Below, piece after piece: positions 1-64,000 of a stretch of 64,000 nucleotides of DNA (position 1 is the stretch's first letter; every line of letters begins with the position of its first letter). Source of the DNA: Minisyncoccota bacterium (GTDB lineage Bacteria > Patescibacteriota > Minisyncoccia > Phycocordibacterales > UBA1550). The notes beneath the pieces are model-generated. The model was not told where the DNA came from, made no database searches, and was given only the letters and a program-made list of their open reading frames with translations. A program made the position numbers and the translations under genes. The stretch is taken from assembly GCA_023229865.1 (NCBI GenBank), contig JALNYL010000004.1:17773-81772 (forward strand). The letters are read 5' to 3'.

Positions 1-449
1 TTCTGAGCGAGTTCCTGGTAGTACGGTTGGGCTTCATGGAGCTCGGTGATGTAACACGGAAAGTGGATGTAGGTAGTTCCTTTCAGTGTGAGCATGGCGT
101 TTAGCCCGACCTCTCGAGTTGCATCGGTTCGTATGTCGGTTCGATAAATGATAGCCTTGCCTTTTGCGGCGAGGGCCAACCCGTATTCGACACACGTGCC
201 ACTGTCAGCGTCGGGACCATCCACGCAACCCACGTAGAGGTAAGTGCTCTCCTCTGCTGATTTTCGGCAGTGTTCTTTGATTCTTTCGAGTGCGGTGCGG
301 GGGAATGCTTCGATAAATTTTTTTGCATCGCGCTGAGGCAAAACGACACGATACCCCAAGTCCTTGAGATATCTTTCGAGATACAAGTTGTGAAGTCTTT
401 CACCTGCCCCGAATAATGGTGCCGCTAAATACAAGATTGTGTCTTTCAT
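1..449 (-). CDS. Nucleoside 2-deoxyribosyltransferase family protein (3' end runs off the window)
   Basis: Hand translation from ATG at 449 (SD AAGGAGAG): MKDTILYLAAPLFGAGERLHN...GYRVVLPQRD...DGPDADSGTCVEYGLA. It has the YLAxPxF, LPQ and DxDSGTxxExG motifs. Missing from the ORF track because it has no stop in the window. Confidence 0.85.
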   Translation of the reverse strand, partial: MKDTILYLAAPLFGAGERLHNLYLERYLKDLGYRVVLPQRDAKKFIEAFPRTALERIKEHCRKSAEESTYLYVGCVDGPDADSGTCVEYGLALAAKGKAIIYRTDIRTDATREVGLNAMLTLKGTTYIHFPCYITELHEAQPYYQELAQ

Positions 450-582
450 TATGCTCTCCTTTGGTTGTTTAAGCCTGAATTAACAGGGGACATTGCTGGG
501 GTCATATTGCCTCACGGTGGGTGAAAAGTCAAACCTGATTCGGTGTGCTACAATACATTCAACATTCGATATTCTATTCACT

Positions 583-2253
583 ATGACCCAAGACGAAGCA
601 TTTGAAATACTAAAAACAGGACGCAATGTCTTTGTGACAGGGCCTGCAGGGAGTGGGAAGACGCACCTCGTCAATCGCTACATTGCGTATCTCCGCGAGC
701 ACAATATCGATATCGGCATTACTGCGTCGACAGGGATTGCGGCTACGCACATGGGCGGCGTGACTATTCACTCGTGGGCAGGGATTGGTGTGGCGGCGCA
801 TCTCTCGCCGTACGACCTCGAGGCGATGCTTGAGAAGGGGTATCTCCATAAGCGTTTTGAAAAAGTGAAAGTGCTCATCATTGATGAGGTGTCGATGCTT
901 CACCATTTTCGTCTTGATTTGGTAAACAATGTGCTTAAAACGATGAAGCACTCATCGAAACCGTTTGGTGGTGTGCAAGTTATCTTGGTGGGAGATTTTT
1001 TCCAACTTCCGCCTATTGCGCGCATGGGAGAGCCCGAGGCGCGCTTTGTGTATGCGAGTGATGCGTGGAGGGAGGCTGGATTTACTATTTGTTATTTGTC
1101 GGAACAGTATCGTCAACAGGACGATGCGGCTATTTCAATCTTGAACGAGATTCGCGCAGGGCAAGTTTCTCCGCAGGCTCGTGCGCATTTGAAATCGCGC
1201 CACAATGTGCGATCGCCAAAGTTTACTACCTCAACAAAACTTTTTACGCACAACGCTGATGTGGATTCTTTGAATGACGACGAGCTCGATCGCATTCCTG
1301 ATAGTGAGGTCACTCAATACGAAATGACAACGCGTGGTAATGAAAAAATCGCAGCAACGCTCAAAAAGTCTTGTCTTGCCCCAGAATTTCTCCGCTTGAA
1401 ACCAGGTGCGCGTGTGATGTGTGTGAAAAACAATTTTGAAGCAGGGTATGTGAACGGCACGCTCGGCGTCGTCGTTGAGTGTGGAGAGATGGATGACCCT
1501 GTGATTCAGACTGCAAATGGAAAGACGATAACCATTTCGCGTGCATCTTGGAAGATTGAAGAGGACGGCAAGGTGAAAGCGGAGATTCTTCAATACCCAC
1601 TTCGTCTTGCGTGGGCAATCACCGTGCACAAGAGTCAGGGGATGAGCCTTGATGCAGTCGAGGTTGATCTCTCGAAATCATTTGAGCCAGGGATGGGGTA
1701 CGTGGCGCTTTCTCGTGTGCGCACGCTTGAGGGGCTCACGATTTTAGGAATCAATGAAAATGCGCTTCAGGTGCATAGCGAGGTGCGGGAACTTGATGCG
1801 GATTTCCGCGAGCTTTCGCGTGAGGCGCGGGAGAGTATGAAAAAGATTGACCCCAAAGAGCTCAAGCGTGAGCAGGAGGAATTTCTCGCGCGTTCAAAGC
1901 CACCAGAAAAAGAAAAGAAGCTTCCCACTCACAAAGAGACTGAGCTCCTTATCGCCGAGAAAAAAAGTCTCGCAGAAATTGCAGAGGCACGTGGTATGAC
2001 CGTGGAGACTATTATTTCACATATTGAAAAACTTATAGAAGAAGAGTCTCGCACATCGATGGAGTATTTGAAATTTGAAATTTCTCGTCCGCATTTTTTG
2101 AAAATAGAGAAGGCGATTGAAGAACTTCAGAAAGAGGGGAAAGTACTCCTCCTCTCTCCAATAAAAAACAAAGTCGGCCCCAATGTGTCATTTCTTCATA
2201 TCCGTCTTGCGCGAGCGCTTTTAGGGCACACACCAAAAGGCGAAGGGAAATAA
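583..2253 (+). CDS. Pif1-family SF1B helicase with C-terminal helix-turn-helix domain
   Basis: Walker A GPAGSGKT, IIDEVSM, GDFFQLPP, QYPLRLAWAITVHKSQGMSLD, YVALSR; start moved to MTQDEAF. Confidence 0.92.
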   Translation: MTQDEAFEILKTGRNVFVTGPAGSGKTHLVNRYIAYLREHNIDIGITASTGIAATHMGGVTIHSWAGIGVAAHLSPYDLEAMLEKGYLHKRFEKVKVLIIDEVSMLHHFRLDLVNNVLKTMKHSSKPFGGVQVILVGDFFQLPPIARMGEPEARFVYASDAWREAGFTICYLSEQYRQQDDAAISILNEIRAGQVSPQARAHLKSRHNVRSPKFTTSTKLFTHNADVDSLNDDELDRIPDSEVTQYEMTTRGNEKIAATLKKSCLAPEFLRLKPGARVMCVKNNFEAGYVNGTLGVVVECGEMDDPVIQTANGKTITISRASWKIEEDGKVKAEILQYPLRLAWAITVHKSQGMSLDAVEVDLSKSFEPGMGYVALSRVRTLEGLTILGINENALQVHSEVRELDADFRELSREARESMKKIDPKELKREQEEFLARSKPPEKEKKLPTHKETELLIAEKKSLAEIAEARGMTVETIISHIEKLIEEESRTSMEYLKFEISRPHFLKIEKAIEELQKEGKVLLLSPIKNKVGPNVSFLHIRLARALLGHTPKGEGK

Positions 2254-2305
2254 AATTGCTATTTGGGCGCAATTCTGGTAGGTTGTCGGAGGAAAGGAGG
2301 TCCAC

Positions 2306-2707
2306 ATGGCCTTACGTACGAAGTGTATTTTTGATCCAAAGGAAAAAGACGATGGTCTCCGCGTTTCGATAATGCGGAGCCATAACAATCCTGACGGAGT
2401 AACCCCAGACTCGAGAATCCAAAAAGATTTGTTTAATCGGCATCTCTCGAACCTTGCTCCATCCGAAGAGCTCCTCGGCCAGTTTCATCGCCGACGAGTA
2501 GCTTGGGAGGAGTTTGAAAAGCGATTTTCCTGGGAACTAGAACTTGGTGACAATCCCGTGACGTTGCGAGAAATAGCAAAAATATCGTTGCGCACCAATG
2601 TAACCATTTTGTCTGTTGAACGCGATTCCCGCTTTTCGCATCGACGTGTTGTGGCAGACAAGTGCCAGCAACTTGTTCCCGGTATTCTTGTTGAACACTA
2701 CATATAA
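2306..2707 (+). CDS. DUF488/YeaO-like protein
   Basis: DDGLRVSIMR, LAPSEELL, WEEFEKRF and SHRRVVA motifs; SD AGGAGGT. Confidence 0.75.
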   Translation: MALRTKCIFDPKEKDDGLRVSIMRSHNNPDGVTPDSRIQKDLFNRHLSNLAPSEELLGQFHRRRVAWEEFEKRFSWELELGDNPVTLREIAKISLRTNVTILSVERDSRFSHRRVVADKCQQLVPGILVEHYI

Positions 2708-2900
2708 CCAGCCCGCACCCGGACTTTACAGTCCGGGTGTTTTTGTTGTGTGCTGTATTTTGCCGTAATGTTTCTGGAGACGGTGCGTCATTAGTAATAG
2801 ACAGCCTACACAGACCCACCCTGACAGAATCCGCACAAGCGACTTCGTCAGGGCGAATCTGTTTTCGTTCATTCAAAGCACAAATTGAGAGGAGATTATT

Positions 2901-3590
2901 ATGCTCGCAACCATCACTGGAAGATTTTTAAAATTCCAGAGTGAGGTGTTGCCGCGTTTTGCAACCTCCTCTGTGAAGACACCTTCGCGTACCAACGCAG
3001 AGCAAGAGAAGGGAGTGTGCCTTGTGAAAGAAGAAGAGTTTGCTTCCATTGGCGCTTTCGTTAAGCGTTTGGTCCCGCATGCTTCGCATTTGTCACACAT
3101 TTTTGATTATTTGCCGAAGGTTTATCATGATCTTGCAACGGCAGAAATCGCAAAAGAAAACGGCGCAGTGTCTGATTCCGTCGGTGCGACCGACGGAGAA
3201 TACACACTCTCGGCTGACATAAGCACCAACTCCCTTTACGCACTCAACGAGGCTGATGTCTCGATTGTGGAGCTCGACGGCGAGGGGCGTGCTATGTTTT
3301 GCAAAAAGCTCGTGTATGCCGCGGAGCGCGTGGTGATCAGTTGTCACTCGTGCTACCATTTTGCGGACGTGCGATACTTGATGCACCTCGTGGACCACCT
3401 TGATGAAGTCCCGCGTATTATGAAAAACGGCAAAGGAAATATCTTTGCGGGAACCATAATCACGGTGGGGGATACTCACTATGTCCCCGTGGCTAAATTC
3501 TCAGATGGTACCTTCGAGGTCGAGTTGATCTCGTTCGACTCTAAACTTGAGAACGTAGCGCAATTTGTGATTATTGAAAGAAATCGTTAA
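2901..3590 (+). CDS. Hypothetical protein, paralog of 3734..4489
   Basis: Shares HFxxDVRxLMxLxDHLxEVP...KxGKxNxFAGT with the next ORF; SD GAGGAG. Confidence 0.75.
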   Translation: MLATITGRFLKFQSEVLPRFATSSVKTPSRTNAEQEKGVCLVKEEEFASIGAFVKRLVPHASHLSHIFDYLPKVYHDLATAEIAKENGAVSDSVGATDGEYTLSADISTNSLYALNEADVSIVELDGEGRAMFCKKLVYAAERVVISCHSCYHFADVRYLMHLVDHLDEVPRIMKNGKGNIFAGTIITVGDTHYVPVAKFSDGTFEVELISFDSKLENVAQFVIIERNR

Positions 3591-3733
3591 TGCGACAGGG
3601 CCTAGGCCGTGTCGCATTTTTTCTTTTTATCGAAGCGGGGTGAATCTTGACATATCTCATAATTGTGTGTTAGCATCCTGTTTAGATGAACCATATTGGT
3701 TCTTTCAAAAAACACGAAATGGAGGGTTTTTAA

Positions 3734-4489
3734 ATGAGCACACCTGAAGATACATCTGTTCTCGCTCCGCGTCCTCCGGGCTCGCGGATCAAAAATGCAT
3801 ACCCAATGATCGGGCCCGGTTCTCGGCAACCCAGCGAACCCGAACCCATCCTCGAAAAATCAGCCCCCTCTCCTTCGGGAAGGGAACAGCTGCGTGCAAT
3901 CAATAAGTATGTCGATTGCTTGATTCGTTTCTGTTATCACAACTGTCCGATCAAGATGCTTGCGGTGCCCATGTTGGTGCCGTCCCCGCTTGGCTGGTAC
4001 TCTCGCCTTGTCAGTGATATGGTTGAAGTAGAGCGAATGATGGGGAAGACACTCTCGGATTCAAAGGCTTTTGAATTGAAGCCCGAAGAAGAACACTGGG
4101 GTGGATATACCCTCACGGAAGGGTTGTTCAACACTCCCTTGAGTGATGTCATCTACTACCGTGTTTCAGTCGACGCTGTTTCCTGGAGAACGGGGGCGAA
4201 TTGTGTGGGGAAACTCATCAAGGTTGCCCGTGATTCGATAATGAAGAACAGTGTGAATCACTTCATCTCGGATGTCCGTCACTTGATGTATCTGATGGAT
4301 CACCTCGAAGAAGTCCCTGAAACTCTCAAGAGCGGAAAGGCAAACGTCTTCGCGGGTACGACGGTGATGATCGGCTCTACCCCTCATGTGATTGCTGCTA
4401 CGTGGAATGGAACGTCTTTTGACAACAAGTTCCTTCCGCTCTGGCAAAATCTCAAAGAAGACATCCAGATCGTGATGATTCGTAAGTAA
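3734..4489 (+). CDS. Hypothetical protein, paralog of 2901..3590
   Basis: Same C-terminal motif; promoter TTGACA(3647)-18-TAGCAT; SD GGAGG; terminator follows. Confidence 0.75.
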   Translation: MSTPEDTSVLAPRPPGSRIKNAYPMIGPGSRQPSEPEPILEKSAPSPSGREQLRAINKYVDCLIRFCYHNCPIKMLAVPMLVPSPLGWYSRLVSDMVEVERMMGKTLSDSKAFELKPEEEHWGGYTLTEGLFNTPLSDVIYYRVSVDAVSWRTGANCVGKLIKVARDSIMKNSVNHFISDVRHLMYLMDHLEEVPETLKSGKANVFAGTTVMIGSTPHVIAATWNGTSFDNKFLPLWQNLKEDIQIVMIRK

Positions 4490-4549
4490 TACAAGCGCGA
4501 GCCCTCCTGGGGCCCGCGCTTTTTGTTTTGCGCGTGGTATTATATATGC

Positions 4550-6907
4550 ATGGCAAAGACACAATATGTTTGTCCGATGCATCCCGAAATCGTGCGTGAT
4601 GTCCCTGGGGTTTGCCCGTTGTGCGGGATGACGCTTGTGCCTATTCAAAATACTCAAACATACAAAATCAAAGGAATGCGTTGCGCGGGGTGCGCGGGGA
4701 CTATTGAAAAAACATTAAAGAAAACAGAAGGGGTGCACACAGCGGAGGCCAACTACGGCAATGAATCACTGCGTGTCTCTTTTGATCCTACTCAAACAAA
4801 CTTTGAAACATTTTCTCACCATCTTGAGCCACTCGGTTACACCCTTGCGGCAGAAGACCACTCTTTGCATACCGGGATCAATCAATCAAAACAAGAAAAA
4901 CTTTCTGAACTCGCACAGATGAAACGCACGCTCCTCGTCGCTCTTCCTCTTGCAACGTTGAGTATCGTCGCAATGGTTTGGGATATTGTTGTGGGGCTCA
5001 ATATCTTCCCTGAGATGCCATACGGAGTTCTCGGTGTTTTTGATAAAGCGCTCCCGCTTATCGCGACATACATACTTTTTGTGGTGGGGAAGCCATACCT
5101 CGTTGGTTTTTATCGTTTTGTTCGTCATGGCCACGCGACGATGGACACGCTTGTAGGGATGGGGACCTCGGTCGCTTATCTCTATAGTATCGTCGTTACA
5201 TTTTGGGGAGAATCATTACAGCGCTACATAGGAGCAAGTCATACTTATTATGATGTCACGATTATTGTGATTACGTTTGTCGCGCTCGGAAAATATCTCG
5301 AAGCCCGCTCGAAACTCCACATGGGAGACGCGATTGAAAAATTATTAAATCTCCAAGCAAAGACGGCACTCATAATTCGTGACGGGGTTGCGGCGGAAGT
5401 TTCTGTTTTTTTGGTTAAGCACGGAGACCTCGTTGCGGTAAAACCCGGCTCGCGCATCCCCGTAGATGGGGTCCTCACCGAGGGCTCCTCGTTTGTTGAT
5501 GAGTCGATGATCACGGGAGAATCGATGCCTGTCGAAAAAAGGGTTGGTGATCGCGTCGTGGCGGGGACCATAAACACAAGTGGCGCGTTTGTGTTTAGCG
5601 TTACCAAGGTTGGTGCCGAAACAGTTCTTGCTCACATTATTAAAATGGTTGAAAACGCGCAGGGGAGCCGAGCGCCGATTCAGTCTCTCGCCGACAAGAT
5701 TTCTGCAATCTTTGTTCCCTCAGTGCTTGTCGTCGCACTCCTTTCGCTCGCTGTCTGGGTTTTGTTTTTTGCGAACACGTTTGGTTTCTCTCGTGCGCTT
5801 TCGTATGGTCTGACTGCGTTTGTGGGAGTCCTTGTGATTTCTTGCCCATGCGCTCTTGGGCTCGCTACCCCTACCGCGATTATTGTGGGAGTGGGGAAGG
5901 GTGCTCGCGAGGGTATCCTTATAAAAGACGCAGCAACGCTTGAGAAACTTTATAATGTTGATACGGTTATCGTCGACAAGACGGGGACGATCACAAGAGG
6001 AAAGCCAGAATTTTTATCTCTCAAAAATTATTCAAATCAACGTGATGAGGATGTCCTCGCCATCCTCGCGACACTCGAGAGCAAATCCGAGCATCCTGTC
6101 GCGCACGCGATTTTGCAGCACGCAGCTTCGCAGGGGATTACTATTCTCCCTGTTGAGAATTTCGAAAGTAGTAGTGGGCAAGGGGTTCATGCGCGAGTTC
6201 TTGGTGAAGAATATTTTGCGGGCAACGTAGCGTTTGTCGCTGCTCTAGGAATTGCTTTTAACGAAAGTTCCCTAAAGGAAGAAACAGCAAAAGGAGCGAC
6301 CCCTGTTATTTTGTTTACCAAAAAAGAAGTCATTGCGGTAGCGTTTGTTGCTGATAGGGTTAAGGACGAAGCAAGTGCTGCGGTGGGGGACCTTCGCAAA
6401 AAAGGTATTCGCGTGATTATGGTTACGGGCGACGACATGGACACCGCGCACACAATTGCCCGCGAGGTTGGTATTGATGAATTCTTCGCCAATATTTCTC
6501 CTGAGGGGAAGCTTTCAAAAATCAAAGAGCTTCAAGATGAAGGTCGTGTCGTGGCGATGGCAGGGGATGGGATAAACGACGCGCCTGCTCTTGCTCAGGC
6601 TGATGTGGGTATTGCGATGAGTACGGGGACCGATGTCGCGATCGAGACCGCAGGCCTTACACTTCTCAATGGAGATATTTCGAAGCTCGTAAAAGCAGTG
6701 CGTCTTTCTCGCGCAACAATGCGTGTTATCAAACAAAATCTATTTTGGGCATTTATTTTTAATCTCATCGGGATTCCTCTCGCCGCGGGGTTGTTCTATC
6801 CGATTTTTGGATGGCTCCTCAGTCCTGTGTTTGCGGGGACGGCGATGGCGTTCTCGAGTGTCCTCGTGGTTACCAACTCCCTTCGCCTCAACGCAAAATC
6901 AATCTGA
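4550..6907 (+). CDS. copA: Copper-type P1B heavy-metal translocating ATPase
   Basis: [44 protein letters not shown]. Confidence 0.92.
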
Positions 6908-6985
6908 GTTGCTGGTGATTACGGGATGTAGTACTCTGTGGTGAGTTAAGTCTTATTGTTCCTCACACTCTCTTAGGGAGGTCAT

Positions 6986-7195
6986 ATGGATGACAGACTG
7001 TGGATGGCCCTTTTGGGGATGCTGGTTTTCACGGTTTCTTTGTTTGTGTTTGTTGTTACACACTTTATCTTTGATCCACGACTGATTGTGCTTTCATACT
7101 TCTTGATTCCTATTGTGTGGGTTTCGGCATGCTGGTTCCTCTCATTCTTCCGGATACGCACCTCTTTTCTCAAGAACATTTTCCCATTGTTCTAA
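6986..7195 (+). CDS. Small two-TM membrane protein
   Basis: Two hydrophobic stretches; SD GGGAGGT; own promoter and terminator. Confidence 0.6.
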   Translation: MDDRLWMALLGMLVFTVSLFVFVVTHFIFDPRLIVLSYFLIPIVWVSACWFLSFFRIRTSFLKNIFPLF

Positions 7196-7310
7196 CCCCG
7201 TCATGAAATAGTGGCGGGGTTTGTTTTTGCCAGTTTTCCATTGCGGTTATTATTCGTTCCGTTGTATAATATACGTATTACTGGAAGTAGTTTTTAATAG
7301 ATAATTTTAT

Positions 7311-8597
7311 ATGAAAAAGCCCCACGTAGTTGTGCTCGGTGGAAACTTTGCAGGTATGGGTAGCGCCCAGAAGATTCGTGAGTATGCAGGAAATGCGGTA
7401 GATATTACCGTTATTGATCGCAAGGATTATTTGCTTTTCGTTCCCAATATTCCGAATGAAGTTCTCGAAAACAGAGACCCTCAGGACTCTTTGAAGATGG
7501 ACATCCCATCAACACTCAAGAGAGATGGAATCAATTTTATTCAAGCAGAAGTTACTGGACTTGATGTAGACAAAAAGACCGTGACGTATGTACCAGCAGA
7601 GCGTCCGGGTGCGGAGGCTCATTCAATGGCATACGACTATGTTGTCGTTGCTGTCGGATGTCGTCTTGCTTTCGACAAGATTCCTGGTTTCGCTGAGTAC
7701 GGTGATACGGTTGCGGATTTTTATCACGGCAATCGTTTGCGCGCAAAGCTCCACAATGGTGGCTACAAGGGTGGACCGATTGTTATCGGTTCAGCACTTT
7801 GGCATCAGGGAGATGGGGCGAAGGATGTAAAGCCTTACGGCACTGGAAGTATCCCTGCAGCCCTTGCTGCATGTGAAGGTCCAACCGTGGAAATGGCACT
7901 TTCAATGGCTACATGGCTCCAGAATCACAACATGGGGGATGCGAAGAAAATCACCATCACAACTCCCGCTGAAGTCATCGCAGAGGATGCGGGCGAGAAG
8001 GTTGTGGGGACGCTTCTTGGGGCCGCAGGAGCTATGGGCTTCAACTATGTAAACAATACCCGCGATATCGTACGTCTCACGGAGACTCACATTGAGTTTG
8101 AAGGAGGCCAGAAGATTGAAGCGGAGATTAAGGTTATTTTCCCAGACTGGGAAGCGTACAAGTTCCTTCAGGGTCTTCCTATTTCTGACAACAAGGGCTT
8201 TGTGATTACTGACCTCCTTATGCGTAACCCAAAGTACCCTGAGGTATTCGCAGCAGGAGACTGTGCAGCGGTGACCGTGCCAAAGCTTGGCTCAATCGGG
8301 CACGAAGAATGTGAAATCGTTGGACGCCAGATCGCAGCAGCGGTGGGTAAGATGACCCCCGAAAAGGCAAATACACCTCTCAATCCGGTAGTACTCTGTC
8401 TTGGTGATATGGGAAATTCAAAAGCATTCTACATTCGTTCAAACTCTTGGTTTGGAGGGCCAACACAGGAACTTCGTTTTGGTCGTAGAAACTTCTTCCT
8501 TAAGATGCGCTACCGCGATCTCTTCTTCTGGGGTAAGGGCAAGACTCCTTCATGGGGAAATAAATTTGCCACATGGCTCGCAGAAGTTCTTAAGTAA
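7311..8597 (+). CDS. Sulfide:quinone oxidoreductase-like FAD-dependent oxidoreductase
   Basis: VVVLGGNFAG Rossmann motif, ACEGP and LCLGDMG cysteine motifs, VFAAGD. Confidence 0.75.
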   Translation: MKKPHVVVLGGNFAGMGSAQKIREYAGNAVDITVIDRKDYLLFVPNIPNEVLENRDPQDSLKMDIPSTLKRDGINFIQAEVTGLDVDKKTVTYVPAERPGAEAHSMAYDYVVVAVGCRLAFDKIPGFAEYGDTVADFYHGNRLRAKLHNGGYKGGPIVIGSALWHQGDGAKDVKPYGTGSIPAALAACEGPTVEMALSMATWLQNHNMGDAKKITITTPAEVIAEDAGEKVVGTLLGAAGAMGFNYVNNTRDIVRLTETHIEFEGGQKIEAEIKVIFPDWEAYKFLQGLPISDNKGFVITDLLMRNPKYPEVFAAGDCAAVTVPKLGSIGHEECEIVGRQIAAAVGKMTPEKANTPLNPVVLCLGDMGNSKAFYIRSNSWFGGPTQELRFGRRNFFLKMRYRDLFFWGKGKTPSWGNKFATWLAEVLK

Positions 8598-8611
8598 AGA
8601 AACTTCGATAT

Positions 8612-8657
8612 AAAACACACCGCCCGCGATTCAGCCGAATCGCGGGCGGTGTGTTTT
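8612..8657. repeat. REP-like palindrome/bidirectional terminator, GATTC-AGCC-GAATC family
   Basis: Perfect inverted repeat around AGCC; related copies at 14382, 32905, 35283, 37700. Confidence 0.85.
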
Positions 8658-8743
8658 TGCTATTCCCTCGGGTGTATACTATAGGTAGTGAAATATAACA
8701 GCGTGCACAGGTGTAGTAGTTTGTGTAATCCTATAAATATACA

Positions 8744-10504
8744 ATGAATAATTTTTTACAAACGAAGGTTGATTGGGCTAGGGCACACAAGAAGACTGCG
8801 GCAGTTGCGAGCATCCTTGTTTTAGGTGGGGGATATTTTCTTTACGGGGCAGTCTTTTCTTCGACAAGCACCGAGACGCGCTATGTCCTTGGGGCAGTAA
8901 CCAAGGGAACTATCATCTCTTCTGTTTCTGCGAGTGGGCAGGTTTCTGCTTCAAATCAGCTCTCGATTCAGCCAAAAGTTTCAGGAGAAATTATCTCTAT
9001 CAATGTTCTCCCTAATCAAAAAGTAACAGCAGGAACCGTCATCGCGGTTCTCGACTCTACTACTGCACAAAAGAATGTACGCGACGCCGAGGTAAATCTC
9101 GAAAGCGCGCAGCTTTCTCTTGAAAAACTCAAGAAGCCGACTGACGCCCTCTCGCTCATTCAGGCAGAGAACGCACTCGCGCAAGCCGAAGTTACGCTTG
9201 AAAAATCATACGACGATGGTTTCAACTCGGTCTCAAATGCGTTCCTTGCGCTCCCTGATGTGATGACAGGACTTCAGGATATTCTTTATGGTCTGACGGT
9301 GAGTTCGTCTCGTTCGCAGGACAATATTTCTGCATACGCTGATATGGTGAGTTCGTACGATAGTAATGTGACGAGATTTAGTAATGATGCAGCAGCCAAG
9401 TACAAGACGGCACGTACCGCGTATGATGCGACCTATCTCAAATATCGCTCACTTACACGCACCGCAAGCAAACAAGACGTTGAAGATTTGATTCTTGAGA
9501 CGTACAACACGACGAAGGTTGTTGCTGATGCGGTAAAGAGCACCAACGATCTCCTTGGTTTCGTGGAAGACAAGCTCACGATTCAGAGTCGTACGATTCC
9601 TGCAATCCTCAGCACACACCAAAATCAAACATCGACCTACACCTCAAACACCAATTCGCATCTCCTCACGCTTCTCGCTATCAAAAACACTATTATCTCA
9701 GCGAAGTATTCAATCGCAGAGAAGACGCAATCCCTCGCCGACCTCAAAGCAGGGACAGACCCTCTCGATATTAAGTCAGCGGAGCTTACCCTCACGCAGC
9801 GCAAGAATACGCTCGCTGATGCAAAAGCAACTCTTGCGGACTATTACGTGCGTGCGCCGTTTGACGGAACAGTCGCTTCTCTCGGTGTGAAAAAATATGA
9901 TACCGCATCTTCGGGTACAGAAATCGCAACACTCCTTACGAGCCAGCGCGTTGCCGAGCTCTCTCTCAATGAAGTCGATGCAGCAAAAGTGAGCGTCGGG
10001 GCGAAGGCTACACTCACCTTTGATGCTATCGAAGACCTCACCCTCACAGGGCAGATTGCAGAAGTGGATACTATTGGAGCAGTGACGAGCGGGGTGGTGT
10101 CGTATTCAATCAAAATTGGTTTCGATAGTCAGGATGAGCGCGTGAAGCCAGGAATGACCGTAAACGCGTCTATCCAAACAGCAGTGAAACAAGACGTCCT
10201 CATGGTGCCATCAGGCGCAGTGAAAACTCAGAACGAAGTAAGCCGTGCGCAAGTATTTTCTCCAGCACTCGCGACAACAGGAGGAACACAAGGGGTTACT
10301 TCAGATACGCTTCCTGTGTCTGTTGAAGTGACCGTCGGTATTTCTGATGACACCAATGTAGAAATTTTGTCAGGACTCAAAGAAGGGGATCAGGTTGTGG
10401 TGCGAACTATTTCAGGGGCAACAGCCGCAAAAACAACCACAACAACCTCGAGGACAAACACACAGGGTGGGCCTAGTGTGGGAGGTGCACTTCGAGGATT
10501 CTAA
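8744..10504 (+). CDS. Efflux periplasmic adaptor subunit (MacA/HlyD-like)
   Basis: N-terminal TM, lipoyl halves (PKVSGEI; VRAPFDGTV), long coiled coil, KPGMTV. Confidence 0.88.
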   Translation: MNNFLQTKVDWARAHKKTAAVASILVLGGGYFLYGAVFSSTSTETRYVLGAVTKGTIISSVSASGQVSASNQLSIQPKVSGEIISINVLPNQKVTAGTVIAVLDSTTAQKNVRDAEVNLESAQLSLEKLKKPTDALSLIQAENALAQAEVTLEKSYDDGFNSVSNAFLALPDVMTGLQDILYGLTVSSSRSQDNISAYADMVSSYDSNVTRFSNDAAAKYKTARTAYDATYLKYRSLTRTASKQDVEDLILETYNTTKVVADAVKSTNDLLGFVEDKLTIQSRTIPAILSTHQNQTSTYTSNTNSHLLTLLAIKNTIISAKYSIAEKTQSLADLKAGTDPLDIKSAELTLTQRKNTLADAKATLADYYVRAPFDGTVASLGVKKYDTASSGTEIATLLTSQRVAELSLNEVDAAKVSVGAKATLTFDAIEDLTLTGQIAEVDTIGAVTSGVVSYSIKIGFDSQDERVKPGMTVNASIQTAVKQDVLMVPSGAVKTQNEVSRAQVFSPALATTGGTQGVTSDTLPVSVEVTVGISDDTNVEILSGLKEGDQVVVRTISGATAAKTTTTTSRTNTQGGPSVGGALRGF

Positions 10505-10513
10505 ACATTCTCT

Positions 10514-11218
10514 ATGATTAAAGTTGATAACATAACAAAGACATACGGTTCAGGAGACATGGCGTTTCAAGCGCTCAAGGGTGCTTCGTTTACGATTAAA
10601 GAAGGTGAATTTGTGGCGATTATGGGACCCTCAGGATCAGGGAAGTCGACACTCATGCACATTCTTGGCTGTCTCGATACGCCCACAAGTGGTTCGTATT
10701 TTCTCGACGGCAAAGATGTTTCGACGCTCGATGATGAAAGTCTAGCGGATATTCGCAATGAAAAAATCGGTTTTGTATTTCAGGCATTCAACCTCCTTCC
10801 GCGCACGACCGTGCTTCGCAATGTGATGCTTCCGCTCGTGTATGCGGGTGTCCCCGAGGAAGAGCGTGAGAAGCGAGCGACGCAAGCGCTCTACGCTGCA
10901 GGCCTCACTGAGACGCACTTCACGCACAAGAGTAATGAAATCTCAGGCGGACAGGTGCAGCGCGTCGCCATCGCACGCGCCCTCGTAAATAATCCTTCCC
11001 TTATTCTCGCTGATGAGCCGACGGGAAACCTTGATACCAAGACGGGGGACATCGTCCTTGCTACATTCCAAAAACTCAACAAAGAACACGGCAGCACTAT
11101 TGTGCTCATTACGCACGAGCCCGACGTGGCTGCTTATGCGGAGCGTATCATTACCGTGCGCGACGGAGCTATCGTGTCTGATGTGAAAAACGCATCACAA
11201 AAAATTCACGCACTATAA
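10514..11218 (+). CDS. MacB/LolD-type ABC transporter ATP-binding protein
   Basis: [32 protein letters not shown]. Confidence 0.95.
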
Positions 11219-11220
11219 TT

Positions 11221-12447
11221 ATGAAACTCAACGATATTTTTCACGAAACATACACCGCGCTCTCTGCAAACAAGGCGCGCTCGGGCCTCACGATACTCGG
11301 CATCGTGATTGGTATTTCGTCGGTGATCGCGATGGTGTCTATTGGGACCGGAGCGTCGGCAAGTATTTCTTCGCGTATTGAGTCTCTTGGTTCAAATCTT
11401 ATTCAAATCACGCCGGGGGCTCAGCGCACGCAAGGGTTTGGCGCAAGTGGTGGGCGTGGCAACGCGAAGACGCTGACAACCGCCGACGCGGAGGCGATTG
11501 CAAAAGAAGTTGCAAACGTAGCTGCTGTTGATGCGCAAGTATCAGGGAGATATCAGGTGACGGCAAAAGGCACCAATACCAACACGAGTGTTACGGGGGT
11601 TACCTCAGCGTATCTTTCGGTGCGCAATGTTGAAGTCGCGGAGGGGACGTTTATTACCGATGCTCAAAACAACAGCGCGGCAAAGGTCGCCGTGCTCGGG
11701 CCCACGACGCGCGACGATCTTTTTGGTGCTGACGCGACTGACGTAGTAGGGAAGAGCGTGCGTATCAAGGGGGTGGAGTTTAAAGTCGTTGGTATCACGG
11801 TTGCAAAGGGTGGCACGGGATTCCAAAATCAAGACGACATCATTTTCATCCCCGTAAAAAGCGCACAGCGATATTTCTCGGGAGACCAATACTTGAGCAC
11901 GATTGCGGTCCAGGCATCGACTCAAGAGGAAATGACACAAGTGCAAGAGGATATCACTACGCTTCTTTTGAGCAGGCATAAGATTAGCGATCCTGCACAA
12001 GCCGATTTCAGTGCGATGAATCAAAACGATATTCTTTCGACAGCCTCGAGTGTGACCTCGACACTGACGTATCTTCTCGCAGCAATCGGAAGTATCTCAC
12101 TTCTTGTGGGAGGTATCGGTATTATGAATATGATGCTCACGACGGTGACCGAGCGCACGCGGGAGATTGGACTTCGCAAAGCAATCGGTGCCAAGAAAAA
12201 AGATATCTCAACGCAATTTCTCGCTGAGGCGGTTGCGCTTACGGTGATTGGTGGCGTGATTGGTATTGCGCTCGGGTGGCTCATTGCATATGTGGTCAAT
12301 CTGACAGGACTCGTGACGACAAGTGTCTCACTTTCATCAGTAATCCTCGCGTTTGGTGTGTCGGCGGTCACGGGTATTGTGTTTGGATATTATCCTGCCC
12401 GCCGCGCTGCAAACTTGAATCCCATTGAAGCGATGCGCTATGAATAG
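11221..12447 (+). CDS. MacB-family ABC transporter permease
   Basis: LTILGIVIG, GGIGIMNMML..VTERTREIG, YPARRAA.LNPIEA. Confidence 0.95.
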   Translation: MKLNDIFHETYTALSANKARSGLTILGIVIGISSVIAMVSIGTGASASISSRIESLGSNLIQITPGAQRTQGFGASGGRGNAKTLTTADAEAIAKEVANVAAVDAQVSGRYQVTAKGTNTNTSVTGVTSAYLSVRNVEVAEGTFITDAQNNSAAKVAVLGPTTRDDLFGADATDVVGKSVRIKGVEFKVVGITVAKGGTGFQNQDDIIFIPVKSAQRYFSGDQYLSTIAVQASTQEEMTQVQEDITTLLLSRHKISDPAQADFSAMNQNDILSTASSVTSTLTYLLAAIGSISLLVGGIGIMNMMLTTVTERTREIGLRKAIGAKKKDISTQFLAEAVALTVIGGVIGIALGWLIAYVVNLTGLVTTSVSLSSVILAFGVSAVTGIVFGYYPARRAANLNPIEAMRYE

Positions 12448-12514
12448 TGAAAGAAAAGAGTAACCCATTTGTAATATAAAGCGAGTAGCTCACAATTAAA
12501 TTATTTAAAATTTT

Positions 12515-12979
12515 ATGGAACAATTAAAAAACAAAAAGAATATTATCAATATCGCAATTCTCATTGCGGTCGCGCTCGGTTCGTTTTACTGTGGCACACT
12601 CTACACAGCAAAGAATAAATCATTCCCTCGTGGTGGTTTCCAGATGATGGACGGTCGCGGAGTACCTGGGGAAGCGGGGACTTATCGAGATGGTGTGTCT
12701 CGTAGCGGCGCTCGCGGCATGATGGGTGGAGTTGTCGCGGGAGAAGTTATTTCAAAAGATGCGACAAGCATCACGGTGAAAATGCAGGACGGCAGTACGA
12801 AAATCGTGCTCGTAAGTGGAAGCACACAAGTATCAAAGTCAGCTGCTGGAGCGATGGAAGATCTTACTCAGGGAGTAAGTGTCGTCGTTATTGGCTCGGC
12901 AAATACGGACGGGAGTGTGACGGCGCAGTCAGTACAGATTCGCCCACAAGGAGCAGGTCTTCCCGTAAAGCAGATTTAG
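12515..12979 (+). CDS. Membrane-anchored hypothetical protein (DUF5666-like)
   Basis: N-terminal TM, Gly-rich linker, GEVISKD..SITV...DGSVTAQSVQI. Confidence 0.6.
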   Translation: MEQLKNKKNIINIAILIAVALGSFYCGTLYTAKNKSFPRGGFQMMDGRGVPGEAGTYRDGVSRSGARGMMGGVVAGEVISKDATSITVKMQDGSTKIVLVSGSTQVSKSAAGAMEDLTQGVSVVVIGSANTDGSVTAQSVQIRPQGAGLPVKQI

Positions 12980-13069
12980 TTACATAAATACATTCACAAG
13001 AGAAAAGCGGTCAGACTGGCCGTTTTTTTCTTTGAAATAAAAGATTCCCGCGTGTTGTATAATAGATAG

Positions 13070-13645
13070 ATGAACCGCGTGCAAAGTGAAAAAACCGACG
13101 AAGAGATTGTTCTGCTTGTTCAGCGTGGAGACACTGAGCAATTTGGTGAGCTTGTGGAGCGTTATGAAGAAAAGCTTTTGCGCTATGGTCGCAAGTTTCT
13201 CTCGCGTCGCGAAGACATTCAGGATATTGTGCAGGATATTTTTATCAGTACGTATCAGAATATTCAAAACTTCGACACCCTACAGCGATTCTCTCCGTGG
13301 ATTTATCGCATCGCGCACAATGCTTTTGTAAATCGATTGAAGAAGAATTCGTACAACCCGCTTATTCTCGTCGACTTTGACACGCTCGTCTCTCATCCTG
13401 TGTATGAAGACCCTGCGCCACTTGAGCGCGAACAAAAAGAGATGCGGGTGATGATCGACAGGGGGCTCGAGGAACTCGCGCCAAAGTATCGTGAAATCCT
13501 CATCTTGCATTATCTCGAAGATATGTCATACAAAGAAATATCAGATATTTTACAAATCCCAGGAGGGACCGTCGGTATACGTTTGAAGAGAGCAAAGGAG
13601 GCACTTAAAAAAGTTTACGAAACAATGAACCTACACCATGAATAA
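13070..13645 (+). CDS. ECF RNA polymerase sigma factor
   Basis: DIVQDIF, FSPWIYRIAHN region 2; SYKEISDIL...TVGIRLKRA region 4. Confidence 0.92.
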   Translation: MNRVQSEKTDEEIVLLVQRGDTEQFGELVERYEEKLLRYGRKFLSRREDIQDIVQDIFISTYQNIQNFDTLQRFSPWIYRIAHNAFVNRLKKNSYNPLILVDFDTLVSHPVYEDPAPLEREQKEMRVMIDRGLEELAPKYREILILHYLEDMSYKEISDILQIPGGTVGIRLKRAKEALKKVYETMNLHHE

Positions 13646-14369
13646 TCACGAACCAAAAAAGAATATTAAAGAAGCAATTCTTCGCAAGATAGAGACGCGT
13701 GAGCTTTCGATGCGTCCAAAGTTGTATTTTACGCTCAGGATTGTGTCGATTGCGGTGCTTGCCCTCGCCGTGCTCCTCATCTCTGTTTTTATTCTCAATT
13801 TTATTTTGTTCAGTATTCGTATCAATAGTCACGAAGCTTTACTTTCCTTTGGTCCTCGTGGGTGGAGTGCTTTCTTTCATTTCTTCCCCTGGGTACCGCT
13901 TCTTCTTGATGTTGTCCTTGTGGTTGCCCTCTCTCGTCTCTTGCGACATTTTCGTTTTGGGTACAAGACACCCGTTCTCTATTTACTCGGTGCGCTTATT
14001 GTCGCCACCTCGCTTGTCGGTATTACGGTAGAGCGTGGCACACATATCAACGAACGCCTCCTTCGTCAGTCAGACGAGCGTGGGTTGCCGCCACCATTTG
14101 GAGGAATGTATGGACATGCTCGTCGCAATCTCCCTCCGGGTGCTGGCGTATGTTTGTGTACCGTTCTTTCTATCGAGGGGAATACACTTAGTGTGCAAGA
14201 TACAAAAAGCACTACGACGCTCAAAGTGCTCATCCCTGAAAACAGTCGTCGTGCGACAACCACTGGTCTCGTCGTGGGAGAAACAATTTTCGTTGCCGGG
14301 GAAGTGAAGGATGGCGTGATGCAAGCTTTTGGGATTAAGAAAGCAGAGGAAGGGTTCCCGAGACCTTAA
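13638..14369 (+). CDS. Membrane protein, putative anti-sigma factor
   Basis: Overlaps the sigma stop codon; three TM segments. Confidence 0.6.
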   Translation: MNNHEPKKNIKEAILRKIETRELSMRPKLYFTLRIVSIAVLALAVLLISVFILNFILFSIRINSHEALLSFGPRGWSAFFHFFPWVPLLLDVVLVVALSRLLRHFRFGYKTPVLYLLGALIVATSLVGITVERGTHINERLLRQSDERGLPPPFGGMYGHARRNLPPGAGVCLCTVLSIEGNTLSVQDTKSTTTLKVLIPENSRRATTTGLVVGETIFVAGEVKDGVMQAFGIKKAEEGFPRP

Positions 14370-14381
14370 CTGGTGATAATA

Positions 14382-14427
14382 AAAACACAGGGCCCGCGAT
14401 TCAGCCGAATCGCGGGCCCTGTGTTTT
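14382..14427. repeat. REP-like palindrome/bidirectional terminator, GATTC-AGCC-GAATC family
   Basis: ACACAGGGCCCGCGATTC-AGCC-GAATCGCGGGCCCTGTGT between convergent genes. Confidence 0.85.
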
Positions 14428-14432
14428 GCATG

Positions 14433-14924
14433 CTACATCAATTTCCCGAGGAGATAGTAAGTGAGTTCTGCTTGCACATTAGTGCGTAGGTGTTTGCGTA
14501 CCTCCGTAAATGCCGTTGTGCCATCACGCCCACATTCTTGGATAATCACCCCTTGCCCTCCTGGGTGCTGCACGATGTAAGGAGTGAGATCGTACACGTT
14601 CCCATCGATAATCACCCAGCAATTGCTCTTTGTCGCGTGCTTTGCGACTTCAGCCTTGGTGAGAGTAGGAGCTTTTGTTGCGGGGGTTGTTTCCTGTGGC
14701 TGAGGTGCTTCTTTTACGGTCGTTGTGGGGGCTACAGATGTAGTAGTCTCGGGTGAGGCTGTCGCCACTCTGTTTACAGGCGCACTGCGCATCTGCCCCT
14801 GCCCGCCTCCGTTTTTCGACACCGATACGCTTGGTGTGTTGCTGTCAAAAACCCCCATAAAATATGCGACGGCGACGGCGCTCGCGATAGCCAATAAAAA
14901 AGTCGCAATTGATGATTTGCTCAT
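14433..14924 (-). CDS. Cytochrome b5-like heme/steroid-binding domain protein
   Basis: EVAKH...CWVIIDGNVYDLT.Y...HPGG...CGRDGT..F....H; N-terminal TM. Confidence 0.9.
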   Translation of the reverse strand: MSKSSIATFLLAIASAVAVAYFMGVFDSNTPSVSVSKNGGGQGQMRSAPVNRVATASPETTTSVAPTTTVKEAPQPQETTPATKAPTLTKAEVAKHATKSNCWVIIDGNVYDLTPYIVQHPGGQGVIIQECGRDGTTAFTEVRKHLRTNVQAELTYYLLGKLM

Positions 14925-14984
14925 ATATCGGCATTATACAACATAGCCACCACTTTTCTTTCGTTTTTGCTATACTATTTGTAT

Positions 14985-15707
14985 ATGACATCTCCAGTAC
15001 CCGAGCACAAGCACAAAGAGCTCCACACCCACAAGACGGGCGTGCAGCTCAATTCCCTCCGTGCTGCTGTGCTTGGGGCAAATGACGGCATCGTTTCCAC
15101 AGCGTCTTTGGTTCTTGGAGTTGCGGGGGCTGCCGCCTCGTCGGATATTATTCTGATTACAGGAGTCGCAGGGCTTACTGCAGGTGCTCTCTCTATGGCA
15201 GTGGGGGAATATGTGTCGGTGAGTACTCAGCGCGACACTGAGAAGGCACTTCTTGAAAAAGAGCGTCACGAGCTTGAGACGACCCCCGATCACGAGCTCG
15301 GCGAACTCGTGTCTATTTATGAAAGAAAGGGGGTGTCACACGAAACCGCACAAAAGGTCGCCGAGGAGCTCACAGCTCACGATGCGTTTGCGGCGCATGT
15401 TGATGTGGAGCTCGGTATCAACCCCAACTCCCTCACAAACCCTTGGCACGCGGCGTATGCCTCTGCCGCGTCATTTACGGTGGGCTCGCTCATTCCGCTT
15501 TTTGCAATCATGCTCCCTTCGGAAGAAATGCGTGTTCCTGTTACGTTTGCATCAGTTCTTCTCGCGCTCATTATGACCGGAAGCCTTAGTGCCTACGCGG
15601 GTGGTTCATCTCAGCGTGTGGCGACGGTGCGTGTGGTGTTTGGCGGCCTTCTCGCGATGGCCATTACGTATGGGATAGGTACCCTTTTTGGCGTATCATC
15701 TGTGTAG
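14985..15707 (+). CDS. VIT1/CCC1 family Fe/Mn transporter
   Basis: LRAAVLGANDGIVS, GALSMAVGEYVSV. Confidence 0.93.
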   Translation: MTSPVPEHKHKELHTHKTGVQLNSLRAAVLGANDGIVSTASLVLGVAGAAASSDIILITGVAGLTAGALSMAVGEYVSVSTQRDTEKALLEKERHELETTPDHELGELVSIYERKGVSHETAQKVAEELTAHDAFAAHVDVELGINPNSLTNPWHAAYASAASFTVGSLIPLFAIMLPSEEMRVPVTFASVLLALIMTGSLSAYAGGSSQRVATVRVVFGGLLAMAITYGIGTLFGVSSV

Positions 15708-15782
15708 GGGTTTACTTTTCTTACCCCCAGGAGTAGGCTAAACATCGGGTTTGAACATTAACTAATAGCAGGGAGGTGCGCT

Positions 15783-16112
15783 ATGTGTAATACGTCAAAG
15801 AATGCAGTGAGATTCCGCCTCATGGAAACAAAGCTTGAAATCGAAGCACTCCAAGAACGCTTCGAATCGCTCCGTCTTGAGCTCCAAAAAGAGTGCAAGC
15901 ACAAAGAGGTGATCGAAACCGAAGATCTCGGCGTCAGAAACACCTATTTGCCCCGAGTTTGCACCGGGTGTGGGCTCGAAGAACAGGTGTGGATTGACGA
16001 ACAGGGTCAAAGTTCTGGCTACAAGATTCTTGGCGGGGCAGAAGGCCGCATTATTCGCGTTGCCTTGAGTGTTGAGCTCTTGCACTACAAGGAATTGCGC
16101 CACATCGTTTGA
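15783..16112 (+). CDS. Hypothetical CxH/CxxC protein, paralog of 16248..16664
   Basis: Shared CxH...RxCTxCxLxExxWxDExGxSSG...GAExRxI; SD GGGAGGT. Confidence 0.75.
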   Translation: MCNTSKNAVRFRLMETKLEIEALQERFESLRLELQKECKHKEVIETEDLGVRNTYLPRVCTGCGLEEQVWIDEQGQSSGYKILGGAEGRIIRVALSVELLHYKELRHIV

Positions 16113-16121
16113 TTTTTCCCA

Positions 16122-16157
16122 AAAAGCGGACGCTCCCGAGCTCCGCTTTTTCTTTTT
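16122..16157 (+). terminator. Intrinsic terminator, identical to 16678..16713
   Basis: AAAAGCGGACGCTCCCGAGCTCCGCTTTTTCTTTTT, 36-bp exact duplicate. Confidence 0.85.
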
Positions 16158-16247
16158 CTTTCAAAAAGGGGATATCCTTTACATTTTATGTTGTCAGGAG
16201 TAGTGTGAATCAGGGTCAGATCTATCAATCACTGAAGCGGAGGAATT

Positions 16248-16664
16248 ATGCCTAATACTCAGAAAGCCCGTACGAAACTCCTGGTTTTGAACATACGGCG
16301 CTCGATTGCTCAGATGCAAGCAAGAGAAAAGCATCTTTTTAACACTCTCCAGTTAATCTGCGGGCACCCGGTGGTGGCCGAACACGACCGTGGTGCCAAT
16401 AACTACTCCGTGCGGATTTGCACTGAGTGTACCCTGCGGGAGGAAGCGTGGGTTGACGAAGCGGGGATGAGCAGTGGCTTCGAAAAGCTTGTGGGTGCTG
16501 AAAACCGCACTATTAAGCAAGTTTCGATGGCCGAAATAGCGCAATACGAAACACTGCAAGACGACAATCAAAAGCCTGCTGCAGAAGATGGTGTTGCGGT
16601 AGTGATGAAGAAAACACTCCTCCTGGCTCAAGACCAGCTGGGTAACTACAAGAAGGATCGATAG
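16248..16664 (+). CDS. Hypothetical CxH/CxxC protein, paralog of 15783..16112
   Basis: Same motif; promoter TTTACA(16178)-17-TAGTGT; SD GGAGG. Confidence 0.75.
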   Translation: MPNTQKARTKLLVLNIRRSIAQMQAREKHLFNTLQLICGHPVVAEHDRGANNYSVRICTECTLREEAWVDEAGMSSGFEKLVGAENRTIKQVSMAEIAQYETLQDDNQKPAAEDGVAVVMKKTLLLAQDQLGNYKKDR

Positions 16665-16677
16665 AAGTAAAAACATT

Positions 16678-16713
16678 AAAAGCGGACGCTCCCGAGCTCC
16701 GCTTTTTCTTTTT
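16678..16713 (+). terminator. Intrinsic terminator, identical to 16122..16157
   Basis: 36-bp exact duplicate. Confidence 0.85.
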
Positions 16714-17040
16714 TTTCAAAAAATATACACTCCTCGACAGCCCCCTGTGGAAAACTTTTTACATAAAATTGTTTTGCGAGAAGAAAAATTTTGTTTGCCA
16801 AAATTTGCGCGCGGAAAACGCAGAATTTCAGCCCTCGTTTGCCAAATTTTTAGACATTCTTTTTTGTGCATGATGTAGTCATAAAATTATTCAAATTTAC
16901 TTCCGTTTAGTTTTTCCTCTGTGTTAAAATAGGGGAGTTAAAGCGCACTTCGGGCATAGTTTTTGTTTTCCATTAGGCAAAAAAGCTTGCATCCACCCGT
17001 AGGTGCCTTTTTTAATCATCATTAACAACTTATCCATCAT

Positions 17041-19878
17041 ATGAATCAGGTCCAAAAACGAAACGGTACTATCGTAGAGTTCTCTCCGGAGAAAATCACG
17101 ACTGCGATTAGTAAAGCTTTCAGCGCGTGCAACACCCCCATTACCGAGGAAAAGCTTTCTGAAATGACCGCAGCTGTTTTGATGGCCGTAAAAGATGGTG
17201 GATATGGACAGATTCCCTCTGTTGAGAAGATCCAGGACGTTGTTGAGCTCGTTATTATGAACGAGGGCTTCCACGAAGTCGCAAAAGCCTACATCATTTA
17301 TCGTTACGAACACGAGAAAATCCGTGAAAAGAAGCAGGAAGAGGTTATTGAGAAGATCGAAGACAAAAAACTCTCTATTACCAAGCGCTCCGGCAAGACC
17401 GAGCACTATTCTGAGAAGAAAATCGAGAAAACCCTCGCGCGTGTGACGAGTGGCTATGAGAAGGCTATTGATGTCGACTCTATTCTTACTCAGCTCAAGC
17501 TCAATGTGTACGAGGGTATCACTACGACCGAGATTACGCGCGCAATCATTCAGGTTATGCGCTCAATGATCGAGCTCGACCCTGCGTATTCCAAGGTTGC
17601 TGCACGTCTTCTCTTGCAAAAGCTCTACCGTGATGTCTTTGGAACCAACTTTGAGCCAAAGGACATCCTCTCCGCACACGCAAAGTCATTCCCCGAGAAC
17701 ATCAAGCGCGCCGTTGCTGATGGTCTCCTCGACGCACGCATGCTCGAGTTTGATCTCGACAACCTTGTAACAAAGTTTGAGCTCGAAAACGACGAACTCT
17801 TTGAATACATGGGACTCGAGATTCTCGCGTCACGCTATTTCCAAGAGGACCCAAAGACCAAGAAGCCCATCGAGACTCCTCAGATGTTTTGGATGCGTAT
17901 CGCTATGGGTACCGCACTCAACGAAAAGCCCGAGGACCGCACTCGCGTAGCACTCGAGTTCTATGAGGTGCTCTCTCGCTTCCTCTACACCCCAGGAGGC
18001 CGCACCCTCTTCCAAGCGGGGGCAAAGAAGGCTCAGCTTGCAAACTGCTTCCTCAACGTCGTTCCAGACTCTCTCGACGCTATCTTTAAGACATTTGGCG
18101 ATAATGCGCAGTATTTGAAGTGGTCAGGTGGTACGGGTACGAGCTGGACTCCACTCCGCGCTACGGGTGGCTTCATCAGTGGTACGGGCGTGGGGAGTCA
18201 GGGGGTTGTTCCTTTCCTCAAGATTGCCAACGATATCAACATTGCTATCAACCGTTCCGGCAAGCGCCGTGGGGCAGGTTGCGTGTATCTTGAGACATGG
18301 CACCTCGATATTGAGGATTTCCTCGAGCTCCGCAAGAACACCGGCGATGAGCGTCGTCGTACCCACGATGTGAATACCGCCAACTGGATTCCTGACCTCT
18401 TTATGAAGCGTGTTCGTGATGGCAAGGAGTGGACACTCTTTTCTCCTGACGAAACCCCAGATCTCCACGAGATTTACGGCGCAGCATTCGAAAAGCGCTA
18501 CGAGGAATACGAAAAGATGGCAGACGAGGGCAAAATCAAGCTCTTCAAGCGTCTCCCTGCGACCGACATCTGGAAGAAGATGATTTCGATGCTCTTTGAG
18601 ACAGGGCACCCTTGGATTACGTTCAAGGATCCTTGTAACGTGCGTTCACCTCAGGATCACGCAGGTGTTGTTCACAGCTCAAATCTCTGCACCGAGATCA
18701 CGCTCAATACCAACGCCAACGAGACCGCTGTATGTACGCTCGGCTCACTCAACTTCGCAAAGTTTGTAAAGGACGGCAAGTTTGACCACGAGCTCGTAGA
18801 GAGCGTGACTCGAAGCGCAGTCCGTATGCTCGACAACGTTATCGATGTGAACTTCTATCCTACGGAAGACGCCCGCCGTGGTAGCACCCTCCATCGCCCT
18901 GTCGGACTCGGTGTTCGTGGGTATCACGATGCACTTTACCTCCTCGGTATCGACTTTGACTCAGAAGAAGCAGTGAAGTTTGCGGACGAGAGTATGGAAG
19001 TCGTCGCATACTACACCATCCTCGCATCATCAGAGCTCGCCAAGGAGCGTGGCGTCTACTCGACCTACAAGGGTTCAAAGTGGGATCGCGGACTCCTTCC
19101 TCAAGACACCGTCGACCTCCTCGAAACAGAGCGTGGCGAGAAGATTGAAGTAGAGCGTGGTGGTGTACTCGACTGGACTCCTGTACGCGAGAGTATCAAG
19201 AAGCACGGCATGAGAAACAGCAACGTGATGGCCATTGCGCCGACCGCAAGTACGGCCAACCTCGCAGGATGTATTCCTTGCGTAGAGCCTATCTACAAAA
19301 ACATTTACGTAAAGTCCAACAAAGAAGGGGACTTCGTGGTGGTAAACAAGTATCTCGTTGAAGACTTGAAGCGCCTCGGGCTCTGGAGCCGTGATATGTT
19401 GAACAAAATCAAGTTCCACGACGGTAGCATCCAAAACATCGCCGAGCTTCCTCGCGATATTCGCAAGAAGTACAAGGAAGTGTTTGAGATTGATTCACGT
19501 TGGCTCATCGATGCCGCAGCACGCCGTGCAAAGTGGATCGACCAGTCACAGTCACTCAACATCTTCTTCCGTGGCACCTCAGGCAAAGAGCTTTCAGAGA
19601 TTTACTTCTACGCATGGAAGAAAGGCCTCAAGACGACCTACTACCTCCGCTCACTCGGTGCGTCACAAGTAGAGAAGTCCACCGTGTCCGTTTCAGAATT
19701 CGGCAACACACACAAGCGCGACTTCACGGTCAAGTCCGCAGATGCCGTAGTGTCTATCAAGGAAGAAATCAAAATTACTTCAGCCCCGTCGGAAGACCAA
19801 AAGAAAGCCGACGCCGAGTTTATGGCACGCGTCGCGAGAGGAGAGGAGGTTGGTATCTGTGAGTCGTGCCAGGGTTAA
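17041..19878 (+). CDS. nrdA: Class Ia ribonucleotide reductase alpha subunit with two ATP cones
   Basis: Two cones (VQKRNG; ITKRSG), SNLCTEI, APTAS, KTTYYLRS, C-terminal CESCQ. Confidence 0.96.
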   Translation: MNQVQKRNGTIVEFSPEKITTAISKAFSACNTPITEEKLSEMTAAVLMAVKDGGYGQIPSVEKIQDVVELVIMNEGFHEVAKAYIIYRYEHEKIREKKQEEVIEKIEDKKLSITKRSGKTEHYSEKKIEKTLARVTSGYEKAIDVDSILTQLKLNVYEGITTTEITRAIIQVMRSMIELDPAYSKVAARLLLQKLYRDVFGTNFEPKDILSAHAKSFPENIKRAVADGLLDARMLEFDLDNLVTKFELENDELFEYMGLEILASRYFQEDPKTKKPIETPQMFWMRIAMGTALNEKPEDRTRVALEFYEVLSRFLYTPGGRTLFQAGAKKAQLANCFLNVVPDSLDAIFKTFGDNAQYLKWSGGTGTSWTPLRATGGFISGTGVGSQGVVPFLKIANDINIAINRSGKRRGAGCVYLETWHLDIEDFLELRKNTGDERRRTHDVNTANWIPDLFMKRVRDGKEWTLFSPDETPDLHEIYGAAFEKRYEEYEKMADEGKIKLFKRLPATDIWKKMISMLFETGHPWITFKDPCNVRSPQDHAGVVHSSNLCTEITLNTNANETAVCTLGSLNFAKFVKDGKFDHELVESVTRSAVRMLDNVIDVNFYPTEDARRGSTLHRPVGLGVRGYHDALYLLGIDFDSEEAVKFADESMEVVAYYTILASSELAKERGVYSTYKGSKWDRGLLPQDTVDLLETERGEKIEVERGGVLDWTPVRESIKKHGMRNSNVMAIAPTASTANLAGCIPCVEPIYKNIYVKSNKEGDFVVVNKYLVEDLKRLGLWSRDMLNKIKFHDGSIQNIAELPRDIRKKYKEVFEIDSRWLIDAAARRAKWIDQSQSLNIFFRGTSGKELSEIYFYAWKKGLKTTYYLRSLGASQVEKSTVSVSEFGNTHKRDFTVKSADAVVSIKEEIKITSAPSEDQKKADAEFMARVARGEEVGICESCQG

Positions 19879-19991
19879 ACGAAACGACACAAGGCCCGGC
19901 CTTAAGAAACTTGGGCCCAAGGCCGGGCCTTAGTGGCGCTGAGTTTAGTAAATAAATTTTTATAACCATTATCAATTAATCAATTAACAAC

Positions 19992-21026
19992 ATGCCCATC
20001 GCAAAAGGAGACAACCCCGTAAACATCAACAATCGCCGCGTCATCAACGGTAAAGACGCTGACGTTATTCAGCTCTACCCCATGAAGCACACCTTCGCGT
20101 GGGATGCCTACACGGTGGGCAACGCAAACCACTGGCTCCCTACGGAGATTGGTATGCAAAAGGACATCGAGCAGTGGCGCTCAAAAGACATCCTCACCGA
20201 GGATGAGCGCAAGGCATTTGAGACCGTACTCGGCTTCTTTACGACCGCAGACTCCATCGCAGCCAACAACGTTGCCCTCGGCTTCTACAAGCACATCACG
20301 TCTCCTGAGTGCCGTATGTACATCCTCCGTCAGGCATACGAAGAGGCTATTCACACCCACGCATACCAGTACATCGTGGAGAGTCTCGCGATGGACGAGA
20401 GCAAGATCTTCAACATGTACCGTCAGGTAGACGCCATCTACAACAAGGACAACTTCGTTCTCTCTTTCAACGAAGGCATCTTCGACGACAACTTCAAGAC
20501 CGGCACCTTCGAGAACGACCAGAAGTTCCTCGAGAACATCGTTATTTTCTCGCTCATTATGGAAGGCATCTTCTTCTACTCATCGTTCGCCGTTATGTTT
20601 GGCTTCCAGCGTCAGGGCAAGCTCACGGGCGCCGCAGAGCAGATCCAGTACATTATGCGTGACGAGTCACAGCACTTAAACTTCGGTATTAACCTCATCA
20701 ACACGATTAAAGAGGAACAGCCAGAGCTCTGGACCCCCGAGTTCCAAGAGAAGATGATTGGCCACATCAAGCGTGCCGTAGGACTCGAGTACACCTTTGC
20801 GACGACCGTGTTCCCAAGAGGTATCTTCGGTATGAACGCCGATGGTTTCAAGCAGTACATCGAGCACATCGCAGATAGAAGACTTGAGGCAGTAGGTTTG
20901 CCAGTACAGTATGGTGTCGAGAACCCATTCCCGTGGATGTCAGAGGCGATAGACTTGAGTAAGGAGAAGAATTTCTTTGAGACGAGGGTTACCGAATATA
21001 AGACTGGCGGCGCCCTCGAATGGTAG
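19992..21026 (+). CDS. nrdB: Class Ia ribonucleotide reductase beta subunit
   Basis: ADS, EEAIHTHAY (radical Tyr present), EGIFFY, RDESQH, NFFETRV. Confidence 0.96.
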   Translation: MPIAKGDNPVNINNRRVINGKDADVIQLYPMKHTFAWDAYTVGNANHWLPTEIGMQKDIEQWRSKDILTEDERKAFETVLGFFTTADSIAANNVALGFYKHITSPECRMYILRQAYEEAIHTHAYQYIVESLAMDESKIFNMYRQVDAIYNKDNFVLSFNEGIFDDNFKTGTFENDQKFLENIVIFSLIMEGIFFYSSFAVMFGFQRQGKLTGAAEQIQYIMRDESQHLNFGINLINTIKEEQPELWTPEFQEKMIGHIKRAVGLEYTFATTVFPRGIFGMNADGFKQYIEHIADRRLEAVGLPVQYGVENPFPWMSEAIDLSKEKNFFETRVTEYKTGGALEW

Positions 21027-21028
21027 TC

Positions 21029-21149
21029 GCTCTGGTCTTTTTATCGGATTTCGGCGTTGCAACCTCCGCTTGCTCCCGCGCAGTACTAGATGTACAGCTT
21101 GGTCACAATGCTCGGTTGCGCCTTGAACTCCAATAAAAATCCTCAGAGC
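21029..21149. repeat. 121-bp imperfect palindrome (REP/MITE-like) at the left edge of the AT-rich island
   Basis: GCTCTG..TTTTTAT.GGA.TTC.GGCG..GCAACC ... GGTTGCGCC.TGAA.TCC.ATAAAAA..CAGAGC with an internal GTAC/GTAC hairpin. Confidence 0.65.
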
Positions 21150-21270
21150 TTGTGTGTGTCGGCTTTAAATACATAAACAACCCCCTGCTTTTCAAAAAAG
21201 TGGGGGTTGTTTGCACCCTTTTTCCAGTGTAATTGAGTGCAATCTTATAGATAGTTGCTATAATGTGTCT

Positions 21271-22155
21271 ATGTCATTTTCCGTCACCAAGTTCCTTAAG
21301 GGAATAAAAGAAATAAATTTTAAATATTCATCATTTAGAAAAAATGCCAATGATCACTTGTTGATTAATGGAAATTCTGCGGATGTCCTAAAATCCTTTC
21401 CAAATGAATGTATAGATTTAATTTTTACAGACCCTCCATATAATGCTGATCTTGAGTACGGCTCTACTTATAAAGATAATTTATCTTGGGATGAATATTA
21501 TAAACAAGCAAAGAGCTGGTTCAAAGAGTATAATAGAATTTTGAGCAAGACTGGTTCTGTCTACATAATGAATTATCCAGAGGTTAATGCCCGCTTGCTC
21601 CCTTATCTCACTGACGAACTTGGCTTTAAATTGCAGCGCTGGATTACTTGGCATTACCCCACTAATATTGGGCACTCAAAGAAGAATTTCACAAGAAGTC
21701 AGAGATCTATTCTATTTTTAACAAAAACAAATAATTATACTTTTAATAGAGACAAAATTATTCAACCATATAAAAATGAGAATGTAGGTAAGATTAAAGA
21801 AAGAATTAAAAATGGCTCACGCGGGAGGGGTGCTTATGACATGCTCTCATTTCTTGATTTGCTTGAGATGAGGATTGCGGAAAAAAACTTCAACCCTCTC
21901 GATGTGCATGATGTTAATTTGCTTAAAAATATTTCAAAAGATAGATTGAATGGGAAGCATCCTTGTCAGCTCCCTTTTGAATTAATTAAGCGCTTTATAG
22001 AAGTCAGCTCTAACCCTGGGGATGTTGTTTTGGATCCATTTGCTGGTACTTTCAGTACTTCTTTTGTCGCGTCTGATTTAAAAAGAGCTTCTGTCGGTAT
22101 AGAAATTAATCCAAAATATGTTAGTCTTGGCGTTAAACGAATTAAAAATGGCTAA
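21271..22155 (+). CDS. Beta-class amino (N6-A/N4-C) DNA methyltransferase
   Basis: Motif IV DPPY at the N-terminus, HPCQLP, motif I VLDPFAGTFST, GIEIN; AT-rich. Confidence 0.93.
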   Translation: MSFSVTKFLKGIKEINFKYSSFRKNANDHLLINGNSADVLKSFPNECIDLIFTDPPYNADLEYGSTYKDNLSWDEYYKQAKSWFKEYNRILSKTGSVYIMNYPEVNARLLPYLTDELGFKLQRWITWHYPTNIGHSKKNFTRSQRSILFLTKTNNYTFNRDKIIQPYKNENVGKIKERIKNGSRGRGAYDMLSFLDLLEMRIAEKNFNPLDVHDVNLLKNISKDRLNGKHPCQLPFELIKRFIEVSSNPGDVVLDPFAGTFSTSFVASDLKRASVGIEINPKYVSLGVKRIKNG

Positions 22156-23833
22156 GCAAACGGAACAACAAAAAAAAGAAAAACGACTCAGTAAGAATGT
22201 CTCAAGCACATTTAATAATGCGGGCTTTACTTGTGTGGGCAAAACTAAAGATATTGAAGTCATTGTTGACGGGCAAAAGTCGGATTTTGATAATATTTTT
22301 TATTACGAAAACAATATTATTTTTATAGAGGAGACAACAAATAGTACTTCAGAGCATGTTAGAAAAAAGTATGAATTTTATATGACATGCTGTAATAATA
22401 AAAATTTATTTTTAAATGAACTTAAAAGTAAATTTCCTGGAATTCGTAAGATTGTCACTCAGCACACTCCTTCTGAATTAAATTTTATATATGTTTATAC
22501 GTCATTAAATTCTGTTGATTGTAAATACCAAACAAGATACAAGGAAATATTTTTTTGGGACATAAAACAACTACTATATTTTTTGACCCTGTCTTCTATT
22601 ATTCAGAAAACATCAAAATATGAAATATTTACTGCCCTAGGGATACCTTTGGGGCAACAAATCAGTACCTCTACTTCTCGTGCGGGGTATGATGCAATGA
22701 TACTGCCACAAGTAGCCAGTGGTTTCCCAGATGGGTATCAAATATTCTCATTTTTTATTGATCCAGAAAATTTACTTCAGCAAGCATATGTCCTAAGAAA
22801 ATATGCCTGGTTAGACGCCGATCATTTATATCAAAGGATTTTAGTGAAAAATAAGATAAATGAAATGAGGGGGTACTTAGTTAACGAGAATAGAACATTT
22901 TTGAATAATATTATAGCCACTCTTCCAGATGACGTAAAAATAGATGATGACAAGGGTCACACCATAGCGGATGCAAGTAAATTGCGTGCTGGAGACAGAG
23001 TAAAAATACATATACCAGTTAACTCAAACAACATAGGAATTATTGATGGTCAGCATAGAATATTTGCTTATCACGAAGGTGATGATGTTCATGAGGCTAA
23101 GATATCTAAAATTAGATCAAAAAGACATCTTTTAATTACCGCAATATTATATCCGACGGGGATATCTCAAAAAGATAAGGAAGCCTTTGAGGCAAAGCTT
23201 TTTTTGGAAATAAATGACAAACAAACACCAATTAAGTCATCACTTAAACATGTAATATATACTGTAGTTGATCCATTTTCAGATATAGCTATTTCTAAAA
23301 GAATAGTACAGGAGCTATCAAAAAATGCTCCAATGAATGAAGTATTTGAAACAAATTATTTTGATAAAGGCAAACTTAGCACGACTTCAATCGTTAGTTA
23401 TGGAATAAAATATTTAGCAAAACTTGATGGTACAGACAGTCTTTTTTGTCTTTGGACAAACCCCAAAAAGGATGATTTAAAAAAGAGAAAGAGCCACAAG
23501 TTGCTGGATGCATATATTTCATTTAGTGCTACTCAGTTATCAATATTTTTGAGCGGTTTTAAGAGTGGTATTAATAAAGCAATGTGGACTCATGATCAAA
23601 AAATTAGCAAAGTTTTGACAGCGACTTCTATAAATGGGTTGATTCATTGCTTGAGATTACTTATACAAAATGGTAAGACAGGTGATTTTTTGTACTACAA
23701 TAAAAAGTTCAAGAATATAGAAAAAATAATTAATTTTTCGCCAGGGCAAAATGCAAAAGGAGAGGATTATTTCCCTTATAAATCTAGTCACTGGAAGGCC
23801 TTAGGAGAAGAAATCTACAATAAGTGCTTCTAA
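22148..23833 (+). CDS. DGQHR-domain (DndB-like) protein with possible N-terminal nuclease-like domain
   Basis: YQRIL, IIDGQHRIFAY, FLEINDKQ; overlaps the MTase stop by 8 nt. Confidence 0.88.
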   Translation: MAKQTEQQKKEKRLSKNVSSTFNNAGFTCVGKTKDIEVIVDGQKSDFDNIFYYENNIIFIEETTNSTSEHVRKKYEFYMTCCNNKNLFLNELKSKFPGIRKIVTQHTPSELNFIYVYTSLNSVDCKYQTRYKEIFFWDIKQLLYFLTLSSIIQKTSKYEIFTALGIPLGQQISTSTSRAGYDAMILPQVASGFPDGYQIFSFFIDPENLLQQAYVLRKYAWLDADHLYQRILVKNKINEMRGYLVNENRTFLNNIIATLPDDVKIDDDKGHTIADASKLRAGDRVKIHIPVNSNNIGIIDGQHRIFAYHEGDDVHEAKISKIRSKRHLLITAILYPTGISQKDKEAFEAKLFLEINDKQTPIKSSLKHVIYTVVDPFSDIAISKRIVQELSKNAPMNEVFETNYFDKGKLSTTSIVSYGIKYLAKLDGTDSLFCLWTNPKKDDLKKRKSHKLLDAYISFSATQLSIFLSGFKSGINKAMWTHDQKISKVLTATSINGLIHCLRLLIQNGKTGDFLYYNKKFKNIEKIINFSPGQNAKGEDYFPYKSSHWKALGEEIYNKCF

Positions 23834-23917
23834 AAGGAAATGGGGACAGCCACGGTTCAAAGAAAAAGGGACACCATTCTTTCGTAAATTGTGTGATGCA
23901 ATGTAACCCCAAAAATC

Positions 23918-23946
23918 CTGAATCAGCAGATTCACGTCTTGGACGA
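23918..23946. repeat. 29-bp double-hairpin mini-element, copy 1
   Basis: CTGAATCAGCAGATTCACGTCTTGGACGA. Confidence 0.9.
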
Positions 23947-24125
23947 AATCGTCGTTCTCTACCTCTCAACCATTCAACCCCTCAATCTTTTCATTCCAAC
24001 AATTATTTGCTATCGCAGATAATTGTTGGAATTGGTTTTGCCTACTTTTCGTTTTTGAAACAAGGGGGCGCACTGTCTGCAAAAGGAAAAACAGCTGCCC
24101 ACTTGGGACAGCTGTTCTGAGGCTT

Positions 24126-24365
24126 TTAAAGTTTATTCAAAGCAGAGACATTAGAATCAAGCTTCGAGGCGACCGCCAGTTGTAAAACTGCAACTTTGGC
24201 GGGAATATCCTTTGCCACCAATCGCATCTTTGCCCCCGAGTGTGCTTCGACTAATTGAAGCACGTTGTTGGGGTAAGCGCTTTCGCACTTGTGACACGCA
24301 GTATTTTGGGGGTTATCAATCACGTGCCCCCCACAACTTGGACAAGACAAACCTGCGATAATCAT
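24126..24365 (-). CDS. Small zinc-ribbon hypothetical protein
   Basis: CPSC...CHKC; promoter TTGACT-17-TAGTTT; SD GGAGG. Confidence 0.7.
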   Translation of the reverse strand: MIIAGLSCPSCGGHVIDNPQNTACHKCESAYPNNVLQLVEAHSGAKMRLVAKDIPAKVAVLQLAVASKLDSNVSALNKL

Positions 24366-24506
24366 ATGGATTCCTCCGTTTGGTGATTGAGAACAAGTAT
24401 CCTAATTAGTAAACTACTCTTTTGGAGGAATGAAGTCAAATTATAGAAATAATCTACAGACAGGGGTATAATACTTGTATATCAGCGAGCAATAATTATT
24501 AATAAT

Positions 24507-25229
24507 ATGTTCAATCTTGAAAACAAGGCGGCGAGGACGATTGGGAGTGCGCTCATTTTGAGCGCGGCGGTGTTTGGTGCGTTTTACTACAATGCACAGT
24601 CAGTATCACAGAGCGACGTGCTCTCGGTGACAGGCTCAACCAAGGAGACGGTTGATGCGGATCAGGCAAAGCTCATTATCTCGCTTTTGCGCACAGTTTC
24701 TCAGGGCTCACTTTCTTCGGGCAACATCTCTATTGCGCGCGATCGTGGCATCGTGCGCGCCCTCCTCGCAAAGCATGAAGTTGCTGAGACTGAAATCAGT
24801 GAAGGCCCCGTATCTATGAATCAAATGTATTCAAACGACCAAGCGACAAATCCCCACTACGAACTCCGTCAAACAATCATTGTGCAATCAGCAGACATTC
24901 AAAAGGTTACCAATATCGCCAAGGTAGTACCCGACCTCACAGCGCAGGGCGCGATTGTTTCTGTGGGCTCTCTCGAATACTACTACTCGAAACTCCCCGA
25001 GAAGCGCGTGGCTCTTTTGTCTGGCGCTATTAAAGATGCTCAAGCTCGCGCTCAGATGATTGCCGAGAGTACGGGTCGCAAGGTGGGCAACATCCGCTCG
25101 GCATCAAGTGGGGTAGTACAGGTGCTTCCGATAAACTCTATCGAAGTCTCTGATTACGGCTCATACGACACCTCAAGTATTAAAAAGGACATCATGGTGA
25201 CGGTAAAAGCATCGTTTAGTTTGAAATAA
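24507..25229 (+). CDS. SIMPL (DUF541) domain protein
   Basis: LSVTGS...ADQA, AIKDAQARAQMIA, SDYGSYDTSS..KDIMVTV. Confidence 0.88.
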   Translation: MFNLENKAARTIGSALILSAAVFGAFYYNAQSVSQSDVLSVTGSTKETVDADQAKLIISLLRTVSQGSLSSGNISIARDRGIVRALLAKHEVAETEISEGPVSMNQMYSNDQATNPHYELRQTIIVQSADIQKVTNIAKVVPDLTAQGAIVSVGSLEYYYSKLPEKRVALLSGAIKDAQARAQMIAESTGRKVGNIRSASSGVVQVLPINSIEVSDYGSYDTSSIKKDIMVTVKASFSLK

Positions 25230-25372
25230 TCACCAAAAACCAAAATAACTAAAACAGCGCAATAGGAAGCGATAGCTTCCTATTGCGCTGTTTTAGTTTT
25301 CACTACTTTACTTTCTGCAAAGGAGTATAATGTTTACATATCAGCGTGCGGTAATTTATTTATTAACTACAC

Positions 25373-26161
25373 ATGTTTAATCTACAAGGAAGGGTTGCTT
25401 TAGTTACGGGTGGTCGTCGCGGGATGGGCAAGGCTCATGCTCTTGCGCTTGCGAAGCAGGGGGCAAAGGTTGTCATCACCGACATCAACGTCAATGAGTG
25501 TGAGCTTGTTGCGGACGAGATCCGTGCGGCTGAATCAGCAGATTCACGTCCTGGACGAGAACTAGATGTCTCATGTTTCAATATGGACGTGTCGAACAAA
25601 GTCGATGTGGATGCGGTGTTTGATCAGGTTGTTGAGAAGTACGGTCGTCTCGACATTCTCGTGAACAACGCAGGTATCTATGAGTCGCATCCATTCCTGG
25701 AGCTCACCGAAGAGCAGTGGGACCGCACCATCAGTATCAATTTGAAGGGAGAGTTCCTCGTCGCTCAACGTGCCGCAAAAGAGATGGCGAAGAATAAGTA
25801 CGGTCGCATCATCAATATCGCATCTATCGCAAGTGGCGGGGTGGGTGTTGGTATTGCAGGTGGTGCACACTACACCGCATCAAAGGGTGGCATCATCGCC
25901 CTCACGGAGACGATGGCTATCGAGCTCGCGCCTCTCGGTATTAATGTAAATGCTATTGGCCCCGGCGCTATCAATACTCCTATGGCAGATGCAACAAAAA
26001 TGCCAAAAGAATATATGGATGCAATCCTCGCAGGGGTCCCACTCAAGCGCATGGGTGAATCAAACGAAGTTGCGGCGGCAGTTGTCTTCCTCGCATCCGA
26101 AGAAGCAAGCTACGTGACGGGCGCAACGCTCTACGTCGATGGTGGCTGGCTCGCAGCGTAG
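25373..26161 (+). CDS. Short-chain dehydrogenase/reductase (FabG-like) carrying an in-frame insertion
   Basis: TGGRRGMG, NNAG, YTASK, VDGG; insertion read as ESADSRPGR. Confidence 0.93.
   Translation: MFNLQGRVALVTGGRRGMGKAHALALAKQGAKVVITDINVNECELVADEIRAAESADSRPGRELDVSCFNMDVSNKVDVDAVFDQVVEKYGRLDILVNNAGIYESHPFLELTEEQWDRTISINLKGEFLVAQRAAKEMAKNKYGRIINIASIASGGVGVGIAGGAHYTASKGGIIALTETMAIELAPLGINVNAIGPGAINTPMADATKMPKEYMDAILAGVPLKRMGESNEVAAAVVFLASEEASYVTGATLYVDGGWLAA
25530..25558. repeat. 29-bp double-hairpin mini-element, copy 2 (inside SDR CDS)
   Basis: CTGAATCAGCAGATTCACGTCCTGGACGA, one difference from the other copies. Confidence 0.9.
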
Positions 26162-26305
26162 GCCACAAAAAACAAACAGGGCGCGACCAAAGGTCGCGCC
26201 CTGTTTTGTTTTTGTAGACAATCCCGTCAGGGTGTGATAGTTTTCTCTCTGGCGTCAAAAGTTTAAAGCTTTTGATTTTTAGTACGTTACATGGAGAAAG
26301 TATAT

Positions 26306-26806
26306 ATGGCAAAGGTAATTTCGTATTCTGTGAATGTTCCGACCCCCGCCTCGGCGCTTGAAAAGGCCATAATGATGATCGATCCCAGTATCGCGCATCG
26401 GGTGTGTGGCTTCCGAATCGTCAAAGGCTCACGTAATGACAAAAGTGGGATGACGGTGAGCTTCTTTATTGAGAAGCCTGAAGATCTCGAACTCATCTCA
26501 AAATCATGGGACTTTGATACGGTTTCTTTTGAAGGTCAGTATGTCTTGAACATATTCCTTCGCTTCAAATCAAATCACTTCTTGAATGAAGCTCCCGACA
26601 TCAATGGCTTTATGCTCGAATGGTCGGCGGCATTGACGAAGTGGGTAAGTGTCCAGAGCGTCAATGTTTACCAAGCGCTCCTGTTTCACCCCGTTCGGTC
26701 AGTGGAATGTCTCATCGACGAAGAGGGGGAAGTGAAGATGCGAGTAAAGCTCGCACTCAAGGAAAAGATTCATCCCACGCTGTGGAATCTCCAAATAGTG
26801 TCATAA
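26306..26806 (+). CDS. Hypothetical protein
   Basis: Long ORF; SD GGAG before MAKVIS; promoter TAGACA-17-TAGTTT; terminator follows. Confidence 0.65.
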   Translation: MAKVISYSVNVPTPASALEKAIMMIDPSIAHRVCGFRIVKGSRNDKSGMTVSFFIEKPEDLELISKSWDFDTVSFEGQYVLNIFLRFKSNHFLNEAPDINGFMLEWSAALTKWVSVQSVNVYQALLFHPVRSVECLIDEEGEVKMRVKLALKEKIHPTLWNLQIVS

Positions 26807-26915
26807 AAAGGCGCAGCCAATTGGTTTTTACCAATTGGCTGCTTTGTTTTTTCGTGCAACAATTTGGCGTTTTGGTCAAAATAATGTATGGTAGGGGAAC
26901 TAAATATCATTATAT

Positions 26916-28388
26916 ATGGCAAAAGGCGACGTAATAATCCGTTTCGAAGATGTCTCGTTTGAGTACGGGCACAACAAACCTATTCTTGAGGAGGTTTCTT
27001 TCCCTATTCGTCAGGGCTCAAAGCTCACCCTTATGGGCCAAAACGGCGCAGGGAAGTCATCACTCTTTGGGCTCATTATGGAGACCAACAAACCAACCGA
27101 TGGCGATATTCATATCGTGCGCGGTACTTCTGTGGCTATTTCTCGCCAGGTGATTCCTCGTGACCAGCTCGACCTCACGGTTCGTGAATTTTTTGAAAAG
27201 TGTTTCGCGAAGAAGATGTACGACATCGATCCAAAGATTGATGAAGTGCTTGAGGTGGTAAATTTGAAGGGACACGAAAAGCTCCACGACCGTATTGTGA
27301 AGTCATTTTCTGGTGGACAGCAAGCACGCCTCCTTCTCGCATCAGCACTCATTCAGGATCCCGACGTACTTCTTCTCGACGAACCAACCAACAACCTCGA
27401 CAAGGCAGGCATCGCGCACCTCACCAAGTTCCTTCAGGAATACAAAAAAACGGTCATCGTCATTTCTCACGATGCAGAATTCTTGAACCTGTTTACCGAA
27501 GGCGTGCTCTATCTCAATGTGTACACGCGCAAAGTTGAGCAGTATGTGGGCAACTATTTCGACGTGGTAAAGCAGATCACGGCGCAGATCGAAAAGGAGA
27601 ATATGAAGAACGCTCAGCTCGCAAAAGAGATTCAGGCCAATAAGGACAAGGCAAACTTCTTTGCAATGAAGGGAGGACAGATGCGTATGGTGGCAAAGCG
27701 TATGCGTGAGAAGGCAGAGGAAATGGAAGAGGCGAAAGTTGATATCCGCAAGGAAGACAAAACGATTCGTCCCTTCACTATCCCTGCACAACCAGAAATC
27801 ACGGGAGCCATCCTCGAGCTTTCTTCATACACTGTGCTCAAAAACCACAAGCCCGTAGAGTGTACAACCAAGATTTCTCTCAAGCGCAAGCACCACCTCC
27901 TCCTTCAGGGGCCAAACGGCATCGGCAAATCGACACTCCTTGAGTCTATTGCAGCAGGCAAGGTGAAGGATATGAAGATTGCTGAGGGTATTCGCGTAGG
28001 ATACTACCGTCAGGATTTTTCAACACTTGATTTCAATGACACCGTGTATCAGTCGCTCGCTCGCGCAGCGCAGGCCGTCGACGGCAGACTTGATGAGGAA
28101 CGTATGCGCGCAACCGCAGCAAGCTTCCTTATTACCAGTGATATTATCTATACCAAAATCGGCAGTCTTTCAGAAGGGCAGAAGGGTCTTGTGGCATTTG
28201 CTCAGCTCGTTCTCGAGAAACCAGGCCTCCTCATTCTCGACGAGCCGACCAACCACATCAACTTCCGTCATTTGCCCGTCATAGCAAAGGCGCTCGACCA
28301 ATACGAAGGCGCGATGATTCTCGTTTCTCACGTCCCCGAGTTTGTCCACCAGATTCGCATCGACGAGGTGCTCGATTTGGAGAAGTAG
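26916..28388 (+). CDS. ABC-F family ATPase
   Basis: Two ABC domains (GQNGAGKS; GPNGIGKST), LDEPTN twice, no TM. Confidence 0.93.
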   Translation: MAKGDVIIRFEDVSFEYGHNKPILEEVSFPIRQGSKLTLMGQNGAGKSSLFGLIMETNKPTDGDIHIVRGTSVAISRQVIPRDQLDLTVREFFEKCFAKKMYDIDPKIDEVLEVVNLKGHEKLHDRIVKSFSGGQQARLLLASALIQDPDVLLLDEPTNNLDKAGIAHLTKFLQEYKKTVIVISHDAEFLNLFTEGVLYLNVYTRKVEQYVGNYFDVVKQITAQIEKENMKNAQLAKEIQANKDKANFFAMKGGQMRMVAKRMREKAEEMEEAKVDIRKEDKTIRPFTIPAQPEITGAILELSSYTVLKNHKPVECTTKISLKRKHHLLLQGPNGIGKSTLLESIAAGKVKDMKIAEGIRVGYYRQDFSTLDFNDTVYQSLARAAQAVDGRLDEERMRATAASFLITSDIIYTKIGSLSEGQKGLVAFAQLVLEKPGLLILDEPTNHINFRHLPVIAKALDQYEGAMILVSHVPEFVHQIRIDEVLDLEK

Positions 28389-28402
28389 GGTATACTGTAG
28401 GG

Positions 28403-28714
28403 ATGGAAAACTTTGGATTTAAAATTATTGAGTCGGAGAAGTCACGCGATATGCGTCCCGAAATCGCAGAGATTGCGACACAACTTGAGGCCTCAGAGGA
28501 CAATTACTCAAACGCTCTCACTGACCTGGAGTCAGAGGACAAGGGTGTCCGTGAAGAAGCGATGATATATCTCGGTCGTCAGGAGGAATATTTAATAAAC
28601 GCTGCCGATACATTTGTACGCATCGGATTTGATACTCCCGAGGAGCGTGATACCGAGAGTGCTGTACGTGCTCGCCTCGGTATTATTTTGGAAAAACTTA
28701 GTACTCTCGAATAG
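28403..28714 (+). CDS. Acidic hypothetical protein
   Basis: ORF with TATACT 6 nt upstream of the ATG. Confidence 0.6.
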   Translation: MENFGFKIIESEKSRDMRPEIAEIATQLEASEDNYSNALTDLESEDKGVREEAMIYLGRQEEYLINAADTFVRIGFDTPEERDTESAVRARLGIILEKLSTLE

Positions 28715-28808
28715 CGATTACAATATTTTCACGAACAAAAACTCGCTGGTAATACCTGCGAGTTTTTGCTAGTCTCAAGGGAGATAATTCTTTATAGAGG
28801 AGAAGGTT

Positions 28809-29660
28809 ATGAATTCATTGTTTCCACTTACGCACGGTGAGTCGTTGCCCGAGGTATATCATCTCAGTTTCAATGGTACCCACTTTGAGGTCTTTGTGAG
28901 TCAGGCATATTGGGAAAAGTTTGTGAAGTTTGCCAGCGAAACGCAATTCCCCAAGAACATGGGACCGACATATGTTCCGCCGTCTATGATCAAGCCAACG
29001 TTTGGCTTCCATGGTTGCGCAGAAATAACGCAGACCTTTGACGGACTTACTTGCCTCAAGGTTCCTGCTCTCTTGGTCCCTAATGATGAGGAGAACCCCG
29101 CAAACAACATGCGCGCATTTGGAGAAACACTTTCGAGTATCTTCATTATTCTGAATCATTTGATTTACAATTCTTTTGAAGAAAAAGAGATCTGTAACTC
29201 AGGGGACCTTCCGCAGTTGTTTGCGCTCGAGACGTTCATAAGTCACGAAGCAAGATTTCATGGAGCGGGATTTTCATTTTCGATTTCACATCGAGCACTA
29301 AAATATCTCGAGGCTCTCGGTATACGTCATCTTCCTCGAGCGATTGAGTCTATGGAACATCATTTCTTTGCTCAGTCGCGTCGCGACGACGATGATGATG
29401 ATAATAATAATAACAGGCGATTATTCCGTGGTTCTATGGAATGTCGCTTGCGGGAGTATGGGACACTTCATATGCACACCGTAGGCAACTGTGCGTGTCT
29501 TGGTGTTATGCCACGGGACTTTGGTCGTGACGGCTGCGGACTTTCGACACACAATGTAGACACGATCTCTCAGCAGTTCAATCTGCTTGTGGGTATCTCT
29601 TACGTCTGGCAGATGGTGCGTGAAGGGATTCACACGGGAGAGCCACCAAGTCTTGATTGA
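28809..29660 (+). CDS. Hypothetical protein, paralog of 29777..30613
   Basis: Shared LPEVYHL..NGTHFE, MGPTYxPPS, FGFxGCA, QQFNLLVG..VWQxVRxGI. Confidence 0.78.
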   Translation: MNSLFPLTHGESLPEVYHLSFNGTHFEVFVSQAYWEKFVKFASETQFPKNMGPTYVPPSMIKPTFGFHGCAEITQTFDGLTCLKVPALLVPNDEENPANNMRAFGETLSSIFIILNHLIYNSFEEKEICNSGDLPQLFALETFISHEARFHGAGFSFSISHRALKYLEALGIRHLPRAIESMEHHFFAQSRRDDDDDDNNNNRRLFRGSMECRLREYGTLHMHTVGNCACLGVMPRDFGRDGCGLSTHNVDTISQQFNLLVGISYVWQMVREGIHTGEPPSLD

Positions 29661-29776
29661 GGTAATATTCAAACCGCGCGCGAGTAAGTCTCGCTCGCGG
29701 TTTTTGTTTTGGCAGCTTGTATTTTATAGAACTTTTAGGTAGTCTCAAAGAAGAACATTCTTTTAAGGAGGCTACT

Positions 29777-30613
29777 GTGGAACACAATCCAGTTATTGAA
29801 AGCTACAATTTGCCTGAGGTGTATCATCTTGGTTACAACGGCACGCACTTTGAGATTTGTCTGAATCCGACCTATTGGGATAAGTACATCAGACTTGCGG
29901 GAGCAGGGACTCCCTACGCAACAAAAATGGGACCGACATATATTCCACCGTCTATCTTTGGTGGAAAGTTTGGTTTCTATGGTTGTGCTACGGTGATCAA
30001 TACCCCTGAGGGTTTCTCGTGTATCCGGATTCCTGCACTCACTGAGAAGGGTGAACAAGACTTAAAGATGTCGCTCCATACATTTGGTGCGACGCTCTCA
30101 AGCGTTTTGTTTTGCTTGAATCATCTCCTTTATCTTGCACATGATGCGAAGGAGAAGGCGATGCCAGGGGAGAACTTCCAGTTGTTTGCAGTCAGGACTC
30201 ATGTGGGCCATAACCCAGCATTTCACAAGGTGAACCTTTCGCTCGCTACCTCTCTTTTGTCGATCGAGTTTCTCACCCGCTTTGGGAGCGAGTATTCGTT
30301 TTTGGATACGACAGAAGAAATGGAAGACCACTACATCACACAAGTAGCTCGTGACGGAGAAGTGGTGCGCTTGCTCCCCAGAGCAGTGGAGTGCCATTTC
30401 TACAACTATGGCGCACTCTTCTTCCGTACGATTGGTGGCGAGAGAGTCACCCTAGAAGTCCTCCCTGAGGATTTTAGTAACAAGATGCGTTGCCTCTCTG
30501 GTCGTAATGTTGAAACCGTCCTCCAGCAATTCAACCTCTTGGTCGGGGTGGCGTCCGTATGGCAGCTCGTCCGCGACGGTATTCGTTTAGGGGAATTGCC
30601 GACTTTTTCTTGA
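29777..30613 (+). CDS. Hypothetical protein, paralog of 28809..29660
   Basis: GTG start after AAGGAGG; same motifs and a related terminator. Confidence 0.78.
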   Translation: MEHNPVIESYNLPEVYHLGYNGTHFEICLNPTYWDKYIRLAGAGTPYATKMGPTYIPPSIFGGKFGFYGCATVINTPEGFSCIRIPALTEKGEQDLKMSLHTFGATLSSVLFCLNHLLYLAHDAKEKAMPGENFQLFAVRTHVGHNPAFHKVNLSLATSLLSIEFLTRFGSEYSFLDTTEEMEDHYITQVARDGEVVRLLPRAVECHFYNYGALFFRTIGGERVTLEVLPEDFSNKMRCLSGRNVETVLQQFNLLVGVASVWQLVRDGIRLGELPTFS

Positions 30614-30676
30614 ATCATTCAAACCGCGTGGCGCGTAATTCGCCCGCGGTTTTTTCTTTTGTGCTAAAATATTCCC

Positions 30677-31240
30677 ATGGATACATTTGCTCATGGACTC
30701 TGGGCGGGCGCGCTCGCAAAAGGTCTCAACAAAAGAGGGGAGAAACACCGTCGTCTCAATGTGTGGGCGACGGCGCTCTGGGGAGTCTTCCCTGATATTT
30801 TTGCATTCGGGCTACCGTTTATTTTTGTTGTGTGGAGTGTGGTATTTGGCGGTTCATCGTTTGCAGATTTTGGAGGACACCCTCCCGTCGCTGAGCCGAT
30901 GAGCGGAGACACGCTCGCGGTATTCCAGCTCTCAAATGCTTTTTATAATGTGAGCCACAGCCTCGTTGTTTTTGCGGTAGTGTTTTTTAGTGTCTGGGTG
31001 CACTTTAAAGAGTTTCGTCTCGAGCTTCTTGGGTGGTTTGTACATATTCTTATCGATATTCCTACCCACACATACGCTTTTTTCCCGACCCCTGTCTTTT
31101 GGCCGATTTTCGATTGGAAGTTTGATGGATTTTCTTGGGGTCAGCCGTGGTTTATGATTCTCAACTATACACTTCTTTTATTGGTGTACGGTGCGCTCAT
31201 TGCAAAGCGGGGGAAGGGAGAGTTTGACAAGAAAGCATAA
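30677..31240 (+). CDS. Membrane-bound metal-dependent hydrolase (YdjM-like)
   Basis: HGLW, FPD, SHSL and HILIDIPTH motifs within TM segments. Confidence 0.75.
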   Translation: MDTFAHGLWAGALAKGLNKRGEKHRRLNVWATALWGVFPDIFAFGLPFIFVVWSVVFGGSSFADFGGHPPVAEPMSGDTLAVFQLSNAFYNVSHSLVVFAVVFFSVWVHFKEFRLELLGWFVHILIDIPTHTYAFFPTPVFWPIFDWKFDGFSWGQPWFMILNYTLLLLVYGALIAKRGKGEFDKKA

Positions 31241-31404
31241 ATAGTCTATAGTAGTAGCAACTTCATCTCATAGAGTTTTTGTCCAGGCACTACGCCTGAA
31301 AAGGGGTTGTCCTAAAAGCACATTCTTCGCATTACACAGAGGCTTCAGAGAATTAACGAAGAATTAATTATCGTCTGTAAAAACAGACTCTTTTAGAACA
31401 ATAT

Positions 31405-32898
31405 ATGGAACACAAAAAAACATTTTCACGTGGCGCAAGCTCTAGTGCGCGTCCACGTACAGGGGGTGCTTCGTCGCCTCGCTCGTATGGTAGTTCGCGT
31501 CCACGTACTGATGGCGCGTCTTCTTCTCGCTCGTATTCGAGCTCACGCCCAGCAAGCTCACGTACTTATGGGTCTCGCCCAGCTTCAAGCTCGTCAGCTC
31601 GTTCATACTCTGCACGACCTGCTTCAACTTCGTCGAGTTCAGCAGTTCGTCCTGCTTCAACTGCATCGACAACAACGCGCGTATACCCAGCAAAGCCACG
31701 TCCATTTTCAGCACGTCCACCACTTGGTCGCTCATTTAGCGCGTCACGTGGAGGCTCAAGCCGTGGAGGGGGAAAGCGTGGAGCTCGTAAGGGCCAGCAC
31801 ATCGATATTAATAAATTTATCAACAAGACCGTCATCACGGAGGAGGCTGTAGTGTACACACCAGAGCACCTCTTTAAGGATTTCGTTATTGACGAGCGCC
31901 TCAAGGCAAATATTCTCGGCAAGGGTTACAACGAGCCAACCCCTATTCAGGATCGTGTGATTGCGCATATTTTGCACGGACATGATGTGGTTGGTATCGC
32001 AAACACAGGTACTGGCAAGACTGCTGCGTTCCTCATTCCGCTTATCGACAAGGTTCTCAAGAATCCAAAAGAGAAGGTGATCGTACTTGCGCCAACACGT
32101 GAGCTCGCTCAGCAGATTGAAATGGAACTCAAGGGCTTCGTAAAAGGTTTCAAGATTTTCTCAGTATGTTGCGTGGGTGGAGCGCCTATCGGACGCCAGA
32201 TTTCTGATCTCCGTTACCAGCACAACTTTATTATTGGAACACCAGGCCGCGTAAAGGATTTGATTGAGCGCAAGCTTATCAACCTTGCAGACTTCAAGTC
32301 AGCAGTCCTCGACGAAGCAGACCGTATGCTCGATATGGGATTTATCCACGACATGCGTTACATGATGGACCTTATGCCAAAGGATCGTCACACACTTTTC
32401 TTCTCAGCAACACTTTCTCCAGAAATTGCTGCGCTCATCAAGGACTTCCTCAAGGAGCCTGTGATGGTATCCGTGAAGACTCAGGACACATCAAAGAATG
32501 TTGAGCAGGATGTTGTGAAGATTAAGGCAGGGGAGGATAAACTCGAAGTTCTTCATGACCTTTTGATCGACCCAGAGTTCAAGAAGGTTATTATCTTCGG
32601 ACGCACCAAGCACGGTGTAGAAAAGCTCGCCGTAGCTCTCAATAAGAAAGGATTCAAAGCTCAGTCAATTCACGGCGACAAAAACCAGGGACAGCGTCAG
32701 CGCGCGCTCGACACCTTCAAGAAGGGTCTCGCGCAGATCCTCGTGGCAACAGATGTTGCAGCACGTGGTCTCGATATCTCAGGCGTGTCACACGTAATCA
32801 ACTACGATATTCCAGAAACCTATGATGACTATGTACACCGTATCGGTCGTACTGGCCGCGCAGGGCAGAAGGGAAAGGCGCTTACCTTCATCGGGTAA
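31405..32898 (+). CDS. DEAD-box RNA helicase with Ser/Arg-rich N-terminal extension
   Basis: TGTGKT, PTRELA, DEAD, SAT, ARGLD, HRIGRTGRAG. Confidence 0.96.
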   Translation: MEHKKTFSRGASSSARPRTGGASSPRSYGSSRPRTDGASSSRSYSSSRPASSRTYGSRPASSSSARSYSARPASTSSSSAVRPASTASTTTRVYPAKPRPFSARPPLGRSFSASRGGSSRGGGKRGARKGQHIDINKFINKTVITEEAVVYTPEHLFKDFVIDERLKANILGKGYNEPTPIQDRVIAHILHGHDVVGIANTGTGKTAAFLIPLIDKVLKNPKEKVIVLAPTRELAQQIEMELKGFVKGFKIFSVCCVGGAPIGRQISDLRYQHNFIIGTPGRVKDLIERKLINLADFKSAVLDEADRMLDMGFIHDMRYMMDLMPKDRHTLFFSATLSPEIAALIKDFLKEPVMVSVKTQDTSKNVEQDVVKIKAGEDKLEVLHDLLIDPEFKKVIIFGRTKHGVEKLAVALNKKGFKAQSIHGDKNQGQRQRALDTFKKGLAQILVATDVAARGLDISGVSHVINYDIPETYDDYVHRIGRTGRAGQKGKALTFIG

Positions 32899-32904
32899 AC
32901 TGCA

Positions 32905-32944
32905 AAAAACTCCCCACCATTCAGCCGAATGGTGGGGAGTTTTT
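32905..32944. terminator. Terminator hairpin with ATTC-AGCC-GAAT apex
   Basis: CTCCCCACCATTC-AGCC-GAATGGTGGGGAG plus T run. Confidence 0.8.
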
Positions 32945-33024
32945 ATTTTGACATTACGCAGAGAACCATGCTAGGCTCTTAAGAGCAATTTGTTCTCAAA
33001 CAATATTAAAGGGAGGCGTGTATT

Positions 33025-33498
33025 ATGTTTATTACTGTTGGTGGTCTTGCTGGTGGGGTTGTTCATGTTGATCGTGCTGGCGATCTGATGTTCCCCGACT
33101 GGGAACATCGCATTATCCAGCCCAGTTTTGAATCATTTGGGCCGATCGCGTTTGTGCCAAAAAGTCTTGAAACTTGGTTCCATAAAAACCAAGAGTCGGG
33201 GGTCCCCATGATCGCTGAAGACTTGCTTCTGTATCTCGAGCAAAACAAGATGCGTGAGCGTTGCCTCGGCCTCTATGAAGCCCAGGCTATTCAAAAGAAG
33301 GGAATCAGGTTTTATCGGGAACACTTCGGCAGTGAAATCGTCCTGTGCTGGAAATGTGTTATCGCCCGCAGTGATGGTTTGCGGTACGTACCATTTCTTG
33401 CGGAAGCTACTGGTCGGGAAGAAGTGGTCCTTGGTTGGTTCCCCGTTGATTGCCGCCGGCATATTGACGCCCCAGTGTATCTTTTCCCCGCACAGTAA
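33025..33498 (+). CDS. Hypothetical protein
   Basis: Promoter TTGACA(32948)-18-TAGGCT; SD GGGAGG; terminator follows. Confidence 0.7.
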   Translation: MFITVGGLAGGVVHVDRAGDLMFPDWEHRIIQPSFESFGPIAFVPKSLETWFHKNQESGVPMIAEDLLLYLEQNKMRERCLGLYEAQAIQKKGIRFYREHFGSEIVLCWKCVIARSDGLRYVPFLAEATGREEVVLGWFPVDCRRHIDAPVYLFPAQ

Positions 33499-33620
33499 TC
33501 GTTTTTCCCCTTGTTTAAAAAGGCCCGCCCACCAGCGGGCCTTTTTGTTGTTTGCTGGTAAATATATGCTAGTATTCTCTGTAAGAACGGCCATTTAGCC
33601 CCGTCTTCATTATTGTAGGC

Positions 33621-34148
33621 ATGAATCCAAATGCGGTTGAAAAAGAATTTCTTGGAGCATATGACCAGTTTGCCGATGCAATCTTTCGGCACTGTGTTTT
33701 CCGCGTATCAGACCGCGAGAAAGCAAAAGATCTAGCTCAGGGGACCTTTGTTCGCCTTTGGGATTATATGTCGCAGGGCAAAGAAATCGACAATATGCGC
33801 GCATTTCTTTATCGGATAGCCAACAACTTGATCATTGATGAATACCGAAAGAAGAAGGATGAGTCACTCGACAGAATGCGTGATGAAGAGGGATTTGATA
33901 TAGGATTTGAACCTCGTCACGACATTGAAGCAAAAGATGACTTCGCCCGCGCCCAGCTTCTCCTCGATGCTCTCCCGGATAAATATCGAGAAGCACTCGT
34001 GATGCGGCATATCGACGGACTTTCCGTAAAAGATATCGCACGCCTCACGCACGAGACAGAAAATGTAATCTCCGTACGCATACACCGCGCAATAGAGAAA
34101 CTAAAAACGCTTTCAGAAAAATCACACCAAAATGGAAAACATTATTAA
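33621..34148 (+). CDS. ECF RNA polymerase sigma factor
   Basis: AKDLAQGTF, RAFLYRIANNLIIDEYRK, LSVKDIA...ISVRIHRA. Confidence 0.92.
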   Translation: MNPNAVEKEFLGAYDQFADAIFRHCVFRVSDREKAKDLAQGTFVRLWDYMSQGKEIDNMRAFLYRIANNLIIDEYRKKKDESLDRMRDEEGFDIGFEPRHDIEAKDDFARAQLLLDALPDKYREALVMRHIDGLSVKDIARLTHETENVISVRIHRAIEKLKTLSEKSHQNGKHY

Positions 34149-35280
34149 ACAACTTAAGAAAGGGTCACAACACGCACGTCTTTCGTCTGCTGAAAAAACA
34201 GAAATGAGAAGTGCGCTTCTTCAGTATGCCAAGGCGCATCCCGTAGAGAGCTCAGTGCTTTCTTCTCGAGCGATTGTTTCTCCGTTTTCTCTCAGTAATT
34301 TTAGAAACAAAAAAACTATTTCCGGTTTGGTTATCGGAGGGCTTTTGATGAGTGGATCAGTTTCATTTGCAGCAGAAGGGGCTTTGCCTGGAGATATTCT
34401 TTATCCCGTGAAGGTAAGCGTAAACGAGGGGATTCGTAAGGCCGTTGCGGTAACCCCTGAGGCGAAGTCTGCGCTTGGTGTGAAGCTCGTAGAGCGTCGT
34501 CTTGTTGAGATTGAAAAGCTCGCTGCCCTCCCTGATACTCCTTCGGAAATTCACGAATTGGCTGCGCTCAATTTGGAGAAATATATGCATGATGCTGAAG
34601 AGCGTTTTGAAACGGTTGAGAACGACAATGATGGTGACGAAGATACGCACGTCATTACAGATTTGTCAGCAGTGCTTAGTACTCATGAGCAGATCCTCTC
34701 TGATCTCCAGGCAGATTTTGAAAAGAAAAATATTGAGGTACGTCGTCACAATGAAGACGCGTCGGAGCGTGATGAGAATATCGTTGCAACTTCGACCGTA
34801 TCTACGGCAGTTACTACAGCGCGCGAGGTAAAGAAAGAATCAGATCGTCATGAAGATTCTCCTAAGAAAACAGAAAAAGAAGAACATTCATTTGTGCCAG
34901 CCACAACAACCGTTGCAGTAGTAGCCACAACAACCGCAGCCGTCGTTCACTCAGAGCATATCAAAAAAGCTCTCGAGACTGTTCGTGAGTCTATAAAAGA
35001 CATTGAAGAAAAAAACGAAGAATACAAAAAGAAGAATAATACCACAGAATCAACTTCCAGAGATTCAAAAGAGGTTAAGGATAATACTTCACGAAGGGAA
35101 GAATCAGCCTCGACGGAATCGTCAACCGTGCGTATAAAAGTTTACAACAAAGACAAAGAGAGGGAGAAGCGTCAGGAGGAGGAAATTCGTTCAAGTCGAG
35201 AGACTCGAACGCCAAGCGTTTCGACCGTAGCTACAACGACAGCAACAACGACGGAGGTGGAGGAGCGTCACGATAACTAA
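34132..35280 (+). CDS. Putative anti-sigma factor (DUF5667-like)
   Basis: ALPGDILYPVK motif; overlaps the sigma gene; low-complexity tail. Confidence 0.75.
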   Translation: MENIIKQLKKGSQHARLSSAEKTEMRSALLQYAKAHPVESSVLSSRAIVSPFSLSNFRNKKTISGLVIGGLLMSGSVSFAAEGALPGDILYPVKVSVNEGIRKAVAVTPEAKSALGVKLVERRLVEIEKLAALPDTPSEIHELAALNLEKYMHDAEERFETVENDNDGDEDTHVITDLSAVLSTHEQILSDLQADFEKKNIEVRRHNEDASERDENIVATSTVSTAVTTAREVKKESDRHEDSPKKTEKEEHSFVPATTTVAVVATTTAAVVHSEHIKKALETVRESIKDIEEKNEEYKKKNNTTESTSRDSKEVKDNTSRREESASTESSTVRIKVYNKDKEREKRQEEEIRSSRETRTPSVSTVATTTATTTEVEERHDN

Positions 35281-35282
35281 GT

Positions 35283-35336
35283 AAAACAGACACAGGGCCC
35301 GCGATTCGGCTGAATCGCGGGCCCTGTGTCTGTTTT
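35283..35336. repeat. REP-like palindrome, inverted copy of the 14382 element
   Basis: ACACAGGGCCCGCGATTC-GGCT-GAATCGCGGGCCCTGTGT. Confidence 0.85.
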
Positions 35337-35369
35337 TAAAATCTTGAGAAGAATAGTACAATATACAAG

Positions 35370-36383
35370 ATGAAAAGATTTATCTACATTCTACTTCTCG
35401 TTCTCAGCCCGTTTTCTTTTGCTTGCGCGGCTGATGAGCCTATTAAAAACGCTGGCTTTGTTCCTGCGAATATTTGGTATTCAAAAGATCCGTTCTTTGC
35501 GGGGGAGACTATTCGCGTGTACACGATTATTTTCAATGGCAGTTCGTATGATCTCGAGGGGACGGTTGAATTCCTTGATAACGGAGTTCTTTTGGGTAAG
35601 ACAAACTTCTCACTTTCTGGCGGCGGGCGGGTGCGTGATTTGTGGGTAGACTGGAAGGCTACAAACGGGAAGCATGTGATGACGGCGCGTATCGTAAATG
35701 TTACTGCATCTCTTGCAGGTGGAGCAAAGCGCTCAATCGCACTCGATAATGCCGAGACGGGGAAGAGTGAACGCTTGGTAGATTTGGATACCGATGGCGA
35801 CGGTATCGGCAATACTGAAGACACCGACGATGACGGCGATACCGTGCTCGACGTTGATGAGCTCCGCAATAATACTGACCCACTCAAAAAAGATACCAAT
35901 GGTAATGGTGTTTCAGACGGGAAGGAACTTGAAATAGCTGCGCAGAAAAAAGCAGCACAAGAAAAGGTTGCAGCTGGTGCGACCACGAACGAAGAGCCTG
36001 CTGGAAGTATTTTGGGTACGATTAAAAAAGTAGAAGAAACTATCCCTGATCCGGTGAAGTCTGGCGTATCAACGGGCGCAAACGCCATCGAACGTTTCCG
36101 TATTGGAGAAGGATATCAAGCGCGTCTCGCAAAAGAAGAAAAAGCTCGCGAGATTGATGCGATGAAGGTCGCCGTGCGTGCGCCCGTGGTGGTGCAAAAA
36201 GATGGCACCGTTCTCGGCGCTTCTTCAAATGTCGCAGAAAAACCATTTGCGTATGTGATGCTCGGACTCTATGCACTCCTTCAATATTTCTTTGAGTGGC
36301 AGATTATTTTCTACAGCGTTCTCTTTTATATCACGTATCGTTTGTTGAAATATCTCGCTCGTCGTATCTGGAACAGGGATTAG
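35370..36383 (+). CDS. Surface protein with Ig/CARDB-like domain and TSP3-like Ca-binding repeats
   Basis: Signal peptide, DTDGDGIGN.EDTDDDGD, DTNGNGVSDG, C-terminal TM. Confidence 0.72.
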   Translation: MKRFIYILLLVLSPFSFACAADEPIKNAGFVPANIWYSKDPFFAGETIRVYTIIFNGSSYDLEGTVEFLDNGVLLGKTNFSLSGGGRVRDLWVDWKATNGKHVMTARIVNVTASLAGGAKRSIALDNAETGKSERLVDLDTDGDGIGNTEDTDDDGDTVLDVDELRNNTDPLKKDTNGNGVSDGKELEIAAQKKAAQEKVAAGATTNEEPAGSILGTIKKVEETIPDPVKSGVSTGANAIERFRIGEGYQARLAKEEKAREIDAMKVAVRAPVVVQKDGTVLGASSNVAEKPFAYVMLGLYALLQYFFEWQIIFYSVLFYITYRLLKYLARRIWNRD

Positions 36384-36447
36384 TTGTAGAATATAAAAAA
36401 GGGCGCATCGCGTAGCGATGCGCCCTTTTTTATTAGTTGCCCCCAGA

Positions 36448-37542
36448 TTACTTCTTCTCTGTGTATGAAAGGGTCATCTTCTGATCCTTTGCATCAAAGA
36501 GGGTAATCGAGAATGAGTATGTGCGTCCGAGTTCAAGTTTCTTCTTGAGCTCTTCTTCGGTACCAAACTCTGAAACGTGTACGAGACCTGCGATCCCTTC
36601 TTCAAGAGATACGAGTGCACCGTAGTTGTTGAACTTGATAACGATACCGGTTACGGTGTCGCCCTTCTTGTAACGCTTCTCAGCATCCTTCCAAGGGTTC
36701 TCCTTGAGAGCCTTGAGTGAAAGAGAAATCTTTCCATCCTTGATCTCAATAACCTTTACGCGAACCTTTTCACCAAGTTTGAACATCTTACGTGGATCAT
36801 CTACGAGACCCCATCCGATTTCTGAGATGTGTACGAGTCCTTCGATACCATCCTCAAGCTTCACGAATACGCCGAAGTCTACGATACCTGAGATTGTACC
36901 ATCGAGTTCATCGCCGTTTGAGTACTTTCCAGAAATCTCGCGCTTCTCCTTTACTCCCTGCTCCTTCTCAGAGAAGATGAGTTTGCCTTCCTTTGGAGAT
37001 GCTCCAATGATGGTTACCGCGATACGCTTTCCAATGAGCTTCTTGAGTTCGCCAAGAATCTTATCCTTGTCGCCGTCATCGATACGTGGGTAGTGCTCGC
37101 TCTTGAGCTGTGACGCAGGAAGGAATCCCTGAATCCCTTGCCACTCGATGATGAGTCCACCCTTGTTTGCCTCCTTTACAGGAAGATCAAGAGTCTTCTT
37201 TGACTTAATAGCTTCTTCAGCTTCGCTCCAGATGATTGCCTGACGTGCCTCCTTGAGCGAGAGCTCAATGTAGCCGTCTTCGTTGTTGGTGTCGACTACC
37301 TTTGCAGTAATCGTGTCGCCAATATTGAGACGCTTGATGACGTCACGAGCGTTGATAAACTCACGTCCGTAGATAATACCCGTACCGATGGCACCGAGGT
37401 TTACGTACACACATGACTTTGCAACGCTGATAACAGGTCCCTCAACAAGTGAGTCATTCTCAGGCAATGGTTTTACATCAGCCATGAGTTTACCCATAAG
37501 TGACAATGGGGCCTCTACGATTTCTTCAATTTCTTTTTTCAT
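36448..37542 (-). CDS. rpsA: 30S ribosomal protein S1 (short, four S1 domains)
   Basis: NKGGL..GFLPASQL, DFGVFV..GIEGLVHISE repeats. Confidence 0.88.
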   Translation of the reverse strand: MKKEIEEIVEAPLSLMGKLMADVKPLPENDSLVEGPVISVAKSCVYVNLGAIGTGIIYGREFINARDVIKRLNIGDTITAKVVDTNNEDGYIELSLKEARQAIIWSEAEEAIKSKKTLDLPVKEANKGGLIIEWQGIQGFLPASQLKSEHYPRIDDGDKDKILGELKKLIGKRIAVTIIGASPKEGKLIFSEKEQGVKEKREISGKYSNGDELDGTISGIVDFGVFVKLEDGIEGLVHISEIGWGLVDDPRKMFKLGEKVRVKVIEIKDGKISLSLKALKENPWKDAEKRYKKGDTVTGIVIKFNNYGALVSLEEGIAGLVHVSEFGTEEELKKKLELGRTYSFSITLFDAKDQKMTLSYTEKK

Positions 37543-37740
37543 GTAACAAAAAATCCCATCAAACCTACATAATTGTAGTACAAGCGGGATGTGTGAACCT
37601 TGGTTTTCCCCCGAACGGTCGAGTCAGGATGGGGGAGGGTTAGCCTTGGAACTGCTTGTGATTAACCCGTACAATATACGGGAAATCAGGCAAAAAGTAA
37701 AGGGGGCGATTCAGCGAATCGCCCCCTTGGGGGTTGGTCG

Positions 37741-37827
37741 TTACGGGGTCGGCATTTTATCAGCCGATTTCCTTGTGGGGAGTTCGTCGTGGATTGGCCC
37801 GGGGTCATCCTCGTTGAGCGGGTACAT
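37741..37827 (-). CDS. 28-aa micro-ORF MYPLNEDDPGPIHDELPTRKSADKMPTP
   Basis: AAGGAGGT shortly upstream of the ATG; terminator at 37700-37728. Confidence 0.5.
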   Translation of the reverse strand: MYPLNEDDPGPIHDELPTRKSADKMPTP

Positions 37828-37889
37828 ATTGAACCTCCTTGAAAATTAAAGGGCTCCGCGAGGAGCCCTTGGGTTGCGGCATTGGCCGG

Positions 37890-37940
37890 TTAGACGAAGT
37901 TGAGACCTTCGGGATTCCACGAGGGGTCGCGGGTTCTCAT
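37890..37940 (-). CDS. 16-aa micro-ORF MRTRDPSWNPEGLNFV
   Basis: AAAGGAG SD; followed by GCCGCAACCCAAGGGC and a terminator. Confidence 0.45.
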   Translation of the reverse strand: MRTRDPSWNPEGLNFV

Positions 37941-38106
37941 AGGCGTTCTCCTTTAAAGTACAGCTGGGTTAAGGGATTTTCTTAAAGTCACCTCACGGTG
38001 GTTTAAGGGTTCATCGGTAGACTGGATCACCATCCTTTCCCTGGGTTGAAACTAACTAAAGCATAGCAAAGGTAGTTAAATTTGCAAGAACTTTACCGTA
38101 CTTGTT

Positions 38107-38340
38107 TCAGAAAGCCGCGCAATCTATATACATTTGCCTAGTCCACATCATGCGCCGCAATCGGACCGTATGCTTTGTAGCATCCTCGTGCTTGCGGTAG
38201 GCTGTGACTTCATCTCCGCTTGGGTCATGAATGACCCAATCCTTGTGACTGCAAGTTTCAGTGTGGCACCTGCAATAGTTCTGGCGAACATGGAACCTGC
38301 GCGGGGAGTCAGGGTCTGCTGGTAGTAATTCAAGGCTCAT
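38107..38340 (-). CDS. 77-aa Cys/His-containing hypothetical protein
   Basis: Promoter TTGCAG-16-TAGACT; SD GAGGAG; CxCHxxxCxH. Confidence 0.65.
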   Translation of the reverse strand: MSLELLPADPDSPRRFHVRQNYCRCHTETCSHKDWVIHDPSGDEVTAYRKHEDATKHTVRLRRMMWTRQMYIDCAAF

Positions 38341-38462
38341 CTTGCTCTCCTCTTGTCTGTTAATGGTTGAATCCTTTTGCAGTCTAGCAAACTATGTTCT
38401 TACTGCAAGTTATTTTTGATAAAGAAAAACCTCGCAACATGCGCGAGGTTAAGGTAGGGGAA

Positions 38463-38536
38463 TGGAGTCCTGTACAAGAATCGAACTTATGACAGTGCTT
38501 TTCAGGGCACTTACGTTGCCACTCCGTCAACAGGCC
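38463..38536 (-). tRNA. Atypical tRNA-like gene (GAA in an 8-nt anticodon loop, encoded CCA)
   Basis: GGCCTGT/ACAGGAC acceptor with one mismatch, D-arm ACG-GAGTGGCAA-CGT, AGTGC-CCTGAAAA-GCACT, T-arm ATAAG-TTCGATT-CTTGT, ends TCCA. Confidence 0.7.
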
Positions 38537-38629
38537 TTGATTCCTCCACTAGCTCTATTTTATCAAAGGGAAAGGAAAAGAAAAAGGGCCCCACGTCGTT
38601 GTGGGGCCCTGGGTTGCGGCCGGAGCCGA

Positions 38630-38680
38630 TCAGGTTGTGATCTTGATACTGTTGGTACCATCGCGGATGAAGTTCATCAT
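38630..38680 (-). CDS. 16-aa micro-ORF MMNFIRDGTNSIKITT
   Basis: GAAAGGAGGTG SD; followed by GCCGCAACCCAGGGC and a terminator. Confidence 0.45.
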   Translation of the reverse strand: MMNFIRDGTNSIKITT

Positions 38681-38758
38681 CCACCTCCTTTCTCTCTGTT
38701 GACCGGTGTGCGTCATTGTGACGCGGGGTTGATTGGCGTAGGGGCCGGCATGCTGGAG

Positions 38759-38890
38759 TTAACCGGCGCCCAGCACCATGGCCGCCAGGCCGCCGTGGGT
38801 GGTGGAATTGCCGCTGCAGCGCGTGATCAGATAGCTCTTGGTGTTGGCGCCGATCGTCGGGCCAGCAGTCGCGGGCATGGTCTTCTTCAT
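38759..38890 (-). CDS. 43-aa micro-ORF MKKTMPATAGPTIGANTKSYLITRCSGNSTTHGGLAAMVLGAG
   Basis: TAAGGAGGT SD; G/C-rich third codon positions. Confidence 0.55.
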   Translation of the reverse strand: MKKTMPATAGPTIGANTKSYLITRCSGNSTTHGGLAAMVLGAG

Positions 38891-39074
38891 GTGATACCTC
38901 CTTATGGAAAGAACAGCGTTGTCCTCCGGCAAAAGCGCGGAGGGATGGATGTCCTGGCGGGCGAATGGCGCGGCGACTTCCTCGTTAGAAACACTGGAAG
39001 CGGCCGATAAGCCCTTGCGGTCGTGGGCGAGTCAATCCCGCCACAGAGCCGTACGTGCCAACCAGAACAAAAGC

Positions 39075-39102
39075 AGTATAGCAGGTTATAAAAATTTGTC
39101 AA
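39075..39102 (-). promoter_or_regulatory. Near-consensus sigma70 promoter driving the micro-ORF island
   Basis: TTGACA-16-TATACT with extended TG. Confidence 0.75.
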
Positions 39103-39210
39103 CCCCGTTAGAGGTGAATACTCGCTGCGCTTCACTCGCGACCTCTAACGGGGCTTGCCCCACAGTTTGGATTAGAACTTACGGTCGTTTACAACCTACT
39201 TCTAACGGGC
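39103..39210. repeat. CCCCGTTAGAGGT...ACCTCTAACGGGG inverted-repeat element plus a degenerate second copy
   Basis: 13-bp perfect IR at 39103-39153; second TTAGAA...TTCTAACGGG at about 39172-39208. Confidence 0.7.
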
Positions 39211-39292
39211 CAGGCCCCGGCGATTCTGGAACCACGTGTCTTTATTGCGCCCAACGTTTCGCTCCTTTAAAAAATCTGCTACAATACCACCT

Positions 39293-39922
39293 ATGATTGT
39301 TACATATTACGGAAAGCAGTTTTTCAAGATTCAGCTCGGGGATCGCACGATTGCGTACAACCCTATTGGCAAGGATTCAAAAGAGAAAGGTTCACGCTTT
39401 GGCGCGGACATCGTCCTTTCCTCGCTTCGTCATGCAGACTTCAACGGCGCCGATCAGTGTGCGTACGGTGAGCGTCAGCCGTTCGTAATCTCTGGTCCCG
39501 GCGAATACGAAGTAGGAGGAATCTTTATTAAAGGTTTCGGTACTGACACCACATACGACAAGGATAAAAAGATCAACACAGTTTTTTCTGTAATGTTTGA
39601 AGGTATCAACCTCTGCTTCCTCGGCTCACTCGCGACCGCTGACTCACTCTCGCGCGAGGTAAAAGAAGGTCTCGGAGAAATCGACGTCCTCTTTGCCCCT
39701 ATTAGCGGGGGAGACGCACTCAATCCTGCCGACGCGCACAAACTCGCACTCGCGCTTGAGACAAAGATTGTTATTCCTATGGACTTTGAACACGCAAAGG
39801 GTTCACTCGAAACCTTTATTAAAGAAGCTGGGGCAAACGCAGAGACAATGGAGAAGTTCACATTTAAGAAGAAGGACCTCGAAGGGAAGGAGGGCGCCGT
39901 CGTTGTTCTTAAGGAGGCTTAA
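39293..39922 (+). CDS. MBL-fold metallo-hydrolase-like protein
   Basis: ITYYG..FKI, GPGEYEVGG, IDVLFAPI.G, IVIPM; degenerate His motif. Confidence 0.8.
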   Translation: MIVTYYGKQFFKIQLGDRTIAYNPIGKDSKEKGSRFGADIVLSSLRHADFNGADQCAYGERQPFVISGPGEYEVGGIFIKGFGTDTTYDKDKKINTVFSVMFEGINLCFLGSLATADSLSREVKEGLGEIDVLFAPISGGDALNPADAHKLALALETKIVIPMDFEHAKGSLETFIKEAGANAETMEKFTFKKKDLEGKEGAVVVLKEA

Positions 39923-39969
39923 TTTGTTCCCCGTTTCAGGGCTCTTGTGCGAAGATTTTACAACATCAC

Positions 39970-40332
39970 ATGCTTGAAAAAATACAAGAAAAGCCACACC
40001 ATATAAAGCAAGCCATCTCGCTTATTATCACGGTAATTATTTTTTCTGCGATTTTGTTTGTGTGGGTGTCTTCGCGCGATGCGCGTTCTCGTGAGCTCGA
40101 AGTACAGGCCAAGACTGTTTCTCCGACAGAGGGGGTAACCTCGATGTTTAGTGGGCTTGTCTCGGATTTCAAAAAGAAAATGGCAAACTCAGATTCTTTT
40201 GGTCAAAAGAATGACGCCAGCGCGACTTCGACCGATACTTTTGACCTTTCGGGAGTGGTAATCATTGATCCATCTGCGACGACAACTGCGAGTACGACAG
40301 CAACGACCACCACTGCGAGTACCCCCAAATAG
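39970..40332 (+). CDS. Single-TM hypothetical protein
   Basis: TM helix and Thr-rich tail. Confidence 0.6.
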   Translation: MLEKIQEKPHHIKQAISLIITVIIFSAILFVWVSSRDARSRELEVQAKTVSPTEGVTSMFSGLVSDFKKKMANSDSFGQKNDASATSTDTFDLSGVVIIDPSATTTASTTATTTTASTPK

Positions 40333-40499
40333 CCTTACATTACAAGCTCCAAAAGGGACCGTTCTTTTTGATCATTTATTTGCTTGATATTTTACTGATT
40401 ACATAGGATAATTAATAGGTAAGGGGCTTGCAATTTTTGCAGATATGTGCTATAGTTTAAGTGTTATAAACGAGAGTTTAATCTAAACCAATTATCAAT

Positions 40500-40817
40500 A
40501 TGTTCGAATCATTCCCACAACCAAATATGAATACTAACGAAAACAAAATTAGCCACAGCACACCTGAGCAGATGGCGGCGGCAGAAGCACTTCTCAAGGG
40601 TTCAACCCTTAGCCTCGAAGACGAAGCGTCATCAAAGGATGGAATTGCACATTTTGGAGGAGAGCTCAATACTCACCTTATGGCTGAAAAGAAAGCGTCA
40701 GCTCCTGGCCCAATGAAAACCAATCCATTTGATGAAATGGGGATCCATGTTGCTGATGACGCGCAGGTCAAGAAGGCAGAGGAAATGCTTAAAGACTCTG
40801 GTTTGACACTTCAGTAA
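40500..40817 (+). CDS. Hypothetical protein
   Basis: ORF with upstream promoter and downstream terminator; internal AExxLKxSxLxL repeat. Confidence 0.55.
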   Translation: MFESFPQPNMNTNENKISHSTPEQMAAAEALLKGSTLSLEDEASSKDGIAHFGGELNTHLMAEKKASAPGPMKTNPFDEMGIHVADDAQVKKAEEMLKDSGLTLQ

Positions 40818-40898
40818 AATCTCATTCGAAAAAACCCAACATTTTATGCAAAATGTTGGGTTTTTTCTTTTGTTAAAATATGATAGAATAGTGAAACT

Positions 40899-43367
40899 AT
40901 GGCTCGCAAAAAAGAAGAAGAGAAGGTCCCCGAGGAGGCTTCCGTCCCACGTGTGAACGTTGTTCCTCAAGACATTTCAAGTGAAATGCGTACGTGTTTC
41001 ATCGACTACGCGATGTCGGTTATTACTGACCGTGCGCTCCCTGATGTGCGTGATGGTTTGAAGCCAGTGCATCGTCGCATCCTCTACTCGATGTACGAGA
41101 AAGGTTTGACCTACAATGCAAAATTTCGTAAATCTGCGACAGTAGTCGGAGATGTGCTTGGTAGCTACCACCCACACGGCGACTCGTCAGTGTATGAAGC
41201 GATGGTAAAAATGGCGCAGGATTTCTCTTTCCGTTATCCGCTCGTTGTTGGTCAGGGTAACTTCGGTTCTATCGACGGCGACTCAGCTGCGGCATACCGT
41301 TACACCGAGGCTAAGATGTCTCGCGTGTCAGGAGAGCTCTTGAACGATATCGATCGCGATACTGTTGATTTTAAGCCAAACTACGATGGTACCAAGAAAG
41401 AACCAACCGTACTCCCTTCTTCTCTTCCCAACCTTCTCTTGAACGGTACGCTCGGTATTGCGGTGGGTATGGCAACCAACTTCCCTCCACACAACTTGGG
41501 GGAGCTCGTGGATGCAACCAACCATCTTATTGACGACCCAGATGCAACCTCCGATGACCTTACGAAATTTGTGAAAGGACCTGATTTTCCTCTTGGTGGC
41601 GTTGTCTTTGGGGAAAAAGATATTAAGCATGCTTATTCTTCTGGGCGTGGTGGTGTCGTCGTGCGCGGTGAAGCAGAAATCGTTGAAGAGAAAAACCTCA
41701 ATCAGATTATTATTACATCACTTCCGTTTCGCGTAAACAAGGCAAACCTCATTGTGAAGATTGCTGACCTTGTGCGCGAGAAGAAGCTCGAAGGGATTAA
41801 GGGGCTTCGTGATGAATCAACGAGAGACATCCGTGTGGTTATTGACCTCAAGAATGGCGCATATCCTCAGGTTGTTCTCAACTATCTCTACAAGCACACT
41901 GAGCTTGAATCAACCTTCCACTACAACATGGTGGCGCTTGTTGATGGTGTGCCTCAGACACTTTCGCTCAAGGGTGTGCTCTCAAATTTTATTGGCCACC
42001 GACAGACCGTGGTGCGTCGTCGTACTGAGTACGATCTCCGCAAAGCAGAAGAGCGCGAGCACATTTTGCTCGGGCTCAAGAAAGCGCTTGATCATATCGA
42101 TCGCGTGATTGCGGTTATTCGCGGATCAAAGGATACGGCGACCGCACACGCAAATTTGATGAAGGAGTTTAAGTTCTCTGAGCTCCAGGCGTCGGCAATT
42201 CTCGAAATGAAGCTTCAAAAGCTCGCAGGCCTTGAGCGTAAGAACGTTGAGCTCGAACTTAAAGAAAAGCAGGATTTCATTAAAGAATGCAAAGACCTTC
42301 TTGCAAGCCCAAAGAAAATTTTGGCTGTTGTAAAGAAAGAACTCACCGTGATGAAAGAGAAGTACGGTGATGAGCGTCGCACGCGCGTGGTCAAGCACGC
42401 TGCAGGCTCAATCTCTGTTGAGGATATGATCCCCGATGAGGAATCAATGCTCGTATTTACAAAGGGTGGCTATATCAAGCGTACAAACCCAGGTGAGTAC
42501 CGTCAGCAGAACCGTGGTGGTGTGGGTGTTGTTGATTTGGATACTAAAGAAGAAGACTTCATCACGCTCTTTACTTCTGCGACAACGCACAGCGACCTCC
42601 TCTTTTTCTCAGATAAGGGCAAGGCTTACCAGATCAAGATGTACGATATCCCTGAAGGTAAGCGCGCGACACGTGGGAAGTCGATTATGAACTTCATATC
42701 ACTTTCTTCTGAGGAGAAGGTTACTTCGATTCTTGCAATGCCAAAGTCGGTAAAAGACTCAAAGCTCTCACTCTTTATGGTGACGAAACAAGGCACCGTG
42801 AAAAAAGTTTCTGCGGACAGTTTCAAGGATGTGCGCAAGACGGGAATTATTTCTATCAAGCTCGAAGCAGGGGACGAGCTTATCTCCGCACTCTTTACTG
42901 AAAAGGGAGATGATATTATTTTGACGACCGCAAAGGGTCAGGCAATCCGCTTCAAAGAATCAGATGCTCGCGAGATGGGTCGTGCGGCTGGGGGAGTCCG
43001 TGGTATCAAGCTCGGCAAGGGTGACTTCGTTATTGGCGCGGATACTATTGCCAAGGACGCAGAGAAGCCAGAGCTCTTGGTAATGAGCGAAAATGGCTAC
43101 GGTAAGAAGACTGCCGTAAAGGAATACAAGGTCCAAAAGCGCGGTGGCTCAGGTATTAAGACCGCAAAGGTGACCGCAAAGATTGGTCAGCTTATGGTGG
43201 CAAAAGTGGTGACTCCTGCGTTTGCAGAACTTGTGGCCATCTCAAAGGCAAGTCAAGTGATCCGTATCACGATGACTGATGTCCCAACGCTTGGACGCGA
43301 TACACAGGGTGTGCGCATTATGAAGCTTCGTGAAGGGGACAGTATTGCATCGCTCAGCTGTTTGTAA
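40899..43367 (+). CDS. gyrA: DNA gyrase subunit A
   Basis: [28 protein letters not shown], GyrA-box QNRGGVG, beta-pinwheel CTD. Confidence 0.97.
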
Positions 43368-43463
43368 AACAGCTGAAGATTGAATTTCGAACAAAGGGCG
43401 CGATGGTGAAGCCATCGCGCCCTTTGTGTTGCATCTACGCGTATCACGCGGTACAATATCGAA

Positions 43464-44003
43464 ATGGAAGTATCTAATTTCACTGACCCCGTTCAAGTTA
43501 TTGGTGCACTTGGTGTGTACGAAGGAATGATTGTTGCTGATCTCGGCTGCGGTGTTGGTGCGTACACATTGCCCATCGCAGAAAAAGTGGGGGAGTCAGG
43601 ACGTGTCTACGCAGTTGAAGTGCAGAAGGATTTTCTTATTAATATCAAAACAGAGGCCGCAGCGCGCGGGCTCAAAAACATTGAGCTTCTCTGGGGGAAT
43701 ATCGAAAATCTCGGCGGAACAAAAATCAAAGACGATGGCGTGGATGCGGTAATCATTTCCAACGTCCTCTTTTTGGCTGAGGATAAGAAGGGGCTCCTCC
43801 GTGAAGCGCGCCGTATTTTGAAAACAGGAGGGAAGCTCCTCCTCATTGACTGGAGTGACTCGTTCAACAATCTTGGACCATCACCAGAAATGGTGGTGAC
43901 AAAGGATGAAGCGCGCGCTCTTTGTGAAGCAGAAGGATTTGTTCTTAAGGACGAAGTCCCTGCCGGAGAGCATCATTACGGATTTATTTTTTTAAAAGCA
44001 TAA
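43464..44003 (+). CDS. Class I SAM-dependent methyltransferase
   Basis: VADLGCGVG, RILKTGGKLLLIDW. Confidence 0.88.
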   Translation: MEVSNFTDPVQVIGALGVYEGMIVADLGCGVGAYTLPIAEKVGESGRVYAVEVQKDFLINIKTEAAARGLKNIELLWGNIENLGGTKIKDDGVDAVIISNVLFLAEDKKGLLREARRILKTGGKLLLIDWSDSFNNLGPSPEMVVTKDEARALCEAEGFVLKDEVPAGEHHYGFIFLKA

Positions 44004-44013
44004 TTATCTTACT

Positions 44014-45333
44014 ATGGATAAATCACCAAAACCTTTTCAAATTGCTGTTACTGGATTTTTCGTAGTACTCTTCATCCTCGGTTTCTTGGGATTTTCGGGA
44101 AAGCTCCCTCTCCCTTCAAGTAGTAAGGAGGTGAGTTATGGAGAAGTGACGCTTTGGGGAAGTATCTCAAGAGAGTCAATGCAGTCTCTTCTTGCGAACA
44201 ATTTTCGTGATGAAAAAAGTGTAAGCATTAAATATGAACAGAAAAACGCGACGACATTTACGCGGGATTTTGTGGAAGCACTCGCAAGTGGCAAGGGGCC
44301 CGATCTTGTGATTTTGCCACAGGAGGAACTTTTGAAAAATCTCAACAAGCTCGCCGTCATCCCTTATCAGACTATTCTTGAGCGTGATTTTAAAAATACG
44401 TTTATCGCAGAAGGGGAGATGTTTTTGCGCCCTGAGGGGACTGTTGCGTTGCCGTTTATGGTTGATCCAATCGTAATGTATTGGAATCGTGACATCTTTA
44501 CCAACGCTCTTATCGCAAAGCCACCCGTACTCTGGTCAGAGTTCTATGATTTGGTACCAAAGATCACCGTCCGTGATCGAACGGGGAACATCACCAGAAG
44601 CCTCGTGCCTTTTGGTGAATATAGAAATGTTACCAATGCAAAAGAAATTCTTTCGGTACTCCTGATGCAGGCGGGGAGCCCGGTGGTTACGAGCAAGAAT
44701 GGCAACCTCACCGCAGCGCTCGTTATTCAAGGACCCCTCAACGTGGAAAATCCTGTAGTTACTGCAATGCGTTTCTATACAGAATTTTCAAAATCTGAAA
44801 AAGATTCATACTCTTGGAATCGTTCATTACCACAATCACGCTCAATGTTTGAAGCGGGAGATCTCGCGCTTTACTTTGGGTATGCGAGTGAATACCAGTC
44901 GATTAAGTTGAAAAATCCTCACCTTAATTTTGACGTGGCGATGATTCCTCAAGTAGGGAAGACAGCAAATAAACTTACGTTTGGACGCATGCATGGCATC
45001 GCAATCGTGGGCGCAAGTAAAAACCAAGGCGGTGCCCTCCGCGCCGCGATGCTTCTTTCGGGAAGCAGTGTGATCACAGGTATTAGTGGTATTACGGGGC
45101 TTCCTCCTGTTCGTCGTGACCTCATCGCGATTCCTCCTGTCGACGCGGCACAGTCTGTCTTTTACGATTCTGCGTTGATTTCTCGCGCATGGTATGACCC
45201 ATCTCCTATTGAGACCAATGCTATTTTTATGACGATGATTGATAGTGTAAACTCGGGACGAAGCAGTATGAATGAAGCACTCGCGGTTGCACACAGTAGC
45301 CTCGCGAAGTTGTTCCAGGATTATCAGCAGTAA
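44014..45333 (+). CDS. Extracellular solute-binding protein (family 1-like)
   Basis: N-terminal TM, ALASGKGPDL, MYWNRDIF, FEAGDLA. Confidence 0.8.
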   Translation: MDKSPKPFQIAVTGFFVVLFILGFLGFSGKLPLPSSSKEVSYGEVTLWGSISRESMQSLLANNFRDEKSVSIKYEQKNATTFTRDFVEALASGKGPDLVILPQEELLKNLNKLAVIPYQTILERDFKNTFIAEGEMFLRPEGTVALPFMVDPIVMYWNRDIFTNALIAKPPVLWSEFYDLVPKITVRDRTGNITRSLVPFGEYRNVTNAKEILSVLLMQAGSPVVTSKNGNLTAALVIQGPLNVENPVVTAMRFYTEFSKSEKDSYSWNRSLPQSRSMFEAGDLALYFGYASEYQSIKLKNPHLNFDVAMIPQVGKTANKLTFGRMHGIAIVGASKNQGGALRAAMLLSGSSVITGISGITGLPPVRRDLIAIPPVDAAQSVFYDSALISRAWYDPSPIETNAIFMTMIDSVNSGRSSMNEALAVAHSSLAKLFQDYQQ

Positions 45334-45344
45334 TATTAAAAATC

Positions 45345-45722
45345 ATGACTCAAAAAATCACCACTACCGCAATTGCAGCAGCTATTCTCTCTCTCCCTCT
45401 CTTGTCTGCTGCTCAAGTCGGAATCCCTTGCAATGGTCCTGATTGTACCTTCGACTCGCTTATCCAGCTAGTGAATAACATCATTAAGTTTCTTATGTTT
45501 GGCGTAGCCGTCCCTCTCGCTGCTATTGGCTTTATGTTTGTGGGGGCAAAAATGGTTTTGTCATCTAATAAAGAGTCGGCAAAGACAGAAGCGAAGGAAA
45601 GTTTTGGGAATATTGTGAAAGGTTTCCTTATTATGCTTGGGGCGTACGTTGTGGTAAAAACAATCGTCTACTCATTTATTACTGATGAACAGAAGACTTT
45701 TATGGGATTCCTGTTTCAATAA
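45345..45722 (+). CDS. VirB2/TrbC-like pilin
   Basis: Signal peptide, two hydrophobic helices, AK..F..IVKG. Confidence 0.7.
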   Translation: MTQKITTTAIAAAILSLPLLSAAQVGIPCNGPDCTFDSLIQLVNNIIKFLMFGVAVPLAAIGFMFVGAKMVLSSNKESAKTEAKESFGNIVKGFLIMLGAYVVVKTIVYSFITDEQKTFMGFLFQ

Positions 45723-45742
45723 TTAGGAAGATAATATACAAT

Positions 45743-46246
45743 ATGAATACTATGAAAAAGATACTTGGTGGACTCGTGGTTCTAGGGGTGTTTTTAGGAG
45801 GGACTTCTGTCGCATTGGCTGTTCTGCCTTGTGCCGCTGTCCCTAGCCAGTATAAAAATGTGTGGACAGACCTTCCTGCTAGTGCGCAGCAATCTTACTA
45901 CGACATCTATTGTTCTCCTGGCACCGGCTCTACGGGGGCATCCGGCTCTACTGGTTCGGGGGCTACCTTGTCCGCAAATACGAAGTTGCAAAATCCCATC
46001 AAGTATTCAACTTTTTCTGAGTTTGCTGCAGCAATAACCAAAACAGCTGTTCAGGTCCTCCTTCCATTCATCGTCCTTGCCTTCATCTACTCAGGCTTCC
46101 TCTTTGTGAAAGCACAGGGTAACGAAAAAGAGCTCGAAGAAGCAAAGCAGGCAATCTGGTACAGTCTCATTGGTGCCTTCATTCTCCTTGGGGCGTGGGG
46201 ATTTGCGCAGATTATTAGTCAGACGGTTTCAACAATTACCCAGTAA
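45743..46246 (+). CDS. VirB2/TrbC-like pilin
   Basis: LQNPI, IYSGFLFVKAQGN...L.EAK..IWYSLIG. Confidence 0.75.
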   Translation: MNTMKKILGGLVVLGVFLGGTSVALAVLPCAAVPSQYKNVWTDLPASAQQSYYDIYCSPGTGSTGASGSTGSGATLSANTKLQNPIKYSTFSEFAAAITKTAVQVLLPFIVLAFIYSGFLFVKAQGNEKELEEAKQAIWYSLIGAFILLGAWGFAQIISQTVSTITQ

Positions 46247-46252
46247 TCTACT

Positions 46253-46537
46253 ATGGACTTCAAAGAATTTGTTAATTTTCTTGTTGGCACACTTATCAAG
46301 CCACTTTTCTCGCTCTTTTTGGGTGCTGCAGTAGTCTTCTTTTTGTGGAATATGATGGGGGTCATTCAGAAGAACGATCAACCAGAAGAGCTCGCAAAGA
46401 TGAAAGAAAAGGCTATTTGGGGGATTATCGCTATCGCGGTGATGGTCTCAATGTGGGGATTGGTCAACTTTTTTGCAGGGTCACTCAGGCTGACCAATAC
46501 TCCTCTTGACCTAGAGCGTTTCAACCAAACCTTGTAG
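46253..46537 (+). CDS. VirB2/TrbC-like pilin
   Basis: WGIIAIAVMVSMWGLVNF. Confidence 0.72.
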   Translation: MDFKEFVNFLVGTLIKPLFSLFLGAAVVFFLWNMMGVIQKNDQPEELAKMKEKAIWGIIAIAVMVSMWGLVNFFAGSLRLTNTPLDLERFNQTL

Positions 46538-46620
46538 TTTTCTCGGGGGTTTCGTATAATTAACAGATACGATCAATTAGTATTCGTACATCATAATTAA
46601 CATTTAATAAATTAATAAAC

Positions 46621-46968
46621 ATGAAAAAAGTTATTGTATTGGGTGCCTTTTTTGCCCCATTTATCGCGAGTGCTCAGATTGCCCAGGGGGCAAGTACGGT
46701 TCCTGGTCTTATTGCGTTCTTGAAGGACGCGCTTAGCACCGCTACGGTCCTTATTCTTGCAGCTGCAGTTGTATACTTCCTTTGGAACGTATTCGGCTTC
46801 GTTATGGCAGCAGGGGACTCAGATAAGCGCGCAGAGAAGCAGAGCGGTATTATCTACGGCGTTATCGGTATCGCGGTGATGGTATCTATCTGGGGCCTCG
46901 TAAACTTCCTTACGTCTTCAGCAAAGCTCGACACAACAACACGTACAGCTCCATCACTTTCTCTCTAA
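46621..46968 (+). CDS. VirB2/TrbC-like pilin
   Basis: YGVIGIAVMVSIWGLVNF with signal peptide. Confidence 0.72.
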   Translation: MKKVIVLGAFFAPFIASAQIAQGASTVPGLIAFLKDALSTATVLILAAAVVYFLWNVFGFVMAAGDSDKRAEKQSGIIYGVIGIAVMVSIWGLVNFLTSSAKLDTTTRTAPSLSL

Positions 46969-46994
46969 TCCACGTTTCTTAAACCAACACCATT

Positions 46995-47237
46995 ATGAAC
47001 ATTATGCAGAGAATCAATGAGGCTATTCTTCAACCAATAGTTTCACTCCTTATGGCAGCGGCCGTAGCATATTTCTTGTTTGGTGTTATGAAGTTTGTGA
47101 AGGATCAGGGGAGTGAAGAATCTCAAGTAGAAGGGAAGAAGCATATGATGTGGGGGATTATTGGTCTTTTTATTATGGTGAGCGTTTGGGGGATATTGAA
47201 CTTTATCAATTCCTTCGTTATGGGATTTTCTCAGTAA
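46995..47237 (+). CDS. VirB2/TrbC-like pilin
   Basis: GKKHMMWGIIGLFIMVSVWGI. Confidence 0.72.
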   Translation: MNIMQRINEAILQPIVSLLMAAAVAYFLFGVMKFVKDQGSEESQVEGKKHMMWGIIGLFIMVSVWGILNFINSFVMGFSQ

Positions 47238-47353
47238 AGCGCCCAAACAAAAGAGAAGCCCTGCGTATGAACTACGCGGGGCTTTTCTTTTTATGCACAA
47301 AAAGAAAAGCCCCACAGCATTGCGCTGCGGGACTTTGAGGGTTGAATTGCAAA

Positions 47354-48139
47354 TTAATACTGGAGCTTCACGGAGACTAACACCTCGGGGGCATACTTTG
47401 CTGCGACCCCCGCATGAAGCATTCCATTAAAATGTCCGATTTTCGTGCCACAGTCTTGGAACCACCCCTTTGATTGGTCGTTTTCCCAAAGAAACATCCT
47501 CCCGCCAGGGCAGTAAATATCAAACACGACTCCCGTTGGGATTGGGGGAAGCTCGACATACTCATCTGGTGGGCCATCAACAATGACGGACTCGTCGTCG
47601 GGGTTGCCGTTGTTATCCTCAGCGAGGGTGTAGACGTCGGGATCGAATTTCACCCAATGACTTTTCACCTCGTGAGTGACCTCCGTGCTTGCCGCCGGCG
47701 ATGAGCTGCCGAAGGCCTCCTTGAAGAAGGTGGGGTGATTTGCTGCTCTCACACTAGCCTTCATGTCTTTCCATGTTTGGTAGACAGGTTCGGGGAGGAT
47801 GAGACCAATGGTGGCTATTGCGAAATAGCCAACCACCATCACTTTTGTTATATCGGAGACCTTGCTTCCCGTGAACAAGAGCCAGAGCCCCATGATGTGC
47901 AGGGGGATAACGACGACGGCGCCAATCACGATAAACATGCTGGAATCGTCGGGGAGCAGGTAGGCGATGCAGATGGTCACAATAAACAGGATAATCATTG
48001 CCATCCAGTTCCTGCGAACCTTTTCTTCATCCTCCTTTTTTATTTCTTCAGGAGTTGATGTGGTGGGCTTTTGTTTCTCGTTAGTCTTGGAGGATGATTG
48101 AGGCACTCTCCCGTTCATTGCATCAACTTTGCGTTGCAT
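47354..48139 (-). CDS. Three-TM membrane protein coupled to the SPFH gene
   Basis: Overlaps the SPFH stop; SD AAGGAG. Confidence 0.7.
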   Translation of the reverse strand: MQRKVDAMNGRVPQSSSKTNEKQKPTTSTPEEIKKEDEEKVRRNWMAMIILFIVTICIAYLLPDDSSMFIVIGAVVVIPLHIMGLWLLFTGSKVSDITKVMVVGYFAIATIGLILPEPVYQTWKDMKASVRAANHPTFFKEAFGSSSPAASTEVTHEVKSHWVKFDPDVYTLAEDNNGNPDDESVIVDGPPDEYVELPPIPTGVVFDIYCPGGRMFLWENDQSKGWFQDCGTKIGHFNGMLHAGVAAKYAPEVLVSVKLQY

Positions 48140-49160
48140 TTTTGTGCTCCTTATTGTGAGTTATGGCGAGAGGCAGTCTTTCTCCAAGGCTCAATACATC
48201 GCCTTTGAAGTTTGATACCGCCCCTGCGTCAATTTCGCGATGAAGAATTTCCATGCCGCCATCGTAGCCAGCAGCAGTTCTCAGCCGCGCATCAAGTGCT
48301 TTGGCTTGTGCTACCCCGAGTGTCTCAATGCCGCGTGCTTTTTGTACAGCCGCATCTGCTTCGAGTCTCGCGATTTCAACTGCCGTAGTGGCCGCTTTTT
48401 CTTCTTCGCTTGCGCCGACAAGTTCAAAACTTACGAAGTCAACCTTGTGAACAGCAACCCCGAAGGTATCGATCACTCCCAGCGTACTGCCAGAAGTTTT
48501 ATTCACCTTTTCGATGTCAGAAGAGAAAGAACTCCCTTCACCTTCTTTATCGAGTGCACGGAAGTCGTCGTATGTTCTGCCACGTGCAAAATCTGCAATG
48601 GCCCCCTTCACGGTTGCGTTGGCGTTATTAAGCCATTTCCCCTTGAAGATAAAGACAAGTTTGATTGGGTTCACGACTCGGTATGTGACATTGACGAGGA
48701 GATTGATTTTGAAGTTTCCCTTGAGATCAACCCCCTCAACAAGAATGGGGTAGGAAGACAAGAAATACAGCGAATTCACATACTCCGACTTGCGGACGAT
48801 ATCAAAACCTTCTTCGTCTTTCGACGAATCGCCTTTAGTCAACTTGTCCCAGTCAAAGTGCCACACATGGATTTCTTTGAGCGGATACAGCAAGCTCACG
48901 AGAAACACGCCGAGAATGCTGAAGGGGCGAGAAAAGTTACTGTTCTCTCCTTCGGCAATGAGGCCAGTTTTGTAATCGTAATGGTAACCCGTCCCCTTAA
49001 GGTTCGGGATTACTTTTTCACACGACTCGCCAGCCACCACAAACTTGATCTCCCCGGTGGGGACATAACAAGTTTGTTTTTCGTAACGTGCCCCGTAGAG
49101 GAGCCAGACACAGAAAGCAATTACTGCAACAACCAAAAGTCCAACAATAAATGTGAACAT
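48123..49160 (-). CDS. SPFH/Band 7-like membrane protein
   Basis: N-terminal TM, VTYRVVNP, FGVAVHKVD, Ala/Glu-rich coiled coil; SD AGGAG. Confidence 0.7.
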   Translation of the reverse strand: MFTFIVGLLVVAVIAFCVWLLYGARYEKQTCYVPTGEIKFVVAGESCEKVIPNLKGTGYHYDYKTGLIAEGENSNFSRPFSILGVFLVSLLYPLKEIHVWHFDWDKLTKGDSSKDEEGFDIVRKSEYVNSLYFLSSYPILVEGVDLKGNFKINLLVNVTYRVVNPIKLVFIFKGKWLNNANATVKGAIADFARGRTYDDFRALDKEGEGSSFSSDIEKVNKTSGSTLGVIDTFGVAVHKVDFVSFELVGASEEEKAATTAVEIARLEADAAVQKARGIETLGVAQAKALDARLRTAAGYDGGMEILHREIDAGAVSNFKGDVLSLGERLPLAITHNKEHKNATQS

Positions 49161-49293
49161 GTTCTTCTCCTAAGTGAGTTAATTTGCAATTATCAATGAA
49201 CCGATAATCTCTGACAACATTATACACTTTTTGTCAAAAAAGTCAAGGTCTGCGGGTGGCAGGAAAGGCTTGGGAAATAAGACAAATTACGAG

Positions 49294-49375
49294 TGAGCAT
49301 GGGGAGACTTGAACTCCCAATCCTTACAGAATGCGCTTCTGAGACGCACGCGTATACCAATTCCGCCACATGCTC
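49294..49375 (-). tRNA. tRNA-Leu(CAG)
   Basis: GAGCATG/CATGCTC acceptor, TGCGT-CTCAGAA-GCGCA, long variable arm. Confidence 0.93.
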
Positions 49376-49390
49376 ATTTCAGTTTAATTG

Positions 49391-49440
49391 TGCCGAGGAG
49401 AGGACTTGAACCTCCATGGGTCGCCCCGCCTTTTCTTAAT
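49391..49440 (-). pseudogene. 3' half of a split tRNA-Leu
   Basis: ..TTAAGAAAAGGCGGGGCGACCCATGGAGGTTCAAGTCCTCTCCTCGGCA; its acceptor pairs with GCCGAGG at 49690. Confidence 0.8.
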
Positions 49441-49545
49441 GCCTGTTTCGTGTTCGCTCAACAACGGTATTTGCGCATTAGCGCACCAGATTTAAATCAA
49501 AACAGTTTGATTTAAATTCACTCGGCAAGCATATCGTGTACAAAG

Positions 49546-49627
49546 TGCTGGGAAGAGGACTTGAACCTCCATGGGTCACCCCGCTTGCTCCTAAGGCAAG
49601 TGCGTCTACCAATTTCGCCATCCCAGC
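49546..49627 (-). tRNA. tRNA-Leu(TAG)
   Basis: GCTGGGA/TCCCAGC acceptor, CTTGC-CTTAGGA-GCAAG. Confidence 0.95.
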
Positions 49628-49640
49628 ACTCTATGCACGA

Positions 49641-49690
49641 TGCGTCTACAATTTCTGAATCAGCAGATTCACGTCTTGGACGACCTCGGC
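49641..49690 (-). pseudogene. 5' half of a split tRNA-Leu, interrupted by mini-element copy 3 (49655-49683)
   Basis: GCCGAGGT[27-nt insert]GAAATTGTAGACGCA. Confidence 0.78.
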
Positions 49691-49741
49691 ATACAACACA
49701 TAAGGTACACTAAAATTGAAGAAAAGGCGAGGGGGGTTCAC

Positions 49742-49930
49742 AGGATTCGCCTCTCCTTTCAGTCGAGACTAATCTTGTGTGGTCACGAGTTACTAAGTCT
49801 GCTCAGATGATTACATCCTGTGCGGACTAAGTACTCTCGACCCCGGCTCGCCATTTTGTCTGCTGACAAAATATGGCTGCGCCTTGCACAAACGGAAAAC
49901 CTGCCGCAGGGCAGGTTTTCTTATCGTTTG
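49742..49930 (-). repeat. tRNA-3'-associated palindromic element downstream of tRNA-Lys
   Basis: Contains GAGTACTTA..TTAGTAACTCGTG (shared with the Trp element) and GTCTCGACTGAAAGGAGAGGC (shared with the Leu-TAA element). Confidence 0.75.
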
Positions 49931-50003
49931 TGCACCCAGTAGGATTCGAACCTACGACCGTCTCGTTAAGAGCGAGCTGCTCTACCAACTGAGCTATGGA
50001 TGC
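49931..50003 (-). tRNA. tRNA-Lys(CTT)
   Basis: GCATCCA/TGGGTGC acceptor, CTCG-CTCTTAA-CGAG. Confidence 0.93.
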
Positions 50004-50116
50004 ATCTATTCTTCATCAGTAACTTTTGAGATAAACCCTCTGGGCCTACCAAAACAGTTATGGATGCATGTACGAGATATTATACACAAATAATAGAAAA
50101 TGTGAAGTGGGGGAGG

Positions 50117-50272
50117 CGGGATGGGACTCGCCTCTCCTTGCAGTCGAGACCATCCATTTTAATAGTCGCGTTGCTCCTTTAAAATGGTGGGCCTTCGGTT
50201 CGGGTCCCATCTACTGGATACACAATAGCAAAAAAAAGACAGGGAAGGGACCCTGTCTTTTTTTTGCTATTG
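50117..50272 (-). repeat. tRNA-3'-associated palindromic element downstream of tRNA-Leu(TAA)
   Basis: Hairpin, inverted copy of the tRNA 3' end (GATGGGACCCGAACC), core, direct copy GAGTCCCATCCCG. Confidence 0.75.
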
Positions 50273-50353
50273 TGTCCGGGATGGGACTCGAACCCATAAG
50301 CCTTGCGGCGGGAAATTTTAAGTCTCCTGTGTATACCATTCCACCACCCGGAC
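50273..50353 (-). tRNA. tRNA-Leu(TAA)
   Basis: GTCCGGG/CCCGGAC acceptor, GGAGA-CTTAAAA-TTTCC. Confidence 0.93.
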
Positions 50354-50533
50354 ATGTTTATTTGTATTTTATTCCTGACGTTGGGTTTGTTCCGGCTTGC
50401 GATTCTGATTTTTGTACCTCAAAAATCATGTCGTAAGATTTCGAGCAACTAAGTTGCGAGAAATTTACGACCCGACGCAAGTGAAGCAGTTCACTTGCTC
50501 CCACGCCAAGAAAATCCTGGCGGATTTTCTTTG

Positions 50534-50605
50534 AGGCGTGGGCGAGAATCGAACTCGCGTATAGAGGTTTTGCAAACGACTGCCTTACCACTTGGCTACC
50601 ACGCC
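50534..50605 (-). tRNA. tRNA-Cys(GCA) with mismatched anticodon stem
   Basis: GGCGTGG/CCACGCC acceptor, U73, GTCGT-TTGCAAA-ACCTC. Confidence 0.88.
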
Positions 50606-50795
50606 TTTATTTATTATTTTAACCCCTTTGAAACTTCCTTGTAACACTTTTGACACAAGTGAAACTTCCTAACCATATCCTTTTTGTTTGGTGGACTCAA
50701 TAAGATTCCACCAAAGTCTTTGAGCTCATCTTTGCATTTATCACACTTTGGTTTAATGGCCATATTTTGTGTTTAACTCAATGCACCTGCCTATC

Positions 50796-51122
50796 TTATC
50801 CTTGTTGTCCCAACTCGTCAATTCTTTGGCGATTGCGCTCACCTTCATCAATCTTCACTTCGAGCACGGGAAGGTTCTTTAAGTGTGCGTGAGTCTTGAT
50901 GTATTCACGGAGTTCAGTGCGCTTGCGCTTTGCGAAATCAAGAGCTTTCTCTTGCTCGCTCGTAGGGAAGCAGGTGAAGTAAATGGTCCCGCGCTTGAAG
51001 TCAGGGGAGATCGTTGCGTCGGTGATGGTGATAAGGGAATTTTTCCCAGCTTCACGCGTAAAAAACTCAGCTGCAATAGAGCGGAGGAATGAACGCATTT
51101 TATCTTGTCGGGGGGTGGTCAT
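50796..51122 (-). CDS. rbfA: Ribosome-binding factor A
   Basis: LITIT...SPD....IY, LP.L....D; directly downstream of infB. Confidence 0.88.
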   Translation of the reverse strand: MTTPRQDKMRSFLRSIAAEFFTREAGKNSLITITDATISPDFKRGTIYFTCFPTSEQEKALDFAKRKRTELREYIKTHAHLKNLPVLEVKIDEGERNRQRIDELGQQG

Positions 51123-51139
51123 GGGGTAGTTGTTAGTTG

Positions 51140-52663
51140 TTATTTCTCACTCATTACAAATGCTTCGAGCACGTCTCCGCCAGCGATCTCCATTTTTGAT
51201 TCAACCATCATGCCGAATTCATTCCCTTCATCAACTTTCTTTGCTGCAATCTTTTGTGACTGAAGTCCTTCAATCTTGCCACGGCCAATCTCAACCTCGC
51301 GACGCATGATTTTTACCTGAGCGCCTACTTCGATAGTTCCGGTGAGGACTTTTCCTCCCACAACTTGCTTGTGTTTCGTCGCGCTGAATGTCTTGAGAAT
51401 CTTTGCTGTGCCTACAATGTCCTCGCCCATAGTCTTTGGGGTGCGACGATCGAGTTCCTCATTGAGCCATTCTGAAAGTTTGTAAATGATATCGAAAGTT
51501 TTGATCGTGATACCAAAACGCTCTGCGATGTCTTGTGCGCCACGCTCAACCTTGGTGTGGAAGCCGAGGATAATAGCACTGTCTGAGCCCGAGGCGAGCT
51601 TTGCGTCGTTTTCACCAATAGTTCCAACGCCCTTTGCGATGATTTTGATAGCGATACGCTCGCGCTCGATTTTGCCGAGTTCCTTCTCGAGTGCCTCAAG
51701 GGTTCCTGCTACGTCTGATTTCAAAACGATAGGTACAATGAGTGCATTGTCAGCGAGGGGGATAGTGCGAATGATTTTTGCAGCAGGATTCTTTGCGCGT
51801 GCCTCACGGATCTCGAGCTGTACCTTCTCGGCATCTTTCTTGTTTTCGTATGCACGGAATGTGGTGCCCACTGCGGGAAGTGAATCAAAGCCGGTGATCT
51901 GAATAGGGGACGAGAACGTCGCCTCAGAAACTTGCTTGCCGAGGAAATTCTCAATAGCGCGTACTGGTGACATGCTCTCTTCTGCGAGAATAAACATCCC
52001 TTTCTTGAGGGTGCCGTTGGTAATGATGAGCGTTGCTGAGGTGCCGCGCTTTGTGTCGATGTGTGACTCAACCACGATACCTTCTGCGGGGAGGGAAGTG
52101 TCGCCTTCGAGATTTTCCATCTCTGCGACGAGAAGCATCATATCGAGAAGCTCAGGAATACCAGTTCCAATTTTTGCAGAAATAGGTACAAAGGGCACAT
52201 CGCCACCGAAACCTTCGAGGTAGATCTCGTTCTCGGCGAGATTCTGCTTGGTGCGCTCGATGTTTGCGTTGGGCTTGTCGATTTTGTTGATAGCAACAAT
52301 GTAAGGGACGCCTGCTTCTTTGATGGCGCGGAGTGCCTCTTTAGTTTGTTCCTTTACGCCGTCTTCTGCAGACACGACGAGAATAGCAATGTCAGCCACA
52401 CCTGCTCCACGTGCACGCATCTTTGAAAACGCTTCGTGTCCTGGGGTGTCGAGGAAGGTGATACGCTCTGCGGTGCTCGTCTCCCGTGTCTTGTGATCAA
52501 CTTCGTACGCAGAAAGGTGCTGTGTGATACCACCTGCTTCGCCTGCAACAACGTTTGATTTGCGGATATAGTCAAGAAGGCTCGACTTGCCGTGGTCGAT
52601 GTGCCCCATGATAACGACGATGGGTGGACGGGGGATGATTTTTGGTTGAGCCTTTTTGGTCAT
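51140..52663 (-). CDS. infB: Translation initiation factor IF-2 (short form)
   Basis: [31 protein letters not shown]. Confidence 0.97.
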
Positions 52664-52681
52664 AGTATAAAAATAATTAGA

Positions 52682-53143
52682 TTAACGCGTTGCTTGCTTT
52701 ACGACCTTCTGTTCCTCTTCTGTCATTTCAAATTCCGAAGTGAAATTTTTGATAGGCTTTGCGAATACACTCATACGATCCCGCGCGTAAAGACTTGAGA
52801 CGACCGTGCCATCGCCTTCTTCAGAGAGGAGAGCGATTGCGAAGCTTTGGTTGCCCCCTTCACCAGTGCCTTTAAACGCATTGAAGCGAATAGTCTCAAC
52901 ACCCTGGATACTGCGCTTGATACGCTTTTCTGCATCAGTGAGATAGGTAGTGGTGTCGTTTTGGAACTTTTCGAGTGAGCGGATATCTTCAGTAAGAGCG
53001 ACAATAGTGTCTTCGAGGCTACGAGCATCTTTGCCAGCTACGAGCTTCTTCATGCGGCGTTCCAAGATAAAAACCCATACCGCGAGAAGGAGTGTGGTTA
53101 CAAGGAGAACAATAGTGAGAATTTGGGTGGGGCTCAAGGTCAT
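52682..53143 (-). CDS. DUF4446-like membrane-anchored protein
   Basis: RFNAF...GGNQSFAIALL...GDG.VVSSLY.RD. Confidence 0.8.
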   Translation of the reverse strand: MTLSPTQILTIVLLVTTLLLAVWVFILERRMKKLVAGKDARSLEDTIVALTEDIRSLEKFQNDTTTYLTDAEKRIKRSIQGVETIRFNAFKGTGEGGNQSFAIALLSEEGDGTVVSSLYARDRMSVFAKPIKNFTSEFEMTEEEQKVVKQATR

Positions 53144-53213
53144 ATTGGTTGAAACAGTACCATATTTTCAGGGATTTTGCAAAAGTGGTAAGGGCGGGCT
53201 ATGATTAATACAC

Positions 53214-54401
53214 ATGAAGAGAATTTACTTAGATAACGCGGCGGCGACGCCTGTGAGTGCTCTGGCGCAAAAGGCGGTTGCGGAAACTTCAAAAAAGTTT
53301 TTTGGGAATCCAAGTGCGATACACAAGGAGGGGAAGGAAGCACGCACCTCCTTGGAGTCGGCGCGCGCCATGGTCGCGGAGGCACTCGCTGCGCGTCCTG
53401 ATGAAATCATTTTTACCAGTGGAGCAACAGAGGCCAACAATATGGCGTTTATGGGTGTCGTGCAATCAGCGGGGATCCGTGGACTCGCACGGCCTCACAT
53501 TGTTATCTCTGCTATTGAGCATCCTTCTGTGCTTGAGACCGTGAGAGCTCTTGAGCGATATGGTATGCGTGTTGACTATTTGCCTGTCGATAGTCGAGGG
53601 CTCATCGATACGAAGGAGCTTCGCAAACTCATTACTCCTGAGACCGTGCTCGTATCGGTCATGTATGCCAACAATGAGATTGGCACAATAGAGCCTATTA
53701 CTGATATTGCACGTGAAGTTCGTCACGCACGCAAGATGAATAGTAGTGCATATCCATATTTTCATACCGATGCATCACAGGCGGCAAATTATCTCGATAT
53801 GAATGTGCTTCGTCTTGGTGTGGACCTCATGACCATCTCTTCGGGTAAGACGTATGGTCCTCGTGGTGTCGGCGCGCTCTTTGTGAAGCGCGGTGTCGAG
53901 ATGAGTCCACTCATGTATGGTGGGGAGCACGAGGCGGGTCGTCGTCCAGGGACTGAGTCGGTTGCGCTCGCGACTGGTTTTGCAACTGCGCTCGCGGAGG
54001 CGCGTAAGATGAGCGTGAAAGAGTCAAAGCGTGTGGCGAAACTCCGTGATGCACTTGCGGCGAAGGTTTTGAAGAAAATTTCAGGCTCATCAGTGAATGG
54101 TGATTTGGCACGTAGTCTTCCTAATATTTTGAATATTTCCTTTGAAGGTGTGGAGAGTGAAGCGCTCGTGCTCTACTTGGATGCCGCGGGGATTGCGGTG
54201 TCGGGGAAGAGCGCTTGTAAGAGTTCCAGTGAAGGACCGTCACATGTTATACTTGCGATAGATAAGGCTGGTAATGGTGAGGCAGGCGCAATTCGTTTTT
54301 CGCTCGGTCGCGAGACAAAAAGTGAAGATGTGACCCGTGTGGCAAATGAAGTGATTCGTTTAGTTCCGCTTCTTCGAACGATGCAAGAAAATAGTAATTA
54401 A
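53214..54401 (+). CDS. iscS: Cysteine desulfurase (IscS/NifS family)
   Basis: IYLDNAAATP, FTSGATEANN, EHPSV, HTDASQA, RPGTE, SAC. Confidence 0.9.
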   Translation: MKRIYLDNAAATPVSALAQKAVAETSKKFFGNPSAIHKEGKEARTSLESARAMVAEALAARPDEIIFTSGATEANNMAFMGVVQSAGIRGLARPHIVISAIEHPSVLETVRALERYGMRVDYLPVDSRGLIDTKELRKLITPETVLVSVMYANNEIGTIEPITDIAREVRHARKMNSSAYPYFHTDASQAANYLDMNVLRLGVDLMTISSGKTYGPRGVGALFVKRGVEMSPLMYGGEHEAGRRPGTESVALATGFATALAEARKMSVKESKRVAKLRDALAAKVLKKISGSSVNGDLARSLPNILNISFEGVESEALVLYLDAAGIAVSGKSACKSSSEGPSHVILAIDKAGNGEAGAIRFSLGRETKSEDVTRVANEVIRLVPLLRTMQENSN

Positions 54402-54413
54402 TTTTAAATATTT

Positions 54414-54986
54414 ATGTACGAAGCAAAAAATTTTGAACGACTCTTGGGGACCGAAGGATTTTCTGATGTGCTTTTGCGCAATCATTTTACGCTCTATGAG
54501 GGATATGTTTCGAATACCAATAAAGTAAGTGAGCTTTTAAAAACAGCAGAGACGGGGACACCTCTCTATAACGAAGTGAAGCGCCGCTTTGGTTGGGAAT
54601 GGAACGGTATGCGCCTTCATGAACTTTATTTTGGGAACATGATTAAGGGTGGAACTCCTCTCGAAACAAAAACCGCTCTTGCAAAAAAGATTGTTGAAGA
54701 TTTTGGATCGTTTGAAGCTTGGGAAAAAGATTTTCGTGCGACCGGGGCAATGCGTGGTATCGGCTGGGCCGTGCTTGCGCGCGACGGTGAGTCGGGGCGC
54801 CTCTTTAATGTATGGGTCAACGAGCATGATGGCGGGAATCTCGCAGGTGCAACAATCCTCCTTGTGATGGATGTGTTTGAGCATGCGTTTGCGCTCGACT
54901 ATGGTATTAAGCGCGCAGACTACATTAATGCCTTTTGGGCAGCTATTGATTGGGTAGTTGTTTCTCATAGATTTGCAGGGAAGTAA
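54414..54986 (+). CDS. sod: Fe/Mn superoxide dismutase family protein
   Basis: NHFTLYEGY, RLHELYF, MDVFEHAF. Confidence 0.88.
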   Translation: MYEAKNFERLLGTEGFSDVLLRNHFTLYEGYVSNTNKVSELLKTAETGTPLYNEVKRRFGWEWNGMRLHELYFGNMIKGGTPLETKTALAKKIVEDFGSFEAWEKDFRATGAMRGIGWAVLARDGESGRLFNVWVNEHDGGNLAGATILLVMDVFEHAFALDYGIKRADYINAFWAAIDWVVVSHRFAGK

Positions 54987-55010
54987 ACTCTAAGGTACTA
55001 TTGAGAATAT

Positions 55011-55844
55011 ATGGAGCACCTCACCAAAGCACAAATCGTTCTCCTCACACTCTTTGTTAGTTTTGTGTCGTCTATGGCGACGGGTATTGTCGTGGTTACT
55101 CTTATGGAACAGGCTTCAGCGCCGGTAAGTCAGACGATTACCAATGTGGTTGAGCGTACCATCGAAAAGATTACACCGACGATTATTGAAAAGCCGGGCA
55201 AGCAAGTCATTATAAAAGATGAAGATCTCGTTGTGTCTGCTATTGATCGCAATATTAAAAGTGTCGTTGCGTTTAGAATTGCGAGTGAAGGAGGAGACTC
55301 TCTTGTGTCTGGGGTAGGAACTATTGTTTCTCCTGAAGGGCTTGTTGTTACTGATAGAGGTAACTTTGGGGCAGGGGCGCTTACCACAACGATTGATGGC
55401 GTCCAGTATGTTCTCGAGGTTCTCTCAAATGAAAAGGGAAACACGCTTGGCATCGGGAAGCTCACTCCTGTTTCGGCGACATCAACACCAAAATTTGCTA
55501 CGGCAACATTGGGAAGCTCTGTTAATTTGCGCCTCGGGCAGACCGCGGTGGTTATCGGTGGTCGTGATGGGAAAACTATCACTACAGGACTTATTAATAA
55601 TCTTGAGACAAAGACCATCGTAGACGAGGCGACAAAAGCAGAAACGAAAGTCTTGGAGAATATCGGAGTTTCGTCTCGTTTTGCAGGCTCTTCAAATGGT
55701 GCTCCTATTATTACCCTCAGTGGTGATATTGTTGGATTTTTGAGCATCGATGAAATCATTGGTACTCAGAAGGGGGCACTCGTTACTGAAGCAAAAAGAC
55801 TTATCGAAGAAGTAAGCAAGATAGTTCCTGCTAAAAAACTCTAA
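55011..55844 (+). CDS. Trypsin-like (S1C/HtrA-like) membrane protein, catalytic residues degenerate
   Basis: GVGTIVSPEGLVVT, LRLGQTAVVIG, GAPIITLSGDIVG. Confidence 0.7.
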   Translation: MEHLTKAQIVLLTLFVSFVSSMATGIVVVTLMEQASAPVSQTITNVVERTIEKITPTIIEKPGKQVIIKDEDLVVSAIDRNIKSVVAFRIASEGGDSLVSGVGTIVSPEGLVVTDRGNFGAGALTTTIDGVQYVLEVLSNEKGNTLGIGKLTPVSATSTPKFATATLGSSVNLRLGQTAVVIGGRDGKTITTGLINNLETKTIVDEATKAETKVLENIGVSSRFAGSSNGAPIITLSGDIVGFLSIDEIIGTQKGALVTEAKRLIEEVSKIVPAKKL

Positions 55845-55940
55845 GATTTAAGCCTGCTTTGCGTCCTCGGGTCTATTGTTTGACAACATAGAACCACTAT
55901 TGTACATTGTCCCTGATTTTAGTATTTTAAAACAAACATT

Positions 55941-58628
55941 ATGCCCCCATTCAATAACTTCACAACCAAAGCACGCGATATTATTCGCCGCGCACATGAG
56001 CTTGCGGTGGAGCGTGGGCAGAACCACGTCAGCCCGATGCATCTTCTGACGTCTCTGATGCTTGACGATGAGAGTATTGTCGTTTCTATTCTTGAGCGTC
56101 TTGACGTCGACACAATGCAGCTCGCGGAGGATCTCCTCTCACTTATTGAGCCTACTACTACGCAAAATGTTGCGGCAGCTTCGTACCAACTCTATCTTAC
56201 TCCTGAACTCGGGCAGGTACTCGGCGAGGTTGCGCCACGCCTGGCGGCAGAAATGAAAGATGAGCAGATTTCTTGTGAGCATCTTTTCCTTGCGCTCTTT
56301 GATGTGGAAGGGCAGGCGCGTGAGTTCCTTGTTCGTCATGGCGTTGAGCGTGAAAATGTAATGCGCATTCTTGATGAATTTCGTACACAAAATATTACCG
56401 ATAGTACGCCAACAAAAAAACTTAAGTCAGTTTATAAGTACACGCGCAATCTCACCGCACTCGCGGCTCAGGACAAACTTGACCCTGTGATTGGCCGTGA
56501 CAATGAAGTGGGTCGCATCATTCAGATTCTTTCGCGTCGTACCAAGAACAATCCTATTCTTATAGGAGAAGCGGGAGTGGGGAAGACTGCGGTTGTTGAA
56601 GGCCTTGCTATTCGTATGGCGAAGGGCGACGTCCCTGAGTCTCTCAAAAACAAGGAACTCGTTTCTCTTGATCTCGGTTCTCTTATTGCGGGGACAAAGT
56701 ATCGCGGCGAGTTTGAGGATCGTTTGAAGAAGATTATGAAGGAAATTGAGCGTTCAGAGGGGAAGATCATTCTCTTTATTGATGAGATCCACACGATTGT
56801 GGGGGCGGGGGCAGCGGAAGGTTCAATGGACGCTTCAAATATGTTGAAGCCTGCGCTTGCGCGTGGGGAACTCCGCGCTATCGGAGCTACAACGCTTCGT
56901 GAATATCAGAAGCATATCGAGAAGGACCCTGCGCTTACGCGTCGTTTCCAGCCCGTACATGTCAACGAGCCATCAATCGAAGATGCAATCGCAATTCTTC
57001 GTGGCCTCAAGGAGAAATATGAACTTTTCCACGGTGTGCATATCACTGATGACGCTATTATGGCGGCAGTAAATCTCTCGAGTCGCTATATTACTGACCG
57101 TTTTCTGCCCGACAAAGCAGTAGACCTCATTGATGAGGCTGCATCGTCTCTCCGTATTTCACTCGAAAACAAACCGCCTGTTCTTGAAGATGCGCATCGT
57201 CGTATTATGCGTCTTGAGATTGAAAAAGAAGCGCTCAAGAAAGAAGCAACCCTTGGCGGAGAAGAAGGGAAGAACGCAAAAGCCCGCACAAAAAAGATTG
57301 ATAAAGAAATAGGCGACCTCCGCGAGAAGACACGCGAGATTGAACTCAAGTGGAAAAACGAGAAGGAGCTCGTGGTGGAGATTCGCGCTATTAAAAAAGA
57401 TATGGAAACTGCACGCCTCGAAGCAGAAACCGCAGAGATGAAGGCAGACCTCGCGCTTGCTGCGGAGATTCGCTATGGACGTATCCCCGCGTTTGAAAAG
57501 GATCTCGCGACAAAGATGGCGCGCCTCAAGAAGCTCCAGTCGTCACGTCGTATTTTGAAAGAGGAGGTGGTGGAGCATGATATTGCAGAAGTTGTTGCTC
57601 GTTGGACAGGGATCCCAGTGACAAAGATGCTTGAGGAAGAAGCAGGAAAGCTTGCGCATATAGAAGATGAACTCGAGAAGCGTGTAGTCGGGCAGCGTGA
57701 TGCTATCCAGAAGGTCTCTGATGCTATTAAACGCTCACGAGCGGGCATCGCGGACCCAAATCGCCCTATCGGCTCATTCCTCTTCTTGGGGCCGACAGGC
57801 GTCGGTAAGACTGAGCTTTCAAAGGCACTCGCGGAGTTTATGTTCAATGATGACAAAGCGCTTATCCGCGTAGATATGTCGGAGTATATGGAGAAGCATG
57901 CAGTGTCGAAGCTCATTGGTTCGCCTCCTGGATATGTCGGACACGAAGAAAGTGGCAACCTTACGGAAACGGTGCGTCATCGTCCATACTCAGTGCTCCT
58001 CTTTGATGAAGTTGAAAAAGCTCACCCAGAGGTTTTCAACATCCTTTTGCAGGTTCTTGATAATGGACAACTCACTGACTCAAAGGGGCGTGTGGTGAAC
58101 TTCAAAAATACGGTAATTATTTTGACGTCGAACATTGGCTCAGAACATATCGACAAGATGCAGGCCATTGGCTTTGGGACGCACTCGAGCGACAAGGCAG
58201 ATTATGCTGACGCAAAAGATCGCGTGATGGATTCGCTCAAGAATTTCTTCCGTCCTGAATTTTTGAATCGTCTTGATGAAATAATTCTCTTTGATATTTT
58301 GTCACCGGAAGTTATCCAGAATATCGTCGGTCTCCAGGTGGACATTGTGAAGAAGCGTCTTGCTGAAAAAGAAATTACGCTTAATGTCGCTCCTGACGTC
58401 CTCTCATATCTTGCAGAGAAGGGATATGATACGCACTACGGCGCACGCCCGCTCAAGCGTTTGATTCAGAATAAGATTCTTACGCCGATCGCATCACTTA
58501 TGATTTCTTCGGGGGTACTCAAGGGTGGTCGCGTCCTTGTCTCGACAGAAAAGGGGGAAGTGGCTATCCGTGTGGAGAAAAAAGCGGTTACTTCAAAGTC
58601 TCGCGCTCGTACAAAAGCGGCTGCGTAA
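55941..58628 (+). CDS. clpB: ClpB/ClpC-type AAA+ chaperone
   Basis: Clp-[18 protein letters not shown], long middle-domain coiled coil, GARPLKR. Confidence 0.9.
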
Positions 58629-58722
58629 TACATTAGAAAAAATAAAAAACTAACCTTCGCGCATGGGGGTTAGTTTTTTGTTTGTGTTGTGGAGCAGTAT
58701 ACTACTCTGTTATAATAAAGAG

Positions 58723-59097
58723 ATGAACACAAAAGAGAGGGGAGATCTCGCAGTTGGGCAGGCAATTAATTTTTTTATAAAAAATGGTTACGAAGTGTGC
58801 TTACCAATTGGTGATAAAAGAGATTATGATTTTGTTGTTGAGAAAAATGGAAAGCTTGAGAAAGTACAAGTAAAGTACGCAGGACTTTATGAGCGTAGTA
58901 AGACTTGCAAGGTAGGGTTGAGGATAACGGGAGGGAATCAGTCGTACTCATATGCTAAGAAGTACAAAAATGATTCCTTTGATTTATTGTTTGTGTATAC
59001 AGAAAAGGGCGAAATCTATGTAATTCCCTGGAAGAAGCTAGAAATTCGGAATGAGTTGTCAATTGAGACAAAAAAGTATAAGATGTACAAGTTCTAA
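58723..59097 (+). CDS. Group I intron-associated-type PD-(D/E)XK endonuclease (PDDEXK_5-like)
   Basis: TKERGDLA, GYEV..P.GD..DYD.VV......KVQVKY, Y....FD; AT-rich; stop 4 nt before tRNA-Tyr. Confidence 0.85.
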   Translation: MNTKERGDLAVGQAINFFIKNGYEVCLPIGDKRDYDFVVEKNGKLEKVQVKYAGLYERSKTCKVGLRITGGNQSYSYAKKYKNDSFDLLFVYTEKGEIYVIPWKKLEIRNELSIETKKYKMYKF

Positions 59098-59101
59098 AAA
59101 A

Positions 59102-59184
59102 GCGTCGGTACTCAAGTGGTCAACGAGGGGAGACTGTAAATCTCCTGACTTCGGTCTTCGAAAGTTCGAATCTTTCCCGGCGCA
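59102..59184 (+). tRNA. tRNA-Tyr(GTA)
   Basis: GCGTCGG/CCGGCGC acceptor, GGAGA-CTGTAAA-TCTCC, long variable arm. Confidence 0.94.
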
Positions 59185-59330
59185 CAAAAAAACAAAGCTC
59201 CCAAACTTTTTCAAGTTTGGGAGCTTTGTTTTTTTGGCGGGTACCCCAAACTTCCTCATTGACAAAAAGCACAACTTACGGCATATTATTGAAAGGTTCC
59301 TTCAATTAATCACAATTTTGGGAGGTAGTC

Positions 59331-59960
59331 ATGGGCGCAGAACAGGGAGAAAAACCGGTCTACGTAACACCAGGGTTTCTTAAGAATTTTTTAGGAATTC
59401 TTTCTGACCCCGACGCGAGCTTCATAGAGGTTGGGCGGATGTTGGTTACGCAGCCGTATTTAGTAGCGCATTTACTACGTGTAGCAAATATGCGCTGTGA
59501 AGATTGTGGCTCACTGGCGAAACCCAAGAGTGTCAATGGTATACTTATTAAACTCGGTATCTATAACATTGTTGAAGCGTGTAAGATTGCTGAAGATGTG
59601 CCACCTGCTGATTATGCAAGTTTTCGATCGAAAACAATCGATACATATTCGCTCGCGGTTGTGCTCTCGGAACTTGCAGAAAGAAGGCTTGGCCGTTTTG
59701 CGGCACCAGACTTTTTTCTCGTAGGACTTCTTTCAGTAGTGGTTCCTCAGAGTGATATTTTTTTGGATTTTTGTCATGAGGAGATCTTCGAGCATTTCAA
59801 GGGGACGCCCCAATTGGGTCATCCGACAATCCCTGAGGCTTTGACGCTTGTGGGGGATTTCAGGAGAAATGTCTCAACTGAGCATGCTGAAGTAATGGCG
59901 AAGTGGAAGGCTGCGCGTGAGCGAGCTCGTGAAGCAATCGACAATCTGACGAAATTCTAA
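59331..59960 (+). CDS. Degenerate HDOD-like domain protein
   Basis: PYLVAHLLRVAN...SV...LIKLG and FLVGLL resemble HDOD, but HD is absent; SD GGGAGGT. Confidence 0.6.
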   Translation: MGAEQGEKPVYVTPGFLKNFLGILSDPDASFIEVGRMLVTQPYLVAHLLRVANMRCEDCGSLAKPKSVNGILIKLGIYNIVEACKIAEDVPPADYASFRSKTIDTYSLAVVLSELAERRLGRFAAPDFFLVGLLSVVVPQSDIFLDFCHEEIFEHFKGTPQLGHPTIPEALTLVGDFRRNVSTEHAEVMAKWKAARERAREAIDNLTKF

Positions 59961-60091
59961 ATTAGAAAGAAGTATTCAAGAGGCGAACCCCCGTTCGCCT
60001 CTTTTTGTTTTTTGCAGATTGAATTTGACGTTGTGTTGACGATGCGCTAGTCTGAAAAACAGAAAGAAACTTTTAATGAGGGGAGGGAAAA

Positions 60092-60487
60092 ATGAACGGA
60101 GTCATACACGCCCTTCGAGATGTGAATCTTGAGCGGGGGAGAAGGAATGAGCAAAGGTTTCTCGATGCGATGAAGGCGACGCATTCTCCCGTGAAAATGC
60201 CGAAGTGGTTTATTCGCGGATATCACGCCTCAAAGAAAGAAGATCGTTTTGAGGGGAAAGATGCGGTGATTGAAACCACTGACGCGGGGAAACTCTTTAT
60301 CCAAATCAAGAGCTCGCAGGCGGGAGCACAGCGTTTCAAAGAGAAGAAGAAAGGGAAGCGCTATTCTTTTATTGGGGTTATTATCATTCGCGATGACGAC
60401 ACGATTGAGTCTATCCGCTTAAAAACGCGGAAAATACTCTCAAAACTTCGTCAGGATGTTTTTGCTGAACGCAGTAATATGGGGTAA
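60092..60487 (+). CDS. Small PD-(D/E)XK-like nuclease-fold protein
   Basis: G..NE..F, ED..EGKD.VI......FIQIKSS; promoter TTGACG-17-TAGTCT; SD GGGAGG. Confidence 0.6.
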   Translation: MNGVIHALRDVNLERGRRNEQRFLDAMKATHSPVKMPKWFIRGYHASKKEDRFEGKDAVIETTDAGKLFIQIKSSQAGAQRFKEKKKGKRYSFIGVIIIRDDDTIESIRLKTRKILSKLRQDVFAERSNMG

Positions 60488-60595
60488 TGAGGAGGGGTTT
60501 CGACCCCTCCTTTTTGTTGCCTGATGAATCTAAATATAAGGGGGATTCCTAATTAATTTGCCTTTTTTGCTCGGGTGTAGTAGGATAGAAAAACT

Positions 60596-60754
60596 ATGTC
60601 ACAGGACCAACTTATAAAACTCGCCTGCAAGAAGTGCAAGCGTCTCAATTATTGGACTCGCAAGAATAAGAAGCTTGTAGAGCGCAAGATTGAGCTCGAT
60701 AAATACTGCAATTCGTGCCGCGCTCATACAACGCACAAAGAGGCAAAGAAGTAG
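60596..60754 (+). CDS. rpmG: 50S ribosomal protein L33 (zinc-binding C+ form)
   Basis: MSQDQLIKLACKKCKRLNYWTRKNKKLVERKIELDKYCNSCRAHTTHKEAKK; below the ORF-track cutoff. Confidence 0.96.
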   Translation: MSQDQLIKLACKKCKRLNYWTRKNKKLVERKIELDKYCNSCRAHTTHKEAKK

Positions 60755-60817
60755 TAAATTTCAAAAGCCCCGAGAGGGGTTTTTGTTTTTTAGAGTAATT
60801 TTTGGTATACTCCCCGT

Positions 60818-60941
60818 ACGAGTAAATGAGCCAGGCCTATATCATCGGCAGTAGCCTTGATATAGACCCATCGCTCGGACGAAATGAAAGTAAGCTTTCG
60901 TTCCGCTCCTCATCCAGCAGGATGACTCTTGGAGTATGCTC
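60818..60941 (+). ncRNA. Putative structured leader RNA upstream of tRNA-Trp
   Basis: Follows TGG-TATACT; three hairpins enclosed by CGAGTA/TGCTCG. Confidence 0.4.
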
Positions 60942-61012
60942 GGGCCTATAGTTCAGTGGTAGAATATCGCACTCCAAACGCGCAGACCGAGGTTCGAGTC
61001 CTCGTGGGCCCG
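60942..61012 (+). tRNA. tRNA-Trp(CCA) with weakened anticodon stem
   Basis: GGGCCTA/TGGGCCC acceptor, TCGCA-CTCCAAA-CGCGC, CGAGG-TTCGAGT-CCTCG. Confidence 0.9.
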
Positions 61013-61378
61013 CAATGACAACGCCAGATACTTTCAGTATCTGGCGTTGTTGTCATTGCGAGGTCCACGAGGACTCGAAAACCGCAGGCGGGCACACAGT
61101 GTACTCACTGGGTCGCCGAGGTGGGGCCGCGAGTACTTATGAGCAAAGCGAATTAGTAACTCGGGGCCGCGTCCTCGTGCTTGATGTTTAACCCAAACAC
61201 GAAAGTGTTTGGGTTTTGTTGTTACTGCGAGGCCCACGAGGACTCGAAAAGCGGAGCCGGTATGCAAGACGAACGTAGTGAGTGCTTGTCGGCGAGCTGA
61301 GACCGCGAGTACTTAATAGATTTCGAGTGTAACGAAGAAATATATTTAGTAACTCGTGGGAGAGTCCTCGTGGGCCCA
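61013..61378 (+). repeat. Two tandem tRNA-3'-associated palindromic units
   Basis: Each unit: hairpin, inverted tRNA end (CCACGAGGACTCGAA), GCGAGTACTTA..TTAGTAACTCG core, direct copy GTCCTCGTG. Confidence 0.82.
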
Positions 61379-61448
61379 CCCCTATTGCACAAAAGGTTGT
61401 ATGTGGTAGCCTAAATATTAGATATTTAAACCGAAGGAGGGTAGTGTC

Positions 61449-62309
61449 ATGAACGTTATTCGTTTTGTGATGTTCGCGTTCTTTTTGTGTTTCTCGAATG
61501 TTTCCGTAGCTTTTTCGGGTCCGACAGATGCCGAGCGAAAAGAAGCGGCAGCACGTGAGTATGCGTACTGCATGTTTCTCGGAAAGTTCGTTGGCGTTTC
61601 TGGTGTTATCTCATACATCCAAGGACAACAAACGGGCTCCTCTCTCTATAGTAATTCTGAAAAGTTAGCACAAGAGAATTGCATCGCTGACACTCTGGGG
61701 CTAATGCGCTATCGAGACCTTGATGAGATTGTCGCTGCTGACGATGGTTTCAATCTGGTTCCCATCGCCGCGCCGTTCATTGTTGTTAATAATGGGGTTC
61801 CGCGAGAGCGACACCTGTCTCGTCCTTGGGCTCGCGATTATCTTTTTGATATCGCTCAGTATTACAGAAAAATCTCATCTGGGAAAAAGTTGCGCGTGGC
61901 TTCATTGGTGCGATCGCGTATCGACCAGAAAGGGCTGAGTGAAGTCAAAAAGTTTTATCGTCGTGTCAAAGGAAGACTCAAAATAATATTGCGCAAAAGG
62001 CGGAGTTTTGCTGATTGCTCAAGTAGCGCCGTATGCTCGACGCATCTCACGGGAGCGGCAATCGATGTTTCTCTCCGTGGTGTGTCAAAAAAGGAACGTG
62101 TGCTTCTTTCGGAACGTTTTTTGAGGGACCGGGAAGCTGGTCGCATTCTTGTTATTTACGAAAGGGTGGGGAATCATTTTCATGTTTTTGTGCTCCCCAA
62201 GCAAAATGTTTTCTATTTTTATCCCGCACCTTATCTCGACGGGGTGAATAGGGAAAGCATTGTTAACCAATCAGTCACTGAGATACTTTCTCAACCCCCG
62301 GCAGAATAG
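61449..62309 (+). CDS. Secreted DUF5715-like (LAS/M15 zinc peptidase-like) protein
   Basis: Signal peptide, SLVRS...Q, STHLTGAAIDVS, HFHVFV; SD AAGGAGG. Confidence 0.7.
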   Translation: MNVIRFVMFAFFLCFSNVSVAFSGPTDAERKEAAAREYAYCMFLGKFVGVSGVISYIQGQQTGSSLYSNSEKLAQENCIADTLGLMRYRDLDEIVAADDGFNLVPIAAPFIVVNNGVPRERHLSRPWARDYLFDIAQYYRKISSGKKLRVASLVRSRIDQKGLSEVKKFYRRVKGRLKIILRKRRSFADCSSSAVCSTHLTGAAIDVSLRGVSKKERVLLSERFLRDREAGRILVIYERVGNHFHVFVLPKQNVFYFYPAPYLDGVNRESIVNQSVTEILSQPPAE

Positions 62310-62377
62310 CTGGGGTTTTTCTTTTCCCCGGAGCAGATTGTGTTTAGTTTTTAAAAATGATTTAATGCAAACATATT

Positions 62378-62551
62378 ATGGAACACAAAAACCCTTGGGA
62401 AAATATCCCTCAGCCAGAGCTCGTCCCTGTTGCCCCCACACAAGAAAAAGACAAACCCTCAATTACTGACATTGAAGGAGCTCTCGATATTTTTAGGAGA
62501 GAAGAAGAGAATAATTCGACAGAGGAGATCAAGAAGCCAACCATTCACTAG
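62378..62551 (+). CDS. 57-aa acidic hypothetical protein
   Basis: MEHKNPWENIPQPELVPVAP...KPTIH; converges on the miaA stop. Confidence 0.4.
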   Translation: MEHKNPWENIPQPELVPVAPTQEKDKPSITDIEGALDIFRREEENNSTEEIKKPTIH

Positions 62552-63459
62552 CTCTTAAGAAAGTTTTGCACCACACGCAAAATTTTTTTTGTATCCTTTG
62601 GGTGAAACCATTTGATATTGGTGTTTCTTTTGAACCACATCATTTGGCGTTTTGAAAATTGCCGAATAGCGATTTCGAGAAGTTGAATCATTTCCTCTTT
62701 GGAAAGTTTCTCTGTGAGAAATTGCGCAAGGAATCGGTACTCGAGCCCGAGTGAGTCCATTTTCTTCCAAGAGAGCCCTCCTTCATGTAGGCGCTTCGCT
62801 TCGGCAACCATGCCGTGACGCATGCGGGCAATGAGGCGCATATGAATGCGCTCCTCGAGTTCCGCCTTCGGCATCGTGAGTCCAACCCAGAGTGTATTGT
62901 ATCGCTCGGTTGGTTCGGTACGCTCGGGGACTTTGCCAATCGCCTTCGCAATCTCGATGGCACGAATAAGGCGACGAGGGTTTTGTGCGTCGATTGTTTT
63001 TGCGCGCACAGGGTCGAGCTTTACTAATTTTTTAAAAAGTTTTTCAGGGGAAAGTTGCTCGAGTTTCTTGCGAAGCTCGGCATTAGGTGGAACCTCGGGG
63101 AAAAAAGCGTTCGTAAGAACGGCATCTAGATAGAGGCCCGTGCCACCACAGATGATGGGGGTCTTGCCACGTTTGAGAATTTCTTTGATCGCGCGTGTGG
63201 CGAGACGCTCGTACTGCACGACAGACATCGTGCGCCTTGGGCTACAGACGTCAAGGAGGTGGTGGGGGACACCATGCATTTCGCGTTTGGTGACCTTCCC
63301 AGAGCCGATATTGAGGCCCGTGTAGACTTGGCGCGAGTCAGCAGAAACAACCTCGCCACCGACGAGGCGAGCTACCTCAATAGAAAGGGAGGTTTTGCCA
63401 GAGGCGGTTGGGCCGACAATGGCAATTACTTTCGTTGTCACTTCGTCTTTGTTGCTCAT
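62548..63459 (-). CDS. miaA: tRNA dimethylallyltransferase
   Basis: GPTASGKT, SADSRQVY, HHLLD, GGTGLY, KRQMMWF. Confidence 0.96.
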   Translation of the reverse strand: MSNKDEVTTKVIAIVGPTASGKTSLSIEVARLVGGEVVSADSRQVYTGLNIGSGKVTKREMHGVPHHLLDVCSPRRTMSVVQYERLATRAIKEILKRGKTPIICGGTGLYLDAVLTNAFFPEVPPNAELRKKLEQLSPEKLFKKLVKLDPVRAKTIDAQNPRRLIRAIEIAKAIGKVPERTEPTERYNTLWVGLTMPKAELEERIHMRLIARMRHGMVAEAKRLHEGGLSWKKMDSLGLEYRFLAQFLTEKLSKEEMIQLLEIAIRQFSKRQMMWFKRNTNIKWFHPKDTKKILRVVQNFLKS

Positions 63460-63509
63460 TTTGTTATGATACTCATATACAGAAGATTATCAAATAAGTA
63501 AATAAAACT

Positions 63510-64000
63510 ATGGACCATGAAAATATGTGTGGAGTGCATGACGAACCCCTTTTTGCTCAAATTGGGCATGTTATCCCAGAGGCAGAGGCGGATGCATTTC
63601 ATAATGAAGAAATAAAAAAGATTAAACTTTCTGACTATCGTGGAAAGTGGATGGTGCTTTTTTTCTACCCTGCGGACTTTACCTTCGTATGTCCCACAGA
63701 ACTCGAAGAGATGGCGGACAATTATGAGACGATTCAGGGACTTGGTGCTGAGGTGCTTTCAGTATCAACAGACACTGTGTTTGCACACAAGGCATGGCAC
63801 GACACCTCGGATTCTATTAAGAAGATTAAGTTCCCCATGCTCTCTGACTCACGTCACGAGCTTTGTGAAATGTTTGGGACTTACATTCCTGAAGAGGGTC
63901 TCTCTCTCCGTGGGACATTCGTCGTTGATCCAGATGGTATCCTTCGAATCGTTGAGGTAAACGATAATAGTGTTGGACGCAATGCGAAGGAACTCATTCG
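63510..64000 (+). CDS. ahpC: 2-Cys peroxiredoxin (3' end runs off the window)
   Basis: Hand translation from ATG at 63510: ...YRGKWMVLFFYPADFTFVCPTEL...RGTFVVDPDG...VGRNAKEL. Confidence 0.93.
   Translation, partial: MDHENMCGVHDEPLFAQIGHVIPEAEADAFHNEEIKKIKLSDYRGKWMVLFFYPADFTFVCPTELEEMADNYETIQGLGAEVLSVSTDTVFAHKAWHDTSDSIKKIKFPMLSDSRHELCEMFGTYIPEEGLSLRGTFVVDPDGILRIVEVNDNSVGRNAKELI

Follow-up and report, generated by a model that had tools for sequence, protein, structure and literature searches.

The window, a stretch of 64 kb, lies in a genome of 950 kb and 97% completeness (G000; 771 genes as called within this analysis) of Ca. Yonathbacteria (Paceibacteria), an ultra-small, symbiotic organism. 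G and L numbers denote relatives' genomes and locus sequences, respectively. Between rpsA and a divergent MBL-fold gene, 1.4 kb of the minus strand form an island for which an earlier note had claimed ORFs of 43, 16, 77, 16 and 28 aa, each behind a strong Shine-Dalgarno (SD) sequence, together with three promoters. All five ORFs are present, their SDs pair with the canonical anti-SD at -8.7 to -13.6 kcal/mol, and the three promoters have a -35 and an extended -10 element (Table 1). The stretch contains 6 ATG ORFs with dG ≤ -8, namely the five ORFs and an internal one judged spurious, while shuffled sequences have a mean of 0.52 and none of 300 reached 6. The island reads as P1, leader, 43-aa ORF, first 16-aa ORF and terminator; a tRNA-like gene between a -10 and a terminator of its own; P2 with the 77-aa ORF; and P3, leader C, second 16-aa ORF, weak terminator, 28-aa ORF and terminator. 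Most units had been described as ending in intrinsic terminators; four were found, one with a weak U tail (37870-37849), but the 43-aa and 77-aa ORFs have none of their own. No convincing plus-strand promoter was seen inside the island, and the SDs are predicted to be mostly paired within the folded transcripts.

Table 1 Features of the island, its flanks and the SD-led lipobox genes of G000
Feature	Position	Strand	Remarks
Flank rpsA	36448-37542	-	S1 domains; promoter 37673-37693; SD-less structured leader
28-aa ORF	37741-37827	-	SD 37834-37840, -12.6 kcal/mol
Second 16-aa ORF	37890-37940	-	SD 37948-37953, -8.7 kcal/mol
Leader C	37941-38053	-	16S 3'-end complement 38020-38038; tetraloop hairpin 37980-38007; GTACTTT box 37955-37961
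Promoter P3	38060-38087	-	Conserved in 5/5 aligned loci
77-aa ORF	38107-38340	-	SD 38347-38352, -9.1 kcal/mol
Promoter P2	38381-38408	-	Upstream of 77-aa ORF; read directly from the sequence
tRNA-like unit	38428-38565	-	-10 38557-38565; terminator 38428-38450
tRNA-like gene	38463-38536	-	Rfam tRNA 35.3 bits; missed by ARAGORN
First 16-aa ORF	38630-38680	-	Second cistron of unit A; SD 38684-38690, -11.0 kcal/mol
43-aa ORF	38759-38890	-	SD duplex -13.6 kcal/mol to canonical anti-SD
Unit A structured leader	38891-39068	-	GTTCTTT box 38908-38914; SD 38897-38903; partly conserved in G026; 5' end inferred from promoter position
Promoter P1	39075-39102	-	11/12 consensus matches; same promoter type heads relatives' cassettes
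Intrinsic terminators	38610-38585, 38450-38428, 37870-37849, 37728-37700	-	
3' module copy 1	38575-38628	-	4-bp hairpin, C/A linker, terminator 38585-38610; z -4.6
3' module copy 2	37865-37888	-	Followed by terminator 37849-37870
Flank MBL-fold gene	39293-39922	+	Divergent; PF13483; near-leaderless, SD-less
SD-led lipobox genes	C38:7538-7618; C48:4995-6773; C32:11435-12604; C33:4904-5542	-; -; -; +	G000; one of 26 aa

The peptides were rightly held to be unlike type I toxins, as the best 15-residue hydropathy is ≤0.81 and none has a hydrophobic stretch of membrane length. In Rfam the island gave only a weak tRNA match, and no antitoxin. The three island ORFs scanned have no Pfam family, the 43-aa ORF matched only itself in protein databases, and the 77-aa ORF matched nothing there and is an orphan; together with P2 it is the least secure part of the island. 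The 28-aa SD-led ORF is present at the same place in G026, which also has a unit orthologous to that of the second 16-aa ORF. One RNA run (share 0.05) covers rpsA-like pieces only, with no coverage over the island. Next to the island, rpsA has a genus-wide structured leader (37543-37693, minus strand) with alternative pairings, ACAAGC/GCTTGT or a terminator-like ATCCC/GGGAT hairpin; it has no Rfam match and is a candidate S1 autoregulatory element. Just upstream of P1 lies a REP-like palindrome with 13-nt arms (39103-39153), and similar stretches occur in G026, G022 and others.

A 3' motif shared by the two 16-aa ORFs had also been proposed. The 11-nt match is weak by itself, since an 11-mer repeat occurred in 101 of 500 shuffles. 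What makes the motif real is its setting: each copy begins 9 nt past a stop codon, which marks the two as duplicates, and combines the 3' arm of a 4-bp hairpin with a C/A linker and the first terminator arm. As a common sequence module it does not hold: the genome has four exact matches, of which the other two lack a terminator, and the motif is found in 2 of 25 genus spacers, so that only the architecture of hairpin, C/A linker and terminator is shared. A genome-wide GCCGCAACCCA module was rejected on these grounds. Among SD-led genes no 3' k-mer is shared besides terminator tails.

Overlooked so far was the tRNA-like gene. It has a tRNA-Cys-like body, U73, an encoded CCA and an 8-nt anticodon loop CCUGAAAA containing GAA, and is enclosed by an outer stem of 9-10 bp. 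The 8-nt loop and the combination of a Cys-like body with GAA depart from a canonical tRNA, while the cloverleaf is kept (39/40 cells paired). The gene is common to G000 and G026 only; no such element was found in 400 other genomes of the order (G026 being outside that set) or in viral contigs, and the sole metagenome match is identical to G026 and therefore not independent. Three compensatory stem changes separate the two copies, a covariation that is suggestive only, because, with just two sequences, 54 of 500 shuffles score as high. The gene resembles +1 frameshift-suppressor tRNAs such as sufJ and mistranslating tRNAs. As in the sufJ type, an extra base stands 5' of the GAA anticodon in an 8-nt loop; unlike these, the gene is natural, has a Cys-like body with U73 and occurs in two genomes, and a suppressor-like activity is putative.

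The earlier note had assumed that the organism's own ribosome reads the SDs of the island. This assumption fails, as the own 16S rRNA has no anti-SD: past helix 45 it ends in GAATCAATTCA, and CCTCC is absent. Therefore, the meaning of the whole island changes. Against the own 16S tail the same five SDs reach only -1.1 to -3.6 kcal/mol. An anti-SD is present in 0 of 50 16S 3' ends inspected in the genus and the order (16S was unassembled in 21 of the 61 genomes of one survey set, and the L082 end is truncated by its contig edge), and the sole regex flag (L062) sits ~20 nt into the spacer, beyond the 16S end. In G007 (L082-L084) two of the three 16S ends are unlike the genus type and were probably binned from other Paceibacteria; all three are without anti-SD. 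Core-gene leaders in G000 are A/T-rich or nearly absent, and the SD core motif occurs in 7/358 codon-adapted genes vs 55/413 poorly adapted ones; SD spacing peaks at 4-6 nt. In relatives rpsA is SD-bearing in 1 of 33 cases and the MBL gene in 0 of 22. A 16S without CCTCCT has been published for a subgroup of Parcubacteria (Tsurumaki et al. 2022; PMC9297842), and both marks of that subgroup, a 16S tail without CCTCC and core genes without SD, are found here. The accessible part of that report expects no SD helices and does not mention a conserved SD-led gene class.

Leader C carries a longer complement. Its 5' end forms a duplex of 17-20 bp with a canonical 16S tail, at -31.5 to -34.5 kcal/mol, vs -5.8 to -8.1 kcal/mol with the own 16S tail (4/4 genomes tested in both cases); two further copies in the genus look degenerate. 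The motif was also found in 68 viral contigs, and 7 of 20 viral loci tested resemble the CC2171 sRNA (Rfam RF01867), all below the gathering score, while CC2171 had no match in positions 37500-39400 of the window at E ≤ 10. Leader C opens with the same extended 16S complement as CC2171 and the widespread phage and bacterial GAAAGGNGGTGATCCAGT element; the difference is that the bearer of the window cannot pair with it. A conserved ORF behind the extended complement was sought by eye, and none was found. The idea of a ribosome-sequestering RNA, put forward for the whole array, may thus apply to this one leader, judging from its predicted pairing.

Across the genus 27 genomes were examined, 19 of them with a complete MBL-rpsA spacer (G008 and G018 are identical across it). 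An SD-led small ORF occurs in 16 of these spacers and none in the other 3, and the number of cassettes per spacer varies from 0 to 5. SD-led small ORFs number 32 in sense, 23 in antisense and 10 in shuffled spacers; since antisense is also above shuffle, the sense count alone is modest, and homology is the stronger sign. Family A, to which the 43-aa ORF of the window belongs (MKK..TAGP..GGLA..G), has 17 aligned syntenic members with invariant M and P and the consensus MKK..A.AGP...G, and family C often ends in EGWED/G. Members of both keep recurring behind the same type of promoter, with an SD and a terminator. Of the four-fold sites in the flanking MBL gene 46-73% differ across the genus, and SDs, frames and cassette layout of the island persist over about 1-2 neutral changes per site. 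Of 29 ORFs picked by motif, an SD core precedes 27, and none pairs more weakly than -5.6, although this set is not blind, because the motifs first came from SD-led ORFs.

Close pairs differ by in-frame gaps, and base use is periodic by codon position. The frames are thus kept in relatives, as had been anticipated, though the peptides drift: mismatches at the three codon positions are nearly even (104/92/118), which points to a weak peptide constraint. The codon choice of the island is foreign to the genome, with CTG making up 0.49 of Leu codons vs 0.01 in adapted genes, GGC 0.63 vs 0.24 and ATC 0.89 vs 0.48. A family A profile run over 251 genomes of the order gave strong matches in G000 and G025 only, and four weak ones (E 0.007-0.03). 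Outside the genus 4 of 27 MBL-rpsA spacers hold an SD-led ORF, one of which is csrA. Hence the proposed array, with cassettes for micropeptides or dual-function RNAs, is supported as far as architecture, SD, frame and codon periodicity are concerned, but a common 3' sequence module has no support beyond two genomes. In relatives (L018:2925-3035, L023:2530-2650, L029, L019, L022 and L035) a conserved stem and, by eye, a possible H-type pseudoknot extend from the family A stop codon to the terminator; RNAalifold, applied downstream of six family A ORFs, recovers the first stem as well as the terminator, and the feature is absent from the window. The spacer of G014 (L034) has two structured RNA units with promoter and terminator and no clear SD-led ORF.

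The island belongs to a class that extends over the genome. In G000, 73 of 771 starts pair at ≤ -8 vs 32 control positions, and about 58 SD-led genes meet a stricter definition. Most of them stand alone, one gene per unit with a terminator of its own, and 22/58 have a full -35 (TTGAC) vs 28/599 other genes. A Pfam family was assigned to 17 of the 56 scanned, including DHFR, ThyA, dCMP deaminase, nucleoside deoxyribosyltransferase, 5' nucleotidase, NUDIX, ADP-ribosylglycohydrolase, gp30.3/NADAR, GGDEF and phosphatases; one member is a recombinase. Their distribution is patchy, and GC3 is 0.55 vs 0.48. The window holds two more SD-led accessory genes, at 48123-49160 (minus) and 33025-33498 (plus), and of 6 loci scored with homologues of the former, 4 are SD-led. 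At 28809-30613 (plus) lies a tandem pair of paralogous orphan genes (283 and 298 aa) without Pfam family.

Between G000 and G026 (859 kb read) a dG ≤ -7 is kept in 18 of 25 SD-led accessory pairs (72%) vs 17/473 other pairs, and is found in 8 of 139 poorly adapted SD-less pairs; without filter 23 of 44 SDs are retained. Neutral decay at the observed four-fold divergence of 49% would leave ~15% of the SDs, and 15-34% are expected at 50-30% change. The letters of the SD vary although its pairing is preserved, and some G-run variants no longer contain GGA. Of the G026 homologues 25/31 are syntenic with the same core neighbour, and SD-led pairs have a median protein identity of 51% vs 84% for others. 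Turnover is fast, with any match for 42/71 members in G026 and 12/71 in G025, where SDs are kept in 5 of 16 unfiltered pairs. The thyA trio kept its SDs in 3/3 cases between G000 and G025; this SD-led trio with dCMP deaminase and thyA lies at C33:60143-63105 of G000. Across the order thyA is bimodal, with 9/30 at ≤ -7 and most others SD-less or near-leaderless. Its tree requires 5-7 changes of the SD label, SD copies tending to long branches, and as it has no anti-SD-bearing outgroup, exchange with such donors may also have occurred.

A recurrent cargo elsewhere in the order is csrA. CsrA scored above the cut-off in 29 of 401 genomes of the order, the unpublished genome G275 included, which enters no other result. 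Of 27 csrA loci 24 have an SD (two being the same gene; one further locus is without alignment) vs 1 of 17 ORFs next to csrA. A complete cassette of promoter, SD, csrA and terminator occupies L341:2615-2900 (minus), within the MBL-rpsA spacer of a different anti-SD-less Paceibacterium; its protein is Gammaproteobacteria-like, and the nearest named csrA relatives outside the group are Gammaproteobacteria. In L377-L404 the Paceibacteria CsrA comprises this type and a second one, which we take to be Planctomycetes-like, with variable C-terminal tails and as a possible clue to the host.

Lipoprotein maturation requires Lgt and LspA. Neither was found in 5/5 genomes searched (control searches positive in 10/14), so that maturation would be possible only in a bacterial host. 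A lipobox regex had 11 matches in three genomes. All 6 credible genes are SD-led, five at ≤ -8.2 and one at -5.6; the 5 matches without SD were set aside, two being antisense to called genes, one an uncalled frame of 24 aa, and the remaining two (20 and 52 aa, in G026) judged by eye. G000 further encodes a VirB4/TraG-like ATPase, and the genes of T4SS pilins, proteins that the symbiont must export by itself, include SD-less ones; five tandem genes of T4SS-type pilins lie at 45345-47237 (plus) of the window.

The signal thus follows SD spacing and pairing rules that only foreign ribosomes can read, and therefore we read the class as host-addressed mRNA. That the island and the SD-led class are mRNAs delivered to the host and translated by its ribosomes is, in our judgement, somewhat more probable than all other readings together, and from sequence comparison the island likely holds the smallest members of such a class. 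The symbiont polymerase would transcribe the cassettes from strong promoters, and the short, terminator-capped RNAs would cross into the bacterial host. A T4SS is a candidate conduit, because most copies in Patescibacteria have no relaxase and G000 has the VirB4/TraG-like ATPase. The account of these systems, in the part accessible, describes a contact-dependent channel of unknown cargo and proposes no RNA (PMC12102498); the ATPase and the pilins are shared by G000, and the tie to the cassettes is that of a candidate. Host ribosomes are predicted to bind and translate the exported RNAs, and larger members (ThyA, DHFR, dCMP deaminase, CsrA, lipoproteins) may act in the host as effectors. With their 16S-complementary leader, loosely constrained peptides and aberrant tRNA, the island units might work largely by occupying the host translation apparatus, a suggestion we regard as rather doubtful. 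Chances seem about even for the full picture, in which anti-SD-less Paceibacteria inject SD-tagged mRNAs by the dozen, along with ribosome-binding RNAs and an altered tRNA, and the host makes the parasite's effectors. Hosts with attached Paceibacteria show a low ribosomal FISH signal, according to the accessible part of one study (PMC10936435); such a signal agrees with interference at the ribosome without being specific to it, and the hosts concerned are archaea, associated with other families of Paceibacteria. Against host-addressed mRNA speaks the lack of a general 3' motif among SD-led genes that could serve as shared export signal, and the fast turnover, which is as for imported genes, also counts against it. 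So do the recombinase in the class, the antisense excess of small ORFs, the weak peptide constraint, the predicted pairing of the SDs within the transcripts and the 3 spacers without an SD-led small ORF.

The best-surviving alternative, though an unlikely one, is that the symbiont's own machinery recognises the purine-rich motif by means other than an anti-SD, be it an RNA-binding protein, ribosomal or not, or a trans-acting adaptor RNA, and that the motif marks a regulon of accessory genes. The cassettes do use native promoters and terminators, and CsrA, a GGA reader, exists in the order, but neither G000 nor the 6 genus genomes searched yielded it, a search for bS21 found none, and pairing is kept even in variants that lose GGA. 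Within 250 nt behind helix 45 the best match to an SD is -9.6 vs -17.3 for a real anti-SD. Bacteroidetes keep strong SDs on few genes (rpsU/rpsR) of an SD-poor genome for regulation (PMC7797042, as far as accessible). They retain the anti-SD, occluded by bS21, bS18 and bS6, and their SD covaries with the own 16S, whereas here the anti-SD is lost, the SD matches a foreign 16S and the marks of such autoregulation, an own matching anti-SD and SDs on ribosomal protein genes, are missing. A reader of the symbiont's own would also leave the lipobox genes without Lgt and LspA and the foreign codons unexplained.

Host ribosomes could instead meet the message by another route, either by transcription of chromosomal DNA in the host cytoplasm or by entry of host cytoplasm into the symbiont, which we consider improbable. 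The excess of TTGAC among SD-led genes would suit it, as would a boxA-like box in 13 of 31 island leaders, though Rho was not found in G000. The cassettes, however, lie one by one between core genes, no transfer origin was seen, the usual lack of a relaxase (PMC12102498, in the part accessible) speaks against DNA transfer, and imported ribosomes alone would not mature lipoproteins.

About as improbable is that the SDs are relics on shuttling morons, whose source would be Paceibacteria that have an anti-SD, phages or other bacteria. High turnover, higher GC3 and patchy distribution agree with this, as do the gammaproteobacterial relatives of csrA and the viral contigs with the leader C motif; it is countered by persistence at the same locus across the genus, by SD retention far above the neutral expectation in largely syntenic genes, and by strong family A matches in genus members only. 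Phage morons and host-takeover genes are single-gene units of promoter, SD, ORF and terminator. The cassettes resemble them in this layout and in cargo (ThyA, DHFR, dCMP deaminase, gp30.3/NADAR, CsrA), but they are chromosomal and largely syntenic, and the ribosome of the bearer cannot use the SD.

Very improbable is a leader-peptide attenuator or cis-regulator of rpsA or a type I toxin-antitoxin array, for which the layout of promoter, ORF, hairpin and terminator directly upstream of rpsA and the RAGP of several family A peptides, similar to the SecM stall motif, would speak, since rpsA appears to have its own conserved promoter and leader, also in spacers without cassette, cassette number varies, the peptides are not hydrophobic, Rfam gave no antitoxin, and the AGP, at residues 4-11, is probably too close to the N-terminus to arrest translation as SecM does. 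In SecM/RAPP-type arrest peptides the motif sits close to the C-terminus of a chain that can span the ribosomal tunnel; in family A, AGP/ADP is conserved but N-terminal, and stalling is putative.

We found no account of SD-led genes in anti-SD-less Patescibacteria, or of mRNA delivery by them, in a literature search that excluded most subscription journals. Even if export is wrong, selection on SDs without an anti-SD requires a reader of another kind. If host-addressed mRNA is true, this would be cell-to-cell delivery of mRNA effectors between prokaryotes, and a phage-like strategy, in which the host makes the proteins, would be shown in a cellular organism. The SD would mark the effector set of each parasite and hint at its host, so that the effector genes of hundreds of uncultured parasites could be listed from sequence alone, and codon use together with captured regulators, CsrA for example, would allow a guess at the hosts. 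The finding bears on how Patescibacteria exploit their hosts and on what their relaxase-poor T4SS may carry.

Follow-up and report, generated by a model that had tools for sequence, protein, structure and literature searches.

Williams reportedly set out in 2002 that islands in tRNA and tmRNA genes use sublocations at the T-loop and at the 3' end. In Escherichia coli, the tandem units behind tRNA genes at tyrT (RtT) have a tRNA 3'-end copy as their last element. Patescibacteria have minimal genomes in which tRNA genes are mostly single-copy. We analyzed a window of 64,000 nucleotides from a Minisyncoccota bacterium, together with other genomes of its genus and phylum, for units of 150 to 200 nt that lie behind tRNA genes. 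As in tRNA- and tmRNA-gene islands and their integrase-less derivatives, the gene 3' end is present as a direct repeat and the gene is restored by what would be the incoming copy, while the old end and its terminator are left behind and insertions pile up in tandem. The units differ from such islands in their small size, in lacking an integrase, in having an antisense arm that extends 2 nt beyond the cut, and in that a single core family serves dozens of unrelated targets, 5S and protein-gene ends among them. With tyrT/RtT they share the tandem placement behind tRNA genes and the terminal copy of the tRNA 3' end, but they have an antisense arm and two registers. No Rfam family matches the units at the gathering score, RtT and ftsZ-DE included, and a match to ftsZ-DE was attributed to chance. 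We found no published description of the units, although motif tables in supplements could still list the family.

Integron attC sites and CALINs, as portrayed in excerpts of PMC4889954 and PMC5737381, resemble the units in combining low sequence conservation with a conserved fold, in a presumed action as single-stranded DNA, in forming ordered arrays with no integrase nearby, and in occasionally carrying cargo genes. The attC site of those excerpts is a single hairpin, whereas core A of the units is a three-way junction and, compared by eye, has neither the R/L boxes nor the conserved triplets of attC; unlike an integron cassette, a unit targets a gene end that it replaces itself. The parts of PMC6006769 on IS200/IS605 and REP/BIME-RAYT describe folded single-stranded DNA ends and a base-paired guide that sets the cut position, both reminiscent of the units. 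In contrast to what is described there, the units have a long target-specific guide and a target duplication, and have neither a link to Y1 genes nor a lagging-strand bias. According to the portion of PMC1470463 on cleavage, large serine recombinases produce 2-base 3' extensions; the unit junction has the same 2-base stagger, a likeness of geometry only. Large serine recombinases also target tRNA and tmRNA ends in the genus studied here.

Units in the window

Each unit begins with the gene 3' end, which is followed by a palindromic hairpin, an antisense arm, a core of two covarying hairpins, and the direct copy. The preliminary description of this DNA had named repeats behind tRNA-Trp, tRNA-Leu(TAA), and tRNA-Lys, and every one of them was recovered. 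The features are as follows.

60942..61013, forward strand: tRNA-Trp(CCA); T54 is at 60993, and the putative cut 55^56 falls between 60994 and 60995
60995-61167, forward strand: Trp unit 1, whole
61014..61058, forward strand: palindromic hairpin of Trp unit 1, type H1, common to other genomes of the genus
61059..61079, forward strand: antisense arm of Trp unit 1 to tRNA positions 73..54; its final bases, 61078-61079, complement T54-T55
61080..61167, forward strand: core A of Trp unit 1, two hairpin arms in a three-way junction, with covariation (model match E 4.4e-16), beginning 85 nt past the cut
61168-61360, forward strand: Trp unit 2, whole, the second tandem unit
61168..61248, forward strand: shortened tRNA-end copy (56-67), hairpin of type H2, and antisense arm of Trp unit 2
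61249..61360, forward strand: core A of Trp unit 2 (model match E 9.1e-19)
61361..61379, forward strand: distal direct copy of tRNA-Trp 56-74
50272..50353, reverse strand: tRNA-Leu(TAA); C56 is at 50290
50199..50271, reverse strand: 25-bp perfect hairpin and antisense arm to T54 of the Leu unit, the arm ending at 50199
50131..50198, reverse strand: core B of the Leu unit
50117..50130, reverse strand: direct copy of tRNA-Leu 56-69
49930..50003, reverse strand: tRNA-Lys(CTT); C72 is at 49932, with a putative cut at 71^72
49885..49929, reverse strand: hairpin and 5-nt antisense arm to positions 74..70 of the Lys unit, in the second register
49782..49884, reverse strand: core A of the Lys unit (model match E 4.9e-23), 48 nt from the cut
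49779..49781, reverse strand: direct copy of tRNA-Lys 72-74
49742..49769, reverse strand: right half of a core-B unit, including tRNA-Lys 56-63 as a direct copy
50430..50532, reverse strand: deletion remnant 3' of tRNA-Cys, with a hairpin, a partial arm bearing a side hairpin, and a broken core

As had been described, GAGTACTTA..TTAGTAACTCG (core A) occurs twice behind tRNA-Trp and once behind tRNA-Lys, and GTCTCGACTGNAAGGAGAGG (core B) occurs at both Lys and Leu. The proposed layout, whose inverted copy had been called clear for Trp and Leu, holds at those two genes; the Lys unit has no inverted T-arm copy. The GAATCCT copy assigned to the Lys element is present, but it belongs to a separate core-B unit behind the core-A unit; this half unit is likely a relic of an older unit in the T-loop register. 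Hairpin order at Trp is consistent among genomes (H1 before H2 in three, H3 before H1 in one), and unit 2 is likely the older of the two Trp units. The distal direct copy at Trp is likely an older, displaced gene end. The tRNA-Cys remnant (50532-50430) is absent from the preliminary description; the corresponding unit is whole in the relatives L032 and L036.

Occurrence and cognate matching

In G000, the genome of this bacterium, inserts sit behind about half of the tRNA genes. When the inverted copies were compared with all 42 tRNA and tmRNA genes, the cognate gene ranked first for 20 of the 42, where about one is expected by chance, which bears out the claim that the flanks match their own tRNA. 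Across G000 and its relatives, an inverted T-loop copy is present at 109 of 205 tRNA genes; at the same 109 sites a non-cognate tRNA fits in a mean of only 17.6. The preliminary description named cores that occur apart from tRNAs as a refutation of its reading, and this holds in part: a minority of cores adjoin tmRNA, 5S, or protein-gene ends, although the arms there always match that gene as well. A few units flank cargo ORFs on both sides (L102, L295, and L309).

Surveys with core A give lower bounds and cover core A only. Of 400 other genomes in the phylum, none matched a strict core pattern, a looser one matched 25 of 28 genomes in the genus, and a covariance model of core A was positive in 5 of 150 genomes, with 24 candidates scored in each. 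One core pattern had no matches in viral contigs, and of six matches to a looser pattern, the four listed look like chance; a cassette-end motif matched eight viral loci, by motif alone.

Junctions and spacing

The units fall into two registers, tRNA 55^56 and 71^72, in both of which the arm reaches exactly 2 nt beyond the start of the direct copy. Registers were called from the right flank alone for 265 cores, 116 of which were not scorable. The arm ends in 2 nt complementary to the dinucleotide just 5' of the cut in 94 of 99 units at 55^56 and in 44 of 50 at 71^72, the latter set spanning ten different target dinucleotides (permutation mean 7.7, maximum 18). Complementarity extends to one further base in 0 of 99 and 1 of 50 units, respectively. 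Judged by eye, the rule also applies at five protein-gene ends, which their C-termini suggest to be those of rplL, topA, rpsI, ftsZ, and rplB.

The distance from cut to core is about 86 nt, falling within 82 to 89 nt in 62 of 76 T-loop units that have no side hairpin. Arms have conserved bulges and also side hairpins whose distance is fixed: the side hairpins lie 10 to 12 nt from where the arm ends in 45 of 50 and in 27 of 27 cases. A spacing of about 85 nt is kept in distant lineages whose arm pairs over just some 8 nt, and unit lengths have no helical periodicity. The core ends in AC regardless of target, and its final two bases, unlike those of a standard serine-recombinase site, do not match the target dinucleotide; the crossover may, however, lie immediately 3' of the cut.

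Fold of the core

The fold of core A has double-sided changes at 20 of 29 pairs and pairs in 94% of cells, compared with 28% to 39% in slid controls. GNA triloops, which are DNA-type loops, cap 137 of 520 core tips versus 12 of 318 post-tRNA hairpins, while GNRA or UNCG loops occur in 11 of 520 and 40 of 318, respectively; the core loops thus look DNA-like. Arm interiors contain 52 A.C mismatches versus 6 G.T, many of which may be a single inherited mismatch, and a purely sense-strand fold does not accord with this. A first test of substitution strand gave 30 versus 18, uninformative owing to a poor gapped alignment.

Gain, loss, and the origin of gene ends

Units are patchy among relatives and stacked at some genes. 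Among 21 genomes of the genus, tRNA-Trp is followed by arms in 15 and by none in 6, with zero to three arms each, and an empty/filled pair of loci shows the target doubled from position 56 through the hairpin. In all 15 arm-bearing genomes the T-loop allele of the Trp arm equals that of the resident tRNA. These gains and losses agree with the earlier proposal of a non-autonomous element with cognate arms. No circle joint at the Trp locus was found in the contigs of three DNA runs; one run contig omits Trp unit 2 (61179 to 61380), although its likeness of 85% leaves room for an origin in another organism.

At some protein genes the proximal and distal copies have diverged as functional alleles. 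All 12 differences between the two ftsZ copies are synonymous (an outcome reached in 0 of 20,000 neutral simulations), as are 6 of 9 in topA (P = 0.0017) and 3 of 3 in rpsI (P = 0.017). The test was significant at these three of seven protein-gene loci, and not at rplL and three short rplB cases. Because the divergence is mostly synonymous, the unit likely brings its gene end along rather than having it copied anew each time it inserts. Carried alleles are not apparent at tRNA loci, since 78 of 137 distal copies are identical across positions 62-74 and substitutions keep pairing in 19 of 75 cases against 22 expected, no more than chance. A rare variant in G413 is common to both copies, which templating would also explain. 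The earlier idea that every insertion is templated on the T-loop does not accord with the second register at 71^72, the non-tRNA targets, and the divergent functional alleles at protein genes.

Model of insertion and alternatives

We lean, with restrained confidence, towards a model in which these gene-less inserts move as folded single-stranded DNA cassettes that are integrated by a recombinase supplied in trans. The mobile form would be a dumbbell circle of gene end, terminator-like hairpin, arm, and core. Its arm would pair across the target cut, over 2 nt on the 5' side and 5 to 20 nt on the 3' side, and a single strand exchange, resolved by replication or repair, would join the 5' part of the resident gene to the incoming end and the core to the old end. 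The gene would stay intact, the newest unit would lie nearest to it, and the old end would decay behind the core. A new target would arise only seldom, through the joining of a core at a point 2 nt within the base of a hairpin that extends into a gene end. As to the enzyme, serine or tyrosine recombinases would be likelier candidates than HUH nucleases and reverse transcriptases. If this best explanation is true, it would be an undescribed way for essential gene ends to receive insertions safely and to exchange alleles. Exact substrates follow from the junction rules (cut sites, 2-nt reach, stem length, and core fold), and the enzyme is therefore directly screenable. Considerably more tentative is the suggestion of DNA-guided programmable recombination, in which a folded single-stranded core scaffold that its cis arm directs to any gene end, with a 2-nt reach and a ruler of about 86 nt, might swap essential-gene ends between Patescibacteria genomes and leave the genes undisrupted. 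The cargo form might then act as integron-like gene capture at tRNA genes, with a recombinase from the host or an island; such a DNA-arm-aimed recombinase, if real, would be a candidate programmable insertion tool.

Construction on site is an improbable alternative. A nick or break would be capped by the core, and fold-back synthesis from the terminator hairpin, by a DNA polymerase or reverse transcriptase, would yield a direct-inverted-direct triplication. This scheme is close to the templating idea of the preliminary description. It would account for the doubled resident hairpin of the empty/filled pair and for Trp arms whose T-loop allele equals the resident one in 15 of 15 genomes, and templating must have occurred when each lineage was founded. 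The same hairpin recurs after the core in 6 of 137 cases (the 32 nt after the distal copy resembling the 32 nt after the tRNA), and also at L011 and L013, but the hairpins after the two copies differ in the other 131. Synonymous divergence at ftsZ, topA, and rpsI argues against construction on site, as do the bulges and fixed-distance side hairpins of the arms. Reverse transcriptase is missing from G000; of 29 genomes in the genus, 7 have one, and the flanks examined held neither core nor unit.

Somewhat less probable is a role in RNA, with trailer switches that sequester the tRNA end, when the arm pairs with the tRNA, or release it, when the arm pairs with the distal copy and the core folds, or a core that is a processing or splicing signal, and gene conversion keeping the arms matched. 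The units are always in the sense orientation of the gene and behind abundant RNAs, a G.T pair is conserved in 262 of 265 cores, and no replication-strand bias is apparent (13:6 versus 12:10, a small sample in motif-based classes). Refolding of the pre-tRNA by the antisense arm is possible on paper, in that the predicted RNA fold loses the cloverleaf, and single-stranded DNA and RNA motifs are hard to distinguish computationally, as stated in an excerpt of PMC5737381. Such a role is difficult to reconcile with units that are absent at 6 of 21 orthologous Trp loci and stacked at others, and with loops that are not RNA-typical. A T-rich tract trails 266 of 318 post-tRNA hairpins, so transcription may end before the arm, and the neutral decay of distal tRNA copies speaks against splicing to them.

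There is a slim chance that no dedicated enzyme is involved. The units would then spread through natural transformation, with the host's homologous recombination acting on the gene body and the short distal copy, and would persist as passengers of neutral effect or as attachment sites, decoy or alternative, for the abundant recombinase islands that target tRNA genes. In favor of this reading, cores are mosaic between loci, and serine-recombinase islands converge on 21 tRNA and tmRNA ends at the loci examined and are present in 23 of 29 genomes of the genus. The exact 2-nt rule at many targets and the length ruler would be left unexplained, and with the recombinase islands observed, integration is into the gene and displaces the unit downstream, for which reason the decoy attachment sites proposed earlier are not favored. 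Amplification of REP/BIME-like repeats by a resident RAYT/TnpA-like HUH nuclease is very improbable: of 29 genomes in the genus, 26 carry Y1 HUH genes, and HUH enzymes use hairpins and short guides on single-stranded DNA in the part of PMC6006769 that treats them, but these genes are flanked by palindromes other than the core, Y1 was not found in 4 of 5 distant core-A genomes though present in 71 of 151 sampled, and a lagging-strand bias is absent.

Candidate enzymes and recombinase islands

No enzyme was found linked to the units in cis. There is no ORF inside the units, and among 261 ORFs the sole protein family to recur next to units of many tRNA types is a neighboring housekeeping gene. 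The core model matched just 2 of 50 recombinase or nuclease loci, and no core lies near the small GIY-YIG genes of G000. IS110 recombinases are absent from G000 and present in 2 of 29 genomes of the genus. Like reverse transcriptase and HUH/RAYT enzymes, they are a poor fit. G000 encodes one Xer-like tyrosine recombinase and no evident integron integrase. Serine recombinases are present in 23 of 29 genomes of the genus, in 4 of 5 distant core positives, and in 86 of 151 background genomes, so that presence is not discriminating. Island ends at tmRNA and tRNA-Asn are unlike the core. As a lead only, in an interval that was picked after the data were seen and that includes three homologous islands, the word TCGA lies 78 to 112 nt past the cut in 7 of 21 island trailers, compared with 2.6 expected (P = 0.008).

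Distribution of the repeat units

The preliminary description placed a family of related repeats behind tRNA genes of the window, and the repeats were found at the positions it gave. An Rfam search of the window returned tRNAs, of which it has seven genes, and no other family. Read in the sense of the gene, each unit runs from the gene 3' end through a palindromic hairpin, an antisense arm and a core to a direct copy of the gene end.

Units behind tRNA genes of the window
tRNA-Trp: two units with core A
tRNA-Leu(TAA): one unit with core B
tRNA-Lys: a core-A unit, then half of a core-B unit
tRNA-Cys: a deleted remnant of a unit

With the 42 tRNA/tmRNA genes of the 950-kb genome holding the window (G000) ranked, the best inverted match was the cognate gene for 20 of them. 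A covariance-model search of this genome located core A at 17 places, all beside tRNA genes, a tRNA 3' fragment or a 5S end. Core A is common within the genus (25 of the 28 other genomes) and patchy across the phylum (at least 5 of 150 genomes); genomes in the phylum sample measure 0.4-2.1 Mb. Two further searches yielded at least 124 and at least 121 stretches with the core, and the named records sharing it are mostly Patescibacteria (Paceibacteria, Yonathbacteria, Kaiserbacteria, Saccharibacteria, and others). The unit family is real and widespread in this lineage.

Junctions and geometry

The antisense arm ends two bases 5' of the start of the direct copy in 94 of 99 units at tRNA position 55^56 (T-loop) and in 44 of 50 at 71^72 (second register). 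The register was assigned from the right flank alone, and of 265 cores, those with no tRNA within 170 nt (83), no clear register (32) or an unlocated T-loop (1) were left out. Which two bases these are depends on the target in second-register units, where permutation gave a mean of 7.7 and a maximum of 18 matches. Pairing is nearly absent at the next base (0/99 and 1/50, respectively). The same rule was seen by eye at the ends of protein genes that we take, from their C-termini, to be rplL, topA, rpsI, ftsZ, and rplB. Since the second register, to which the tRNA-Lys unit of the window belongs, and protein-gene ends obey one rule, the element does not depend on a T-loop, contrary to what had been proposed for its insertion.

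Among T-loop units lacking a side hairpin, 62 of 76 have 82-89 nt between cut and core; among second-register units of this simple form the spacing is 48 nt in 13 of 21. Where the optional side hairpin occurs, it lies 10-12 nt from the arm end (72 of 77 cases). The spacing of approximately 85 nt is retained in distant lineages, though arm pairing there spans only about 8 nt.

Mobility and allele divergence

Units are gained and lost. Among 21 genomes, the tRNA-Trp locus carries one to three arms in 15 and none in 6, and a comparison of two related genomes shows a filled site in G417 and its empty counterpart in G407. The types of post-tRNA hairpin at this locus recur between genomes in consistent order, H1 preceding H2 in the window. 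The most economical reading, and on balance a probable one, is that of a non-autonomous cassette that would move as a folded single-stranded DNA (ssDNA) dumbbell, presumably a circle, and integrate through a single strand exchange that its own arm directs.

Over the 12 residues that both ftsZ copies encode identically, the proximal and distal versions differ 12 times, each time within a synonymous codon. The copies at topA and rpsI point the same way; those at rplL and at three rplB loci give too little sequence for this comparison. Both copies were working gene ends, because a dead copy of a resident gene would not diverge synonymously. To judge from these alleles, the proximal end likely arrived with the unit or swaps with the distal end through excision. 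Fold-back templated anew at every insertion, the alternative on which this divergence bears, is unlikely. At tRNA loci most distal copies are identical or decaying neutrally, and allele comparison gives no signal there. The hairpin behind the distal copy is usually unlike that behind the tRNA (131 of 137), as expected if the unit carries its own hairpin.

A few units enclose single ORFs. At one locus (L295), units and cassettes form an array at tRNA-Tyr ends. It is integron-like: along its whole length, on the minus strand, 3' fragments of tRNA-Tyr that carry units are interleaved with single ORFs in reverse orientation, and the ORFs are flanked by an end motif of a second type.

Fold of the core

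Covariation in core A is strong, with double-sided changes in 20 of 29 pairs (0 of 500 shuffles, and a collapse of the signal in slid controls; per-position counts over 265 cores), and the covarying fold consists of two hairpins on a stem of arm and gene end. Tips rich in GNA triloops point to ssDNA. Core A tips are of this kind (137 GNA triloops versus 11 GNRA/UNCG tetraloops, of 520), whereas the post-tRNA hairpins show the reverse (12 versus 40, of 318); against this ssDNA-like pattern, A.C mismatches outnumber G.T in arm interiors (52 versus 6), and ssDNA and RNA motifs are described as difficult to separate (PMC5737381). A device acting at the RNA level appears rather improbable given these tips.

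Candidate enzymes

No enzyme linked in cis to units was found in unit neighbourhoods or at recombinase and nuclease loci. G000 has neither a reverse transcriptase nor an IS110 recombinase, and reverse transcriptases of relatives have no unit within the flanks read. Large serine recombinases are common in the genus, where they converge on the 3' ends of tRNA/tmRNA genes, and their cleavage leaves 2-base 3' extensions (PMC1470463). They are, however, also widespread in the phylum (86 of 151 genomes), the ends of their islands are unlike the core, and the core does not appear to share the target dinucleotide. G000 has one Xer-like tyrosine recombinase. Unit orientation tracks the gene, not replication. 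Spread without an enzyme, or service as decoy sites, is improbable beside the two-base rule. That a RAYT drives the repeat is very improbable: Y1 HUH genes carry palindromes of their own and were not found in four of five distant core-A genomes. Under the dumbbell reading, an enzyme would presumably perform the exchange.

Several families of Y1 (RAYT-like) genes of about 225 aa, each with its own short flanking palindromic repeat, occur at L069-L083 and, in G000, at C31:38470 and C40:24193; one of them lies within a core-B-like unit at tRNA-Gln in L075. At L451-L500, serine-recombinase ORFs converge on the 3' ends of 21 distinct tRNA/tmRNA genes, often overlapping them; in many cases the word GGTTCGA recurs 87-151 nt downstream. 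In G000, a foreign island of about 29 kb (C32:1-29600 and the end of C31) that includes a large serine recombinase ends at a tRNA-Gly(CCC) 3' fragment, and the unit behind this fragment is the same as that behind the intact tRNA on C31.

Comparison with known systems

The outcome of insertion resembles that of a tRNA-integrating island, the folded sites that can be stacked recall an integron cassette, and the presumed use of guide bases recalls IS200/IS605 elements; the unit fails a defining test of each. No Rfam family matches it and no paper describing it was found in the literature searched; the family is apparently undescribed in print. It is possible, though doubtful, that the arm is a programmable guide, in which case the system would be categorically new. 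The mechanism is now open to testing.

Other repeats and tRNA-like sequences

Further features of the window and of G000
window 49390-49442 (-): 53-nt, 83% copy of the tRNA-Leu(TAG) 3' half from the variable arm onward, between both Leu genes, without arm or core
window 49656-49681 (-): short dispersed repeat of CCAAGACGTGAATCTGCTGATTCAG type, with 9 copies in G000, 3 of them close to tRNAs; in relatives also inserted within cores
window 38466-38536 (-): weak Rfam tRNA match (35 bits) absent from the ARAGORN calls, with a tRNA-like T arm and an odd D arm, overlapping an opposite-strand ORF start
G000 C34:8651-8815 (-): tRNA-Ala(CGC), to which ARAGORN assigns a 67-nt intron; downstream lies a 5S rRNA with a degenerate unit behind it
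G000 C33:32452-33006: convergent tRNA-Arg(TCT) and tRNA-Val(TAC) with units back to back, including core types beyond A and B
window 59185-59241 (+): 24-bp perfect palindrome behind tRNA-Tyr, reaching a few bases into the tRNA end, without a core; the tRNA-Tyr locus of relatives has full units
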